From the NCBI RefSeq assembly GCF_025526975.1, contig NW_026515678.1:620001-684000 (forward strand): a DNA stretch of 64,000 nucleotides, written 5' to 3'. The DNA is from Fimicolochytrium jonesii. Lineage: Eukaryota. The translations under genes were made by a program, and so were the position numbers. How positions within the stretch are numbered: position 1 is the stretch's first letter; each line of letters opens with the position of its first letter. The notes below the pieces were generated by a model that did not search any database, was not told the origin of the DNA, and saw only the letters and a program-made list of their open reading frames with translations. Shown in pieces: positions 1 to 64,000 of this stretch.

Positions 1-3000
1 CCATTCCCAGCCCTCGCTTGGAGCCTCGCCGCAGCATCCTGCGCATTCGCAGCCGGACCCGTGGCCGAAAGCGGGGTCTTGGACCGTTGCAAAAGACTGC
101 TGTATGTCGCTTGTTGCTGTTGTTGTTGTTGTTGCTGTTGTTGAGGACGCTGTTGGAATGCTTGCTGTTGTTGAAGCGCGGCAGGGAAGGCGTATTGCTG
201 TTGTTGCTGCTGCTGTCTATGCGGAGCGAGCCCTGAGATGGGTAGGCCGTCATAATACCCTGAGAACCGGTCGCGGTCGTAGAACGTTGCCGATCCGTTC
301 GCCATAGGTAGAGACCCGACCGCTACTTCATGGGGCTCCATATTCCCACCCTCGGTCTCGCTCTGAGACCAGAAACGGCTCGGGCTAGGCTGACCAGGCA
401 CATGCGGCTCCCCCCACGCGTCAATGAGAGATGCAACGGGACCATGACCGCCAAGCGATTCGTAGGTGTCGGAAAGACCGTTGGCGGAAGCCGCGCCAGC
501 AGAATACGATTGAGCGGCGTGGTCGAGTATCGGGTAGGCCGGGAAACTGTAAGCATGCTCAGGTACCGCTTTGATGTTATTCGCAAGTAAATCGCTTGAT
601 GAAGCCGTTTGTCCATTATCAGCAATCCGACTCGAATTCGCAAATCGGTCCTGATTGGGTTGCGCCACCCCACTGCGCATGTTGGCCGCCTGTTCCGATC
701 CAATATGCTGTTGTTGCTGTTGGTGCTGCTGCTTATTCTGCCCATCCCCAGCAAACTCATCCTCCCCAGCCGCCTGCTGGTTTGACCTCTCACCCGCACC
801 CCTCAACCTCTGCACAGCCCCCAGCATCCTCGTCAAGTGCCCAATCTTCTCCACCCCAAACGTATTCACAAGATCGTCCTCCGTCAACGTCTTCAGGTCC
901 TCAAACGCCACCTCCTCCTTCGTGAACGCTTCAGCGTACTCGGCAAGATCTAACGAGCGCAACCAGCTGATCACGCCCGTGACGGGAATGTCCCCGCGCG
1001 GGCAAGGGTCGACAGGCTTCTGTTCCTTGATGAGGTGCATGATGCGTTTACGAGGGCCGACTTTCGTGATCCCGAGACGCACAAGATCGGATTCACGGAG
1101 CAGTTGCAGATCGCCGTATGTGACGGCGTGGGCGGCGAAGGTCGGGTAGTGCTGTTGAAGACCCAGGTGGGCTAGGAAGGCTTGCAAATCGAGGTCGGCT
1201 GATTTGTGTGTATCGGGTGATGGGTCGGGTATAGTGTCCCCGAGGTATGAGGTTGGTGCGTGGGTATCAATCGCACCTTTGCCGGAGCCGATCTCGATGT
1301 TTCCGAATTGGACCGGGAGATGTATGCCGGTATCTCCAGGGGTATGCTCACCGCCCTCGTCGGAAAGTGCAATGCCGTTGTCGGTTGCGGTCGAATCGCC
1401 GTGCTCAGCGTGCTCCGTCATTTCCGCCGCGCTCGCCACACCAGCGGATACGGCAGGTCTCTTCGTCCGAGACCGCGTCGCCGGTGCTGGTGCCGCCCTC
1501 CTCGCCGCCAACGGGCTAACCGCTACCTGCGACGGCTGCGACGTCTCGGACAGCGCCGAGGCACCCGTAGCAGGCACCACCAGCCCCGCATTCGAATTCT
1601 TCCGCCTGCGCGTCCCACCCCTCGTCCCCCTCCTCCTCAACCGGGGTGTGCTCCCCACATACTCAAAGTTGTCCTGGTCCCCATCCTCCGACTCCATCTG
1701 CGTGCCCACGTCGTCCGTCTCGCGGGGTGTGTACGGCGGTGGTGGTTCGTCCATCTCTTTCACAGGTACTTGCTCTTTCTGCTGTGTGGGTGTCGCCGTT
1801 TCCGCATACGCGGAATCACTCCCGTCTTCGATGATGTTAGACTCTTCTTCTGTGGTGGTGGGTGAACCCACGCCAGATTGCGCGAGGGACCGTCCACTTC
1901 CACTCCTGGTGATGTGGTCACGCGACGCCCGGTCCGCCTCCGCCCTCAGTTTCGCAGCCGCCTCACGTTCACTCAAAAACACCTCAATCTGCAATCGCCT
2001 CCTCTCCATCGCCTTATTTGCGTCCTCTATTTCCCGCACCAGCAGCCTCGTCGCCATATCCACCTCGCGGAACCCGGCCTGTCCGCCCAGGTACTCCTTC
2101 TGCTCCAGCGCGACGCGGCAGACCGCTAGAATCCTGTTGTAGCAATCGCGGTTGGCGATGGACAGTGAAATGTCGGAGGGCTGATTCGTGTCGGGGACGA
2201 TGGAGACTACACGTAAAGCGGGGCGATTGCGGATGACGGCCTGTACGGTCTGCACGATCTGGTTTCTGATCGTCGGTGGGAGGATGTACGGTGTGTCTGC
2301 CGGGTACATGATCGGAAGCGAATACAGCAAGTCCTCGAGATCCGAGAGCGAGCCCTCACGACGGACATCGTCGAATGAACAGACGGTCGTGGTCGACGGC
2401 CTGCGACCCGTCACCTCGTGCATCATATCCGCCGCAAAGCTGTACCGACGGGATCCTTTGTCGGATACAAGGTCCTCATCGTCTTCAGCACCGCCTTCAT
2501 CCTCATCTCCTGCGTCATTGTTGTCTCCACGATCATCGCCATCCTCCTCGTCCTCGAGATGCACCCGGCCGTCTCCGTCCTCCTTAAGCAGCGCTTTGAC
2601 GAGTTCATTGAGTTTGCTCTTCCACAGATGCTGCTCCTCATTCCGCGCCACCCGGGCCTCGAGATCAACGACTATGTCCTCGGTTTCAGAGACAATGTCC
2701 TCCATACGGCTTCGGCGGGCTTGGTCCAGAAGCTTTCGTAGCTTTGACAGTTTCTCGGTAGTGGGGACGTTTCCGGTTTGATTGATGACGAGGGAGATTT
2801 GGCCACGGAGGCGCTTTGCTAATCTGCTGCGGCGCTCTTCTTTGCTTTTCTCCATTTCTTCCCGCCTCATTTGCCGGACGGCCTGGATATCTTCGATGTA
2901 GTGGTCCAGAAAGGTGGACCATTCGCCGATGCCCAGATTGTTTTCAGCCTGCAATTGGAGTACTTTAGTGTTACTTGACGAGACCGCCGGCAGTGAGTGC

Positions 3001-4535
3001 TTGACATGTCTGCAATATTTACCCTGACTCGGAAGGAGTAGTGCCCGGGTGGTAATACATCAGTCCACCACTCAGTGCTCCATCCCAGATATATTCTGAC
3101 CCACTCGCTGGAAACGCGTTTCAGTATCACCATACCGTTGCGGTTTCAGTACCACCCTTCAAATATCTTACCTTGCTTCCGGCCCCATGCTTCGTTGTTT
3201 GACATGGAGCTCATATCGCGAGATCTGCAATTCCTCAGCCGAAGCGCAACTCCAACTCAGTAGAACACGTGAGTGGCCTCGCTTCGAATCCGTGAGGATG
3301 GTATCCATAGCGCGTGGCATGGTGCATTGATGCGGAAAGCCGCCGGTGAGTCGTCTGTGGTCGTTAGGATTAACTGTTCGGCTTGCTTGGCCGCCTGAAA
3401 GAAGAGGAGAAGGGGCTTCCTACTCAGATACTGTGTAAGCCGATAAAAAAAAGCTGGCACCCAGATTTACCTGCACCATCGCGCTTTGTGACTGGACGAT
3501 GTCCTTCCTGGTCGGCGTTCTTCGAAGGCTTAGGTAAAGTTGCGAGGAAGGCATTGTGATCCATCATTTGGATATAGCGGCGCCTGAGTTCTGTGTCTGT
3601 CAGGACTTGATGGGCAGTCTGCAGCTCCTGAAATCTCTCTACAAAGCACATGAAGGGTAAGTATCCGGTGAATATATGGCAAGAAGGGGTCATTTGACAT
3701 ACGATAATCGTTCTCGGTGGGCGTTCCGATCTTGTCAGGGTGGTACTTCAAGGAAAGGTGCTTGTACCGTTTCCGGATGACCTCCATCAGCGATTGATGC
3801 CCCTGATCCGCTAGAGTGTCCAACTCCTTGCCGCGCTTTTCCAGCCCCGTCACTTTCTCGCGCGCTTCCGCAACTTCCCTGAATGCTAGGCCGCACAGTA
3901 GTTGGAAAGTGGTTTCGTTCCGGATGGGACCTGTGTGGAAGTATCGTCCTGTATCCGACACCAGTGTTCCTTCGTTTTTGATGACATCCACTATTCGGCA
4001 AATGTCCTAAGGATGCACGAGCGCTTATTTCAGTACTAGTAATCGAGAATGACCCACATCCGACGAGCATATATACCTTTGGCCCTGACACGGACGCTAG
4101 GGATGCCTGGGCTTCCACGAACGTCAGCACGTTTGTACTTGTGACCGTAAGGCCTCCCGTTACTGGGAATCCCTTCTTTCTAGCCGCGCGTTCGGCGTTC
4201 TTCTTCTCTCGTTTTCGTGCCGCGCGTTCTCTCTCGTCTAACTTTTTTTCTTCTTTCTTTTTGTCCTGCTGTAGTTCTCGCCGCGCCTGCTCGACTTTTC
4301 CAAGAGCCTCTTCCGCTTCCGTCAGCTCCTCCCTCGATTTCACTATTTCCTCGGCAAGGGCGATTTGCTCCTGAAAGATCCCGACAAGAGTTCTGGCCGT
4401 CTCGTCATTTTCGAGGTTTAGGACCTGAAAGAAGTGCGGAAGAGGTCCGCGGGTCTTGAGACTGGGAGCACGGGAGGCTACCTTGGTCTTTTGTGTGGAG
4501 ACGGCAGCCTCGGGTTGCGACGATGCTGCAGCCAT
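1..4535 (-). CDS. Multi-exon protein: N-terminal coiled coil, J-domain (HPD), fibronectin type III-like domain, acidic/coiled-coil region, two tandem SAM domains, Gln-rich tail; 3' end lies beyond the window edge
   Basis: Manual splicing gives IRKRYKHLSLKYHPDK...FQELQTAHQVLTDTELRRRY (J-domain, ~3570-3790). FN3 pattern: SRVLLSWSC...ISRYELHV...HYSFRVR|AENNLGIGEWS, joined across a GT-AG intron at ~2949-3021. One open minus frame runs from ~2948 to base 1 and contains LQAFLAHLGLQQHYPTFAAHAVTYGDLQLLRESDLVRLGITKVGPRKRIM and VISWLRSLDLAEYAEAFTKEEVAFEDLKTLTEDDLVNTFGVEKIGHLTRML (SAMs), then poly-Q. The ATG at 4535 and the linkage of all exons into one gene are inferred. Confidence 0.75.
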
Positions 4536-5624
4536 TGCTGCGCAAACGGTCCAAGAAGCTGTGCGAACGAAGTGATCGACGCTGCGCAATGGCTGTAACT
4601 ACGGCTTTCCAGTGCTACTCCTGGTGCCTCAGAGGTTGACGGTATCGTTCCTTCCACGAACGTTCGTACGCCCCGCTGAGCTCAACTTCTGCGAAATGCG
4701 TCCGATAACAGTGTGCTGCACGTAAAATGAGCCTAGAATGAGGACTGATCCGCTGGCTGGCCTTGAGCCGGCTGCTAGCTAGTGAGTCGGTATGTCTGCG
4801 GTCTCTGTTGTACTGTCGTTCGAAGTGATCACCAACCTACAAGGGAGGAAATTTGCACGAGAATAAGGATATGGATCTGGGGCGAGTCGCGAAAGGTTAG
4901 GGCCTTGGTTGAGCCCGTGGGGTATTGAGTATCGTTCCGACCGGCGTGCGGCGAGGCCAGCTGCAGCGGCAAAGGGAAGGAACGGCGGGATGGCGAGGGG
5001 AACGTAGGGGTGGTTGCGGGGTCGCCGGCTCGCTTTGGTGTTGTTGTTGATGTTGTTGGGGGTTGGGTGTTGAATAGTAAGCAGCTCAGCGATAGTGCGG
5101 GTTGTCCGTGGGAGCCATCGCCATGATTCAATAAAGAATGCGACGTGTTCGCCGCGTCAGCTTCCCTCTTTCCCCTGGCTTGGCTTGATCTGGGCTTTAT
5201 CCGTGGGCTTTATCCCACCCACCGGACATACACCCACGGCGAATAGCTGCTGCGGCCATATATACGACAGGCCATACTTTCTCACCTGGCACTCACTAGC
5301 TCCCCGTCGCTTCTGCTGAGAAGCTCATGTCATGTCTATAGTACAGTCTTATAAGGGGGAAAGGGGAACAATGCGGTTATACTGTGTCCTGTACCATCTT
5401 GTGCCATGTCGAATGCCTTCGCGCTCCAACGTCATACGGCCCGGTGCCAGCGTATCACATAGGTCGTACCCCAAAGCAACAAGCATGGCCGAAGGGCGCT
5501 CTATATAAGGCGGTTGCAGGAACGGACCTTGGGTCACGCTGTGAACTCTTTTTCGGGAGGTGAACAGTCGCCAAGCATTTGCGAATTTCACTGGTGGGGA
5601 CACAGGGGTCAGCGGTAAAGCATC

Positions 5625-8327
5625 ATGGCACTCCGTTCCCGTCAGAATACCGGTGGCGGCCTCTATGACGAGCACAGACTGTCAGTGGACAACTACGATG
5701 GGACGACGACCAGAGAGACGAAACCACTTCTGCCAGGACATGTCGGGTCTCGCCCGAAGGTGCGTGGTCGGCTGTGGCACTTTGCTCGATGAAGGAGGAC
5801 GTGGGCTGAAGTGAAAGATTCTCTTGCCCCGTTAGTCCACGTGGATAGAGTCTCTGGGGAGGTTTTTTGTTTTTGCCAGCATTGCAACCATCTCTTTTCT
5901 GGGATGGAAGACATTTTCGGGAGCCTCCCGAAATTCCCATGGCCGGTAAGAAAGTGAAAAACAAGGTCTTTCAAAAGCGATCACGTCTGATGATACCACC
6001 ATCCCCCAGAGATTACTATTTGATCCATAACGCTCGTGTATATACGGTGGATCGTAGTCTCCCGAATGTGGACGCCTTTGTGGTGAAAGACGGTCGATTT
6101 GTTGATGTTGGACTTTCATCCGAGTTGCTTGACCGGCATCCCTCGGCTGCCCGGTTTGATGGGCAGGGCAAAACCATCATACCCGGACTAATTGATGCTC
6201 ATGGGGTACGGCATCTGTGTGAATTGGCAACAACGAGAATCGAAGGTGTTTTCTCACGAACCTTCCCAGCATCTCCTCGAACAAGGACTGTTCATGTCGA
6301 GAGCCGATGTGAAAAACTCCACAACTCTTGCGCAAGTGCGCAACTCCCTGCTGAAGTACCTGGACGCGCATCCTGAAATCGAAAAGAACGGAGAATGGAT
6401 TTTTGGCAGTGGCTGGGATCAGACGGTGGGGATCATATTTTCCCACCATATTGACCGGCAACGCATTGACCCATATGAATCTAATATATAATCGTCGAAA
6501 CGCAATCAGCTCTGGAGCGAGACCAACTTCGCCTTCCCCAAAGCAACCGACCTCGACGCCCCCACCCGTCTCCAACACATCCCGATCTGTCTCTATCGCG
6601 TCGACTATCACGCCTACTGGCTCAACACCGCCGCTCTCGCCCTCATCCAACCCCATCTTCCCGCCCCCGGCACGCCCATCGACGGCGGAGAGATCGTCCG
6701 CGATGCCGATGGGCATCTCACGGGAGTCTTTGTGGATAATGCGATGGGGTTTGTGGACGCTGCGTTGCCGAAACCGAGTGAGGCGAGATTGAGGGATGCG
6801 TTGAGACTTGCGACGGGGGAGATGGTGAGGTTTGGGTTGACGGGGTTGCATGATGCGGGGGTTACGCCGGAGGGGATTGACTTTTTGAAACGGTCAGTTA
6901 CGGGTATGGCGTTTGGGAGCAATGCCTTCAGGAGCTGAGACGATCATCTCTCAACCATGCAGAGCCGCAGATGAACGCCTAATGCCGATCCGCAACTACA
7001 TCATGATCCGCTGCGAGACACCGGAGTACTGCGGACACCTGGCGCCGAAGTTCAAGAACTATCGTGATCGGTTGACTGTCAATTCCGTGAAGCTTTTCTT
7101 TGATGGCGCCTTGGGTTCTTGGGGCGCTGCGATGATTGAGGTAGATTATGGAATGCTGTTGTCCTCACTGCTGCTGATATAATCTTACCGATTTTGCTAG
7201 CCTTATGCAGGTCTGGATGCATCGCCAATGGTAACGAGGTCATGGCTGTCATCTAACCCCTCTTGCTTGCAGATGATTCTACGAAGAATGGTCTCATGCG
7301 AATGTCCTCCGAACAATTCCGAAGCCTGGCTTACAAGGTATGTTGTCCGCCTGATACATTTCAGGTGATACATACTAACAAGCTCATACGCACATCCAGT
7401 GGGCCAAGAACGTAAGTCTAACCATTGGGGAAGCATTCCTCACGCCCAACCGCTGATAGATTCACACAGGGTTACCAAGTCAATGTACACTGCATCGGCG
7501 ACCGAGCAAACCGAATCGCGTTGGACGGATTTGAAGCGGCCTTTCGTAACCTGAGTCTGACTGCAGATGAAGCAAGGGAACGGAGGATGCGGATTGAGCA
7601 TGCGCAGATCATTGTAGGAACAATGTTTGTGTGGTTATGTGATTTCTGGAATAGGTTGCCTGATTTCTGTGTGTGATGGTTTTCAGGCCCCGGAGGATAT
7701 CGAACGGTTTGCGAAACTGGGGATCATCCCGTCCATGCAACCTACACACGGTATGTTCGGTCTCGCATCTACGTAAACTCATTGATCTCCGGTAACCTAT
7801 GGCTACAAATCCAGCAACAAGCGACATGACCTACGCCGAAACCCGCCTCGGCCCCTCCCGCATCCGTACCGCCTACGCCTGGAAATCCCTCCTCAAAACC
7901 GGCACACCCCTCGCTCTCGGGTCCGATTTCCCGATTGAAGGCGTCAACCCTCTGCTCGGCATCTACGCGGCTGTCACCCGCTTGGATGTGGATGGTGGCT
8001 CTCCGCATGGGAAGGGTGGGTGGTATCCCGGTGAACGGTTGACGGTGGACGAGGCGTTGAGGGGGTTTACGGTGGATGCTGCTCGGGCCGCGTTTCAGGA
8101 AGGGGAGGTAAGTGTGGTGACCTTTGCGTGAGGGTCCCCTACCTTGCAATGCGTGTATTGAACTGCACCGTTTCACTCTTACCCAGCTGGGATCGATCAC
8201 CCCGGGCAAGAAAGCGGATTTTGCGGTATTCGATCGGGATTTCGTTGGAGGCGAGCCGAGCGAGATACTCAAGGCACGGTGCCTCACTACTGTTGTTGGT
8301 GGCGGCGTGGTGTATGGGCAGCTCTGA
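5625..8327 (+). CDS. Amidohydrolase family 3 (YtcJ-like) metallohydrolase with N-terminal transmembrane anchor; about 10 introns
   Basis: Motifs occur in the expected order: [96 protein letters not shown]. Hydrophobic [15 protein letters not shown] in predicted exon 2. TATATAA at ~5502. Confidence 0.9.
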
Positions 8328-8690
8328 AAACGGATCCCCACGCGCACTCTGGGTGCGTTCCTGGATATCTTTATGGTCGCGGCGTATGAACTACTTTAGA
8401 TTCAGCGATTGAAGGCAGCCAGCCAACTACATAGGAGATTTGCAGGTCTTTGAGTGAATGGGGTCGAAGACGCTTGGTACAAGCTATCTCTACGCAGCTA
8501 GAGCGAGGTCGTTTTGATCCTACATCGCGTCCTGGGGATCAAATGGGTCTGCCCAACCCCCTGGAATGTAGTAGGTCGATCCATTCAAATATGAGGTCTT
8601 ATTCAATCGTGCACAGATCGATGCAAATTTCCATCCTTGAGATCAATCGTCCTGATTTAGACACTGAGGTTTGGCGGAACCGCAGGAAAA

Positions 8691-10308
8691 CTATGTTGGG
8701 GCCCCCTTCCGTTTGTTTTTACCGGTCTTTACTTGTCGAGAGAGAGTACTCTCCACGCTTTTAAGAGCTTTTTTGAGTTTTTTAACCTCTATCTTCTGTC
8801 CAAATTTCTCGTCATGATAACCCAACGCTTTGAAGGGCTTCATCTTCTTTGCTGAGAAGAGGCATATGATCCCTGAAGCTATGTCATCTGCGAGATTTTC
8901 GGGCAGTTCTGTGATGTCACACTGTTTTCCCTGGAGCAGAGACTTCAAACCCGTGCATACTCGAATATCTGTTGCTGAACATCAGTTTCTTCTGAGGCAT
9001 TGTGGACTCACCCGCCGCCACAGCATATCTGACCTGCTAGGAGACGTATCTCGTCCTTCGCATCACTTAAAGTATCACGCACCCAGTTCCGAGTGAGATC
9101 GGGTTTAAAACCGTTGTCGTCAAATGTCCCCCTCTCCGTCAAAACCGTCCGAATGGCATTATTGAAATCATTGTCGGTGCGAAGATTTCGCAACCAAGCT
9201 CGGAAGCTTTTCATATCCGGGACCGCCACAGTCTTGAGATCTGCCAATTCCGATGATAGTCTCTCGTCTAGGTCCGCCTGAGGTGAGTACGCCACCATGG
9301 AACTATCAATGTAGCTCTGCATACTCACCGCATTCTTTCCATTCACGGGTAACCTTGGACAAACCTGATCGGAGGTCTCTGATAGGCTTATCCATGGCAC
9401 ATGTCGCGCATAGATGGGTGGTCTTTTTCGCAACGGCATTCTTACATCGTCGAAGATGCTCATCGTTTGAGCTCCTGCATGTGGCATCATCGCAGATGTG
9501 ATGACATTGCCCACAGCTGCCCTTTTCATCCCGCGGCAAGCCGCATATGCCCCGAACTTTTCGATCACTGCCACATACTGTTTTGACACTTCGATTAGTC
9601 GTTCACGTACGATCCTACCACCCAGCCAAATCACGTACCGAGGACCTTGGCACAGCCTCTCCGCGGTCGCTTCCTTTTCAGCACCTCGGTGTTATCTCGT
9701 TGTTCCATTTCATGCACGCTAGACGCAACAGTTGCCTGTGTGTCAGGCGCCGCTGACCCCGCAGATCGGGGAATGTCTCGGTCTTCTACCATTCGCGATT
9801 CCAAGTCGTGTTCACTTTGGAGTGCTTGGCGGGTGTTCGTATACTCCATAACATCACAGGCATCCTCATCTTTCAGTCTTTGCGTTTCAGTTACCTCCGG
9901 GGGCTCCGGCACTGGCACGTGGTCAAGCTGCATGTCTGCCGGCCCCATCATTGTAGATTGAACAACTGGCTCTGTGTCAGGCGCCACTGACATCAGGTTT
10001 TGGTCTTCTACCATTCGTGATTCCAGGTTGTTGTCATTTTGATCCTCATCTTTCAGTTGTTGCGCTCCAGTTTCCTCCCCGGGGGTCGGCATTGGGACGT
10101 TATCAAGCTGCATCTCCGCCGGCCCCGACATGGCAGATTGAGTAAGCTCTGTCTGTCGGTTTTCCACAACTGGCGATCCCGGGCCATTTTCCTCGAATGC
10201 TTCAAGCAAACTGGTGTCATACTTCCCAGAATCGAATGGATCTTCAAGCTCCGGATCTTCAAGCTCCGGACTTATCCTTAGAGGTTTCCTGGTCCTGCAT
10301 TGTAACAA
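8691..10308 (-). CDS. Uncharacterised multi-exon coding region with acidic repeats and a possible Cys-rich segment; either a C-terminal extension of the DUF262/DUF1524 gene or a separate gene
   Basis: Consecutive minus ORFs 9631-10308, 9008-9634 and 8691-8948 with GT...AG intron-like junctions. One splice reading gives CGLPRDEKGSCGQCHHICDDATC...LCATC. The frames could not be joined unambiguously. Confidence 0.4.
9721..10130 (-). repeat. Two imperfect coding repeats of ~55-70 aa
   Basis: GPAEMQLDNVP...LKDED...LESRMVED...APDT and GPADMQLDHVP...LKDED...LESRMVED...APDT in ORF 9631-10308. Confidence 0.8.
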
Positions 10309-12768
10309 CCACGGGCGTTAGGTTGCGCTCAAGTACTGCGTCAAACAGAAACGCTACCTCTGGAATCTCGTCCAGCTCGAGAAAGTCAATTGCATACGCG
10401 TCTCGAATGCTCTGCAGCAAGTAACTATTGTTCTTCTCAAAACTCTCTCTCTTCCAGTGGCGTCCTGTGACCAGATCGCCTTCCTTTGTTTCGACTTCCA
10501 ATTTCAGCACCTTTCTGGTCAGTTCGAAAGGCTGGGCGGCGCCAGTAGAAGTCACTTCATATCCCTTTCTTTTTTCATTCCAAGGCTTATCGCCAAGAGA
10601 CGAATTATGACGGTCCACCAGAAGCGTTAGGTTTCCTAAGCGGTGCACGTGTTTCCGTAAATACTCTCGGTCCGGTTCCCCGTCCAGGCCTATGTAGGAG
10701 ATCAATATTATTGGGGAGAAATAGAACATCCGAGATACATCGCTTGCCTTTATCGCTTTGAGGAACTATATGTTCCAAGGTCACCCTGCCGTAGTCCATG
10801 CCAATATAAGATTTACACCCAGGTTCCTCCTTTAGCAAGTTGCACCGCAATAGAAGGTGCTGTATTGCATATGACTTCGCTCTGTTATATGTATTGCCTC
10901 TGAGAATTTCCGCGAACTTTCTGACATGTTTATCTTCCGCCCCAAGTTCGGGATACCTTGTGAGTCGCGTAAGTTCATGAAACATAATCGTTCAGAGCAG
11001 TCCGGATCCCTTACCAGCGAAACTTTTCTTCTTTAGGCCCTTTCAGGATACAATGCAATACATCATACAGGCGATCTGCGCAGAAGTCGGTCAACTTGTT
11101 TTTCCTTGTATTTTTCGCTGCGGCAACTTGCCAGATGGCAACGGAGCGTTCAAGATTGTACCACATGGGTTCTGCGTCTGGAGAACCCATCTTCGGCAAG
11201 CGGTTCTTGATATGTGCAGCGATGATGAGGCTCCGCCAGAAGTTCCACGGGCGATTGTTGGTGATGTAGAGCATTTCAATGGCCCACCAAGCTCTGCCGG
11301 CTACTTTCTCGTCTGCATTGGAATTTATTTCTTCGATTGCTCGTTTCTTCAATTCTGCGCGAGGTTTTGGGCTCTTCGGTCCCTTCTTCTCATTCAAAAA
11401 AAACTCATCCAGAGTGGTCAAGATACCATGTGCAGCTTTGATATCTGGGAAGAAGGAGGAAAATGTCTCCGACTGATCAACATGGCAAAGAGACTTGATG
11501 AAGATGTGTTGCGGAGAGCCCGGATCTTCCAGGTCGGAATCCAGTGCCAATTTGAAGTTCGGTCTCAGGTCTTTCTGCATTGACATGGGATATCACGTCA
11601 AGAAATGCGTGCGGGTACTCAAACACAGATTTCTCACTCGTACCTTAACAAAATATATCAAACACAAGTGCTCCAAAAGCTCTTTCATGCCTTCGTCACC
11701 CCGATCCTTTCTTGTAGCTTGCCAAATTTTCGCATGCGATTTCTCAGCTGTCGCCGACCCTTTTCTTTTGATTTGAAATAGTTTCTCGGAGAATAAGGCC
11801 CCAAAGTAGTCCACGGCCGTGACGTCGACCCCTCTCGTGTTGAGAGCGCGAAAGGTGCGATACGCAGAATCCAGGTCCCTGACCTCCATTGTCACCATCC
11901 GACAGCTTGTGAAAATGTACTCGGCGACTTCCAGCATTGTCGTCGAACTGGGTGCATCTGATGAAACTGGTGCTCCGTCGTCACCATCGTCACCACCCTC
12001 GTTTGCAACGGCCGGACTCAGCCCCCATTCTTCCTCCAAGTATCTCTTGATTTCGATGCAATTATCTATGATGCGTTTCTGGAATTTGGCATCTAACCGG
12101 TTTCCGTTTTCGACCTCTCCCATGTCAAGAAAATGGTGCATATTGGTCTGAAGAAACGACTCAGGCACCGACATGCAAGCCTCATAAGAGAGCAGGTCGA
12201 TAACTCACCAGCACTTCTGCCCATTTCTTGTCATAGTCTAAGCCTTCCGGATCGTCGTAACACATTCTAAAACAGTTTTCATCATCATCCGGGTCCGTCT
12301 CCACAAACTTTGAATGGGCGTCTTCGTTTCCCTTATCAAGATAACGCAATACAGCCAAAATGAGAATCAATGTCGTAATCCTCTGCTGCCCATCCACTAT
12401 GGAATAACAATCCTGCTGATCTTTCTCATTCCTCCAAAGGACGAGTGCGCCGAGAAAATACGTCGAGTCCTTCTTTGACCTAGTGAAAGCATTCTTGATA
12501 TCTTTAAGAAGCTGGATTACGTGGGGTGCCGTCCAGCAGTATGGTCGTTGGAACTTGGGAACTACCAATCGGTTGCACCTCGGAGCTGTGTGGCCGAAGC
12601 TGATGTTAATTTATTAGCAGGAATCAATCTTGATACACGTCGAAACCTACGATTTCCATCACGAAATAAATGCGACAGAGATGTTTCAAAGACGTCTTTG
12701 AGGGACCCATTCTCGATACGGCTACTGGCTTGAAAGCTTTTTTGGTGTTGCCTCCATCGCTGTCGCAT
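10259..12768 (-). CDS. DUF262 (GmrS/ParB-like) + DUF1524 (His-Me/HNH) fusion, GmrSD/SspE-like nuclease, interrupted by spliceosomal introns
   Basis: DUF262 motifs: VPKFQRPYCW, YFLGALVL, IVDGQQRITTL, AYRTFRALNTRG. DUF1524 motifs: TLEHIVPQ and RLGNLTLLVDRHNSSLGDKPWNEKRKGY. Introns that restore the frame: 12148-12208 (GTGAGT..CAG), 11575-11643 (GTACGA..CAG), 10957-11014 (GTAAGG..AAG), 10690-10738 or -10747 (GT or GC donor..TAG), and probably one at ~12586-12650. Start and stop positions are uncertain. Confidence 0.85.
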
Positions 12769-14054
12769 CAGTGTAGTCCAAAATTAGCGGGAGAAATTCA
12801 TGTGCACATGCAGCAAATTCAAGGTCGAAGGTTCAACGGTGACAAAGGGAGATTACCTAATGAACGCGTCCACCGTGAATGGAGCGAGTTCGCAGCAGAC
12901 TTCACGCTTCCGCCCATCAGCGTAGATGTCGCATCGGTGTCCTACGAAGCGAAGGCCACCGCGAGGTGCCAGTGCTCAGTGATGGAAAGCACTTTCCAAG
13001 CTGATCGTCCATGACCTGAGCCACTTCCTACACGCGTGCACCGTATCTCCTGCCGCGTAACGCCTGAACCGGAAACTTCGACATTCATCGTACAACCAAT
13101 TGCACGTTTGCGCATTGGTGTTGTCCGTGTTTTGCTCAGGCAGATTGGCACTAATCTATCTTCATATCCGTAGTGTGACTTTTCGAATTCCCGGGATTTT
13201 CAATCGCCATGTGATTGCTATCACTCTAGTAATCGATCCTGCCGTTCATACGATTTGGGTTCACCTGAGGAACCAGGATGTCCAAAGGCTGCCAGCCGGA
13301 TCTTTTGACACTACATTCCGACGCCTGCTGCACATTGTCCTTTCATTGGTCCCGCTCTCCGCGACGTTTGACCATTTTCCTCGAATGCTCCTTACAAAAG
13401 TCGGCCAAAGTTCTGACAAGGTGTCCAAATACGTGGCTGTCGTGTTCCTTCAGTCGCAGTCATATACGATAAGTGGGGTCTGCGCTACGCATTCATCTCG
13501 TTCCGAGCTCCTGGGCGAAAGGCGATGGGCCGTCGCAAAAGTTTATCTCGGCTTGCATTCGTTTTGGTTTTTCGAAAGTCATTTCATACTTGGCCAGCTG
13601 TGTGGATGTCTCAACATACGAAGACGGAATTATTGGGGACTACATTTTGGGCAAAACTTTCAGGCGCAAACGACGTTCTGCAATGTATACTAGCATATTT
13701 ACACACGCATGAGCCAACCGACCTGTGCGTTCGATTCCTTTCGGCTACTTCAAGCTGAACGACTTCCTGCAACTTCAAGATTCCCTTGATCTCAAGCCCC
13801 ATGCCGTTTATTGGTTCGCGAGCTATCAAGAACTTATCCGGAATGCTCGCGTTCTGAAATCGATCATGAAAGATATTCGCAACCTGCAAAATTCAAAGTT
13901 GACTTGATGGTGGAAATCTTTATGCTACAGTAGTGGATACAGTCGCTAAACTAAAAAGTGATATATCGACTCTTCCAACTCGTTTCAAATGGATCAAACT
14001 GCTTTCGCTGCCAAGACAAACATGGCATCTGGAATCATCTAGCACATTCTGGCA

Positions 14055-14728
14055 TTAAGTAGCGTCGTCCGCTCGGGCCCAATCGAAAGGGCTAGCGCAG
14101 CCCGGGCAAGTGACGTGATCGCATCCTCGAGTTTTCTCTGCAACGAGGTGGACAAAATACGAACAAGTGATGTACCAAGGTCAGCTCGTCTAAGGTTCAC
14201 GACGGATCGGCCTTCAATCGCGTGACGAGAGCTCCGTAGCCCCTATTCATGGATGGACGCACCGATGAACATGCCACAATTCGGGCATTTGCGGATATCA
14301 GAGGCTCGCAGAAGGAGTTCTCTTTCCCTTGCGGCGCGCTGCTCAGCCTCGACTTTGGCGGGTGCGACTGCGGCTGCTGCTGCCGCCGCTTGGGACGACA
14401 TTCTGGTGCTGGGAGGGCGACACATGGCTTCTTCGGTTTTGACAGGTCTGCAGAAGGCGGACGGAGATGAGGTTTGGAATGACGTCGGGTTCCAACTGGT
14501 GGCCGAGAAGGCGACAGAGATGAGGCTTAGACTTACAACGGCTTCAGCGGTCTGCAGAGACGATGTATCAATCAATGCTTGAGGTTGCTCCGGTTCCAAA
14601 GGCTGCAAAGGCGACGTGGCGGGTGAGGCTGGGCGTGAATCGATGTTGCTCTGTTCAACGCTGTGGGCTTCGTTGCGCTTTAGGCATGTGAGCAGTAAAT
14701 ATGATGTGTGATACGGTTTGAGCGACAA
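14055..14728 (-). CDS. Protein ending in an RBR-type RING2/Rcat domain; 5' exons unresolved
   Basis: Removing intron 14138-14262 (GTGCGT..CAG) gives IRKCPNCGMFIEKTRGCDHVTCPGCASPFDW...stop at 14055. This matches the CPxCxxxIEKxxGCxHxxCxxCxxxFxW Rcat signature. Confidence 0.65.
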
Positions 14729-16334
14729 GGGGGTGGGACATTTCGCTTATCTGGGGTGGAACGGAAACCGGTTTCTGCTCATTTCAAAGGAACGTAAGTG
14801 TGGAGTTGTTCAGAGTCTCGGTTTTAGTTTGTTTTGTAGGGGACGAAGGCGACAAACGGCGTAACCCCCCACAAAGATCCGTGGCCCCCCGCCGACGGCC
14901 TCACATTGATTGCTGTCATAGAATATGGCACGACGGAGACACCGTAGAGCGCAGTCCGGTGAGTCCTTTTGATCTCATTGGTGCCTATGCATTGATTTGT
15001 GGGGCAAATGGGCGACAAACAGGTCTCAGACCTCAACACGTTCAGCGGTCAGTAAAGTTCAGAGCAGGTTTCAACATTGACAGTTTCGACTGACCTCAGA
15101 ATGACGGGCGTGTTAGTCATGCAAGGATCCTCCAACCTGGTTTGGACGCGGTCGGCACTCCCGGTTACCAGGAACGCGGTTTGACAGCGCCGAATTCTGG
15201 AATTCTGGAATTCTGGTTTGACACCATGGCTCATCCTACAATTTCAATTTCCGTCGTTGGGTTCGTTTCGCCAACTGTAACTATCACGTGGCGCTTGCAT
15301 CAAGCATGCGCAGAGCACACATGCCCATTCATCGATTGAAGTGGCATTGTAAAGAAAGGTTCGATATAGATGCTATGCAGCTTGACACTTCAGCGAGCCG
15401 GCTCAGCTTTCAGTTCTGCATGTATACGTAATAATCATGTAGTAAGGAAGGGAGGGGGGGCCTGAGAGAATCTGGTGTCGTCAGAGCGTTCACCGTCGCG
15501 GGGGGGCAAACCGCGGATCAATTTCGGTGAGCCTTGCGCGATGAATGGGGGGGATTCAGGATTGATGTAACATGAGTCCCGTGTGCTACCATCCCAGCTC
15601 ACTGGGTCTATTGGGTGTCTTACGTTCGGGATCCGCGCCCAGACACTGGGAGCGAAAGCCAAATCGCACGGAAGTGCGGAGAGCCCGAGTGCCAGGGGCG
15701 CGCCCACGCTTTGTTGCTGGGAAGCCCACGCTTTGCGGTTGGGAAGCCAAAAGGAGGAGCAAGAACCGGGGGTGCGTGGGCAGCCCAGAGCGCCCGGACT
15801 CCCCCGTCCCCCGTCCTCCCCGTCCGTCCCCCGTCCCAGGAGAATCCTACTGCCGCTCGCCCTCCCTCCCTCCTCGCGACTGGCTGGCTGGCAACACAAA
15901 CTCCATCTCCCGCAGCTACTAGGCAAGCCGATTGTCCGAGCGCTCTTACAACTACCCCAGCCAAACAACGCGGCACAATACGCACCGGAAAACGAGAGAG
16001 ACGAGAGACGAGAGACAAGCGCACTGCGAGTCAGCGGCTCCCGCCGCACTTACTGTATTTACTCCCCTCGCTGTCCCCCAACATACGCACTCGTCGTCAC
16101 TCTTCCACCACCTCAACTTTGCCCTCACGCTCTCGCTACCTACGTTGTACTCGACCTCTCTTGCTGCTGCTTCTACGGCAAGCGATATTTATTCGCCCCC
16201 CTTGCGCTCCGTATAACAAGTCTACAGTCTTTCCGTTCGCTTAGAGCAATATTGATAGTGCTCGCCACTTGGCATATCGTGCATACTCGCTTTCGTTTGT
16301 AAACAGCCCATGGTAGTACTGTTGTCCGCCTCAC

Positions 16335-18439
16335 ATGGACCCGCAAGACACGTCGAACCCTGATAACCTCCGCGACGGGGAGGATTCTCGCTCCGACCCC
16401 GACAGGTACGTGCCAGCTAGTAGGGCAGAGCAGCAGAGGGAATATCAAAAACAGTGTGTGAGAACGTAGGCGGTCGCGACCTGTCTTTCGGTCTGGCTTC
16501 ACTCCCGGTTCTCGGGCCAAGCGCGTTGACGGGATTTTTTTTGCAATCTGAACCAAGACCGACAGGCATGGTCTTCTCTGCGGGGCTTCTCTGGACTGGC
16601 ATGGCTTCGATCATTGTCGTTCGGAATGTCCTTCACTTAGAGTGTGCGCTAGTACTCATCGCTTCGTCGCGTCCCCTCCTCTTTTTTCTCAGACGTCCGA
16701 CCGAGGCCTCCTCAAACCGTCTCGCGCGTTATGGCCTACGTATTCTGCAACAGCCACAGCGTGCTAGAGCATGTGGCTACGGTACTAAAGGTGAGTAGTC
16801 TTGAAAGCATCGCCGAACGGGAGGGCCCGAGAATCACTCCGCTTGTGGGGGTTTATCTTGTGCTCTAATGGATTGAGATTTAACATGGCAATGCCATAAC
16901 CAATGTTCCTCGATCAACGGGCACTAAAAACTCAAAGGTAGCCTCCTGACACTTATCATCATTCCTTTTCCGTGCTTTCGCCATCATTAGATAGGAGACG
17001 AGTAGATCCCGTGAGTTGACACCGTCGCTCAACTCTGATGTGCTCATATAACCTCTAACACTCCATCTGCACTTGGATTACTTCAGCCGCCTGTTCTCGA
17101 GCTATATAAGATCAAGGCCAATGGGGTCGAAGAAATCTGGTACGGGCGATGCATGGGCGTGCGCATCGATTTGCATAGAAGAACACACCTGGTGCCACAT
17201 GGGTTTCCTTTTTTTTTTTGCCTGACCTGACCTCTGTATCAGCACGCAGGAAGAGCCATACCTGGTTTGCCATGCATCCCTGACGGACGCGGATGGCGTA
17301 GAAGACTGCTCGCTGATTCGAAACCACTACGCCGAACCGCAAGCTGACGAGCTCGCGCAAACGCAGCACTCTCTCATCGGTCTTTACGTTGCGACGCCTC
17401 GGCTTCTCAAGGATAAACAAGGAACTACGAGGCTGATGTTTGTGTTCTCCGACCTGAGCATCCGGCCCGCGGGAACCTTTCGATTGCGGTTTCGTCTGGC
17501 TGATTTGCAACCTGTTCTGTCTGGGTAAGCAACCTTTTTTGTTCTTCAAACATTTTGCACCCATACGCAACGATATTTCCTCGAAGAGCAGCCCACTGAA
17601 CCTTGGACCGCAGATCGGACCTTGCTACGAAAGAGCCGTCGCCGCAGTATCTGCCTTCGTCTGTCGGCCCCTCGGCTTTCCGTGATTTGACCACTGAACA
17701 AGCAAGACCATCGCCTATTTCAGGCAAACGTTTCAGCGCTCCTGTACCTGCCAGCACCACCGCACTATCTCAGGCCGCCCCGAGTTCCCAAGCTCGAAGT
17801 TCAGGCTCTGGTTCCCAAGCTCGAAGTTCAGGCTCTGGTTCCCAAGAACGAAGTTCAGGCTCTAGTTCTCAAGCACCGACCTCGCACCCCTGGCCCTCTC
17901 AATCACAAGGTTTCGGTTCCGCTTCCCAGGCCTTGACACACACCTCGCAAACACAACCGGATGGTGGTGGTCCGACCCCGCCCAGCAAAGTTAGCGTGAT
18001 TCCATCAACTGTTGTGGCATTGAGCGAACGGATTACCAGCTTCAAGGCTAAGGCATTTCCGGGAATGTTAGAGGTAAGGACTAGCCATGGATTCTAGATG
18101 CAAGAACTTCTTGATCAATCCAGATTCATATATCCCCAGACCACACAACTCTCCCGTGCCTTGGTGGCTGGCGGCTATTCCGACATCCACCTCCGTCGGC
18201 CTATCGTGGGCTCAGGCAATGGATCGGCACAAGGTTCGCGAGCTGTCTCTCCACCGCGGCGAACGGCAACATCCGCGCCTGCAGAGCACCCCACGATTCC
18301 GTGCGTTCCAGAAGCAACGGCAGCCATTGCGGCATCGACCATCACTGATCCGATGGAACCGATTGAGGATACGATGGTGGAGCGCTTGGGAGAGGAAGAT
18401 GAGGTGTTCAATCCGGCGGATGACTTTAAAACGGTTTGA
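16335..18439 (+). CDS. Velvet-domain transcription regulator (divergent), multi-exon
   Basis: Spliced motifs: RYGLRILQQPQRARACGYGTK|DRRRVDP|PPVLEL, LIGLYVATPRLLKD...MFVFSDLSIRPAGTFRLRFRL, SERITSFKAKAFPGMLE|TTQLSRALVAGG. These are canonical velvet blocks. The ATG at 16335 is inferred. Confidence 0.9.
17784..17874 (+). repeat. 27-bp coding tandem repeat, about 3.3 copies (SQARSSGSG)
   Basis: GTTCCCAAGCTCGAAGTTCAGGCTCTG at 17784 and 17811, with a variant at 17838. Confidence 0.9.
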
Positions 18440-19110
18440 ACGGCCGTGGCACTTGCGGAACCTTCCACGAGTGCCGTAATGCAGAGCAAACGGGTTGCAT
18501 CCCCAACAAGATCAAGAAGAATGTCCGCAAGTCAATAAAGCGATTCTGAATAGCCACAAATTGAAATCGGGCGGATGTAGTCCGTCCCCTATATAGCGCA
18601 CTCATGTCAACTGGGGCATTTCATTGCCCGATTTGATGCAATTTCTGATACGAAGTATATTGCTATTTCATTGTCAAATTGTAAGCGTTGATAGCAGCAT
18701 GTATTTACAGTTGGAGCAATTGAAAAAGTATTGGCAGGTGATGGCTTGCAGCAGCGGGGATGGTTTGGTGATAGAAGATACTATGTACTGTACATGCGGA
18801 AAGCAGCTATTCCAAGGCTGAAAGGGTTCCACGGCAAGCGAAACGCATGAATGATGCGGTTTCCGATGTTTTTTCGGACATGAATGTTAATGCGAGTGTA
18901 CGCGCTCGAAAAGATACGACCTCATGGGATGGCATCAGATGCCGAAGTCGTCGCCCATCACAATAGGCTACATGCATCCTCAGGTTGGCTGCCTATGCGC
19001 GGGAACTTGGAAACGGAACCCGTTTGAGCGTTCTGCATGGTCGGCTTCTTCTACAGAGTTCTTTCATGAATGTTTCCGCCCGTCTGCAAAGCGATCTAAG
19101 CTCGTGAAAA

Positions 19111-20537
19111 TCAGAGGGTGGTGGAAGTCAGTAAGACCCATACATTCCAAAGCCAGCACTTGAATTCCTCGTGCCGATCATCCACATCTTCGATCATCTT
19201 GAGCTGGACCATGGGCTTCCCTGCAAAGCAGGTACTCACAGGCTCCGCCACGAGAAGACTGTTCCGTACGGGTTCCCGTCTACAAAAAAGAAAAAGAAAG
19301 CAGATGAGCAAATAACATCTCAGAGGGAGGTGTCGAGGATGGGCAAGATCGGCGGATGCTGATCTAACTTGTCCGTCTCTCATGGGGAGAGTGTTAAAGA
19401 GCCATGTCGGCGGATGCTTAGCATCCTCCATCATGGTGTGGTCCGATGAGCCATGTTGGCGGATGTTCCTCGGACTCTTTCCGCCGCCATTTACTCAGAC
19501 TTCCGAAGAGCAACTACACGGACTGTGGCATGCTGAGCCTTGTAGTAAAGGTCGTGCCACACGCGGTTTGTCTTGAGTACCTTCATGCTCGCGATCGGGT
19601 CTGAGCACGAGTCATGGCCTACAAATGCGCGGCCCGGATCCTCCATAAACGCAAGCACGCCGGAGACACTTGAATACATCGTGTTGATGATCATCAAGGC
19701 CTTTGAGAGTACCAGCAACGAGATTCTTGCCCTTCAATCGGTCACGGAATTGGTTCATTTACGGATCAATCCCCTCCTATCCCGGGTACTCAACAGAACA
19801 AGGCCATCCTGCGCCCATTTTTCGAAGAAAGGCTCCCAAGCCGGCGATCTGCGCTTGATTTCAGGTGCTGGTTTTTTCCAACGGCGTTGCAATGCAGAAA
19901 AAAACATAGTTCCAGGTGTGTCTTTGTAAACGTGTTCGTTTCGGAAGTGGGAGCATGCCTTATCCAGGCGATATCGACTGTCGAGATGAAACGTACGGGA
20001 ACTTTCCGAGCTTCATTAAACTTCAAGTAGGGACTAAGGCATTGGTGCGAGGTACGCATGATCTTGCAATATGGTGGGCCTGCCGTGCGTATGGGGAGTG
20101 AGGCAGCGGGCGGTCTCGCATTCCTTCCTCTGGCGCTGACTGAATTTGTTATACGGAAGAACTTCGTCGCACTGTAACACTTGTGTCGTCTCCGGCATAG
20201 TAGTTTGTCTGTGGCATGATGCATTAAGTCGGTTGGTGCTGTCCAAACCAACTAGGAGAACATACTGTCTCTGCTTACCTGGCCGACGGTCGTCTGTGTC
20301 TTGTACAGTGACGACGAAGGCTTCAGCTTCAGCGAGGAAGAAGGCTTCAGCCTGGTACGGGCTTTCGTAATCTTTGTTGTGAGTGAAGACTGAGAGGGCG
20401 GCTGCGTCCTTGATGACTTCATATGGTTCCCATGTAATTAGCGGGAGTGATGGGTGTGGCAGGCATTGCAACGACGAGTTTCTGCAGTGACGGTGGACCG
20501 AGGTCAGTACCAGCCAACTTCCACAATCGCGTGCCAC
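19111..20537 (-). pseudogene. Decayed coding sequence containing a chromodomain C-terminal half
   Basis: TWEPYEVIKDAAALSVF (~20385-20435) resembles TWETHERVKDCAALDDF in the element A chromodomain. It is followed by broken minus-strand ORFs. Confidence 0.35.
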
Positions 20538-20568
20538 TCACACACACACACCTAACCCTAACCCTGCC

Positions 20569-20864
20569 TCACTTACCCGGCAACGACGACTGGAACGGCC
20601 TCTGTACCGGCAAGGCATAAATCAAGGCGTGATGGTCCATCGGCGTGGGACAATCATAAAAGATGTTGCTGATGACGGGAATTAGGAACGCCCGGCGACT
20701 GCTGATAACGGGAAGTAGGAACGCGGCGCCTTTTCCTGATCCCGTTTGCGCGCAATACATAAGATCATAAGGCCTGCGCTCAGAGCGGGGCCTGCGCTCA
20801 GAGCGGGAATCGCAAATCTCTGGATTGGGGTGGGCTTGTTGTAGGATGCCAGCTCCCGTAGCAT
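20569..20864 (-). pseudogene. Fragment of a Ded1/DDX3-like DEAD-box helicase (Q motif + motif I), frameshifted
   Basis: YNKPTPIQRFAIPALSAG and DLMYCAQTGSGKGAAFLLPVIS lie in different frames. Internal duplications: PALSAG twice, and AFLLPVIS/AFLIPVIS. No DEAD or SAT motifs follow. Confidence 0.75.
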
Positions 20865-21418
20865 CCATGCGATACCTCTTCCCCGCCGACGTCGTCGTTA
20901 TCGGACGCCTATACAGAGTGAAAGTCAGTCTCGGTCCAACGACAACCCGAACGAACCAATCGTACTCACCACAGCAAATCTGTGGATTGGGGTGGGCTTG
21001 TTGTAGGACGCGTTCGTAGCTGAACTCATGGGAGGTAGATGGAATGTGTTTTCCTTTTGGGTGGATGGCTTCTGTATCTCGTCTCCCAGCGAGCGCTTTT
21101 ACGGGAGTGTTTGGGTGGTGTGAGGTCGTTTCCGGCCGGCCGTGAGAAACTTCGTGGTGGGAGCCAAGGACTAAGCTGTCGAAAAGTGACAGTCGCAGGC
21201 GGGCTGCGTAAACGCTCGCGGCCTATGCGAAGATCTTGGGTGAGATGCTTTTCCTAACCCACCCGACCCGAACCCAAGGGTGCTTTTGAGAACGGGGTGG
21301 GCTTGTTGTAGGACGTTTCTCATGGCCGCCAACGTCTCCCGTCAAGACGAGCAACCGCGGGGTTGCAGGGCGCTAAGCCGACGATGCCAATGATGATGGT
21401 TCACGTTCGAGTTCGGTT

Positions 21419-24400
21419 TCATCGGCGACTAGGAGTGGAAACGCGTGGTTCACTCTGCGAAAAATTTCTCGCCATGCGCCAAAGGTCGCCGTAATCGTCT
21501 GCACGTCCGTTTAGAGCGTGCTTTGCCCTGACGTATCCGTAGTCAAACTTGGCCGCGTCCTCCTGCTGGACTTTCTCGCCTTGCACCCAGCGCTTGAGCA
21601 GCGGTCTCCAGACTTCGGGCTTACATTTCTCGAGTCGCGAGTGCCTTGTCGTCGCTGATGGAGAGCCACTGGTTGTCTTCTTCTTTAGGTTTCGCGTGCA
21701 GCGGTGTCCATCTTGTAGATCAACACATTGTGTTCCTTGACCTCGCGCTTCCGACCCGTTCTTTGGCATGAAGATTAGCGACTCGCAATTTCTGGGGCTC
21801 TCCCTTCCTGGTGTTCTTCTTCGGCTAGAAGCCCTCTAAGTGCTTTCACGCGCCACGTTTGTAGGAGCAGCAATAATCCTGCGCGCGTTCAACTCCAGCT
21901 TTTCCAGGTATTAGTAGGTATGTGAGAAGCTGAATGACCTCAGTTTTGCCCGTGCGTGCGCGAGAGAAGTCCAGCAGAAGACTTCGTCCCACTTGTTCCT
22001 GCGATAGCGGTAAGGTCATGTTGGGCGGCTTGACCTCTTCCGATTGACATGACGCTTCCGATTCCGGAATGGGATGCAAGTTCTCGGGAGCTTCGACCGC
22101 GCAGAGTAGAGCGGATGGTACTTCCCAATCTCGGCAAGTCGGGAGACGCGCATAGTTGCGGGTGCGGTTCCGGTGGGCGCCTCGACTTGTAATGTGGACT
22201 TGTGCGCAGAGTACGAAAGGTCGTAACGGAATTTGTTCTCTTGGAGAACTTTGAGGTCCCGACGATCAAAAGCCCCACCTCCAAACGGCTCACTGCGACG
22301 GGAGCGCGATGCACATCTTTCGTAAACCCGAGCGCACCTGAGCGAATCGTGCGGACCCTGTGAATAATCATGAACTTTTTAAGGAACCGACGTATCGGTG
22401 AGCGTGTCAGCGATGAACTGAATGCTTGTGGCGGTAAAGTGCTCCTGCAATTTTTTGGCATGGCCCTTGTATCCGCGGAGTGCAGAATCTAGCTCCTGCG
22501 CATCTTGCTCGTTGGCTCCTTCGTCGAAAGATTGTTTGATTCCGTTCATCAAAGCGCAAGTCACTTGAAGTTCGACAGGGTTGTAGTGGGAGTCTCGCCG
22601 GCACCGTCGACCGTCTTGGGCATATCGTCCTTATGGACGTCGCCCGCCTCCGGAGCCTTGGTGGGAGTCTCATCGGCCGTCTCGACCATCTTGGGCACCT
22701 TGGGCCTCTCGAGCTCACCGAACGTCGTGTTGTGCTTAGGCTTGATCACGAGGCCCCGAATAACCATGTCGTAGGAGCCGTTCGAATGTTCGACCTCGTC
22801 CAAACCGTTGAAACCGGGAACTTCCATGAGCAATCTTTATAAGGAAGTCACTCGGACAAGAGTCGGTTGAAAGGATCTCAGGTTGTGTTGCTCGGCGGAG
22901 TTAGACTTCCCGAAACTTGAAAGACGAACGCGGCCCTTTTGCCCCTGCTAGGCTCCTTGCGGCAATGTACCGTGTGGCAGTTTTGTCGGGATACCGAGCT
23001 TGTTCACCGCGCTACACACCGTAGGTCTGGCGGCGACTTACTTCAGCGGGCGCATTATACGTCTCGTCGAGGGGTCCAAAACTCACGCTCCCCAGAGTGG
23101 TTTCCGTGCAAGCTCCAAGCCGGAAAATTGCGTTGCGCGCGGAATACAACAAGTGATACCAGAATTTATGGGTCCTCAGAATGCTCAAATCGCCGCACAA
23201 TCAGCAGTCCAATTCCGGGACCACTGACAGCAACCAATGCCGATTGACAACTGTCATAAATCCTGGGCTTCCCGAGTTCGTGGTCCGAACCGCGTTGATG
23301 ATCATGTACTTCTTCTGTGCACCGACGTTCCCGTTCAGCGGTCCTGCAACGAACCGTGTTGTCTTGCCATACTGCTCTCGGAGCTTCTAGGCGTGATCAG
23401 CGTATCCATCGGGGACTCCGAAGTCGGCGTCTTCCAGTTTTTTCTCGTCTTGACCTTCCGAGTGTCGATGGAAAGCCTTGATCATGTCCAATATATGCAC
23501 GTGGCTTGCAGGTGTGCGAGGATCTTTGTACAGCCTTTCGTAGCCGCCTGGAACATCTAGAACCCTCTCCCTTCTCTGTGAGTGCTCTCCAGTCTTCGGG
23601 AAGTTGTGGGCAAGCTTGAGCGTCCGAGCCCAGCGCTCTTGCAGGACTTCAGCAGCTAGCATCTGCTCATCATGGCTGTTGCTGTACACGTAGTTGCTCA
23701 GGAAATGATAACCTGTTTCGGACGGGCGGAACTGCTTCCTCCAGCTGATGATGCGGAAACGGGTTGACCTTCAGGATGAGTTTTCTTCTGTTGCTTGACC
23801 ACAGGGGTCAGTCCTCGCGAGTCGCCGCTCAAAACAAGCTTAGGATCGAAGGAGGCCACGCCGACGGTGCCGAGAGTGATGGGTTCGAGTTCGCCCAAAA
23901 AGTGTTTTCCCGAATGCAGCTGCCACGGCGAGGGGGTCAGGGGTTCCGGCATTTGCTTCTCCAGCAGAGACTCGAACACAGAGTCATCGAGAAATCTGTT
24001 CAACTCTTTAGGAGCCTCGACGGCCCGAAGTACCTGAAGAAGTTGTTGATTTCAAAGGACTTACTTTACTGGGCTGAAGTTCATCAATGCGGCCAAGAAT
24101 GCGGCTCGCTTCTCCTCGAGAACATGGTATAGAGCAAGTCTCCGAAATCCTGGGGTTCGGGCGAACAGCGAACTTGTATTCCACTGATCGCTGCACGCTT
24201 TGACTAATTTGTGATTCAATTTGCTGATGCGTGTGCCGACAAGCCGCTCGACCGCCTTTTCATTCACCGCGAATTCGATGTGAACTTTGGGGATGATGCG
24301 CTAATTTCCGTATGGTCTATTCCGACTGCGAGTGATGCTGCCCAAAATTTGACCATTCCCTCATGCGTCGCAAATTATTTTCGGCCGGAGAGGGACGTCG

Positions 24401-25434
24401 AGGTCAAGGAGGGGCTTCGATGTGAAAGCTTAGTGGGCAGCTTGTTAACCTGTTCGTTCCATAGTCCATGTTTCCCGTGCTGGTGCTTGAGACCTTATTC
24501 GCGATTTGGATAGCTGCGATATCTGCACTCGTCCAGAATGGACTTTGTTGCAGTTGATCGTTCAGGACTCCGAAGTGGTAATGCAAAGAGATAAGCCTGC
24601 CTCCAATGACGGCACATGCGTCTGGTTCTGGTTCCGTTGCCTTGAAGTTCGCAGGTCAACTTCGGGTATCTCCTGCCGTTTCCTGCATTGGCGATGATTG
24701 GCTGGTTGGCACTTGCTCGATGCGAAGCATGCCTCCCGCCCTTGAGTTCTGAAAGGCTTCCCCTGCGCAGAGTATTTTGAACCTGTGAGAGGACGTGCCT
24801 CAAGCTGAGGGTACTGTGTTGAAGTTCCTAATTGCAAGTCGGTGCGGGCGTAGGTTTTCCTCGATGACCTTTTCGTGAAGGTCTTGGCTGAGATACTAGC
24901 CATGGTCACATCAGACAGATGCTATCCCGTATCCTAGATCGTATGTAACCTCAGGGAAGACAAGATTTGGGATAAATTAGGAAACAGTTCAACGGCGACT
25001 CTCCGCCGAACTTCTGGTGAAGATGCCAAAAGCCGTTGAAGGGCGCTCGGTGTTCAAGACTTCAGACGTATGGCAGTGATAGCCCCGGCCCTAGAGTGAA
25101 CCCTACATCAAATCAAGAAAACCCGTTCAACGCACGAACCGAGTAGAAAGCGGAGCGCAAATGAGTCGTACGTACCAACTTAGTGAAGTTCCGGTGCAGA
25201 ACCGACATGGACGTCAGTTCGCGGGAAAACGACGTATCGGTGGAATACCAGTCCGACGTAGCTCAAAGCGGTATGCCACCTGTCGGCTCCCAACATACCG
25301 CGCCCACCCGGAATGACATTTTTATATATAATGCCATGCCAAGCAAGTGGAGCTTGACTCGCGTCGTCGGTAGCTCGAAGCTTGACTTCCAATTTCCACA
25401 GTGACACTTTTCCTCGAGTTATCTCCTCAGACAT
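21419..25434 (-). pseudogene. Long decayed minus-strand coding region of unknown family
   Basis: Chain of abutting protein-like minus ORFs (25180-25434, 24061-24267, 23698-24003, 23387-23689, 22561-22833, 22379-22564, 21846-22079, 21419-21769). Those checked are separated by single stops or frameshifts. TATAAAAG on the minus strand at ~25972-25979. Confidence 0.4.
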
Positions 25435-26732
25435 CGGGACTGCACTGAATCTCCTGAATCTTGTTCATCCAGCTGAACGTCCTACGCTCAAAGGGAGGTT
25501 AGATGCTTGAAACCATTTAGCGTGGACAGTAACCAAGGGTAACAGTCTCATAGCGGACTTGGCATTCCTGAGAGCATCCATCATTGACTAGCGATAGGTC
25601 CAGCCAATCGAAGACGGCTCAGCGAAGTTCACTTTTACATGCGCCTGGCCCACCAAAATATGCCTCGCCCACTATTCCATTATGTAGGAACAAGGATTCC
25701 AAGAACCTACCCGGAAACGTTAGCCTTCCACAGCGCAGAGTGATGTAGCCGGTCAAGGGCAGCCGGACGTTGAGGTGTCGGCTTTGAGACCTGAGACGAT
25801 GTTCAAATTGATGTTTATTGGCGGTTGAAGACCGGTAGATTTAGGTGTCCGCTGTTGTTGGGTGTAGATTGAGTTTCCGCTGTTGTTTTGGGCTTGCGTC
25901 GGCAAGAAGAGTTGTCCAGGTGAAGGACAAACATGTGAGGAACGAGGAGGGAGTTCGGCTGCCCGCTTTGGCTTTTATAGAGGGCGGTTTCAGAGACGGA
26001 GAAGAAAAGGTGCGGAGGAGCAAACCCTGTCCTCCGTTCTGTCATACCACGGGTCCAGAGGGCTCTGAGTCCAGCGGTTTCACAGCGATCGCAGCGATCG
26101 AACCCTTCGACTCTCCGCACACAATCGATTGACAGTGTACACGTCACGCGTCCGAGTTCTGAACTGTCGGAGGTGTCGTCGCTGTCAATCTTTCACGAGC
26201 AACGACTCAATCGCCGCGCAACTGCACTCAACATAGGTACGCTGCATCTTGAGTGACCCAATGCGCGAGAGACACCGGGTGAATCATGGGTGTAGACGGT
26301 TCACAATAGACCCACATGTCCCACCGCGAATGCATCGAGGGGTATGCGAGACGGATGGACGACAGGTACTGGCGCAATCCTGGGCGGATGATGGGCGTCC
26401 GTGGAGTCGTTGAGCGGGTGATGGAGCAGTCATGCCTATGAGGCGAAGCCGACAAAATTTCTGCCCTCACTTGAACGCAGGAGTCAATGCCTTACTCCAC
26501 AATGCGCATGTTCCACCTGCATCTGTTTCTTGAACGGCACTTCCTGGTTCTGAAGTTTCGAGTGCTCGGGTTCTCGGTTCTCATCCAACGTGTGATTTAC
26601 ACGAAAAAGGTATATCAGATGGAACAAAGGCAATTAGGTTGCTATGTAATAGACAGCCCACAAGAGAAGAAGCCAGCGAGCCGGGACTAAAGGAAGTTCT
26701 AAAGGGAGTTCTAACAAGTCTAGTGATCTCTA

Positions 26733-29700
26733 TTACTGCCGCTCATGTTGAAACATGTCCATTCCATATACACCTGATGGCCGCGCATTTCCCACATTCT
26801 GCTGTTGTTGCGCGGCAGTAGCCGGCCCCGACGCTGCTTCCGGCGCGTTCGGATCGCGGATGGGAGTCCTCGAGTCAACGCCTGGTGGGGCCTGGACGGT
26901 GACTGGCAAGGCGAACTCGTGATGTTGGGGGTAACCTGCCCCTGGGTAAGGTGGATGCACGTGGCGGTCGTAGTAGTGGGGTGGGAGACGGGGAGAGGGT
27001 TGTTGGGACTGCTGCTGTTGCAGCGATGGTTGGTTGTGATGGTGTTGTGCTTGTTGCTGTGGGTGGATATGTTGCGTCTGCTGCTGTTGTTGCTGCTGGG
27101 AGGCCTCAAGATGCTGTTTCGGTATATGGTGTTGTTCCTGCTGTGGTTGTGGTTGCTGATGACTTGGCGATGCTCGGGCTTGCTGGGTACCTGGAGTGGC
27201 GGGGTTCGAAACCTATTATAGTGTGGAGACGCCATGTCAGTCATCTGTTGAAAACGAGGGAGCAGCCCATCGACATGCTCATCTTACCTGCGAACCCTGC
27301 CTTTGTTGTTGGCTTTCCATAGATCTGATATTCGGCGCAATCAGTTCGCTGAGACTAAACCCATTGGGATAGTACGACGAACGAGAGCCATGGGTGCCCG
27401 GCCCGCCGAACGGGTTCGGTGGCTGATGCTGATGCTGTGCTTGTACGTACTGCTGTTGACTAACATGTCCCGCGCTCAGAGCTGCAGTTTCGTTAGCATC
27501 AGGATGCTGGTGTTGCTGTTGTGATGGGTGATGGTGCGCTTGTGGGTGTGCATGTTGTTGTGACGGATCGAAGCGATGATCTAAATGGTGCGGATGTGGT
27601 TGATGTTGGTAAGGGTGGGGGTGCGACGGTTGCCGGTCCTGCATGTGTCCTGGCGCATGGTACATGTTCGGATCATGGGCATGACCTCCATATCCCACCG
27701 GCGGCCCGCTCCACGATTGATGCGGTATCGGGTGCTGCATTCCTGCAGGTGCCGGCCACGTTACCGGTTTGGTGTCCGGGGTCGCTGTGTCTGGAGGAGG
27801 AACGCGGTACCTAGGCGTGGGCGCCGTCCCAGGCAATTGCTCGCTCGACGACGGGGTCTCTGCAGCGACCGAATCCTCTTTGGCCCTCGCCTTTGTCTTG
27901 TCGCGTGGAGTAGCGCTAGTAGCTTTAGCAGCGGCGGCCCTAGCAGCAGCCACAACGGCCTTCGTGGCCTCCTCCTTTGCGATCAAGACCCGTTTCCGAC
28001 GCTTGCGCCCGTCCTCAGGTGCCACCCAATTGGTATTCACGGTGTATAATCCATTTGGGCCTCGGATGAGCCGTCCACGGTCAACAGCTTTCTTCAATGA
28101 TTGAGAGGCAGAGGGGCGGAAGTGCTCAGGCAGATCCGGGATGTTATCGGCCATCCATTGGAAGATGTTTTTCGGCTTGGATCCAGTGCGGTCCCGCATT
28201 TCCCCTACCGCCAGAGTGATCATATCTTCGTAACTACCGAGTGCACTTGTCATTCGCGGCCGTGTTTGTCTCGAGATTCCGCTGATGCTGCCCGCCCCGC
28301 TTCCCACCGCCGGCGATGTTGGCGTTGACCCGGATCGTGATCGCACTCGGGGCGTGCCCAGTGGTTCGCCAGTAGCACCAGGGCCGCATGTGGATATCCG
28401 GGTACTTTGACTGTTTGTCTCATCGAGTAGTACAGCAGGGGCAACCACCGAACGAGGACGCGCCGAAAAAGCGAGCATATCACTCGGCTTCAAATCCTGT
28501 GGGTTTTGCCCAAGATACCGAGCCGTCTCCGGGTAGCGCAAGGCTACTTGCAAAAGAACTACACTCAGTACATTATGAGGACAACGCTGTAGTGACGCGT
28601 ACATCTAAAACGTCAAAAACAGACCAGCGAGGTGAGGTGAGCATTCCGTGTTTGCGGCAACATCGAATGCAATGTCAATGACGTACATTTTGGAATCCCC
28701 TTGAGCATGACGAGCATGTTTTCCGCAGAAGAATCTTCACGACATCCGACGTGGTCTCGGGCATCTTGAGAACGGAACCTTGCTGACCTTCCAGACCCAT
28801 TCCCGATCCCGCTACGTCCATTTCCGGGGCGTCGAGCCTGTTCTCTTGCAGGGGTGTGAGACAGGTCAGGCACCGCCGGATATCGCTCGGAATTACCGGT
28901 GCCACCCATCCCGGCTCCTTAAGACGAGGTATATCTGCACGCCTTGGCTTATTGGGGCGACCCACAGGCTTCGTGGGATCAAATGGAGGAGCGAACGACC
29001 AATGAGCATCCACTACAGGTACGACGTTTTCCACCATCCTTCGCGCAGTGTCCGTTCCCTCACACTGGTGGCAAAACCAATACGCAGAGTACGTGTCCGC
29101 GATGTCGTTTGGAATAGGTAGCGGGGTATGACACATTTGGTGATAGGGCGCATCGCAGCCGTCGCAGATGACAATGCGGTCCTCCACGTTAGATTCTGCA
29201 CCCGCGCATACGCTGCAAAAAACGTTGGCATCCAGAGCGAGCGGGCTGCAGAAGTGTGACCGTCGTCCAACCACGTTCATCACGTCGCTACCGCCGCCGA
29301 GCTGGTGCCCCGCATCTGTTGGTGCTGGCGAGACGCGACTTTCCCTACCGCTCGATCCCTCCTCCACTTTGACAGAGGGTTCACTCGGTGGACCGTGATC
29401 CTCATTGCCGTCCTCCATGCCATCGACATATCCTCCGCCCTGCGGTCCTTCGTGGCCAGACTCCCCAGCGTTTGCATGAGGGTGCCCTATTTCAGGTATC
29501 TCGAAAGCCCCATCTGTAACTTCTCCCGGCGTCTCGACAGCGCCATTGTGATTCCCTTCGGCATGTCCGGCCTCTTGAAGCACCTCGGTAGCTGAGACCT
29601 GAGAGTTTAAGGTCATGTAAGCTTCGAACTCCCATTGAAATGGCTTTAGCCTCCCTCCAAACTTGCTACTTGCGCCAAAACTCCTACCTTTGCCGAATAG

Positions 29701-30056
29701 CTATTTCCAGTGTGGTCCAAAGATCGCTTCCGCTTTGCGTTCACCCCATCGAGATCTCTGAAGATGTTCGAACTCGGATGAATAGCAACATCTATCTCGA
29801 ACTCGCCGTCAGCATCGTATTCCCCTGGTAGCGACGATGATTGCTCCCGTGCTGCTCTAATATCATCAGCTAAGGCCGGAGAAGGCGCTTGCTGCACCGG
29901 GGATCTGGGCGCCTCCGACGGGAGGGCGCGAAAAAGGGGGTTGCCTTCGGTATGATCCGAGTCTGTGTGGGGCGGAGTCGAGGGAATGCCACCCTCCGAT
30001 GGCAGCATCGCCGGTACACCTGTTGGTGCGGGTATGAATGTGCTCGATTCAGCCAT
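26733..30056 (-). CDS. Chromatin protein with PHD finger, additional Cys pairs, linker histone H1/H5 (H15) globular domain and His/Gln-rich C-terminus
   Basis: PHD: CSVC...IVICDGCDAPYHQMC...WFCHQC. H15: SYEDMITLAVGEMRDRTGSKPKNIFQWM...SLKKAVDRGRLIR...GLYTV. GT-AG introns near 29.6-29.7 kb, ~28.6 kb and ~27.2-27.3 kb restore the frame to ...MDMFQHERQ*. Confidence 0.85.
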
Positions 30057-30756
30057 GTGATGTCCTTTGTCCGTCCAGCTGGGGATAAAAGGCGCATGTA
30101 AGAAAGGTGTTTCGTCGCCGAAAGCAATCTTGACGGCATACCGGAGCAATAAGAGATCAAGCCGTCGCCAAGAACGACGCAAGACCACAATGTGAACGTT
30201 TGTGAGAAGTTCGCTTGTTTCTCTGTATGTCTATGTATGAGCCGCTCCCTCCCAAACGTTCAGCTAGGGTCCTAGCAATATGTCAATGGGCTATACTGGG
30301 GCGCCGTCACCATCGGAGTGCCAGTGCCAACGCGACGAGACTGAAGCTACCACCCGTCGGGGCTGGATGATGATATAGTGAGGGCCGAAAGCGTTCTCTT
30401 GTAGATGATCAATACCATCACCAACGCTGTGAGGATGGAAAACGCAGCTTGCAAGTTGGAACGGCCAAAAGGAATGGAAATTCGGAGGGAGGAGCCGCAC
30501 TTGTCACGTGACCGAACACAACGCGTCCTGCCGTGGGTCGGAGTTCGCCTTCCTGCATTGCGTCGAGATACGTAAGAGGCGTGCTATTGAAATTATGCCG
30601 AATAACAAAACAAAAACAAAAATGGAAAATGCGTGGGTGTGGGGAAACAGAAACAAGAAGCCTATAAGGCGTGGGTGAAATGAGGTCCAGTGAAGTGAAG
30701 TTCATCAGGCTCGGGGGACAGCGATGACCGTCTCTAAACCGTCAAATTCACCAGAT

Positions 30757-33043
30757 CTATCCCGAAAGCCCGGCAACAATCGCGGCAATCCCAGCTACGG
30801 CTAGCACCGCCTTCCTTGGCCCCACAGTTTCTCCCTCACTCGACTGATCCACCTTGCTCTTGAACGTCGGCGTAGGTACCGTCTCCGCCTCATTCCAAGT
30901 CGCCGGCGTGTTGGTGTTGGCCGTGCGCAAGTTGATGGTCGCAGCCTGCGCAACGACAGCACCACGGTTGTCCATGGCGAACAACATCCAGTTTCCGGGC
31001 GGGGCAATGTTGCCGTTGGCGGGCAACTGCACAAGGACTTTGTCGGCAGCGTACTTGAGGATTTGAAGTTCAATGTGGCGCTGGTCGTTATTGACCGTGT
31101 GGGTCATGGACGCGTAGCGGATGATCGAGACCTGCTGAATCGTGGGGGCGACGGCGGAGGTGAATTGGACGACGATTTGTTGACCATAGGTTACCGCGGG
31201 GGTTTTGAAGGGAAGGACGAGTTGAGGCGGGTTGGCGATGTACTTGTAGGGAGGGTAGTACACATCAATTCTAAAGGGAGAGCGTTAATATGAAGGGCCA
31301 CACGGTGATGCTTTGATGCATTTACTCACCCCATCTCATCGGGTCTTCCATTAACGAAATCGTCTCCGTTCTGTGCGTCTCCACCACCGGTCAAGACTGT
31401 TCCATCCTCCCTCAACAGCGCCGTGTTGTGGTAGTGGCGGGCCGTGGGCGCAGGGGCTCCAACCTTCCACCGCTTGGGGTTGCCGACCGGGTACGAGGGG
31501 TCGAAGATGACCGCTTGTTTGACGCCTTTGCTGGCTTTGGGTTGCCCGTAGACACCTCCTTGGTGGCCTTGTCCGGAGCCTGAAACAATCACGACTGTTC
31601 CGTCTGGAAGATTGACAGCTCCCGGTTGGGACCTTGCTAAAGGCATCTGCTCAACCTGGAACGGCTCGGTTACGGTAGCTCCATTCCTTTCCAGCGTAGT
31701 CCAATGGCACGCAGCAACAGGCAAACAGGTTGGGCAGTTACTCCAAGGCGCCTTCGTTGGGTCACCTCCACCCTCACGGGGCTGGGGCGTTCCGTCGGGC
31801 GCGGTGCCATTAACACCACCGCAGATCCAGGACTCCATGTGGTAGTTGTCGCGGTAGGAGAGCATTGGGACGAAGTTGGTGCCGGCAAAGGGGAAGGAGA
31901 GAGGGAGCGTGCCGTTCGCTTTGGTGAGGTCGATGGCGGCGTGCGCGGTCTCCGCACCTGTTTTGGGGTCGATGATGGCGGACTGACAGGCAGAACGTGA
32001 GAAAAGCGTCAACACTAGAGAAAACCACTCCACCAGTGACAATGACCTACCTCAGAGTGCGCAAACACCCAGACGTTCCCTGAGGACGGCAGGACGTACA
32101 ACAAAGGGTACATGTTGATTGGGAAATGCTTCGCCAACAGCGCGATGTTCTTCGACGTGCCATACGGGCCCTGAGTAGGGCTCCACATCTCATAGGTCGG
32201 GTTATCGGCGAGCGGGTTGGCAGGGTCAAAGAAGTAGTGCTGCCCGCCCACGAGCATAACGTCCTCGGTGGGGAGGAGCACCGCGGAGGGGTACCAGCGG
32301 CCCCAGTACTTGTAGGTGCTGCCGCCAGGGGTTGACGGCAGCACGTCAGGACCGCGATACATGGAAGCTACGAATTGGAGGGTCGGCGGGGTCGTTTCTG
32401 TTGAGGGGTTCATCACGCGGATGTCAGACCGTCCGTTCGAAGTGTAGTTGCGCCCGTTGAACGATCGGTCCCTGTTAAGATTGAATGGGATTCAGAGCGT
32501 GAGCAATGGATGAGATGGGAGAAGCGTTCGTCGACTCCAAGTCAATATATACCAGAATTCATCACCACCGGCGACAAAGTAACTTCCATTAGCAAGTTGA
32601 GCATGTCCCGAACAGAAAGCATACCCATGCAACTGCCCCTGCACGGAATTGTTGAAGAAATTCTGGTTGATGAACGTGTAGTTCTTTGTCCCAAAGTTGA
32701 ACTCTGCGGCATCGGTAAAGAAGTCCTTGTTGGCAAAGTTAGGATTGCCGTTGTACCACTGCATCAAAGGCATTTTGGAAAGAGCAGTGATTTGGTCTTG
32801 GGTCCAGCCGTCGGTGGCAGGGGGTGGGTTCCAGTAGTGGACACGCTCGGAGATGTAAAGCTTGTCGCCCGGGGAGTAGGCGGCATGGATGGCGACTACT
32901 CCGGCGTTGTCGGTCCAAGTCTTCCAACCACCGATTTGAACAGGGTCAGTAGCGGTCCCATCGGTGCCAGTAGTTTGAGCATAACCAGCGCCAGCGGAGG
33001 CCACCGCGAGAATGAGGGCAGTGGTGCCGATAGCGTAGAGCAT
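30757..33043 (-). CDS. Secreted copper radical oxidase (CAZy AA5, glyoxal/galactose oxidase-like) with DUF1929 C-terminal domain and hydrophobic GPI-like tail
   Basis: Signal peptide MLYAIGTTALILAVASAGAGYA. Motifs FCSGHAQLANG, RWYPS, NMYP, RHYHN, MTHTVNNDQR, NIAPPGNWMLF. The Cys-Tyr cofactor and Tyr/His/His copper-ligand motifs are all present. Three introns. Confidence 0.92.
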
Positions 33044-34117
33044 CGTCGGAGTTACGTTTGTTTTATTGGGAGTGAGTATCGGGTAGGTGGAATTAGGAGT
33101 GACGACGATGGGGTGAGCAAATGGTCTCCTCTCGCCTTTCGCAATGGGGAGGGGGTTGTTGTGCGCCTCCTCTCTTTATTCTCTGGAAGGCCGTCGCTTA
33201 TCGCGAGCACACTTTAAGTTTCTTCTCCCGCTTTCTCTCGGAGTTTGCGAGGGATACGCCTCAACTCAACCGGCACTCGGAGAACAGACGCGCCTGGCAA
33301 CATGCACGCATTCACGCACGCACTCGGATCCAAACGCCTGGTGAGTGATGATGTTTTACCGACACTCGCGCGCTGCCCTTCGTTCCTGCTCCTGTCGATT
33401 TCACCGCCCCGATCTTCCGCTGAGCTTTCTTGATCTTCGAGCTTGACGGTGGCTCACATAAGACAACGTTCCAGGAACTTCGCCTTCTCATCAGAGCTCC
33501 TGATCAAAAGTCGCACTCTGCATTCAGTCGCCTGTGAGCCATGGGCCCCCTGCCTTTCTTGGCTTTCCACATCCACTTGAAGACAGTGGACACCGACCGA
33601 TCGCCGATTCTGTGGGAGAAACAACACAATCATCATTGCCGTTGGATGTGGTTCGCGCAGTTTCAGTTTTCATCAGTCTTGGCTTTCGGACTAACGCAGG
33701 TTACACAGGATGACGACACCGCCACAACTGGGGGAAACGGTCAAGCACAGCCATACAATACATACCGGTTACCGGTAGATACACACTAGGTTTCCCGCCT
33801 GGGCGTCTCGCTTACAAAGACCTCGAATCCGTTGGGACCCCGGGTAAACTCCTTGGATGCGTGAGCCGGAGTGACTGCGCGTCGTTCTGATTGCGAGAGA
33901 TAGAACGGTCAAATAGAAGCTTCCATGAATGTGGAATGTTCCCGAATGTGGACCGTGTCATAAACCCGTCAATTATCGAAGGAGAGGACGCGCTGGAGCT
34001 TTCAGCCGCTGAATGATGTGAAGGCAGGGCACGAGAGCCCAAGAAGTACAGATCTTGTTCGCTTCTATCAACTCTTCAATGGTCGTTCTTTTGCCTTATA
34101 CACCTAGCATGAACTCT

Positions 34118-35075
34118 TGTAATGAGGTGCGACAGGTGCCATTACCCAATGGGCTTGTACCGAGATGATCTTAGGCTCAATGGGACTCCATGAGTTGAGG
34201 CTTGTGACTCAAGCGTAAAGGCCTCAGCCGCTGCCGGCGAAGGTTGGGAGGCTAGAATTTTAAGGAGAGACAGAATAGACATACACTAGCATCGGCACCA
34301 CTTTACTGAGATACCTCCTCTACGCTAAGATGAACACCGAAGGGCCGCCCGGCACTGGGACCGGCCCCGCCAACATACGAAGAGTCGGTCTCACCGGGTT
34401 CAATCACCCAGACCGGAGAGCCTTGAGAGAAAGCATAAGACCACCCCAAGGAGCTTCCCATCAATCCCCTGAGTGAAGACAACGATCCCGCTCTTGACCC
34501 ACCCGCCGGGACTACAGGAGCCACATTTCACAACGGCAACAATCGTGCTCCAGGAGCCGCCAAGACCGCCGACACCCCAGGGAGCGTGAATGCCGACGCC
34601 GTCGCAGTCAAAGCCCCTGCCAAGGAAACAAACAGCAAGATATTAAAATCAGGATCGTGGCCCAGCTGGCTAGCATTAACGCCACTCTCCAACGGCAGTT
34701 CGAGAGGCAGGCTTACAAACCGTGAGGCAGCGACCGTCCGGGCCACCACCAAAATGAACGGGATGAGGATATGATCACCAGCAACGAACGAAGACGCAAG
34801 GCCGACGCAGAAGGAGTATCAGGCTACTCTTGCCAAAATGCTGAACAAACTCGATGGTCGGGCGAACGGACAAGACATGGTTGCCAAGCCCGACGAGTTC
34901 GTGGACGCTCACCTCCGTTACCTAGATGCCACGGAATACAGGAGTCAGTCCGGAGACATCAGGCACTTCCTCGCCCACCTGTCCAGCGACACCGCCGAGT
35001 GGTGGAAGCTGGGATCACGTTCTGGACAGCCGGCATCACTCAGGAAGGTTTCCTGAAGATACTCAAGCGGCGGTG
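34118..35075 (+). mobile_element. Relic Ty3/gypsy element related to element B (degenerate LTR + gag fragment)
   Basis: TGTAATGAGGTGC at 34118 matches the start of the B LTR. The peptide MLNKLDGRANGQDMVAKPDEFVDAHLRYL...AEWWKL closely matches B Gag. Confidence 0.7.
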
Positions 35076-36132
35076 TACTAGTGTGCCTCGAACTGCGCAT
35101 GAAATCATCAATATTTGGAACACCATTTCTACGCCTAGAACCTTTGATGATAAGAAGATTCAAGACGATACAAAACAACGCACAATCAGACCATTTACGC
35201 CCGAAATCCTTTATGCATCAACCTTATACGATACCGTCAATACCATAAAAACTTTCTGCCAGTAAATCGACACTCTCGCGGTTACCCTCCGACAATTACC
35301 TAAAACACTTGCCTGTACCGACGTCTCGCTTCACATCGATGTTTTGCCTTTGGATATGACTGACATGCAAAAAACGTAGGCGTAGGTGAAGATCTCACAC
35401 ATGAAAGCGCCCCCAACACCACTCTCAACTGACTGAAAGCTCCCAGGACGCCATGCACTCTGAAGAAAACAATTGCGCAACGATGAATCCCATTTCCGGG
35501 GGCCGTATACGCCGAACGTTAAAGAAGAAGAAGAGGAAAGATTAGCGATAATGCCGTGTCAGCTTAGACATTGCAAATGGAAAAATGAAAAATGACGTAG
35601 AGGGCTGCGAGAAAAGACAAAAATCCCTCGACGCAGCTGATTCCTCTACAGACAATTGGTAAAGACTTTGGACTTTGACTAAATTCTGTAGCTTAGGAAT
35701 ATTGTGAAAGTGGTCGATTATTCCCTGAGATAGGTCCTAAATCGGGTCGTTCACGGGTGGAGATGTGGAGAGTGCAAGGTAAAAGGCAGAGACCAACTAA
35801 ATCCCTATTCACACCACACAAGTAGACACGTTTGGGCGTACTCCATATATTGGCAACCCCTTACTGCTTGTCATAGGTACGCTAGTCAGTCGGGCCAACA
35901 GGCACTAATGATACAAACTTAGGGTCTAGTCTATCACCGTGAAATGCGTCCCCCGACAATCTACACCAGTGGAGTCCTTTTTTTACGGGGGGGGAAGGGT
36001 GTGTGTGTCTCTATCCTATACTGATCATGCTGGTCATACGCGCACAAATGCTGATCTCCTCTTGAATCTCCTCATCTCTTTGTATGCCGTCAACCCAATC
36101 ATTTTAAAATCCTCCCCTTTTTTGAGCTTTCC

Positions 36133-36671
36133 TGTTATGGACGACACGTCCATATCATTAGCATACCTCACGACAGCACACTGACAGCTGTCCGTGTCAA
36201 TGCCAATGGCAATGTCAACGTCAACGTCAATGTCAATGTCAAACATCGCTCACTCCTTCGCTCCCCTCTCAATTTGCTAATCCCCCCGCAATCTCGCCGC
36301 TCCTCCTCGACCCCGCTCACTGTGAGCTCATCTGTGAGCTAATCTCTGGTCATTTGTCAACCCCCAATACTTCTCCACATCCAGCAACTGTAGACATGCT
36401 CTCTAAGCTCGCTACGCTCGCTCTAGGCTAGATAGCATAGCTGTCGCTCACCCAGTCCCCTCTTGTTGTTGTTCTTCACTCTGGCTTGTTTATCTATAAA
36501 TAGCCGCCCCCTCTTTGTGCATTCCCTTTTTCCCCAGCAGATCAACACCAGTTCTTCTCAACTCCTGTTCTAGTTCTTGCTTCTTGTTTTGCCAATACAA
36601 TCCCCTGTCTCCTATCGCTCTCGCTCTGCCTTCTCTTCTTCGCTCCCGCCTCCGTCGTCGAGATTTTAACA
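36133..36671 (+). mobile_element. Solo LTR of the element D family
   Basis: TGTTATGG...TTAACA. Shares blocks with 61930-62460 (TAAATAGCCGCC; CCCCAGCAGATCAACACCAGTTCTTC). Flanks TTTCC/GTTCC form a 4/5 TSD. Contains a (TGTCAA)-like hexamer run at ~36194-36243. Confidence 0.75.
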
Positions 36672-36802
36672 GTTCCTCTAGGATGGGTGCTCAGGAGGGT
36701 TCTGCCGTGGTACTCCCTATTGTTTGCAGAGACTAGCCTGTTGCACCATGGGTTGGCATTGTTGACTCTGGTTGCCATGGTGTGGAAGCGGCTGGGAACC
36801 TC

Positions 36803-36993
36803 TGTAATGTGGGTTGTCCGGTCTAGTTGGAGAACCACATGTCTGTGAGACAGGCCTCGCAGAATATACCTGCATATCCCAGCGGATATACTGGGCTACA
36901 CGTCTCGAGAGTGTTCTCCAGTGGACTCCAGCCTCACGGGTGCTTTAACAGTGCTCGTCGCACGTTCCTATTCACAAGAAGGACCTCCTTTAC
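36803..36993 (+). repeat. Partial extra LTR of the element A family, directly upstream of the A 5' LTR
   Basis: Starts TGTAATGTGGGTTGTCCGGTCT like 36994 and shares GTGTTCTCCAGTGG...CTTTAACAGTGCTCGTCG. Confidence 0.7.
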
Positions 36994-39017
36994 TGTAATG
37001 TGGGTTGTCCGGTCTTATTGGAGAAGGACGCGTCAGTGAAAGACCTATCGCTGTCTAGGTGGAAGGCCTTCTGGCCCGTCAGTGAAAGGCCTTCCAGTCA
37101 GTGTTCTCCAGTGGCCTCCGACCTCGTGGGTACTTTAACAGTGCTCGTCGTGCGTTCCTATGCACAAAAAGTAGTTCTTCTACTGCATATCGAATAGCAG
37201 CGCCGATGAACACCCAGTCCGTCTACAATACCTTACAGCAAAGTAGTGATTGTATACGAACATCAGTTATACAACCCATGTGGAAGGTAGTCCACAGCAC
37301 ATGGTAGCACCACTCGTTTCGACCAAAAACGAGCTTCATAGTAGATAAACATGTCGGCAACTTCAGCATATCGAAATTGCGGACGTAGCAATCGTCACAG
37401 AACGTCGATACAACCCTTCTAGATGATTCAAATAGCCTTCAGGACATCCAGGACAACGTCCACCGTAACTCCTGAAGCCCCTAGTGCGCTATAGTCGAAA
37501 AGCGCCGACCTATAGGTTATTTACCTAGTAGAACAACCGATACATCGCAACCACCTTGCTTTTTGCACCTGGATGGTTCAACAAACCTCCGTAACTCACA
37601 GTTTGCCATCCATACCTTACTCTTCCGGTATATCGACCCCTTGAGAGTATACGTTCAACGGTCGACACGTTACCACATAAACGCGTTTTTACGAGTAGCC
37701 AATTGGTAAACCGTTCACGGATCGGAAATCTACCCCAGTAATTCGATCCCTTCAAAGGAATTTGATCTACGGATACGGAGATATAAAAAACGTACAAAAT
37801 CGTCGCCATTATAACCTCTGTATAGCAAAACTATTGCAGTTTTGACCAAAACATTCTCCGATGAGGTTCTGCCCGGTCTTGAGAATTACCTTCAGTTACA
37901 CTGAACATTACGGGATGTTTGATTCATCACAAAACAAGTAATCAGTCATCGCCTTCGTCAAGAATTCGATACTTAAGCGAAAACCGGCGGATAGGAAAAG
38001 GCTCTCAGTTTTGAGACAGCGCTGAGCCGTTAGGGTTCCTCTTGATCCTCTCAAAGGTCTCTTTGAACTAATAGCTTCAGATCCTGCACAGGATCAATGC
38101 AGCCAAAACCCGCCGACATCGGACACGGTGGATTTTGGGGATTTTTCGCTCGAAAGAGGGAGAATCTATGCCCGAATTTTGGTTATTGCATACGGCATAT
38201 ACCTGATTTGACACCTAGTTGTTTGTGTGTATTTGCTCAAGGTACTGAGCTATACAACATCAATGGAGTACTTCTGTCTGCATTCTGGAAGTATTCGTCG
38301 TTGTTTGAGGTTATTCGAACTGAAAACGCGATTACGCTGGCCAGAAGGGCGTTATGAGTACATCAATGGGTAGTACAGTTACCAGGAGGGAGGAAACTAC
38401 TCCTGGGGGTACAGCTGTTATTACTGAGATCGTTGAGGAGCTGGGAACTTTGGTTGATGTAATAATGCTAGGTCCGTTGCCAGAGGCTAGCTCTGTCTCC
38501 GCTCGATGTATTGAAAGAATTCTAGGGTTTCTACCTCCCGGGGCGCCGCCCAAAGGCTTTTCTTCCCTTCGGGAGTCACCCCAGAGCGTAGGACTCCAAT
38601 ATAATCTATTCTACGCGTGATCTCATGCCCTACGCGCTTCCCCGCACTAAGGTGACACCTGCAGCACCTCATTACACCCCCCTTAGAGCCAAGTGTCACT
38701 CCGACACCGACCGCACCTGTCAGTCGCTCCCCGCTGTTACTTGATGTGGAGCTGACACAGGTATCGGCCATGAGGAGTGCGCATGGCTCTACTGGAGCGG
38801 CTGGCGTCACCGGTGGTCACCACGATGGCAATCAGATCCACGCTGATATGAGGTAGAGATGATTCGGCCGCAACTGGTCGTGGGGCGCTATGGTCCTTGT
38901 CTCTGCGGCATATAAAAGGAAGGCAGTAGTCCCCTTGGCACCGTCCCGCCAGTCCTCGGACTTACATTTCTTGCTCCCAATCTCGTAACCTCTCACCGTC
39001 GCCGTTCACCTCTCACC

Positions 39018-39402
39018 ATGGCCAGCGTAGCTCCTCCTGCCAAGGCCACCGCCGCCGGCCCGTCATCGGGCAAGAAGAAAGTAGGCGAGGGTCCCACCAA
39101 AGGGGACAGCCTGAAGAAGGCTCTCAAGCGACAGCGAGTGGTGAGTCCACGGAGGGCGCCCAATTGACCGAACTTTCGTGGTTTGACCAATTTTATCTCA
39201 GGACACCCCCGAGGTGCACTCGGACAGTACCCCGGAGCCCCCGGCTCCACCGGCCCGACCTACGTGTTGGAACTGCAACAGGTACCGCCCCCGCAAGATG
39301 TTCCTCTCGGCGTGCCAGCACGTTATATGCCGGCCTTGCATCCTTTCGCTCTGTGACGACACCGTAAGGAACCGCATGTTATGGGTGGTTCCCGTGAGGT
39401 GA
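39018..39402 (+). CDS. Antisense, intron-containing RING-finger (C3HC4-like) gene inside element B, 3'-truncated
   Basis: TATAAAA at 38911, ATG at 39018, exon 1 to 39140 (41 codons), intron 39141-39201 (GTGAGT...TTTTATCTCAG, phase 0). Exon 2 encodes CWNC-x12-CQHVICRPC. Second donor GTAAGG at 39364 with branch-like ACTGAC at ~39402. Confidence 0.7.
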
Positions 39403-42400
39403 CTGACAGCTCACGTCTCTTCCCGACGCTCGGAGTCTGTGCTGAACGATGCGGCTCACCTCGGTCAGTTGCTGCATGCGCTCCTCAATGCACTTTCGAT
39501 CGGCCTGTTTCAGTTGCTCTGTTGGGTCGCTGGTACCCCATTGGTCTGGTACCTTCGGGATGTACCCGATGTCGATCTCGTATGGGGACATGCCCGTGGA
39601 GGTCTGGGGCGTCCTGTTGTAGTTGTACTCGAGGAGGGGAAGCATCTCGCGCCAGTTCAAGCTGGTGTAGTTCAGGTAGGGGACCATCATCTTCTTGATT
39701 GTCTTGATGACGTTCTCCGTCTTGCCGTCGGTCTGTTGGTGTCGTGCCGACGAAATTCCTGCTCTACCCTGGCGCACTTCAGGAGGTGCTTCCAAAAGGC
39801 GCCTGTCCATTTGGTGTCGTGATCGCTGATGATCGTGTGGGGCATGCCTGTGATGCGGAAAGCCTGGTCGAAGAACAGCTGGGCGAGTTCCTGTGCCGTT
39901 GCCTTGGCGTGGGTCTCGAGGAGGATTACGCGGCTGGATAAGTAGTCCACCAGGATGAGGACGGCTCCCTTGTCCATGACGGACTTGTCTCCCGCTTCCC
40001 CCCCCTTAGAGTTCGTCGTGGGGAAGTAGATGTCCAAGTCGACGCAACGCCAGCGCTTGTTGGGGACCGGAATGCTGCGTAGGAGCCCGAAGTTGGAAGC
40101 CTGCTTGTTGCGTTGGCAGTCGGGACAAGTCCGGACGTACTGGTGGACCTTGCGCTCGAGGCGGGGCCAGTAGTAGAGCGCGAGGAGTTTGGCGACGGTG
40201 CGCTGGACACCCGAGTGGCCGCCGTTGGCCAGGGAGTCATGATAGAACCTTAGGAGGGGGCCCCGAAGGCCCTCGGGGATGTAGCGGCGGCCATGGTACA
40301 AAAGGAAGCCGCGGTCGTCGCGCGTGAGGCGGCGGGCAAAACCCGAGAGGGTAGAGGGGTTATCGGGGTTCGTTGCAGTGGTCTGCAGGTGGGCGAGGGT
40401 GTCCTTGCAGAACTTGTCATCGTCGAGCGCAGTGAGCCACTCGGCGTCGGTAGGAAGGCGGCTGGTGATGTCCGGTAGGGGTGTCCCGGTGACAATGGAG
40501 AACACTTCGACCTTCATCTGACAGCTGGCGCACTTCGGGGCGTACAGCAGTGTGCGGCTGAGTATGTCGGCGATGTGATTGAACTCGCCGGGGAGGTATT
40601 CGATCGTGAAGTCGTAGTCCTGAAGGAACTCCACCCATCCGGCCTGGCGCCGGGAGAGATGAGGCTGATTCTGGAGGTATATGAGGGATTCGTGGTCAAC
40701 GAATGCACGGAATTGGCGACCGATGAGGTAATGGCGGTTAGCGCGGATCACTTTGACCAATGTGAGGAGCTCCTGTTCATGCACGAGGTATCGGGTTTCG
40801 GCCGGAGCCATCTTGCGTGAGTAATATGAGATGACGCGGAGGCGCGGAAGGTTATTGAGGCCCTTTTTCGTGGTGGGCAGTGGGTTCGGCATGGGGAAGT
40901 CGCCGTCCGTGCCCTGACCGATCCAGGCCCCTACGGCGAAGCCCGACGCGTCAGAGAAGACGTAGGGAAACTTATCGGGGTCAAAGAACGCCAGGCAAGG
41001 GGCATCGGCGACGCGCGCCTTGATGGTGTCGAATGCTGCTTGTTCCTCAGCGGCCCGCTGTCACGGGCGGGTGGCGGATTGAAAGTTGGTCAGTGGGAGG
41101 GCTGTGTCAGCATAATGCGGAATGTATTCCTTGACATAGTTGACTAGCCCCATGAAGGAGAGGATTTCGAGGGCGCTGGTGGGTTCGGGTCGAGCGCGGA
41201 CAGCCTCGACCTTGGACGGGGCAATGGAAAGGCAGTCCTTACCGACCATGTGCCCGCAGAACTCAACCTGGTCCACTGCCCACTGACATTTGGACGGTTT
41301 CACGTGGAGGCGGTGAGCCGAGAGGGTCTTGAGCACTTTGGTGACATGCCCGATGTGTGAGTCCATGTCGGGGCTGAAAATAAGGATGTCATCAAGGTAA
41401 GAGATGAGGTATGAATCATACTTGTCGCCCAGGAGTTTGTTCGTGAGGCGTTGGAACGTCGCAGGCGCGTTCGTCAGCCCGAAGGGTAATACGTTGTACT
41501 GGAAGTGGCCGAAGCGCGTCCGGAAGGCAGTCATCTCACGGTCTTCCTCCCAAATGAGGATGCAGTGGTAGGCATCGCGGATGTCGATAGCGGTGAAGAC
41601 CTTCATGCCGACGAGGCGGTCCCGAAGCTCATTGAGGTTTGGGAGGGGCGTGGCGTCCTTATGGGTCATCTTGTTGAGGGCCCGGTAGTCGATGCAGCAG
41701 CGGAGGCCATCGTCCTTCTTCGGGGCAAACAGCACGGGTGCCCCCCAGGGGCTCTTAGAATGGGAGATCCACCCGCGGGGTGATAGGCGCTCGAGTTGGC
41801 GCCGTAGCTCGTCGAGTTCATCGGGGGCCAAGTGGCGGAGTGGGAGCATGACAGGCTTGGAGCCAGGCTTCAGATGGATGCTGAAGTTGTTGTCGCCGCG
41901 GTCTGGCGGGAGGCCGGTCTGTTCGGTGAAGAGGGTATCTGTAAACTGTTCCAACGTGGGGCGAAGAGGGTGGTCAGCGGCGACCGACCCGAGTGGATCC
42001 TCCGGGGTGGTATCCGGAGTGGCCGTTGCCTTTCCGTCCGCAAGGATCGCACGTTTCTTCGCCTTGACCGTGCGAACGAAGTTAGCCTCGGCTTCGGCGA
42101 CGTCCGCGAGGGCGTCGTCTGTGGCCAGGTCCACCTCCGCGTCCGTGCGTGAGACTCATGCGGTATAGACCTCGGTGGTCTTATCCCTCTTGATTGCTCG
42201 CTTGAATTGTTTGGCCGTGAGGAAGCCCTCCTCATTTAAGGCCGCCCGCTTTGGGTAGAAACGGCGAGGGCGAGGGCCTGTATGAGGTTTGAGTAACCGG
42301 GCCGCGCAAGTGCTGGGTTGTTGCCATTGGCGGGTGGTAGGTTTAGCTCGGAAAGTTAGTACGGTTGCGTTAGCCTCGAATTGAAGCGCCGGGAACCCAT

Positions 42401-42857
42401 TGTCGCGCCATAAGCGTATGAGGTCAAGGTCCAGGATGTAGGGTATCCCTAGGATAACATCCGGGCGGATCGGGGCCACGACGAACGGGACCCAAGGGGT
42501 CTTAAGAGGTATTCGTTCCTCCGTGAAGACGGAGAGGTTGGCACAAATCATCCACGTGGCGCCGTATGATCCGGCTTTCTCACCCTAGCGCACCTCAAGG
42601 GGCGTGGGACAGTCGTACGTGTTAAGATCATGGCGTTGGGGGAGTGAGTCGCTGATGAGCATGGTATTGCAACCAGTGTCTATGAGGATGGGGCAGAAGA
42701 TGCTGCCGACACGTCCATGGACCATGAACGTGTGCTTGTCGATGACGGGCCCGGGGCGGTATTCCGGAATGGTGTCCTGCAGTCGGGGTCCGGTAGGTCC
42801 CTCGGGTTGTCTGGACGCTGAGGCGCTGCAGGCGGTCAGGCCCTGGGGAGGAAATCC
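39379..42857 (-). pseudogene. pol: Element B pol (protease, RT, RNase H, integrase) with premature stops/frameshift and truncated integrase C-terminus
   Basis: ILIDTGC protease; CIDYRALN, LPFGLTNAPATFQ, YLDDILIFS; SDASG, EQELL, VDHESL; HHCC zinc finger and DDE core. Stops near 42585, 42156 and 41061. Confidence 0.93.
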
Positions 42858-44335
42858 TGACTGTCGACGGAGTATGCGGGGCTCGGGGGCTCCTCCGCGG
42901 CCGAATGGAACTCGTCGTTGTCATCATCGAAGGCCTCGGCGGGCGCTGCCAAGATCTTGAGTCGGTCTGGGTTCTTAGGGCACGCTCGGGCGTAGTGGTC
43001 CTTGCTGCCGCAAGTGTGACATACGCCTCGCTGAGTTTTCCGCTCCTTCCCGAGGGGTACTCGGTTGGAGTTGAAGGTGCGGGGCGTATCACGCTTGTTG
43101 CGAGCCTGGGCCAGAGTGGTCGTAGCGGGTTGGACCCGTTTGCCGTCTTCCGAAATGCGGGCGATCCCGTCGGCATAACCCCTGATGCGGAAGGCCCTCT
43201 GGGCGGCTTCCTGAAGGGTCTTGATGGGGATGTCTTCGTCCTCACTGCCCTGTTGTAGGATGAACTGGTAACACTGCTCACGGATGCGACGTCCGACCTG
43301 GTGGAAGGTCAGCCCGTTCAGGAAGTACTCACGTTCCTGTCGCGGCGTGAGATGTTCCTTTTCGGGGAGGATAGCGATCTGTGTGGTCAGTGCGTTGAAG
43401 GCCAAGACGTAGTTGGACATGCTGTCTTTGAACTTCAGGGCGGCCAGTTTCGCCTCGACCGAATTACGGAGGTTGGCGGGGTAGAACCTGCGCCTGAGCG
43501 CCTTCAGGAACCGTTCCCGGGTGGCGGGAGGCTCTCCGGAGCGAGCCTCGAGCTTCCACCACTCAGCGGCGTCTCCCGACAAGTGGGCTACGAAGTGTTT
43601 CACGTCCCCGTCCTCCGTTCTGAATTCGGTGGCTTCCAGATAGCGTAGGTGGGCGTCGACGAACTCGTCCAGTTTGGCGACCATGTCTTTACCGTTAGCC
43701 TTACCGTCGAACTTGGTCAGCATCTTAGCCAAGGTGGTTCGGAACTCCTTCTCGGCGGCCGCCTTGCGCTTACGCTCTTCGCTAGCCGCCAACTGGTCCT
43801 CGCGGTTAACTCGTACTCCAGCGAAGGGGCTGTCATCTGGGCGGTCCCTCTCCAGGTGCTCGAATTGCTGCTGGAGTTGGGCGTCGGTGTTGGCCAGCTG
43901 GGCTAGGATTTGGAGGATTGTTGCCTGTCCGTTCTCTTGTCGGGCTGGGGAACGGCTCCTGCGCCGCATGGGGGAGCGGCTTCGGGTCCTCGCCGGGGAC
44001 CGGCTGCGCCAGCAGCTTGCTGAGCGGCTCCTTCGACGGGGTGGGGAGTTGCTCCTGCAACCTGGCGTCCGATTCTGGCGTCGGGCGTCCGGGCTTCGAC
44101 GTCGACCAGGTGAGCGTGAGCGGGAGTGCCTCCTTCCACGTGGCGACCACGGGGGTGACCCCCTGCGCCTGTGGAAGGGGCGGTTACGCCCTGCGGGGCC
44201 GTTGCCTTGGCGTTGGTCGCCGTCGAGCTGTTGCGCCCTTCGATGCGGGTGTTCAAATAAATCAAGCTCTAAGCAGTCATTGTTGACTATCGCATAGCTG
44301 ACGGCGGTATTAGCACCCGCCTGAGAGTTGCTCAT
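42836..44335 (-). CDS. gag: Element B Gag (499 aa, open) with RS/SP-rich N-terminus and CCHC knuckle
   Basis: HLSGDAAEWW capsid-type motif, CHTCGSKDHYARAC knuckle, RSRSP repeats. Confidence 0.9.
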   Translation of the reverse strand: MSNSQAGANTAVSYAIVNNDCLELDLFEHPHRRAQQLDGDQRQGNGPAGRNRPFHRRRGSPPWSPRGRRHSRSRSPGRRRSPDARRQNRTPGCRSNSPPRRRSRSASCWRSRSPARTRSRSPMRRRSRSPARQENGQATILQILAQLANTDAQLQQQFEHLERDRPDDSPFAGVRVNREDQLAASEERKRKAAAEKEFRTTLAKMLTKFDGKANGKDMVAKLDEFVDAHLRYLEATEFRTEDGDVKHFVAHLSGDAAEWWKLEARSGEPPATRERFLKALRRRFYPANLRNSVEAKLAALKFKDSMSNYVLAFNALTTQIAILPEKEHLTPRQEREYFLNGLTFHQVGRRIREQCYQFILQQGSEDEDIPIKTLQEAAQRAFRIRGYADGIARISEDGKRVQPATTTLAQARNKRDTPRTFNSNRVPLGKERKTQRGVCHTCGSKDHYARACPKNPDRLKILAAPAEAFDDDNDEFHSAAEEPPSPAYSVDSQDFLPRA

Positions 44336-44598
44336 CGTAGGTTGCCGGAGAGATCTTGAAGGGTGGTGCTACCATGTAATCATGCTAGGTCCGTTGCCAG
44401 AGGCTAGCTCTGTCTCCGCTCGACGTATTGAAAGGTTTCTAGGGTCTCTACCTCCCGGGGCGCCGCCCGAAAGCTTTTCTTCCCTTTGGGAGTCACCCCA
44501 GAGCGTAGGACTCCAATATAATCTATGCTACACGTGATCTCATGCCCTACGCGCTTCCCCGCACTAAGGTGACACCTGCAGCACCTCATTACAGTTGA

Positions 44599-45784
44599 CG
44601 AACCTCGTGTTGAAGTTCGTCTTCCTCCTCGAACAATGGGACCTGTTCCAATGGAAAGTATCCAGGTCGGTGGACCTCCTCCACCTGCTCCTGGCCACCC
44701 GCCCGCTACGGCTATGTTGACGATCTCCCTCGAGGAGCTCAACGCCCAAATTAATGCTGCGGCGGCTGCCGCCCGAGCAGAAGTTCGCGATCATCATGCC
44801 GAGGAGCATCAGGTTCAACAGGATCGCTTGCGGGCTACGTTGGAGCGCAACTCTGCAATGCGCCGTGATGGCCTGCTGCAGGATGGGTCAGTGGATCCGT
44901 TCTATATTGAGCAGCGTAGGCACCATGCTACATGGATCTTGCAGCATCCGTTGAATGGCAAAAGGAGCGAGGCTGCTGTTGTCGACACATTCTTGCAGAA
45001 GCATATGGACTTCATGCTTACTTTTGGTCTTCTGATTGATGACTTTAAGTATAGCGAGAAGGTATCTGGCTCGCTTGAAGGCGACACACGTACCTGGTTC
45101 GATACCGCATGCCAACTTGACATGCGGAAAGAGGATTTTGAAATGGCTTTCCAATTAGCCTTTTATCCTACAAACGCGAAAACCAACGCGCTCAATGCTC
45201 TGCATCGAATGACTTTCCATAAGTCGATGGATTTGTATGTGACGGAGTTCAAACGTATTGTTGCCGAGGCACAGCACAACCTGGAGGTTATCACTCCTGA
45301 CGATTTGAATAACCTGTTTCTTCGCGGGCTTACCCGCGATGAGACCATTACCGTCGGCTACAAGATCGCCCAGTCGTTGTTGCATACAATGGTCGATTAT
45401 AGGAAGCAACACCCTATATTCACATATCCTCCGATTCGTTCGATGGATTGTGCGCTTAGTTCCTTTGCTGTGTGGCGTCTCGCCGATAAGGGAACCGATG
45501 CGAACGATAAAGCGGTTGCTTCTGGTAGTAGTGCGCCTAAACATGCCAATGTCTCTTCTGCCGTGGGTACTGCGGGCAAGAAGGGGGCGAAAGCTAAGAA
45601 GGCAGAAGCTGGTAAACCTTACGCATGCCTGGACCTCTCGAACATGAAGTGTTTGGATTGTGGCAAGATGGGTCATTGTGCAGAGATTGCCCTGAAAAGA
45701 AGAAGGATAAGAACTCCGATGAGGCTAAGGATAAGCCGCATTAGAATGCTGGTCAGAAGAAGGGTTTTCAGTAGAAACGTTTAA
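44599..45784 (+). pseudogene. gag: Element A gag, 3' part; frameshifted in the zinc knuckle
   Basis: LEGDTRTWF, YVTEF, LFLRGL. CLDCGKMGHCA(R)DC is restored by a 1-nt insertion near 45682. Confidence 0.85.
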
Positions 45785-45800
45785 TCAAGACACCGCTTAT

Positions 45801-48800
45801 TTGTCTCATTGTGCAATGGTGTCCATTGAAGAGGAACTTGAGGCTATACGCCCTGAGTCCGTTGATGGTATACTAGTTGATTGTAGCAATACGTCTCCTG
45901 CGGGGGCGCGCCTGTGCCGGCCAGACGACACTGAAACCGATACGACTAGCCCTGAGGCACTGCAATCGCAGCCGGATGCGTTGATCGCACGCTGTGCATT
46001 TGTGGTTCATGGCAAGTTGAATGGGAAGTTTTGTCGCATTCTGATCGATACAGGATGCACAACACTGATGGTACGTCAGGGATGGATGTCGAAACATGGT
46101 TTCCAAACCTTTAACCCTAGTATGCCCATTGATGTCGCCTCGGGCGACGACGGCCATACATTCAATGACAACAAGTTATTTTGTGGCGATCTACAGTTGT
46201 GGGGAGATGGACGACATTATTCGAGAGAACAGCTTCCATTTGTGGTTGCTCCTCTGGGGGTAGATGTTATTCTCGGATTGGCATGGATCTATATGCTTGA
46301 CGATGTTCGTTTCGAGCACATAGAAGACGAGATTCCTGTTCTACGATTCCGTGCGGATGAAGTTGAACATACCCTGGTTGTCAGACCAGTGACCAGGAAA
46401 TGGGAATCCCAGTCGTCCTGTAATGCGGCCGATCTGCGGTCCTTTGACATCAGAAAGAAGTCTAAACGATTCAAGGCGGCGATGCCTGAACGAGAAGACC
46501 CGAGTGCAGGGGTTGTAACTTATCAGAAGTTCACTCGCTTATATCGAAAAAAGGTGCATGGGAAGTGTTACATAGCGTACGCTATGGACATAGAAGCTGC
46601 AGTGAATGCTCCACCAGCTTATGTCCCCGCAGATGAGCGCGATGGCGCCGAACCAGAGCCAGAGGTACAAATAAGCGCTGTTACAGGACAGAAGGTTGAT
46701 TTGGGCGTGTCATCGGATCACCTTCTCCATCCCACTTTGGAGAAGTACGTGGATAGTTTGTTTGTCGAGCACGCAGAGTTGCCGCCCGATAGGGGGGAGG
46801 ATAACTTCCATATCGAGCTGGAGCCTGGTACAAAACCAGTCTTTAATCCTTTACGGCATATGAGCGAAGCTGAACCCAAAGAGTTTAATGAAAAGGTTAC
46901 CCTCATGCTCGAGCGCGGTTGGGTTCAGCACTCGCAGAGCCTGTGGGGCGCGGCGGTGGTATTTGCCAAGAAAAAGGATGGCAGTCTCCGCATGTGCATC
47001 GACTGTCGTGGGCTTAATGAAGCAACGATAAAGGGTCGTAGGCCGTTACCAAATCTTGCAGAGATGCGGGATCGGGTATGTGGAAAGAAATTCAAGTCTT
47101 TGTTGAAGTTCAAAGATGCGTATCACCGCCTCTTGGTTCGCAAGGCTGATAGAGACAAAACAGCGTTTCGGACGCGGTTTGGTCATTTCAAGTACTTGGT
47201 TATGCCATTTGGATTGACGAATGCGCCAGCAACGTTCCAACGGTTAACCAATAAGATATTGGGGAAGATGTACGATGCGTATGTCATGTCTTACCTGGAG
47301 GATATCTTAATCTTCTCAGAAACGGCCAAGGAGCATATCGCTCAAGTGGATAGCGTTTCGGCTATTCTTGGCGAGCAAAAAGTCTATGTCAAGCCGTCCA
47401 AGTGCAAATGGATACAGAAAGAGCTTGAATTCTGCGGTCATACCTTGGGAGAGGATACGATGGCCATTGCACCCTCGAAATTGGACGCCGTGCGGGACTT
47501 CGCATGTCCTACAAAACAGAAAGAGGTCCAGTCTTTCTTAGGGTTGACAAATTACCTGAGTCAATACGTCGATCGTTATGCATACATCGCGTATCCATTG
47601 ACAGAGCTACAGTCGGGCAAAAGGCCTTGGCACTGGGGCAATGTCGAAGAGACGGATTTTGTTAAGCTGAAGGAAGCTATTATTACAGCTCCTACGCTCG
47701 CGTCTTACGACCCGGAGCGAGATTTATACGTGTTTACAGATGCATCGGGTTTTGCAATAGGAGGATGGCTCGCCCAGCTGGCGGATCCATCAGAGCATTA
47801 CCCATCGTTGCCTACCTCAGTGAAGGGATTTAAGAATCTGCCACCGTTAAAGCCGATAGCTTTCTTTGGGCGGAAGATGTTGTGGGGGGGAAGGTGCATA
47901 GTGATGCGTTCTACAACAGTATTATTTTCTTCATCGCCTATCTATCATCGCCTGCGTACTTTATACCTGCGACATCCGTGATAATTACCAAAGAGTTGGC
48001 CCAGCTTTACTTCTGTGAAGTATGGCGCCATACAGGTACTGTAGCTGTGATTGTCGGAGATTGAGATCCCCGCTACTTGGCAGATTTCTGGAAGGTGTTT
48101 CAATCGTTGTTGGACACCAACGGACGGACGGAAAGGTCAAACGGTGGATTGCTATCTTGAAGAAGGTGCTTAAACCGTACCTTAATGTAACGGGAGACGA
48201 TTGGGCTGTTTTTCGAGTTTGCCTACAACTGTACACAAAACAGCACTGGATACTGCCCTTTCAGGGTTGATTGGAGTAGAGTTCTGCAGGCGCCAATGCA
48301 TTGGCAAGTTGACGCAAAAGTGTTGCAACGTATGGACGATACGTCGATCCCATTCTTGCATAAGTCACGACGTGAGCTCATCAAACAGATGGAGAAGCGT
48401 GCTGAGGCATACCGATCCATTGAACTCATAGTGCAGCAGAAACTGCGGGAAGCCCAGGACAAACAAGCAAAGTATCACGATCGTGGACGTCGTGTACAGA
48501 GCTTTAGTCCAGGAGATAAAGTCCTGTTGAACAGCGATGGGATAGCGATCCCTGCTTTCAACAAGAAGCCGCTCAAGTTTAGACAGAGCTGGCTCGGGCC
48601 TTTTGTTGTGAAGAGGGAAGGACCACCCCTGAAAACGTATGAGTTGGAGCTGCCAGCCTTGATGGGCGCCTCTTTACCCAGTCTTCCATACGGATATCTT
48701 GACGCCATGGCACGAGCCGACTTCAGAAGCCATGGCACTGTGCATCGACGATGTAGAGGACTCTAACCCAGGGCCCATCCAAGTCGAAGGCGAGGAAGAT

Positions 48801-49001
48801 CACTACGTCGATAAGATTATTGGATGTAGGTTGGTCCATGGAAAACCTCAGTATCTTGTTCAGTGGGTTGGTTGGCCACCTGCGCAGACTACATGGGAAA
48901 CGCACGAGCGAGTGAAAGACTGCGCTGCGTTGGACGACTTCGTCTTGGTCCATGGTGAAGTAGAATCCGTTACAGATAAGCAAAAAGCGGAAGCGCTTTA
49001 A
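45801..49001 (+). pseudogene. pol: Element A pol: protease, RT (YLED), RNase H start, partly deleted integrase, chromodomain
   Basis: ILIDTGC, MPFGLTNAPATFQ, YLEDILIFS, TDASG, WLGPF, YVDKIIGCR...YLVQWVGW...TWE. Confidence 0.92.
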
Positions 49002-49339
49002 GGGAACTGAGGCTCTGCGACGCAACAGTGCTCGGGTGGCTGGAAGCCATGAATGACCTGTAGCCGGATGGACCTTTTGTCCAAGAGAAACATCGGATTT
49101 CGCCGCAATCGAGAAGTTCTCGTTCACGATATTGTTGGACATAAGTCAAAGCTAAAGCTGTGGAGGGATTGCAACGTGCTACACAAAACAAGTGTTAACA
49201 TGACCCCTTAATGATAAATGATGTCTGCATAGGGTAAATTTGTCCGTAATAACTAACCAGGAACTGATCACTCCTGGAGACTCGGTGGTGTGTATGCCTG
49301 GAGGTACACATAGGCATTGACTCTGAACAACAAAGCTTC

Positions 49340-52300
49340 GTTGGCTCAATGGTTGCGTATATTGAGATAGCATCAAGATGCGGCACTTGGAAGGCTCTGC
49401 AAAACTTAGGACGCGTCTGGAAAGGCTCTGAAGATGTCTGGAACGTCTACCAGACATCCAGGCATCAGAGCTGCGCTTTCATGATGTTCTTAGAGCTCAT
49501 AGCGATCAGTTGTGACTGTATGGACCAGTGATCGAGTTGTAGCAGCTATATTGCGTTTGATTGAGCTTGTGGTAGCCTGTAGCACCCTGCGCGGGCTCCT
49601 CGGACTTGGCAGAAGCCCTGTGGCGTCAGCAGGTAGATCATGGGGTACACAGACTTGGTAAAACCTTACAAACCTTCCCAACAATAACTACGACACTCAG
49701 AGGCGCCCTGAGCGTTCCGAGAGGGTCTCAGAGGGTGCTTTGGACGCCCCAGCACATAGCTAGATCCCCAGGAAAGAAGCTCCAGAATCCTATAAAAGGC
49801 AGACGTGTTGCCCATCCCCTCCCTTCACCTTATCCCCCTTTAATACACATCATTCTCTCGCACTATTCCAGCTACAGTACTGTCCTCCACATCAGAACAC
49901 TGCCCTTGGAGCGTCCACGTCTCTCAGTCATTGGTGAATTAGTCTTGGTGACCTCTCAGATACTCCTCTATCGGCTAAGGTTTCAATAGATTATGAGCCC
50001 TGAGCTTTATCATCACTAAAACCGTCTTTGCCAATCCTCCGATTCTGCCCCCTTTCCCTTCAACGGGCTTGCTGTAGCCGTATCTCCTTCCTTCTCCTTC
50101 TTCCCAGCTCTCATTGCCACCCAAAGTCCCTTCGCCTTCAACATCATCATCATCCTAAACTTCCGTAGATGGTAGTTCTCCCCCGTGAACTTGTCCATCA
50201 TAAGTTTCGAAGTCTCCGAGTCTCCAGCCATCGTGTGTTCAAGCTAAATTTGTCTGTTTTGGGTGTGTGGACACATTTTGGATGATGGTGTATCTTTGGA
50301 CATGTTTTGGGTGTCAAGTAGTGCGTATCTCGTCGAGTTCAGCACTTTGGCGCGTTTTCGGTCGAAAATTGGTGATTTTGGAAGGATATATCGAGGATAG
50401 AGCGTAAGTAGCGACCGTGGGGGGTTGGGAACAAGGACGAGAGGGCTTTGGCATACATCTGCCTCAGTCTGAACGACACTCAGCTTATGCACGTGCATGC
50501 AGCTCAGACGGCTTGCGAAGCCTGGTCTAAGCTAGCTGAGGTGCACAAACGAAAGGGGCTTGCCAGCAGGCTCTTCCTATGTCGAAAGTTCCTTACTATC
50601 ACTATGGACAAGTCTGACTCGATCACAAATCACATCAACAAAGTTAGACAGCTTGCACAACAGCTGGAGGCTATCGGCGCACCAGTACCCGAAGACGATA
50701 TCATGATGACCTTCATTTACAGCTTACCAAACAGCTATGAACAAGTCATCACGAGCCTCAAAAGCAGGGCAGACGACTTAGACATGGAGTTCTTGACGGC
50801 CAGACTTCTGAATGAAGAAGCTAGGCGCAAGGAGAACTCGAAACCAGTCAGATCGACTGGAAACGCCTTCGTTGGGGACGGGGGACACCAGCAGGAGGCT
50901 GGGGGTTCAGCCAGGTTCGCCAGGAAGAAGGGAAAGTGCCATCACTGTGGTATTGAAGGGCACTGGAGGAACGAGTGCAAGAAGCTCAAACGAGAGCTAG
51001 CTCAAGCCAACAATGCGAATCAAGCCAAACCACACCAGGCCAGCCAGGGAACCGGGTTCCTCTTCATGGCAGCTATGAAACGCACGGAAATCAGCCCAGG
51101 GTGCTGGATTATCGCCTCAGGAGCCTCCTCACACATGACACACGTCAGGGAATGGCTCCAGGACTACAAGACGCTGGAAACTGAGATACAAGTCCAGCTA
51201 GCTGATAACCGCTCAGTCCTAGCCATTGGAACAGGCTCCATCTCGATTAGAACACAACGGGAGCACGCTGGCACCCTTCGAAACGTCTGGTTTGTTCCCA
51301 AACTGGAAAAGAACCTCATCTCAGTAGCCCAGCTGACTGAGAACGGAGCACAAGTCGAGTTTTCGAGTGCAGAATGCACAATCAAGACCAGGGACGGCGC
51401 TCTCGCCTTCAGAGCTCTCAAGGACAATGGCCTGTACACCATGACAGCCCAGGCTTCCCCTGAACACGCCTACTCAGCAGGAGCACTTCGTAGCACACCC
51501 TTCCATATCTGGCATCAGTGAGTCGGTCATCTGAATGCCCAAGATGTCCAGAAGCTCACCAACGGCTACCAACGTGATATCACAGTCACCGGACATCCTG
51601 ATGGTCACATCTGCAAAGTTTGCACGCTCTCAAAGCAGTCCAGAGCTCCCTTCCCGAAGAAAGCTACCCGAGCCACAGATGTCCTGGCACTCGTCCACAC
51701 TGACCTCTGTGGCCCCATGAGGACGTCTACCTTGGGGGGATGTACTTACTTCGCATCATGGATTGATGACAAGTCCAGAATTGTCTGGGTCAAGCTCCTA
51801 CGCAAGAAAAGCGATACCTTTGATGCATGGGAGGAATACAAGGCACCTATGGAGAAACAGACTGGGAGATGCATCAAAGTCCTCAGATCAGACAAAGGAG
51901 ACGAATCCCTCCAGTTCGCCCTCGCACTCAGAAAGGCTGGAATCCAACATCAGCGCGCTGCTACCGACACCCCACAGCAGAACGGAGTAGCGGAACGTAT
52001 GAATCGAACTCTAGTCGAAACGGCACGCTGCCTACTCACCCAGGCTGGTCATGGACACGAGTACTGGAGAGAAGCGCTGCTTGCAGCTGTCCACATTAGA
52101 AATCGCTGCCCTACGGTTGCCCTAGACAACTCCAAGACGCCATACGAAGCCTTCTTCGGTAGCAAACCCATCCTCCTTCATCTCAGAGTGTTTGGATGCA
52201 TGGCCTATACTATGGTACTCAAGAAAAACCAAGGAAAACTGGACAACAAAGCCAAGAAGTGCCTCTTTCTCGGCTATAGCTCTTCCAGCAAAGCCTGGAG

Positions 52301-53765
52301 GCTCCAGTCACTCGAACCCGATGATCAGGGCGCCATTATCGAATCAAGAGATGTCCAGTTCAATGAAAACAAGCTCTACAGCAGCCTGGACAACGAAGAT
52401 ACACATGAAGACACGTCAGATCGCTCCTATGACAGCTTAGCTAGCTTTGAATTCGATCCTGAGCCTGACAACATCGTTTCACACGCACCCAAGCCCACAG
52501 ACACCACCGAATTACGCCCGCACGCTGCAGGGGGGGATTCTGAGCTCCCTGACGCATCTCCCAACCCACAACCTGACACTGATCAATGGGCAGAGACCCC
52601 AGAGGACCTACACGACCAGGAAGACCAGGAAGATGAAGATTTGGTGCATTACGGACGCATCACACGCTCCCAGAGCACCCGAGTACGCCAAAGCAACCTT
52701 GCCTATGCCCTGGCTACCGAAATACTGCACACAGAGCCCAAAACCCTCAAGCAAGCTCTAAACTCCAACGACTCAGCCAAGTGGAAGGAAGCCATGGATG
52801 CTGAATACGCATCCGTTGTCAAGAACGGCACCTGGGAGCTGTGTCCAGCACCCAAAGATCGCAACCTTGTCAGCTGCAAGTGGATTTACAAGATCAAGAC
52901 AAATGCTGATGGCAGTATCGAACGCTACAAGGCCAGACTAGTCGCCCAAGGCTTCTCACAAGAAGAGGGAGTTGACTACAACGAAACATTCGCACCAGTG
53001 GCCAAGTTCGACACCATTCGGCTACTCCTGTCGTGGGGAGCAGCTCAGGACCTCGAAATGGACCAAATGGACGTGTCCACCGCATTCCTGAACCCGACAC
53101 TTAGTGAGGAGATCTATATGAAGCAGCCTCCGGGCTACATCAAGCCAGGAGAAGAGCATCTCGTGCTTAAACTCAAGAAGACTCTCTATGGTCTTAAACA
53201 AGCCGCCAGGGAATGGAACATCGAAATCCACGGCACTCTCGTTGAGAAAGGCTTCACTCGTCTTGATTCAGACCATTGCGTCTATATCAGGTTCTTTGAG
53301 GGCTGGCTACTCATCCTGATTCTCTATGTGGACGACCTCATACTTATGAGCAACGAGAGACTCGATCTTCACAGCTTCAAGGCCAAGGAACTTCAGAAGG
53401 CGTACAAAATGCGTGATCTAGGTGCCCTGCACTACTTCCTGGGTCTCCTAGTCACTCGAGACCGAGCCAAACGACTCCTGACGCTCAACCAGACTGGGTA
53501 CATCGAAAAATGCCTTGAAACATACGGGATGACCGATTGCAAGCCTGTATGAACTCCCAGCGTCGTGGGAAGCCCTCTCGCCAAGGAAATGGCACCTCAA
53601 ACGCCTGAAGAGACTGCAGCGATGCAGAACAAGCTCTATCGAGCCATTGTAGGCAGTCTGATCTACGCAATGATCGGCACAAGACCAGACATAACCCAAG
53701 GAGTTGGAGCTGCGAACCAGTTCTTAGCCATCTCAGTCATTGGCAAATTAGTCTTAGTGACCTTG
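49340..53765 (+). mobile_element. Ty1/copia element, defective: 5' LTR, internally inverted gag start, gag-pol truncated before RNase H
   Basis: LTR ends at 49988 (its 5' boundary is uncertain, ~49.13-49.53 kb). PBS GATTATGAGCCC at 49989-50000. CHHCGIEGHWRNEC knuckle, WIIASGASSHM (protease Asp lost), integrase PQQNGVAERMNRTL, RT RYKARLVAQG, QMDVSTAFLN, LYGLKQA, LYVDDL. Integrase precedes RT. Confidence 0.93.
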
Positions 53766-54600
53766 TTTGGTAAGCTGTATCTCAACGTAGTCATGATATA
53801 GTCTTCAAGTACTGGTTCACCGATAGCCTCAAGCTGTTGTGCAAGCTTTCTGACTTTGTTGATGTGGTCTGCGCTCGAGTCTGACTCACTGATGGTGATG
53901 TTCAGGATGCTGGCAAGTCCGGCGTCTGACCTGCATGCACGTGCAAGCTGAGTGTTGTTCAGATTGAGGCAAATGTATGCCAAAGCCCTTTTGTCCTTCC
54001 TTCCCATCAATTCCTCCTCTTTCGAAGTGCTTGCTGTAGCAACACTCCCCTCCTTCTCCTCTTTCCCACCCTCCATGCTACCCAAAGCACTTTTGCCTTG
54101 AGCATCATCATCATCCTGAACTCCCACAGGTAGTAGTTCTCTGCAGTGAACTTATCCACCATAAGTCTCGAAGTCTCTGAGTCCCCAGCCATCGCCTTGA
54201 GCTAGATTCGTCTGTTTCAAGTTGAAAATTCGTAAGTTTTGGAAGGATATATCGAGGATATCGCGTAAGTAGCGACCTTAAGAGTTTGGAGCATCTTGAA
54301 TAAAATTGACAAAGATGGTTTTAGTGATGATAAAGCTCAGGGCCCATAACCTATTAGAACCTTAGCTGATACAGGAGTATCTGAGAGGTCACTCAGACTG
54401 ATTTGCTGATGACTGAGAGGCATGAGTGCCCAAGGCATCTCTGAGTGCCGCAGTTAACGTTGGTAAGGTTCGTAAGGTTTTGCCAAGTCTGTGTATCCCA
54501 AGGTTTACCTGCTGATGTCCCATGAGCCTCTGCCAACTCCACGGAGTGCCCAGAGAGCGTTCTAGACCATCACAACCCCAATCTAGCCGCTACAATACGA
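53766..54600 (-). mobile_element. Second, inverted fragment of the same copia family (partial LTR, PBS, gag 5' part)
   Basis: PBS GGTTATGGGCCC on the minus strand at 54340-54351. MAGDSETSRLMVDKF...ALAYICL...HINKVRKLAQQLEAIG matches the first copy. Confidence 0.88.
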
Positions 54601-54639
54601 TCGCAGGTCGTTTCATCATCAGGAGGTTGTCCAATCCCG

Positions 54640-56129
54640 CCAGCATTAGGGTAGCCTCATGAGTCGGTCTAGACGTAAATCGGCTTGGTTTCATCAATTG
54701 TCATTAGCGTAGGTGCATCAATCAACGCGTCCTTCAACTTTTAAAATGCCTCTTCTTGCTCGGGACCCCATCTGAATTTGACTTCCGAAGATTGAATACT
54801 TGATAGGGGCAAAGCGATGTCCGAATAACCTTGAACAAAGTCGGGAAAGTAGTTCATAAGACTGAGGAAGCTCTGAACTCCTTTTGTTGATCTTGGAGTA
54901 GCCCAGTCCTTGATACCTTGATCTCTGAGGGCGCGATGCGAACACCATGTCTTCCGACAATATGTCCACACCATTCGATTTCTTCTTTGGCCCACACACA
55001 CTTTGAAGGTTCAATGAAAAGGGCGTGTTCTTTGAGCTTCTTCAGAATGCGATCGACATGTTCCGGTGTTCGGCAAGGGTCTTTGAGAAAATAAGGATGT
55101 TGTCCAAATAGGTAGCAAGGAATTTGTCGTAATCTTTGTGAAAGATTTTATTCATGAGGCGTTGAAATGCAGCAGGTGCGTTGGTGAGCCCAAACAGCAT
55201 AACCAAATACTTGACATGTCCGAAGCAGGTTTGTACTGCTGGTTTTTCCCGATCTTGTTTACGTATAAGGAGGCGATGGTATGCTTCTCGAATGTCAATA
55301 AGCGTAAACCATTTACAACCTTGAATTCGATCCCTTATCTTGTGCATGTTGGGTAAAGGAGTACGATCTTTCTTGGTAATGGAGCTGAGACCTCGGTACT
55401 CCCAACAGATGTGTAGTCCGCCACCTTCCTTCTTGGCGAAGACAACACTAGCTCACCAGAGGCTTGAGGAGTGTTGTATCCATCCTTTTTTGAGCATAAT
55501 GGTGATTTGTTTCTTGAGCTCAGCGAGTTCTTCCTTGTTCATATGACAAAGAGGTTGCCAAACGGGTTCAGCACCTTCAGTGAGTTCGATCTTGAATTTG
55601 TGTTCTCTACAATCAGGAGGTAGACCTTTCGGTTCCTTGAAGAGCGTATCAAGGTATTTATCCAGGATATCCTTGAGATGTCCAGGATTTCCTTTAAGCT
55701 CTTGAGGAGCATCCGGTATTTCATTAACTGCAAGGTGACAGACCGCGTCTTTCTCGAACTTGTTCCATCACCAAGCTTTATTGAATCGCTTAGAGGTTAT
55801 CTCTATGACTTGAGGATTGCAAAGAGCATTGGCTTGAGCAAACCGGGATGATGAACAAGGTTTATTGACTTTTTCTTTTAAGATTTCCTTAGGCGGAGTA
55901 TTCACGGGTCTCAGAATCCGAACGGGTCAAAATTGGCCTTGCTCCGCAGACTGGATCTTTCTGTATATTGAGGTATGGGTTGTTGTGTTTCGGATTGTAT
56001 TCGACATCTTGCAATTCCTCAAAGTGAAGGATTTTGGTGCATTTGGTATAGGGCTGTAAGTGGTCCAATGAAGGATAGGTAGGGTGATCATCAAGAATTG
56101 TTCAGCGTAGTTGAAGAAACGGCAGAAAG
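54640..56129 (-). pseudogene. pol: Degenerate gypsy RT/RNase H fragment of the element C family
   Basis: FTLIDIREAYHRL, LFGLTNAPAAFQ, YLDNILIFS. Near-collinear with 60520-61929. Confidence 0.88.
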
Positions 56130-57953
56130 TGTAATTTGGAGTGTCCGGTCTTATTGGAGACGATGCGACATGTCTGCGAGACATGTCTCGCCAGGTGTGC
56201 GAGACATGTCCCAGACAGTGTTCTCCAGTGGATTCGAGGTTTTAATTCCTTTAATGCCTCACTGGAGCGTGTTCTCCAGTGGACTCTGACCTCATGGGTA
56301 CTTTAACAGTGCTCGTCGCTCGTTCTTATGCACAACAAGTAGTTCTTCTACTACAGATCGCATAGCAGAGCCGACGAACACCCAGTCCGTCTACAATACC
56401 TTACAGCAAAGTAGTTATTGTATACAAACATCAGTTAAACAACCCGTGTGGAAGGTAGTCCACATCACATGGTAGCACCACTCGTTCGAACAAAACGAGC
56501 TTCCTAGTAGATAAACACGTTGGCAACTTCAGCAACTCGAAATTGCGGACGTAGCAATCGTCATAGAACGTCGATACAACACTTCTAGACGATTCAACTA
56601 GCCTTCAGGACGTCCAGGACAACGTCCACCGCAACTCCTGAAGCCCCTAGTGCGCTATAGTCGAAAAGCGCCCACCTATAGGTTAATTACCTAGTAGGAC
56701 GACCGATACGTCGCAACCACCTTGCTTTTCGCACCTGGATGGTTAAACAAACCTCCGTAACTCACAGTTTGCCATCCATACCTTACTCTTTCGGTATATC
56801 AACATCTTGAGAATATACGTTCGACGGTCAACACGTAGTCGACATAAACGCGTGTTTACTAGGGGCCAATCAGTAACCCGTTCACGGATCGGAAATCTAC
56901 CCCAGTAATTCGATCCACTTCCAACTCGGCAAGCTCGTAGAGCACACTGAGCTTGAAGACTTGTGAAAGTTTCAGAGAGCTTCGACCTACGGATACAGAG
57001 ATATCGAAAAACGCGCTAAATCGTCGCCACAATAACCTCCGTGTAGCAAAACTATCACAGTTTTGACCGAAACGACCCCCGATAAGGTTCTTCCCGATCT
57101 AGAGAGATAACCTTGAATTTACCTGAACGTTTTGTGATTTTTGAATCACTGCAAAACGAGTTATCCGTCATCGCCGTCGTCGTTAATTTGATACTTAAGC
57201 GAAAACGGGCGAATAGAAAAAGTCTTTCAGTTTTGGGACAGAGCTAAGTCGTTAGGGTTCTTCTTGATCCTCTCAAAGGCCTATTTAAACTGATAGTTTC
57301 AGATCCTGTCTAGGATCAATGTAGCCAAAACCCGCCGACATCGGACACGGTGGATTTTGGGGATTTTTCGCTCAAAAAGAGGCAAAATCTATGCCCGAAT
57401 TTTGGTTATTGCATACGGCATATACCTGATTCGAAACCTAGTTGTTTGTGTGTATTTGCTCGAGGTACTGAGCTATACAACATCAACGGAGTACTTCTGT
57501 CCGCATTCTGGACGTAGTCGTCGTTGTTTGAGGTTATTCGACTTGAAAACGAGATGACACTGGCCAGAAGGTCGTCATGAGTACATCAACGGGTAGTACA
57601 GTTACTAGGAGTGAGGAAACTACTCCTGGGGGTACAGCTGTTATTACTGAGATCGTTGAGGAGCCGGAGACTTCAGTTGACGAACCTCGTTTTGAAGTTT
57701 GCCTTCCTCCTCGAAGGACGGGCCCTGTCCAATGGAGGGTATCCAGGTTGGTGGACCTCCTCCACCTCCTGCTGGTACCCCGCCCGCTATGGCTATGTTG
57801 ACGCTCTCCATCGAGGAGTTCAATGCCCGAATTAATGCTGCTCGAGCAGAAGTTTGCGATCAACATGCCGAGGAACATCAGGATCGACAGGATCGTTTTC
57901 GAGCTACGTTGGAGCGTGACTCCGCAATGCGCCGTGATGTGCTGCAGGATGGG
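56130..57953 (+). mobile_element. Second copy of element A (LTR 56130-56469, PBS at 56470, leader, gag start), cut by element C
   Basis: High similarity to 36994-38457 joined to 44599-44888. Shows the empty site ...GTTGACGAACC where B inserted in copy 1. Confidence 0.9.
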
Positions 57954-60900
57954 TGTAACGTCAGAGGAAATGTAGACGATATTGGGCCCTTCTGAGAGGG
58001 CTGAGAGCAGTGTATTGTAGTGAAGAAAAAGTAAGAAGCTTTTCGCAGCGGCCGCTCGACTGACAGCTTTATATATGGGCTGCCAGTGGGGCTTGCGTGC
58101 CTTCAGTGAGGCTTGGCGCCTTATGTAATGTATCACCGAGAGCTCGGGTGGCCAGCCCGGGTCTCGGATCAAGTTGAAGTAAAGAGATATAATATGAAAT
58201 ACAAGTGAAGATGAGATATCCCCGACACCTCCCTCAGATCCTGAGGAGGGCGCCAAATAAATAAGAGCTGAACTACAAGGGATATGTGAAGAAAGGGAGG
58301 GCTCATGTTCATTTTAAAGTGTTGACGCACTTGTTCATTTTATAGTGTTGACGCACTGTGTGATGTGTGATGTGTGTATTTGAGGCAAAGGCGTCCCTAA
58401 GCCGACGTCGTGTGTGATGTGTGTGTGTAAGGTCGGTTCTTGCGTCGCCGCGCGTGATGTGATGTAGTTTACGTCGCTATTGTCAGCGGTGTGATTGATA
58501 GTGAGCGGTTCTTGAGGCGTCATGCGTGTGATGTGATATCAGATGCTCTATGCTGTTCATCTCCGTATCCACAAAGATTGTGGATGAGCTTTTCGCCATC
58601 GTTTGTAGGCAGGCGTGTAGCGAAGTGCGGATTTGGGTTCCCAAGTAGGGTCAGGATAACCGAGCCATTTGACTAGTAGATTTCGCCAGGCGCGTCGCTT
58701 GTCGATAATATCTTCTACAACTCATTCACGTTGTCCGCGTTCTCGATTGGTGGAGGAGGTTGTGGGACTGCACGTTGCGGATATTGCTCTTCGCGATGTG
58801 GTCGTAAAATATCGACATGAAAGACGGGCCAGATGCCACTGATCTTCGATGGTAATAAATCGAGTTCGTAGGTATCAGGGTGTGCTCCCAGTGCGATGAT
58901 TTTGAATGGTCCGATCCACATAGTTGAGTATCGAAGTCCTCTTCGTGTGTCTACTTCTAGGTTGATTCCTTGTCGGTTCAGATCGACGAGGTCGCCAATT
59001 TTGTATGCGAATGGCGTTCGACCTTTGTTGTGTTGACGTGCGAATTGATCTTGCGATCTCTGAAGGTTTTTGCGTACGATACGGGCGATGTCTTCCTGCC
59101 CTTTCTTGAAGAGTTCGAGTTCGTTTTGATCTACAGCTCGAAGCTTCAGTTCTTGTCCCTCAAGCGTCGGGATCCAACCCGGTACGATTGGAGAGCGTCC
59201 TGGATCTACTTCAAATGGCGATAAACCCTCATATTCCTCTCTCGGAGCAGTATTGGATGCAAATTTGACTGGGGGTAATAGCTTAACCCAATGGGTTTTG
59301 TCGTAATTGAGGTATTGCCTCCAAATCCTTTTCAGGGTTTGGATGGCTCGCTCAACTTTGCCGTCAGTTTGCTGATGACGAGCCGTAGCGAATTCGTGTT
59401 TTACACCGAGGAGAATATCGAATGCGAGGAAGAAGTCGGAAAGTGCGCAAGGTTCGCGATCCGTAATGAAGACTTTTGGCGTACCGACATGTTTTCAAAC
59501 ATGATCTAGGAACACTTGGGCTAGTTCTTGTCCAGTGATTGTCTTCTTGATCGGTGTCATAATCACACGTCCGGAAAGGTAATCAATGCAGACGAGAGAA
59601 GAGTTTGTTTCATCTACGGTGAAAATGTCGAATCCAATCATATGCCATCTTCCAAAAGGTATAGGAAGAGGTCAAAGAAATCCGTATCGACGATGACCAG
59701 GTTTGAATTGTCGACAGGATTTGCAAGTTCCAACGTATTTGATGACGTCGGAGCGTACGGTAGGCCAGTAATAGTCTGTAAGAATTCTCGCGAGAGTCTT
59801 CTTAACACCGGGATGTCCTCCGGTGGCGAGTTTGTCATGGAATTTCCGTAAAATCTTCGGGCAAATGTCTTCAGGAACGTATAGACGTCCTTTGTGTTGT
59901 ACTAATCCATTTTCGTACGTATAACGGAGTTGTTTTGAAGTTTTCTTGTGTTGGGGCTTTCGAGAAATTTCATCGAGATAATCCGAATATGGATCTTCGC
60001 GTAGCCCTTTTTTCCATTCTTCTTCTGAGCAAGTAGGTGAGTTTTGTGGATCGTCTGTTGTAGCGTTGGAGGAAGGTTCGTTGACAAGCATATTGCTGAT
60101 CTGCATGTCGAGGCGTCATTGACAATCTACACACCAAGGCGCATAGATTGGATTGCGGGAGAGCGTGTCGGCGATATGATTCCATCGTCCAGGTAAATAC
60201 TGGATGTCGAAATCATACTCTTGTAGCTTCTCCACCCAATTGGCTTGTCTTCTGCTCAAATGGGGTTGCGTTTGGATGAATTCGAGTCCCTTGTGATAGC
60301 TAAAACGTCGGAAGTAACGACCGATGAGATATGGTCGATTGGCGACCAACATCTTGACAAGAGCTAAAAGCTCCTGTTTGTGCGTAGGATATCGAGTTTC
60401 TGCGTCCTTCATCTTTCTAGAAAAGAAGACCACAGGCCGGAGCCGAGGTAACTTCTTCCATTGCGGGACGAGAGTAGGCAGATTTGTAGGGATCGTTTCA
60501 TCGCCAGAAGGTTGTCCAATCCAGCCAGCGATAGCGTAGCCTGATGAGTCGGTATAGACGTAAATCGGCTTGGTTTCATCGATTGTTGCTAGCGTAGGTG
60601 CATTGATCAACGCTTCTTTCAACTTTTGAAATGCCTCTTGTTGCTCAGGACCCCATCGAAATTTGACTTTCGAAGATTGAATACTTGATAGGGGCAGAGC
60701 AATGTCCGAATAACCTTGTACAAAGTCGAGGAAGTAGTTCGTGAACCGGAGAAAGCTCTAAACTCCTTTTGTTGACTTTGGAGTAGCCCATTCCTTGATA
60801 GCTTGGATTTTCAAGGGCGCGATGCGAACACCATGTCTTCCGACAATATGTCCACACCGTTCGAGTTCTTCTTTAGCCCATACGCACTTTGAAGGTTTGA

Positions 60901-61929
60901 TGAAAAGGGCGTATTCTTCAAGTTTCTTCAGGATACGATCGACGTGTTCTCGATGTTCGGCTAAGGTCTTCGAGAAAATGAAAATGTCGTCCAGGTAGGT
61001 AGCGAGGAATTCGTCGTAATCTTTATGGAAGATCTTATTCATAGGACATTGAAATGCAGCAGGAGCGTTGGTAAGCCTGAACGGCATGACCGAATACTTC
61101 AAATGTCCGAAGCGAGTTCGTATTGCTGTTTTTTCTCGATCTTGTTTTCGTATAAGAAGACGATGGTATGCTTCTCAAATATCGATAAGCGTAAACCATT
61201 TACAACCTTGAATCCGATCCCTCATCTCACAAATATTGGGTGAAGGAGTGCGATCTTTCTTGGTGACGGCGTTGAGACCTCAGTAGTCCCAACAGATGCA
61301 TAATCCGCCATCTTTCTTTTTCGCAAAGACGACACTAGCTCCACAGGGACTTGAGGAGTGTTGTATCCATCCTTTTTCGAGCATCAAGGTGACTTGTTTC
61401 TTGAGTTCAGCGAGTTCTTCTTTGTTCATGTGAGTTCGATCTTGAAATTATCTTCTCCGCGATCAGGGGGTAGACCTTCAGGTTCCTTGAAGAGCGTATT
61501 GACGTATTTATTTTTGACATCCTTGAGATGTCCTGGATTTCCTTTAAGCTCTTGAGGAGCGTCCGGTATTTTTTTAAGAGCGAGACGACAGACCGTGTCT
61601 TTTTCAAACTTGTTCCGTCGCCAAGCCTTATTGAATCGCTTAGAAGTCATTTCTATGACTTGAGGATTGCGAAGGGCATTGGCTTGAGCGAATCGAGATA
61701 CATAATGAGGTGCGGCTTGTAGAGGACAAGTATCCACAGGTGTAATGATCCGAACAGGTCGAACGGGTCTTTTGTCATAGACCGGATCTCGTTGTACATC
61801 GAAGTAAGGGTTGTTGTGTTTCGGGATGTCTTCGACGTCTTCCCAGTTTGTTGAAGTTCTTTCGCACTTGATGGTGACAGACTGCAGTGCGTTTGGTATA
61901 GGGCCGTAATTGGTCCAGCAAAGGATAGG
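57954..61929 (-). mobile_element. Ty3/gypsy chromovirus element C: 3' LTR 57954-58227 and degenerate pol, interrupted by element D
   Basis: On the minus strand the LTR reads TGTCGGG...CGTTACA, is preceded by PPT GAGGGAGG and contains TATATAAA. Chromodomain LLVKWLGYPDPTWEP, WIGPF, HHCC, TDSSG, YLDDIFIFS. Many stops. Confidence 0.9.
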
Positions 61930-62511
61930 TGTTATGGGCGACGCGTCCATACCATGCGCTTACCTCATGACAGCATCCCAACAGTCAGTCAATGTCAATT
62001 CCCTGTCAAAACCTGACATCTGCCAAACCTCGCAGCCGCACGCAGCCGCGCTACCCCACACCTGCCACTGCCTTCATTTCTCCACGCAGCCGCACGTAGC
62101 CACACCTCCCAACACTCGGCGCTTACAAACCCTTCTTCATACTTCCCCACGTACCCGCCCACAGCCTCAGCGTAGCCACCCCATCCCCAGTCTTCTGTTT
62201 CTATGCTTCCCCCACCCTTGGCGCTTCTCTTGGCTTCCCTCTCATTCCGTACCCTTCTGCTTCCCCACGCGTCCCCAGCCTTCCCAGAAAAGCATAAATA
62301 GCCGCCTCCCCTGAGCTCCCCACTTCCTGATCCCCCAGCAGATCAACACCAGTTCTTCCTAGTCTTGTTCTAGTTCTTGTTTCGGTCTGAATACCATTAC
62401 CTGTCAACAACCTGCACCACAAGTCGCCTCTATTTCCGTCGGCTCCGCCCATTCATAACAGTTTGATCTGCTCAACAACCCCCAGCCGCTGTACCTCCAC
62501 GCCAAATCACC

Positions 62512-63438
62512 ATGTCCGACGCCCTTCCCCTCACGGCCGAAGCCTGGCAAGCCATGTGCAATGCGATTGACGAACTTCGAGTACAGAATACCACCCTACA
62601 AGCCGAACTAGCGCAAACCCAGACCACTGCCCCTGCCACCCACGCCCCCAAACCCAAAATCAGTCTCCCAGACAAATTTGATGGCACCCGAAGCAAGTTC
62701 CGTGGGTTCCTCAACCAGATCCGGCTCATGTTTGCCCTCCAACCCAGGCGCTACCCCAACGATCAGACCAAGATACAAACTATTGGCACCTACCTCACTG
62801 GCACCGCCCAGGCCTGGCTGGCGCCCCTTGTCGAACAAGACCATCATTCCCTTACGAACCTGGATGATTTCATCCAGCAAATGCAAGCAGTCTTTGGAGA
62901 CAGCGACAGGATCCGCACATCCGAAAACAAGCTCCAGAACCTTCGACAAACCCGTGCAGCAACAGAGTATGTAGCTGAATTCCGACAGCTGCAATGCGAT
63001 GTGTCGTGGAATGACCAGGCATTGATTGCCACCTTCCGTCGCGGCCTCAAAGAAGACGTCAAGGACTTAATGCTCACGATGCCCCCTACCGCCTCAATCG
63101 ACACCGTGATGGAACAGGCCATCCAATGTGACAACCGATTGTTTGAGCGCCGTCTAGAGCGAAGCAGGAACCGACAGCCATATGTGCCAGTTACCACTAG
63201 CCCCACCCTCATGAGCCCCGACAACCGCCCAGACGACCCTATGGTCATTGACGCTGCTCGTCCGCGAGGACCCCTCACACCGCTAGAGCGCCAACACCGC
63301 ATCACAAACAAACTTTGCCTCTATTGTGGTAAACCTGGCCACATAGCCAAACTCTGCCCAAACAAGATACGCACGGCGAATGTCGCGGTTAAGGAACCTG
63401 CACCCATCCAGGATTTTGCCCAAGTCCAGCTGCAGTAA
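62512..63438 (+). CDS. gag: Element D Gag (sushi/PEG10-like) with CCHC knuckle
   Basis: PKISLPDKFDGTRSKFRGFL, YLTGTAQAW, LRQ...EYVAEF, FRRGL, CLYCGKPGHIAKLC. Confidence 0.95.
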   Translation: MSDALPLTAEAWQAMCNAIDELRVQNTTLQAELAQTQTTAPATHAPKPKISLPDKFDGTRSKFRGFLNQIRLMFALQPRRYPNDQTKIQTIGTYLTGTAQAWLAPLVEQDHHSLTNLDDFIQQMQAVFGDSDRIRTSENKLQNLRQTRAATEYVAEFRQLQCDVSWNDQALIATFRRGLKEDVKDLMLTMPPTASIDTVMEQAIQCDNRLFERRLERSRNRQPYVPVTTSPTLMSPDNRPDDPMVIDAARPRGPLTPLERQHRITNKLCLYCGKPGHIAKLCPNKIRTANVAVKEPAPIQDFAQVQLQ

Positions 63439-63474
63439 AGGCCGAGCAGCTGGGCAACACCTGTCCTGGGCCTT
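63411..63474 (+). promoter_or_regulatory. -1 programmed ribosomal frameshift signal (slippery heptamer + H-type pseudoknot)
   Basis: G GAT TTT at 63411-63417 in gag phase. Stem 1 CCAGCTGC (63426-63433) / GCAGCTGG (63446-63453). Loop AAGGCC (63438-63443) pairs with GGCCTT (63469-63474). The protease is in the -1 frame. Confidence 0.85.
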
Positions 63475-64000
63475 CTCACCACGCAAGTACTGCCAAGGGA
63501 GAAGCCACAAAACCTTGCTCCCATCCTGGCATCTCCAGCAACACCCTTCTCCTGACCACCAACAATGTCAATCTCCTATCTGAGATACCCTCACCCATGC
63601 GGACTTTGGGCCCATCCTCACCATTCGAGTACCCTGTTACCCTGCAGATATCGGCCCAGCGAGCTCCAGTTCAGCTTTCAGCACTACTCGACACCGGTGC
63701 AATGTCGTGCTTCATGGACGAAAGTTATGCCCGCAAGCACCGCATCCCACTTGTCAAGAAGGAGGACCCCATTGCGCTTGAACTGGTTGACGGACGTCCC
63801 AGCCATGCGGGCTCCATTACCCATCACACCCAACCTTTGGGCATGTGGGTCAACGACCATTTTGAGGAGGTGGTATTCCATGTGACATGTTCCCCGCATG
63901 CGCCAATCATCCTGGGGCTTCCCTGGTTTGAGCTCCATGATGTGGAGCTACACTGGAAGACTCGCACTCTTTGCGTCCGCTGCCATTGCGGTTTTGGACA

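What the first reader, a model, noticed from the sequence alone, without database searches (positions are those of the whole stretch)
10259..12768. Intron-containing GmrSD/SspE-like (DUF262+DUF1524) nuclease in a fungal genome: candidate eukaryotic restriction-type defence gene
Seen: the signature motifs of both domains are intact (QRPYxW, DGQQR, FxxLNxRG; EHIVPQ, GNL, HNS), and four to five short spliceosomal introns each restore the frame. This argues against bacterial contamination and for a resident gene. Known: DUF262-DUF1524 fusions are prokaryotic anti-phage enzymes (GmrSD type IV modification-dependent restriction; SspE of phosphorothioate systems). To my recollection, fungal DUF262 proteins mostly lack the nuclease domain. 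Inference: a horizontally acquired, domesticated NTP-regulated DNase that may target modified viral, endosymbiont or transposon DNA. No partner methylase or ssp genes are visible in the window.
Basis: partly seen in the sequence, partly recalled or inferred. Interest (0 to 1): 0.88.

Follow-up and report, generated by a model that had tools for sequence, protein, structure and literature searches.

The report
Chytrid fungus restriction-type nuclease gene
A chytrid fungus carries, among ordinary fungal genes, an intron-split gene for a bacterial-type restriction nuclease with intact catalytic motifs and relatives in a second fungal phylum; it likely cuts foreign DNA such as that of giant viruses, but neither its full-length splicing nor its activity has been shown.

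Summary
Real. The window is from Fimicolochytrium jonesii. Six minus-strand exons, split by five 49-69 nt consensus introns, give a 732-741 aa DUF262+DUF1524 protein keeping DGQQR, FxxxN and E-H-N-N. Its closest relatives are three full-length paralogues in Paraphysoderma (Blastocladiomycota). The four form one clade (100/100) inside prokaryotic diversity, which points to an old transfer, not contamination.

Against: the public model splices intron 2 differently and stops at 172 aa; the branch is long; 11 of 47 conserved columns are changed; splicing could not be tested.

Best reading (40%): a stand-alone NTP-regulated nuclease that cuts foreign modified DNA. This fungus carries a giant-virus capsid gene (PMC13533422). 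Eukaryotic GmrSD homologues were noted in algae in 2015; my searches found no fungal report. This scan reported similar chytrid genes before, on other DNA. New variant of a known kind.

The parts
12651..12768 (-). Exon 1 (ATG at 12768), start of DUF262/GmrS
   Evidence: same start and first intron in public model P0071; aligns to Paraphysoderma N-termini
12586..12650 (-). Intron 1, 65 nt, GT-AG with branch-like site
   Evidence: fits the homologue profile about 4 bits better than 12646-12600
12209..12585 (-). Exon 2: QRPYCW and DGQQR (NTP-hydrolysis motif, about 12394-12380)
   Evidence: Pfam GmrSD_N E 6e-27; PDB 9JFL E 3e-8
12148..12208 (-). Intron 2, 61 nt (in-frame form). The public model uses acceptor 12117 (GAG), which gives a stop after 172 aa
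   Evidence: in-frame acceptors 12160, 12148 and 12115 cannot be told apart by homology
11644..12147 (-). Exon 3: second half of DUF262 (FxxxNxRG), with an acidic insertion
   Evidence: Pfam GmrSD_N E 4e-5; 27 bits against the Paraphysoderma profile
11575..11643 (-). Intron 3, 69 nt, holds an in-frame stop
11015..11574 (-). Exon 4: helical linker; no Pfam hit, matches only the Paraphysoderma proteins
   Evidence: middle region E 1.5e-6, 3.8e-6 and 0.017 to the three paralogues, best other row E 0.74 among 238 stored proteins; HHalign alone is weak, probability 1.8
10957..11014 (-). Intron 4, 58 nt, GT-AG (AAG acceptor)
10739..10956 (-). Exon 5: start of DUF1524/GmrD, EHIVPQ at 10775-10758
   Evidence: Pfam GmrSD_C E 0.004; 16 bits against the Paraphysoderma profile
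10690..10738 (-). Intron 5, 49 nt (GT donor 10738) or 58 nt (GC donor 10747)
   Evidence: 10738 fits homologues about 4 bits better
10259..10689 (-). Exon 6: GNL and second Asn of the HNH site, end of DUF1524; in-frame stop at 10261-10259 unless spliced earlier
   Evidence: Pfam GmrSD_C E 3.7e-10; conserved columns
10295..10397 (-). Candidate intron 6 region: branch-like site and CAG acceptor at 10295. Donors 10397 or 10346 join the nuclease to the tail; donor 10357 stays in frame and stops at 10259
   Evidence: unresolved. Donor 10397 has the best consensus but removes a conserved aromatic residue
9639..10294 (-). Probable exon 7: acidic, internally repeated linker ending in a basic NLS-like stretch
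   Evidence: open frame 10317-9631; joins exon 8 in frame; no family hit
9578..9638 (-). Intron, 61 nt, consensus donor, branch site and CAG acceptor
9329..9577 (-). Probable exon 8: two Cys/His zinc-finger-like units, spaced like the Paraphysoderma tails
   Evidence: a shared Cys pattern hits 1 of 1355 window ORFs and only the 3 Paraphysoderma proteins of 241 stored (pattern drawn with both in view); profile tests not significant
8691..9328 (-). Possible further tail: introns 9328-9268 and 9033-8975, exons 9267-9034 and 8974-8691 (basic end); full model 1164-1181 aa with no internal stop
   Evidence: splice signals only, no homology support

Best explanation
This is a resident, intron-split fungal gene for a GmrSD-family protein with intact NTPase and HNH motifs, which likely came from a prokaryote long ago and likely acts as a stand-alone, NTP-regulated nuclease that would cut foreign DNA carrying base modifications the fungus lacks, giant-virus DNA being the predicted target. 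Shown: exon structure in the DNA, both domains, catalytic residues, one clade with three Paraphysoderma proteins, and no modification partner seen in the window. Inferred from the family (DndI, BrxU, HEC-06): a dimer in which the DUF262 domain binds and hydrolyses NTP and gates the HNH domain. Inferred from anatomy: the acidic, NLS-like and zinc-finger tail would bring it to the nucleus and help it bind DNA or a trigger. Inferred from host biology: a related chytrid has 5mC on transposons and 6mA on genes, so the trigger should be a mark other than these, or cutting must be tightly restrained.
For: Pfam domains on four of six exons. All of D104-G-Q-Q-R108, F264/N268/G271, E581, H582, N612, N621 kept; the equivalent motif residues are needed for defence in HEC-06 (10.1101/2024.01.29.577857, section 8 read) and DndI (PMC11662687, sections 18-19 read). 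End-to-end match to Paraphysoderma P0088, 157 bits against 108 for the next protein among 228 stored. Fungal clade 99 (FastTree, 178 rows) and 100/100 (mixture model, 31 rows). Three paralogues kept with full motifs in a second phylum. Model of P0088 (pLDDT 74, pTM 0.72) matches DndI 9JFL best (E 1e-12), then SspE, then BrxU. Among 5 bacterial loci whose neighbours were scanned, 2 stand alone among housekeeping genes, 2 lie in type I RM loci, 1 lies beside methylases, none showed dnd/ssp genes (36 ORFs). F. jonesii JEL569 carries a giant-virus capsid gene (PMC13533422, passages).
Against: The public model is truncated to 172 aa by another intron-2 acceptor, and no annotated protein of 327 aa or more matched exon 4 (0 of 379 candidates); whether that model rests on RNA is unknown. 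The window protein keeps 36 of 47 conserved columns against a median of 43 in 174 non-fungal rows (only 4% score as low; those rows define the consensus) and 37-39 in Paraphysoderma; it alone lost a Lys/Arg, a Trp, an Asn and an Arg that Paraphysoderma keeps. Its end branch is long (2.1). No close orthologue turned up among 1.84 billion representatives: next hit 70 bits after the gene itself, so it is patchy. Nothing links it to viruses except the family's role and the host's history. The nearest solved structure, DndI, works the other way round (cuts unmarked DNA). The tail junction needs either a weak donor or loss of a conserved residue.
Confidence: 0.4

Rival explanations
1. A decaying or mostly non-productive gene: once functional, now mis-spliced at intron 2 into a 172-aa half-domain, with the tail uncoupled by a frame shift near 10260-10295.
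For: Truncated public model; long branch; 11 of 47 conserved columns changed; if donor 10357 is used the protein stops at 10259; GC3 0.54 sits at the low side of 13 neighbouring segments, 0.47-0.75.
Against: No stop or frameshift inside 2.2 kb of exons, or 3.5 kb with the tail; every catalytic residue kept; all six core exons still match Paraphysoderma; the truncating acceptor is GAG while the in-frame one is CAG after a pyrimidine run.
Confidence: 0.24
2. An exapted enzyme: an active NTP-gated nuclease used for a host job (transposon or chromatin control, DNA processing, or programmed cell death) and not against invaders.
For: Eukaryote-style tail; sits among housekeeping genes; 5mC marks transposons in Spizellomyces (PMC12695648, passages), and BrxU cuts a range of modified DNAs (PMC8565348, abstract). 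Exaptation is left open for another antiphage family in eukaryotes (10.64898/2026.09.30.754977, passages).
Against: Patchy distribution, fast divergence and duplication in Paraphysoderma fit conflict genes better than housekeeping genes (inference).
Confidence: 0.2
3. DndI-like logic: a host mark such as 6mA stimulates NTP hydrolysis and releases the enzyme from self DNA, so that under-marked viral DNA is nicked.
For: DndI is the best structural and PDB sequence match; 6mA is reduced across integrated giant-virus regions in Allomyces (PMC13533422); Spizellomyces has high 6mA.
Against: DndI and SspE sense a backbone sulfur, not 6mA; the sensing Tyr25 aligns with Phe here; host 6mA marks expressed genes, leaving much self DNA unmarked; the scanned bacterial relatives have no PT genes beside them.
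Confidence: 0.13
4. Bacterial contamination or a very recent insertion with chance frameshifts.
For: All relatives but three are prokaryotic or unnamed; local GC is 0.48 against 0.50-0.61 nearby.
Against: Five consensus introns; fungal neighbours and an 801 kb contig; sister group is fungal.
Confidence: 0.02

Closest known systems
GmrSD type IV restriction family (DUF262/GmrS + DUF1524/GmrD; Machnicka 2015, PMC4619093)
   Same: Fused two-domain chain, QR, DGQQR, FxxxN and E-H-N-N motifs, helical linker.
   Different: Spliceosomal introns, fungal host, probable acidic/NLS-like/zinc-finger tail; third and fourth GmrD motifs partly changed. The paper lists eukaryotic members only in diatoms, green algae and Heterolobosea.
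HEC-06 and PADLOC 'Orf5' GmrSD-like proteins
   Same: Best PADLOC profiles: HEC-06 E 9e-24 for the N-terminal part, Orf5 PDLC02686 E 5e-45 for P0088; single-gene defence needing DGQQR and EH.
   Different: HEC-06 is embedded in Hma islands of bacteria; the preprint section read names no target mark; identity is low.
DndI of Salmonella Cerro 87 (PDB 9JFL, PMC11662687)
   Same: Best PDB match by sequence (E 3e-8) and by fold of the homologue's model (E 1e-12, TM 0.54 by target); NTPase plus nickase.
   Different: DndI needs IscS-DndBCDE phosphorothioation to spare self DNA; no such genes seen in the window; Tyr25 is Phe here.
SspE (PDB 6JIV, 7DRS) and BrxU (PDB 7P9K)
   Same: Same domain pair.
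   Different: Weaker fold matches (TM 0.16-0.32 for full-length chains; BrxU E 4e-3); no sspABCD or BREX context; no RLFDS motif.
Paraphysoderma sedebokerense KAI9136013.1, KAI9136012.1, KAI9135912.1 (unnamed hypothetical proteins)
   Same: Same clade, collinear over about 630 residues, acidic linker then Cys/His fingers then basic tail.
   Different: Only 24-27% identical; three copies; uncharacterised; their introns could not be seen.

Membership tests
GmrSD family | DUF262 N-terminal and DUF1524 C-terminal in one chain | tested here: met
   Pfam hits in order on exons 2, 3, 5, 6; one open spliced frame. The single chain is a gene model, not an observed mRNA.
GmrSD family | QR, DGQQR and FxxxN motifs of GmrS | tested here: met
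   motif list from PMC4619093
GmrSD family | E/D-H-N-N catalytic set of GmrD | tested here: met
   E581, H582, N612, N621
GmrSD family | NxxFxxKK and WxxxxIxxRxxxL accessory motifs | tested here: inconclusive
   K632, W671 and L683 kept; N to D at 626, F to W at 629, R to N at 679
GmrSD family | NTP-dependent cleavage of modified DNA | not testable with these tools
   needs biochemistry
DndI / SspE phosphorothioate-sensing systems | Cognate dnd or ssp modification genes | tested here: not met
   none among 50 large window ORFs scanned with Pfam; the rest of the genome is not held
DndI / SspE phosphorothioate-sensing systems | PT-sensing Tyr (DndI Y25, SspE Y30) | tested here: inconclusive
   aligned position is Phe here and in all three Paraphysoderma proteins; still aromatic
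BrxU | RLFDS motif and BREX island context | tested here: not met
   motif named in the HEC preprint is absent from the model printed; weak fold match
HEC-06 | Profile match over the whole protein | tested here: inconclusive
   exon-wise hits E 9e-24 to 2.5e-7, none for exons 4-5; Orf5 scores higher for full-length homologues
Restriction-modification system with cognate methylase | Partner methyltransferase nearby | tested here: not met
   no tblastn hit at E 0.01 for 5 bacterial methylase/Hsd proteins in the window; no methylase Pfam hit

The most novel reading that the evidence does not exclude
Zoosporic fungi run a nuclear-encoded restriction-type defence: a GmrSD-family nuclease taken from prokaryotes before or early in the split of chytrids and blastoclads, fitted with introns, a nuclear localisation signal and zinc fingers, that destroys giant-virus (Mycodnaviridae) DNA by reading its modification state.
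Probability: 0.3. Interest if true: 0.9.

Novelty: new variant of a known kind. Interest (0 to 1): 0.62.

Why it matters
[quoted passage not shown] A 2026 paper on giant viruses of zoosporic fungi asks what defences fungi use against them (PMC13533422). An intact, intron-bearing GmrSD clade in two zoosporic phyla is a concrete candidate that bears on both questions. It is testable with a cDNA, phage assays in E. coli and a transformable relative (Spizellomyces). It could also be a new reader of modified DNA. The full gene is hidden in public annotation, which shows only 172 aa.

Tried and rejected
No RNA holder was listed for window 9000-13500, so no reads were laid; this says nothing on expression. 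No whole genome is held, so paralogues, methylases and the capsid gene elsewhere in the genome were not checked. The protein atlas gave no answer for exon 2 or P0088. Word-index searches with exon 2 (70 hits of 249 candidates, none named as eukaryotic) and exon 4 (0 of 379) found no fungal relative; P0088 came from the full HMMER search. Viral contigs gave 2 loci of 46 candidates; the one whose neighbours were scanned (L001) looks like bacterial or prophage DNA, the other was not examined. Homology of the zinc-finger exon to the Paraphysoderma tails was not significant by HMM, phmmer or HHalign; the first HMM held a wrongly cut P0230 row and was redone. Its single-sequence model is poor (pLDDT 56) and the viral fold search found nothing at E 0.001, so a giant-virus origin of the finger is neither supported nor excluded. 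NCBIfam: 0 hits for 11 proteins. GC3 was not diagnostic. The supplements of PMC4619093 held as text (5 files) had no hit for the eukaryote terms; its alignment file and figures 3-4 were not seen, so whether the algal members are two-domain is open. No complex prediction was run.
Full report
Observation. The minus strand from 12768 to 10259 holds six coding blocks in changing frames. Removing five segments (12650-12586, 12208-12148, 11643-11575, 11014-10957, and 10738 or 10747 to 10690; 49-69 nt) gives one open frame of 732-741 aa. Pfam finds GmrSD_N on exons 2 and 3 (E 6e-27, 4e-5) and GmrSD_C on exons 5 and 6 (E 0.004, 3.7e-10); exon 4 has no hit. Many GT/GC..AG pairs could restore the frame at each break (21, 17, 11 and 25), so frame restoration alone proves little. 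Consensus donor-acceptor pairs of the right length and phase occur at 5-9% per break in shuffled exons, 2e-7 to 5e-6 for five (pattern set with these introns in view). Neighbouring amidohydrolase introns look to be of similar size (candidate list only).

Source and context. The best hit of a full HMMER search was the gene's own public model, named as Fimicolochytrium jonesii, on an 801 kb contig, a spizellomycetalean chytrid. Neighbours include CCDC47, an amidohydrolase, velvet, a helicase, linker histone, PHD finger, glyoxal oxidase and LTR elements (50 ORFs scanned). No methylase, Hsd, dnd or ssp gene was seen in the window. The rest of the genome is not held.

The public model disagrees with the full-length reading. 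It shares the start and intron 1 but splices intron 2 to a GAG acceptor at 12117 and stops at 172 aa. No annotated protein of 327 aa or more matched exon 4 (0 of 379 candidates). I could not learn whether that model came from RNA. No RNA run was listed, so splicing is untested.

Relatives. Among 228 stored proteins the spliced model matches Paraphysoderma sedebokerense P0088 best after itself, 157 bits over 661 columns against 108 for the next. Paraphysoderma (Blastocladiomycota) has three full-length paralogues. The middle region matches these three (E 1.5e-6, 3.8e-6, 0.017) and nothing else better than E 0.74. Each core exon beats its shuffles against a Paraphysoderma-only profile (1 of 100 for exon 1, 0 of 100 for exons 2-6). 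The four fungal proteins form one clade: support 99 in a FastTree of 178 rows, which warned that long branches meet here, and 100/100 under LG+C20 on 31 rows. The 178 rows were those of 450 aa or more with both motifs; the 31 were the 23 nearest plus 8 spread named loci. The clade sits with support 96/98 among rows that are bacterial, archaeal or unnamed; no donor is resolved, the tree is unrooted, and no algal sequence was available. No close orthologue was found (next hit 70 bits). Scans of prokaryote genomes (80 kept of 382), metagenomes (80 of 339) and viral contigs (2 of 46) gave only distant relatives.

Intactness. Of 47 columns conserved in at least 70% of 174 non-fungal rows, the window protein keeps 36, Paraphysoderma 37-39, and the median row 43. 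All catalytic residues are kept: D104-R108, F264, N268, G271, E581, H582, N612, N621. Four changes are private to F. jonesii (K/R to G281, a lost Trp at the intron 5 junction, N to D626, R to N679). This fits either fast evolution or early decay.

The gene probably continues. Below 10295 lie an acidic repeat exon ending in a basic NLS-like stretch, a clean 61-nt intron (9638-9578) that joins it in frame to a Cys/His exon, and two more plausible introns; the whole model is 1164-1181 aa without a stop. Paraphysoderma proteins have the same order: nuclease, acidic linker, Cys/His fingers, basic tail. A shared Cys pattern occurs in 1 of 1355 window ORFs, this exon, and in only the 3 Paraphysoderma proteins of 241 stored, but I drew the pattern after seeing both, and profile tests were not significant. 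Joining exon 6 to the tail needs donor 10397 (strong consensus, removes a conserved aromatic) or 10346 (weak); donor 10357 ends the protein at 10259. This is unresolved.

Mechanism. The spliced protein could not be folded, so P0088 was (90-row alignment, pLDDT 74, pTM 0.72). It matches DndI best (E 1e-12), then SspE, then BrxU. PADLOC ranks Orf5 and HEC-06 profiles first. In HEC-06 and DndI the same motifs are required for defence (10.1101/2024.01.29.577857, passages and section 8; PMC11662687, abstract, passages and sections 18-19). BrxU cuts a range of modified DNAs using any common nucleotide (PMC8565348, abstract only). I scanned neighbours of 5 of the 82 loci then held (36 ORFs): two stand alone, two lie in type I RM loci, one lies beside methylases, none beside PT genes. 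With no partner here either, the stand-alone modification-dependent mode is the likeliest (inference). F. jonesii JEL569 carries a giant-virus capsid gene, and 6mA is lower across integrated viruses in Allomyces (PMC13533422, passages). Spizellomyces has 5mC on transposons and 6mA on expressed genes (PMC12695648, passages), so the target mark should be foreign or the enzyme restrained. Odds: foreign-DNA cutter 0.40, decaying 0.24, exapted 0.20, self-mark-sparing 0.13, contamination 0.02.

Prior knowledge. Machnicka 2015 found GmrSD homologues in three eukaryotic genomes and names Chlorella, Coccomyxa and Thalassiosira; 'fung' does not occur in its text (PMC4619093, passages and sections 12-13; supplements searched without hits, figures not seen). 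A His-Me finger survey counts 263 eukaryotic DUF1524-group sequences and mentions Agaricomycete homologues of another, extracellular subgroup (PMC5714182, passages). A review says RM enzymes are undocumented in eukaryotes but for one case (PMC11249213, passages). Searches for DUF262+eukaryot+fungi (4 papers), GmrSD+eukaryot (58, 30 listed), GmrSD+fung (19, 18 listed) and searches showed no paper on a fungal two-domain GmrSD, judged from listings; subscription journals are not covered. The Tiamat preprint has no mention of GmrSD (passages). This scan earlier reported similar intron-bearing genes in chytrid DNA elsewhere; these are unchecked notes, and look-ups by sequence with P0071 and P0088 found no look-alike window, so their kinship to this gene is not established.

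Verdict. A real, domesticated member of the GmrSD superfamily in a small clade of zoosporic fungi; a new variant of a known kind. Function is untested and full-length expression is in some doubt. Interest 0.62; 0.9 if restriction-type antiviral activity is shown.

Noticed in passing
window 38900-63500: Dense cluster of LTR retroelements: at least four Ty3/gypsy-type gag or pol sets on both strands and one copia-type element, several split by stops.
   Followed up: no
window 20034-22488 (-): Multi-exon helicase gene with weak AAA_12 and DEAD hits and a weak Stc1-like zinc-finger hit at the 3' end; Stc1 links RNAi to heterochromatin (recalled).
   Followed up: no
window 26720-30230 (-): Large gene or genes combining a PHD finger and a linker-histone H1/H5 domain.
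   Followed up: no
window 10245-10275 and 9760-10140 (-): A 15-nt tandem duplication straddles the stop at 10259, and the acidic exon holds two imperfect internal repeats.
   Followed up: partly
L005, L008, L016, L027: In Hyphomonadaceae-type genomes the GmrSD-like gene sits in a similar ORF layout among housekeeping genes (only L005 scanned with Pfam), which is unusual for a defence gene.
   Followed up: partly
L001:4941-11681: Viral-collection contig with GmrSD-DUF4268 directly upstream of C5 and N6 methylases.
   Followed up: no
P0088 and P0230: Two Paraphysoderma paralogues have adjacent accession numbers and the same 16.5 kb contig length, suggesting a tandem pair on a short contig; their genomic DNA could not be fetched.
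   Followed up: partly
window 13600-14746 (-): Upstream neighbour has a Cys-rich stretch that looks by eye like an IBR/RING segment of an RBR ligase (label recalled; no Pfam hit).
   Followed up: no

Follow-up and report, generated by a model that had tools for sequence, protein, structure and literature searches.

An intron-containing RING-finger gene antisense to pol in a decayed Ty3/gypsy retrotransposon, truncated in this copy and probably native to a chytrid element family

Between the integrase and the 3' LTR of a retrotransposon, on the strand opposite to pol, the window (the whole 64,000-nt stretch of DNA analysed) contains what looks like the beginning of a spliced RING-finger gene. 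The question raised by this locus is whether the gene is real, and whether it belongs to the element, to the host or to another mobile element. The retrotransposon, here called element B, is a decayed Ty3/gypsy LTR element of the chromovirus clade with the following parts:

38458..44593, minus strand: element B, 6,136 nt, recognised by its LTR pair, target site duplication (TSD) and Pfam gag, RT, RH and IN domains
38453-38457 and 44594-44598: TSD GTTGA, the 5-bp target duplication flanking the element
44375..44593, minus strand: 5' LTR, TG...CA, 219 nt
42836..44368, minus strand: gag, an open frame with capsid and CCHC knuckle
39424..42920, minus strand: pol (PR-RT-RH-IN), SH3 and chromodomain missing
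38677..38692, minus strand: polypurine-tract-like run (PPT), ending in GGGGGG beside the 3' LTR
38458..38676, minus strand: 3' LTR, 219 nt

The assignment to Ty3/gypsy follows from the paired TG...CA LTRs, the TSD, a PBS (primer-binding site) together with a PPT, and from Pfam domains that place RT, RH and IN in this order after gag. The PBS, TGGTAGC, adjoins the 5' LTR and is presumably initiator-Met-tRNA-like. The region preceding RT aligns with the pol of relatives, and we take it to be the protease from its motif, without a Pfam match. Decay is evident from three in-frame stops in pol (42587, 42158 and 41063), one frameshift near 39755, and 10 differences in 219 nt between the 3' and 5' LTRs. 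In the RT/RH tree element B groups with chromodomain-bearing elements, forming one clade with P0002, P0010 and P0001 (support 100/99); the sisters of its pol are two Powellomyces hirtus elements (support 100/97). P0001, the closest full-length pol, served as the reference for the integrase end: homology stops at its residue 1048 of 1223, at about 39424, leaving element B without 175 residues that comprise the SH3 domain and the chromodomain. The chromodomain absent from the integrase C-terminus of this copy is present in P0001, on the next branch of the tree.

The antisense gene occupies the plus strand of the interval from pol to the 3' LTR:

38911..38917, plus strand: TATAAAA, predicted promoter, 107 nt 5' of the ATG
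39018..39140, plus strand: exon 1, ATG at 39018, 41 codons
39141..39201, plus strand: intron 1, 61 nt, phase 0, GT-AG (GTGAGT...TTGAC...TCAG)
39202..39363, plus strand: exon 2, 54 codons, RING-HC ligands 1-6
39364..39424, plus strand: intron 2, donor GTAAGG at 39364, branch CTGAC at 39403, pyrimidine tract, cut near its 3' end

The original prediction had described a TATAAAA, an ATG, a Lys-rich exon, a 61-nt phase-0 GT-AG intron and a Cys/His exon; all of them lie where it placed them, and its junction 39140/39202 is exact. Counting both strands, the 64 kb window has six TATAAAA words, including the one at 38911. Exon 1 encodes 8 Lys and 2 Arg, and the basic C-terminal half is a predicted nuclear localisation signal. 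The branch A of intron 1 falls 15 nt short of the intron end. Exon 2 carries the motif C-x2-C-x12-C-x-H-x2-C-x2-C, which supplies six of the eight RING ligands. The second intron had been predicted to be cut by a deletion that also removed the integrase tail, and the sequence agrees: the intron opening with GTAAGG lacks a normal acceptor and meets the truncated integrase at about 39424, the point at which pol homology stops. A single deletion would thus account for both truncations at 39424, that of the RING gene and that of the integrase. No trace of exon 3 is found anywhere in the window. Cryptic acceptors past the break (39435 and 39468) were rejected, as they run into the antisense integrase frame and provide no Cys pair. 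The product would comprise at most 107 residues with six of eight ligands, so this copy of the gene is probably dead.

Three true relatives of the gene were found among 1.84 billion representative proteins, with E=4e-10 to 1.5e-8: hypothetical proteins of P. hirtus and a viral 'oncoid', DAC81638.1. Three of six phmmer matches (P0123, P0127 and P0128) were dropped upon sequence inspection as repeat or proline-rich artefacts. In P. hirtus the gene is multi-copy, with five accessions on four contigs (KAI8911323, KAI8903067, KAI8921334/5 and KAI8904226); copies are identical at 167 of 178 and 99 of 107 residues, and KAI8921334/5 are adjacent, identical accessions. Exon 2 shares 27-28 of 51-52 residues with the relatives (52-54%), while exon 1 displays weak similarity to theirs (6-10 of 37). 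Both intron positions, each in phase 0, are common to the window gene and the relatives: at these two points the P. hirtus gene models are joined, and the ORF of the virus runs through two 25-codon V...Q inserts. In the full-length relatives, which have about 180 residues, the N-terminus is basic, the C3HC4-type RING is complete and a second RING-like repeat is present. P0124, P0125 and P0130 retain all eight RING ligands, the last pair being C-x4-C, so that the final Cys pair anticipated for full-length copies is present in the full-length relatives. The shared intron positions likewise support the prediction of an intron-bearing RING gene antisense to pol.

The 1.84 billion representative proteins include no single-copy cellular orthologue, a RING-family profile search returned three matches among 7,994 candidates scored, and a word-based search of exon 2 against longer proteins kept none of 31 candidates. 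Metagenome contigs contributed 69 loci, none exceeding 36% identity; no close locus was confirmed in viral contigs; prokaryotic genome contigs gave no locus for the RING alignment and nine for pol, all distant; and phage records gave no match. In six frames of 78 loci and the window, the RING-family profile matches at this locus only, and since the window exon is part of the profile, only the absence elsewhere counts. The 13 distant elements in which 700 nt or more follow the integrase tail lack a RING homologue, as do sister elements A and C in the window. Among the 120 of 166 pol matches listed, none is a long B-like pol from MELD virus 1.

RING entries dominate the sequence, language-model and fold searches. 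Ligand spacing and the predicted central helix of the full-length relatives are as in RING-HC (C3HC4) domains, including RING1 of RBR ligases, and the C-x4-C final loop is common to both; the window copy differs in having ligands 1-6 only, and profile scores fall below curated cut-offs both for the window exon (Pfam zf-RING_5, E=1.6e-4, 22 bits against 27.9) and for the relatives (17.5-23 bits). The structural model of P0125 has a mean pLDDT of 48, with about 60-73 over residues 51-110, and the best structural match of this weak model has Z 4.0 and rmsd 3.1 over 59 aligned residues; Foldseek returned no match for it at E<=0.001. Nearly all of the 50 structural rows for the full-length model are described as RING or U-box domains or as ubiquitin/SUMO ligase complexes. 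Folded from its single sequence, P0125 reached a pLDDT of 37, and that model was set aside. RBR rows in the Atlas search score 0.82-0.87 and serve as leads only; Pfam yields no match to an IBR or catalytic RING2 domain in the relatives, and a protein of 178 aa is likely too short for an RBR ligase. The odds that the full-length product is an E3 ubiquitin ligase are about even.

It is hardly credible that the motif, the TATA box and the splice signals arose by chance in non-coding element DNA. A loose short-intron pattern does match 35 times in the window, and the Pfam scores are under the cut-off, but the six-ligand motif occurs once in all six frames of the window, never when the pol-PPT region is dinucleotide-shuffled 5000 times, and nowhere in 250,584 nt from 69 distant retroelement loci; the relatives, with both intron positions in common, refute this reading. 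On sequence evidence, the RING gene in element B is real. The original prediction had also allowed for a captured host gene, which is not favoured here: that part of an ordinary RING gene of the host was captured backwards in this single copy seems improbable. Intron lengths and signals are host-like; however, the gene has no single-copy cellular orthologue in the searches above, and its relatives are multi-copy Powellomyces genes and the gene of a polinton-like virus. GC3s of the two RING exons (0.75) is unlike that of six of seven host ORFs (0.55 for the seven) and close to that of B gag-pol (0.72). The codon log-odds towards element B amount to +13.9 bits, above all 19 host blocks and inside the range of 13 B blocks, although one host block, at +12.9, is near this value and only 95 codons were scored. 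The codon usage of the RING gene matches that of the element's own gag-pol.

Possible, but in our view doubtful, is an origin in chytrid polinton-like (MELD) viruses, with the 5' half of a viral gene taken up once by element B, through template switching or DNA recombination replacing the integrase tail, and never used by it. The 'oncoid', one of the three relatives, comes from the annotation of Powellomyces chytrid fungus MELD virus 1 (a 21,205-nt record), and the break falls where an essential part of pol is lost, as in transducing retroviruses. Transduced genes, moreover, are described as occurring in one or few copies (PMC7264820). Such an origin, however, needs two junctions and the antisense capture of a promoter and unspliced exons into the usual accessory-gene slot, and it sits poorly with a codon usage matching that of element B. 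A weaker point against it is that no viral genes are numbered between the accessions KAI8921334/5. The MELD record may itself contain a nested LTR element, since the legend of Fig. 5 in PMC8502044 gives Gag and retropepsin genes in an element without a name.

We favour, with a probability of about 0.6, the reading that the locus holds the 5' half of a real RING gene which is a native accessory gene of a chytrid element family, truncated here by one deletion. Transcription of the gene would be driven by a TATA promoter of its own, next to the PPT, and its introns would outlast retrotransposition, since the genomic RNA that is copied represents the opposite strand. The protein is predicted, and likely, to enter the nucleus, where as a putative E3 ubiquitin ligase it might modify or remove a host factor restricting the element. 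In this copy a single deletion would have taken the 3' half of the gene together with the integrase tail.

Additional antisense ORFs situated between pol and the 3' LTR (aORF-3R) are known from brtn of Botrytis/Sclerotinia Boty, maize Grande gene23, rice RIRE2 and Retand (PMC7264820; PMC11963269). As an antisense coding gene in this interval of a Ty3/gypsy element, the RING gene has their position and orientation, and its product is likewise predicted to be nuclear. It retains a predicted promoter, start and introns and faces pol, as antisense accessory genes described before do (PMC7264820). A fungal precedent for the layout is brtn of the Boty elements of Botrytis (PMC7264820), and gene23 has its own upstream promoter, as predicted for the RING gene. 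Domains given for the antisense ORFs of Retand are TRP28, Smc and others, none of them a RING, whereas the full-length product of the RING gene is tandem RING-like. The likely chytrid host and the homologue in a DNA virus record also set element B apart. HBZ of HTLV-1 is a spliced antisense gene for a bZIP protein. CERV of C. elegans Cer1 is an accessory protein with a predicted C4 finger that shares Gag sequence and promotes genomic RNA export (PMC10309623). Like the RING gene, as predicted here, both are extra spliced genes of LTR elements for nuclear regulators, but neither is a RING protein. Titles and abstract openings listed by the literature searches describe no RING gene in the antisense slot between pol and the 3' LTR, and the main text of a fungal LTR survey (PMC3248453) contains no occurrence of 'RING', 'antisense' or 'ubiquitin'. 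The earlier reading of the locus stands as regards a real antisense RING gene; it had missed the DNA-virus link, the second RING-like repeat and the brtn precedent.

The viral homologue calls for a different reading of its annotation. Oncoids are defined by an LxCxE-type Rb-binding motif beside paired CXXC (PMC8502044), and an LxCx[ED] motif is lacking from the window exons and from P0124, P0125, P0126 and P0130. DAC81638.1 is a true homologue, identical at 27 of 51 residues of exon 2 and with the same two intron positions, although annotated as a single ORF across both inferred introns (PMC8502044); it reaches full length, second repeat included, whereas the window copy is truncated. From its sequence, a spliced tandem-RING gene appears to be the better reading.

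As the window copy is broken, the value of the finding lies in the family and not in the locus. What antisense accessory genes do for LTR retrotransposons is unsettled, in part because their products look like nothing familiar (PMC7264820); a RING-type product hints at an assayable enzyme activity and at a host target to look for. Since no relatives were found other than multi-copy genes of Powellomyces and a gene of a Powellomyces DNA virus, the RING gene may move between very different mobile elements. More tentatively, and with low probability, chytrid mobile elements might share a tandem-RING ligase gene that has moved, introns included, between a retrotransposon clade and polinton-like viruses, serving in both as a counter-defence against silencing or antiviral factors. 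The homologue in the record of a polinton-like virus indicates either that genes pass between a retroelement and a DNA virus or that a nested element has wrongly been labelled a viral 'oncoid', and either one corrects or extends the current annotation.

Element B, a decayed Ty3/gypsy retrotransposon on the minus strand, is bounded by two LTRs of 219 nt that start with TG, end with CA and carry 10 mismatches between them. It is flanked by a 5-bp target duplication (GTTGA); the PBS starts TGGTAGC, and a G-rich tract precedes the 3' LTR. The gag gene is an open frame, and pol contains three in-frame stops and one frameshift. It interrupts another repeated element, the flanks of which fit together cleanly against a second copy at 56269-57954; the start of this host repeat holds a 91-nt repeat in three copies (36904-37185 and 56262-56352). 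The layout between pol and the 3' LTR bears out the original prediction of an antisense plus-strand gene with TATAAAA, ATG, a Lys-rich exon, a 61-nt phase-0 intron and a Cys/His exon.

Features of element B, its antisense gene and the neighbouring LTR elements
38458-44593, minus strand: element B, with LTR pair, target duplication, PBS and G-rich tract
38911, plus strand: TATAAAA, upstream of the ATG
39018, plus strand: ATG of the antisense gene
from 39018, plus strand: exon 1, 41 codons, 10 of them basic
39141-39201, plus strand: intron 1, 61 nt, phase 0
after intron 1, plus strand: exon 2, 54 codons, RING ligands 1-6
39364, plus strand: donor of intron 2
44573-45781, plus strand: gag of element C (gypsy), with pol to about 49000; element B sits in its 5' region
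50412-53552: copia element, after element C
about 58584-61700, minus strand: pol of element A (gypsy), with SH3 and chromodomain

These LTR elements form a nested cluster (34700-64000), with more gag and RT fragments after element A. Elsewhere in the window, minus-strand host ORFs at 27282-29700 place a linker-histone H1/H5 domain next to a PHD finger and are probably one gene.

The antisense RING gene is a real feature. Its six-ligand motif is not a chance product: it arose in none of 5000 shuffles, does not occur in the 250,584 nt that make up 69 distant loci, and matches once in the window. Exon 2 matches Pfam zf-RING_5 at E=1.6e-4 with a score that falls short of the cut-off, and the Atlas lists C3HC4 clusters for it with a score of 0.90. 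The copy in element B is broken. Intron 2 passes a branch-like CTGAC and then a pyrimidine tract before it meets integrase sequence, and homology of pol to a full-length relative (P0001) ends at residue 1048 of 1223. Both stop at one point, about 39424, and one deletion explains both truncations. With intron 2 retained, the predicted product has 107 residues and six ligands; cryptic acceptors past the break lead into an antisense integrase frame without the Cys pair.

A phmmer search with exon 2 returned six matches among 1.84 billion representatives. Three are true relatives (E=4e-10 to 1.5e-8); the others were dropped as repeat or proline-rich artefacts. A profile search recovered the same three clusters and nothing more among 7,994 candidates scored. 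One relative is the 'oncoid' of the polinton-like Powellomyces chytrid fungus MELD virus 1 (P0124, DAC81638.1), a label from PMC8502044 that does not fit, the protein being without LxCxE. The others are hypothetical proteins of the chytrid Powellomyces hirtus; their five accessions are spread over four contigs, and two of the accessions are identical neighbours. Identity over exon 2 is 27-28 of 51-52 residues, and exon 1 similarity is weak. Both window introns coincide exactly with exon joins of the predicted P. hirtus gene models. At both positions the viral ORF carries inserts of 25 codons, each with Val first and Gln last, which would be in-frame GT...CAG introns read through; the deposited 'oncoid' looks like a spliced gene translated with its introns left in. 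The viral protein stops where the P. hirtus relatives go on, which would fit a third intron. A partial P. hirtus copy (P0129, KAI8903067.1) lies on a contig of 7,022 nt, and an undeleted B-type element is estimated at 7.0-7.2 kb; this may be coincidence.

In the full-length relatives the final Cys pair is present as C-x4-C and completes the first RING. These proteins also have a second repeat, C-x4-C-x11-C-x-H-x2-C-x2-H, after which those of P. hirtus carry an extra C-x5-C pair. A six-sequence AlphaFold model is weak (pLDDT 48 overall, about 60-73 across the first RING); its structural neighbours score low (best Z 4.0) and are for the most part RING or U-box domains, and Foldseek with the full-length model gave no match at E<=0.001. 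Atlas rows for the full-length protein lean to RBR-type RING1 domains (0.82-0.87) and serve as leads only. In most cases a RING-HC domain serves to recruit an E2 enzyme, and introns that lie antisense to the genomic RNA are kept through retrotransposition. The mechanism we propose starts from the observed layout, intron conservation, ligand pattern and truncation. Transcription of the intact gene would start at a promoter next to the PPT and run towards pol, and the gene product would be a nuclear tandem-RING protein that might ubiquitinate a host restriction or chromatin factor. Ligase activity of the intact protein stands at about even odds, and an anti-silencing role is a guess. Alternatively, the protein may be a zinc-binding regulator of element RNA, similar to CERV (PMC10309623).

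The closest named pol relatives of element B, among the matches listed, come from P. hirtus (RT core 78-79% and RH-IN 59-60% identical). Element B is sister to two P. hirtus pols (support 100/97, 35-row tree), and the next branch is P0001, with a C-terminal SH3 and chromodomain. Judged by the element alone, the host is likely a related chytrid. Pols of related chromoviruses, P0013 (735-827) and P0070 (864-963), carry a Dam-type adenine methyltransferase or SET domain between RNase H and integrase, and SET occurs in several other pol matches. Eukaryote-type gypsy pols in bacterial contigs, mostly MAGs (L070-L078), are probably misbinned.

Plants and the fungal Boty elements (brtn) are known to have extra antisense ORFs of unknown function in the interval from pol to the 3' LTR, and maize gene23, which has its own promoter, encodes a nuclear product (PMC7264820; PMC8365987); the antisense ORFs of Retand encode TRP28, Smc and a few other domains (PMC11963269). 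The RING gene shares their slot and orientation and has kept promoter, start codon and introns. Its synonymous GC3 (0.75 over two exons) compares with 0.72 for B gag-pol, 0.55 for seven host ORFs (one reaching 0.71) and 0.45-0.60 for other window elements. The codon log-odds score of the gene is 13.9 bits in favour of B, higher than in any of the 19 host blocks (top 12.9). The RING genes of P. hirtus, several and almost identical, occur in a species that also has the sister pol family, in different assemblies. Together with the single deletion, these properties support a gene native to element B, and we put the probability of a native accessory gene of the element family at roughly 0.6. Against this, the sole relative with a named setting belongs to a polinton-like virus, and the matches listed (120 of 166) include no long B-like pol from the MELD virus 1 record. 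In PMC8502044, the legend to Fig. 5 assigns Gag and retropepsin genes to an element given no name, and the viral record may therefore contain a nested LTR element. Thirteen distant elements in which 700 nt or more follow the integrase tail lack a homologue, as do elements A and C; accordingly, the gene is limited to a narrow clade at most.

Among the titles and abstract openings found, with the subscription literature mostly outside them, none describes a RING gene in this slot. The antisense accessory layout is known, and what appears to be new is the RING-type product and its homologue in a polinton-like virus record, an unexpected setting for a relative of this gene.
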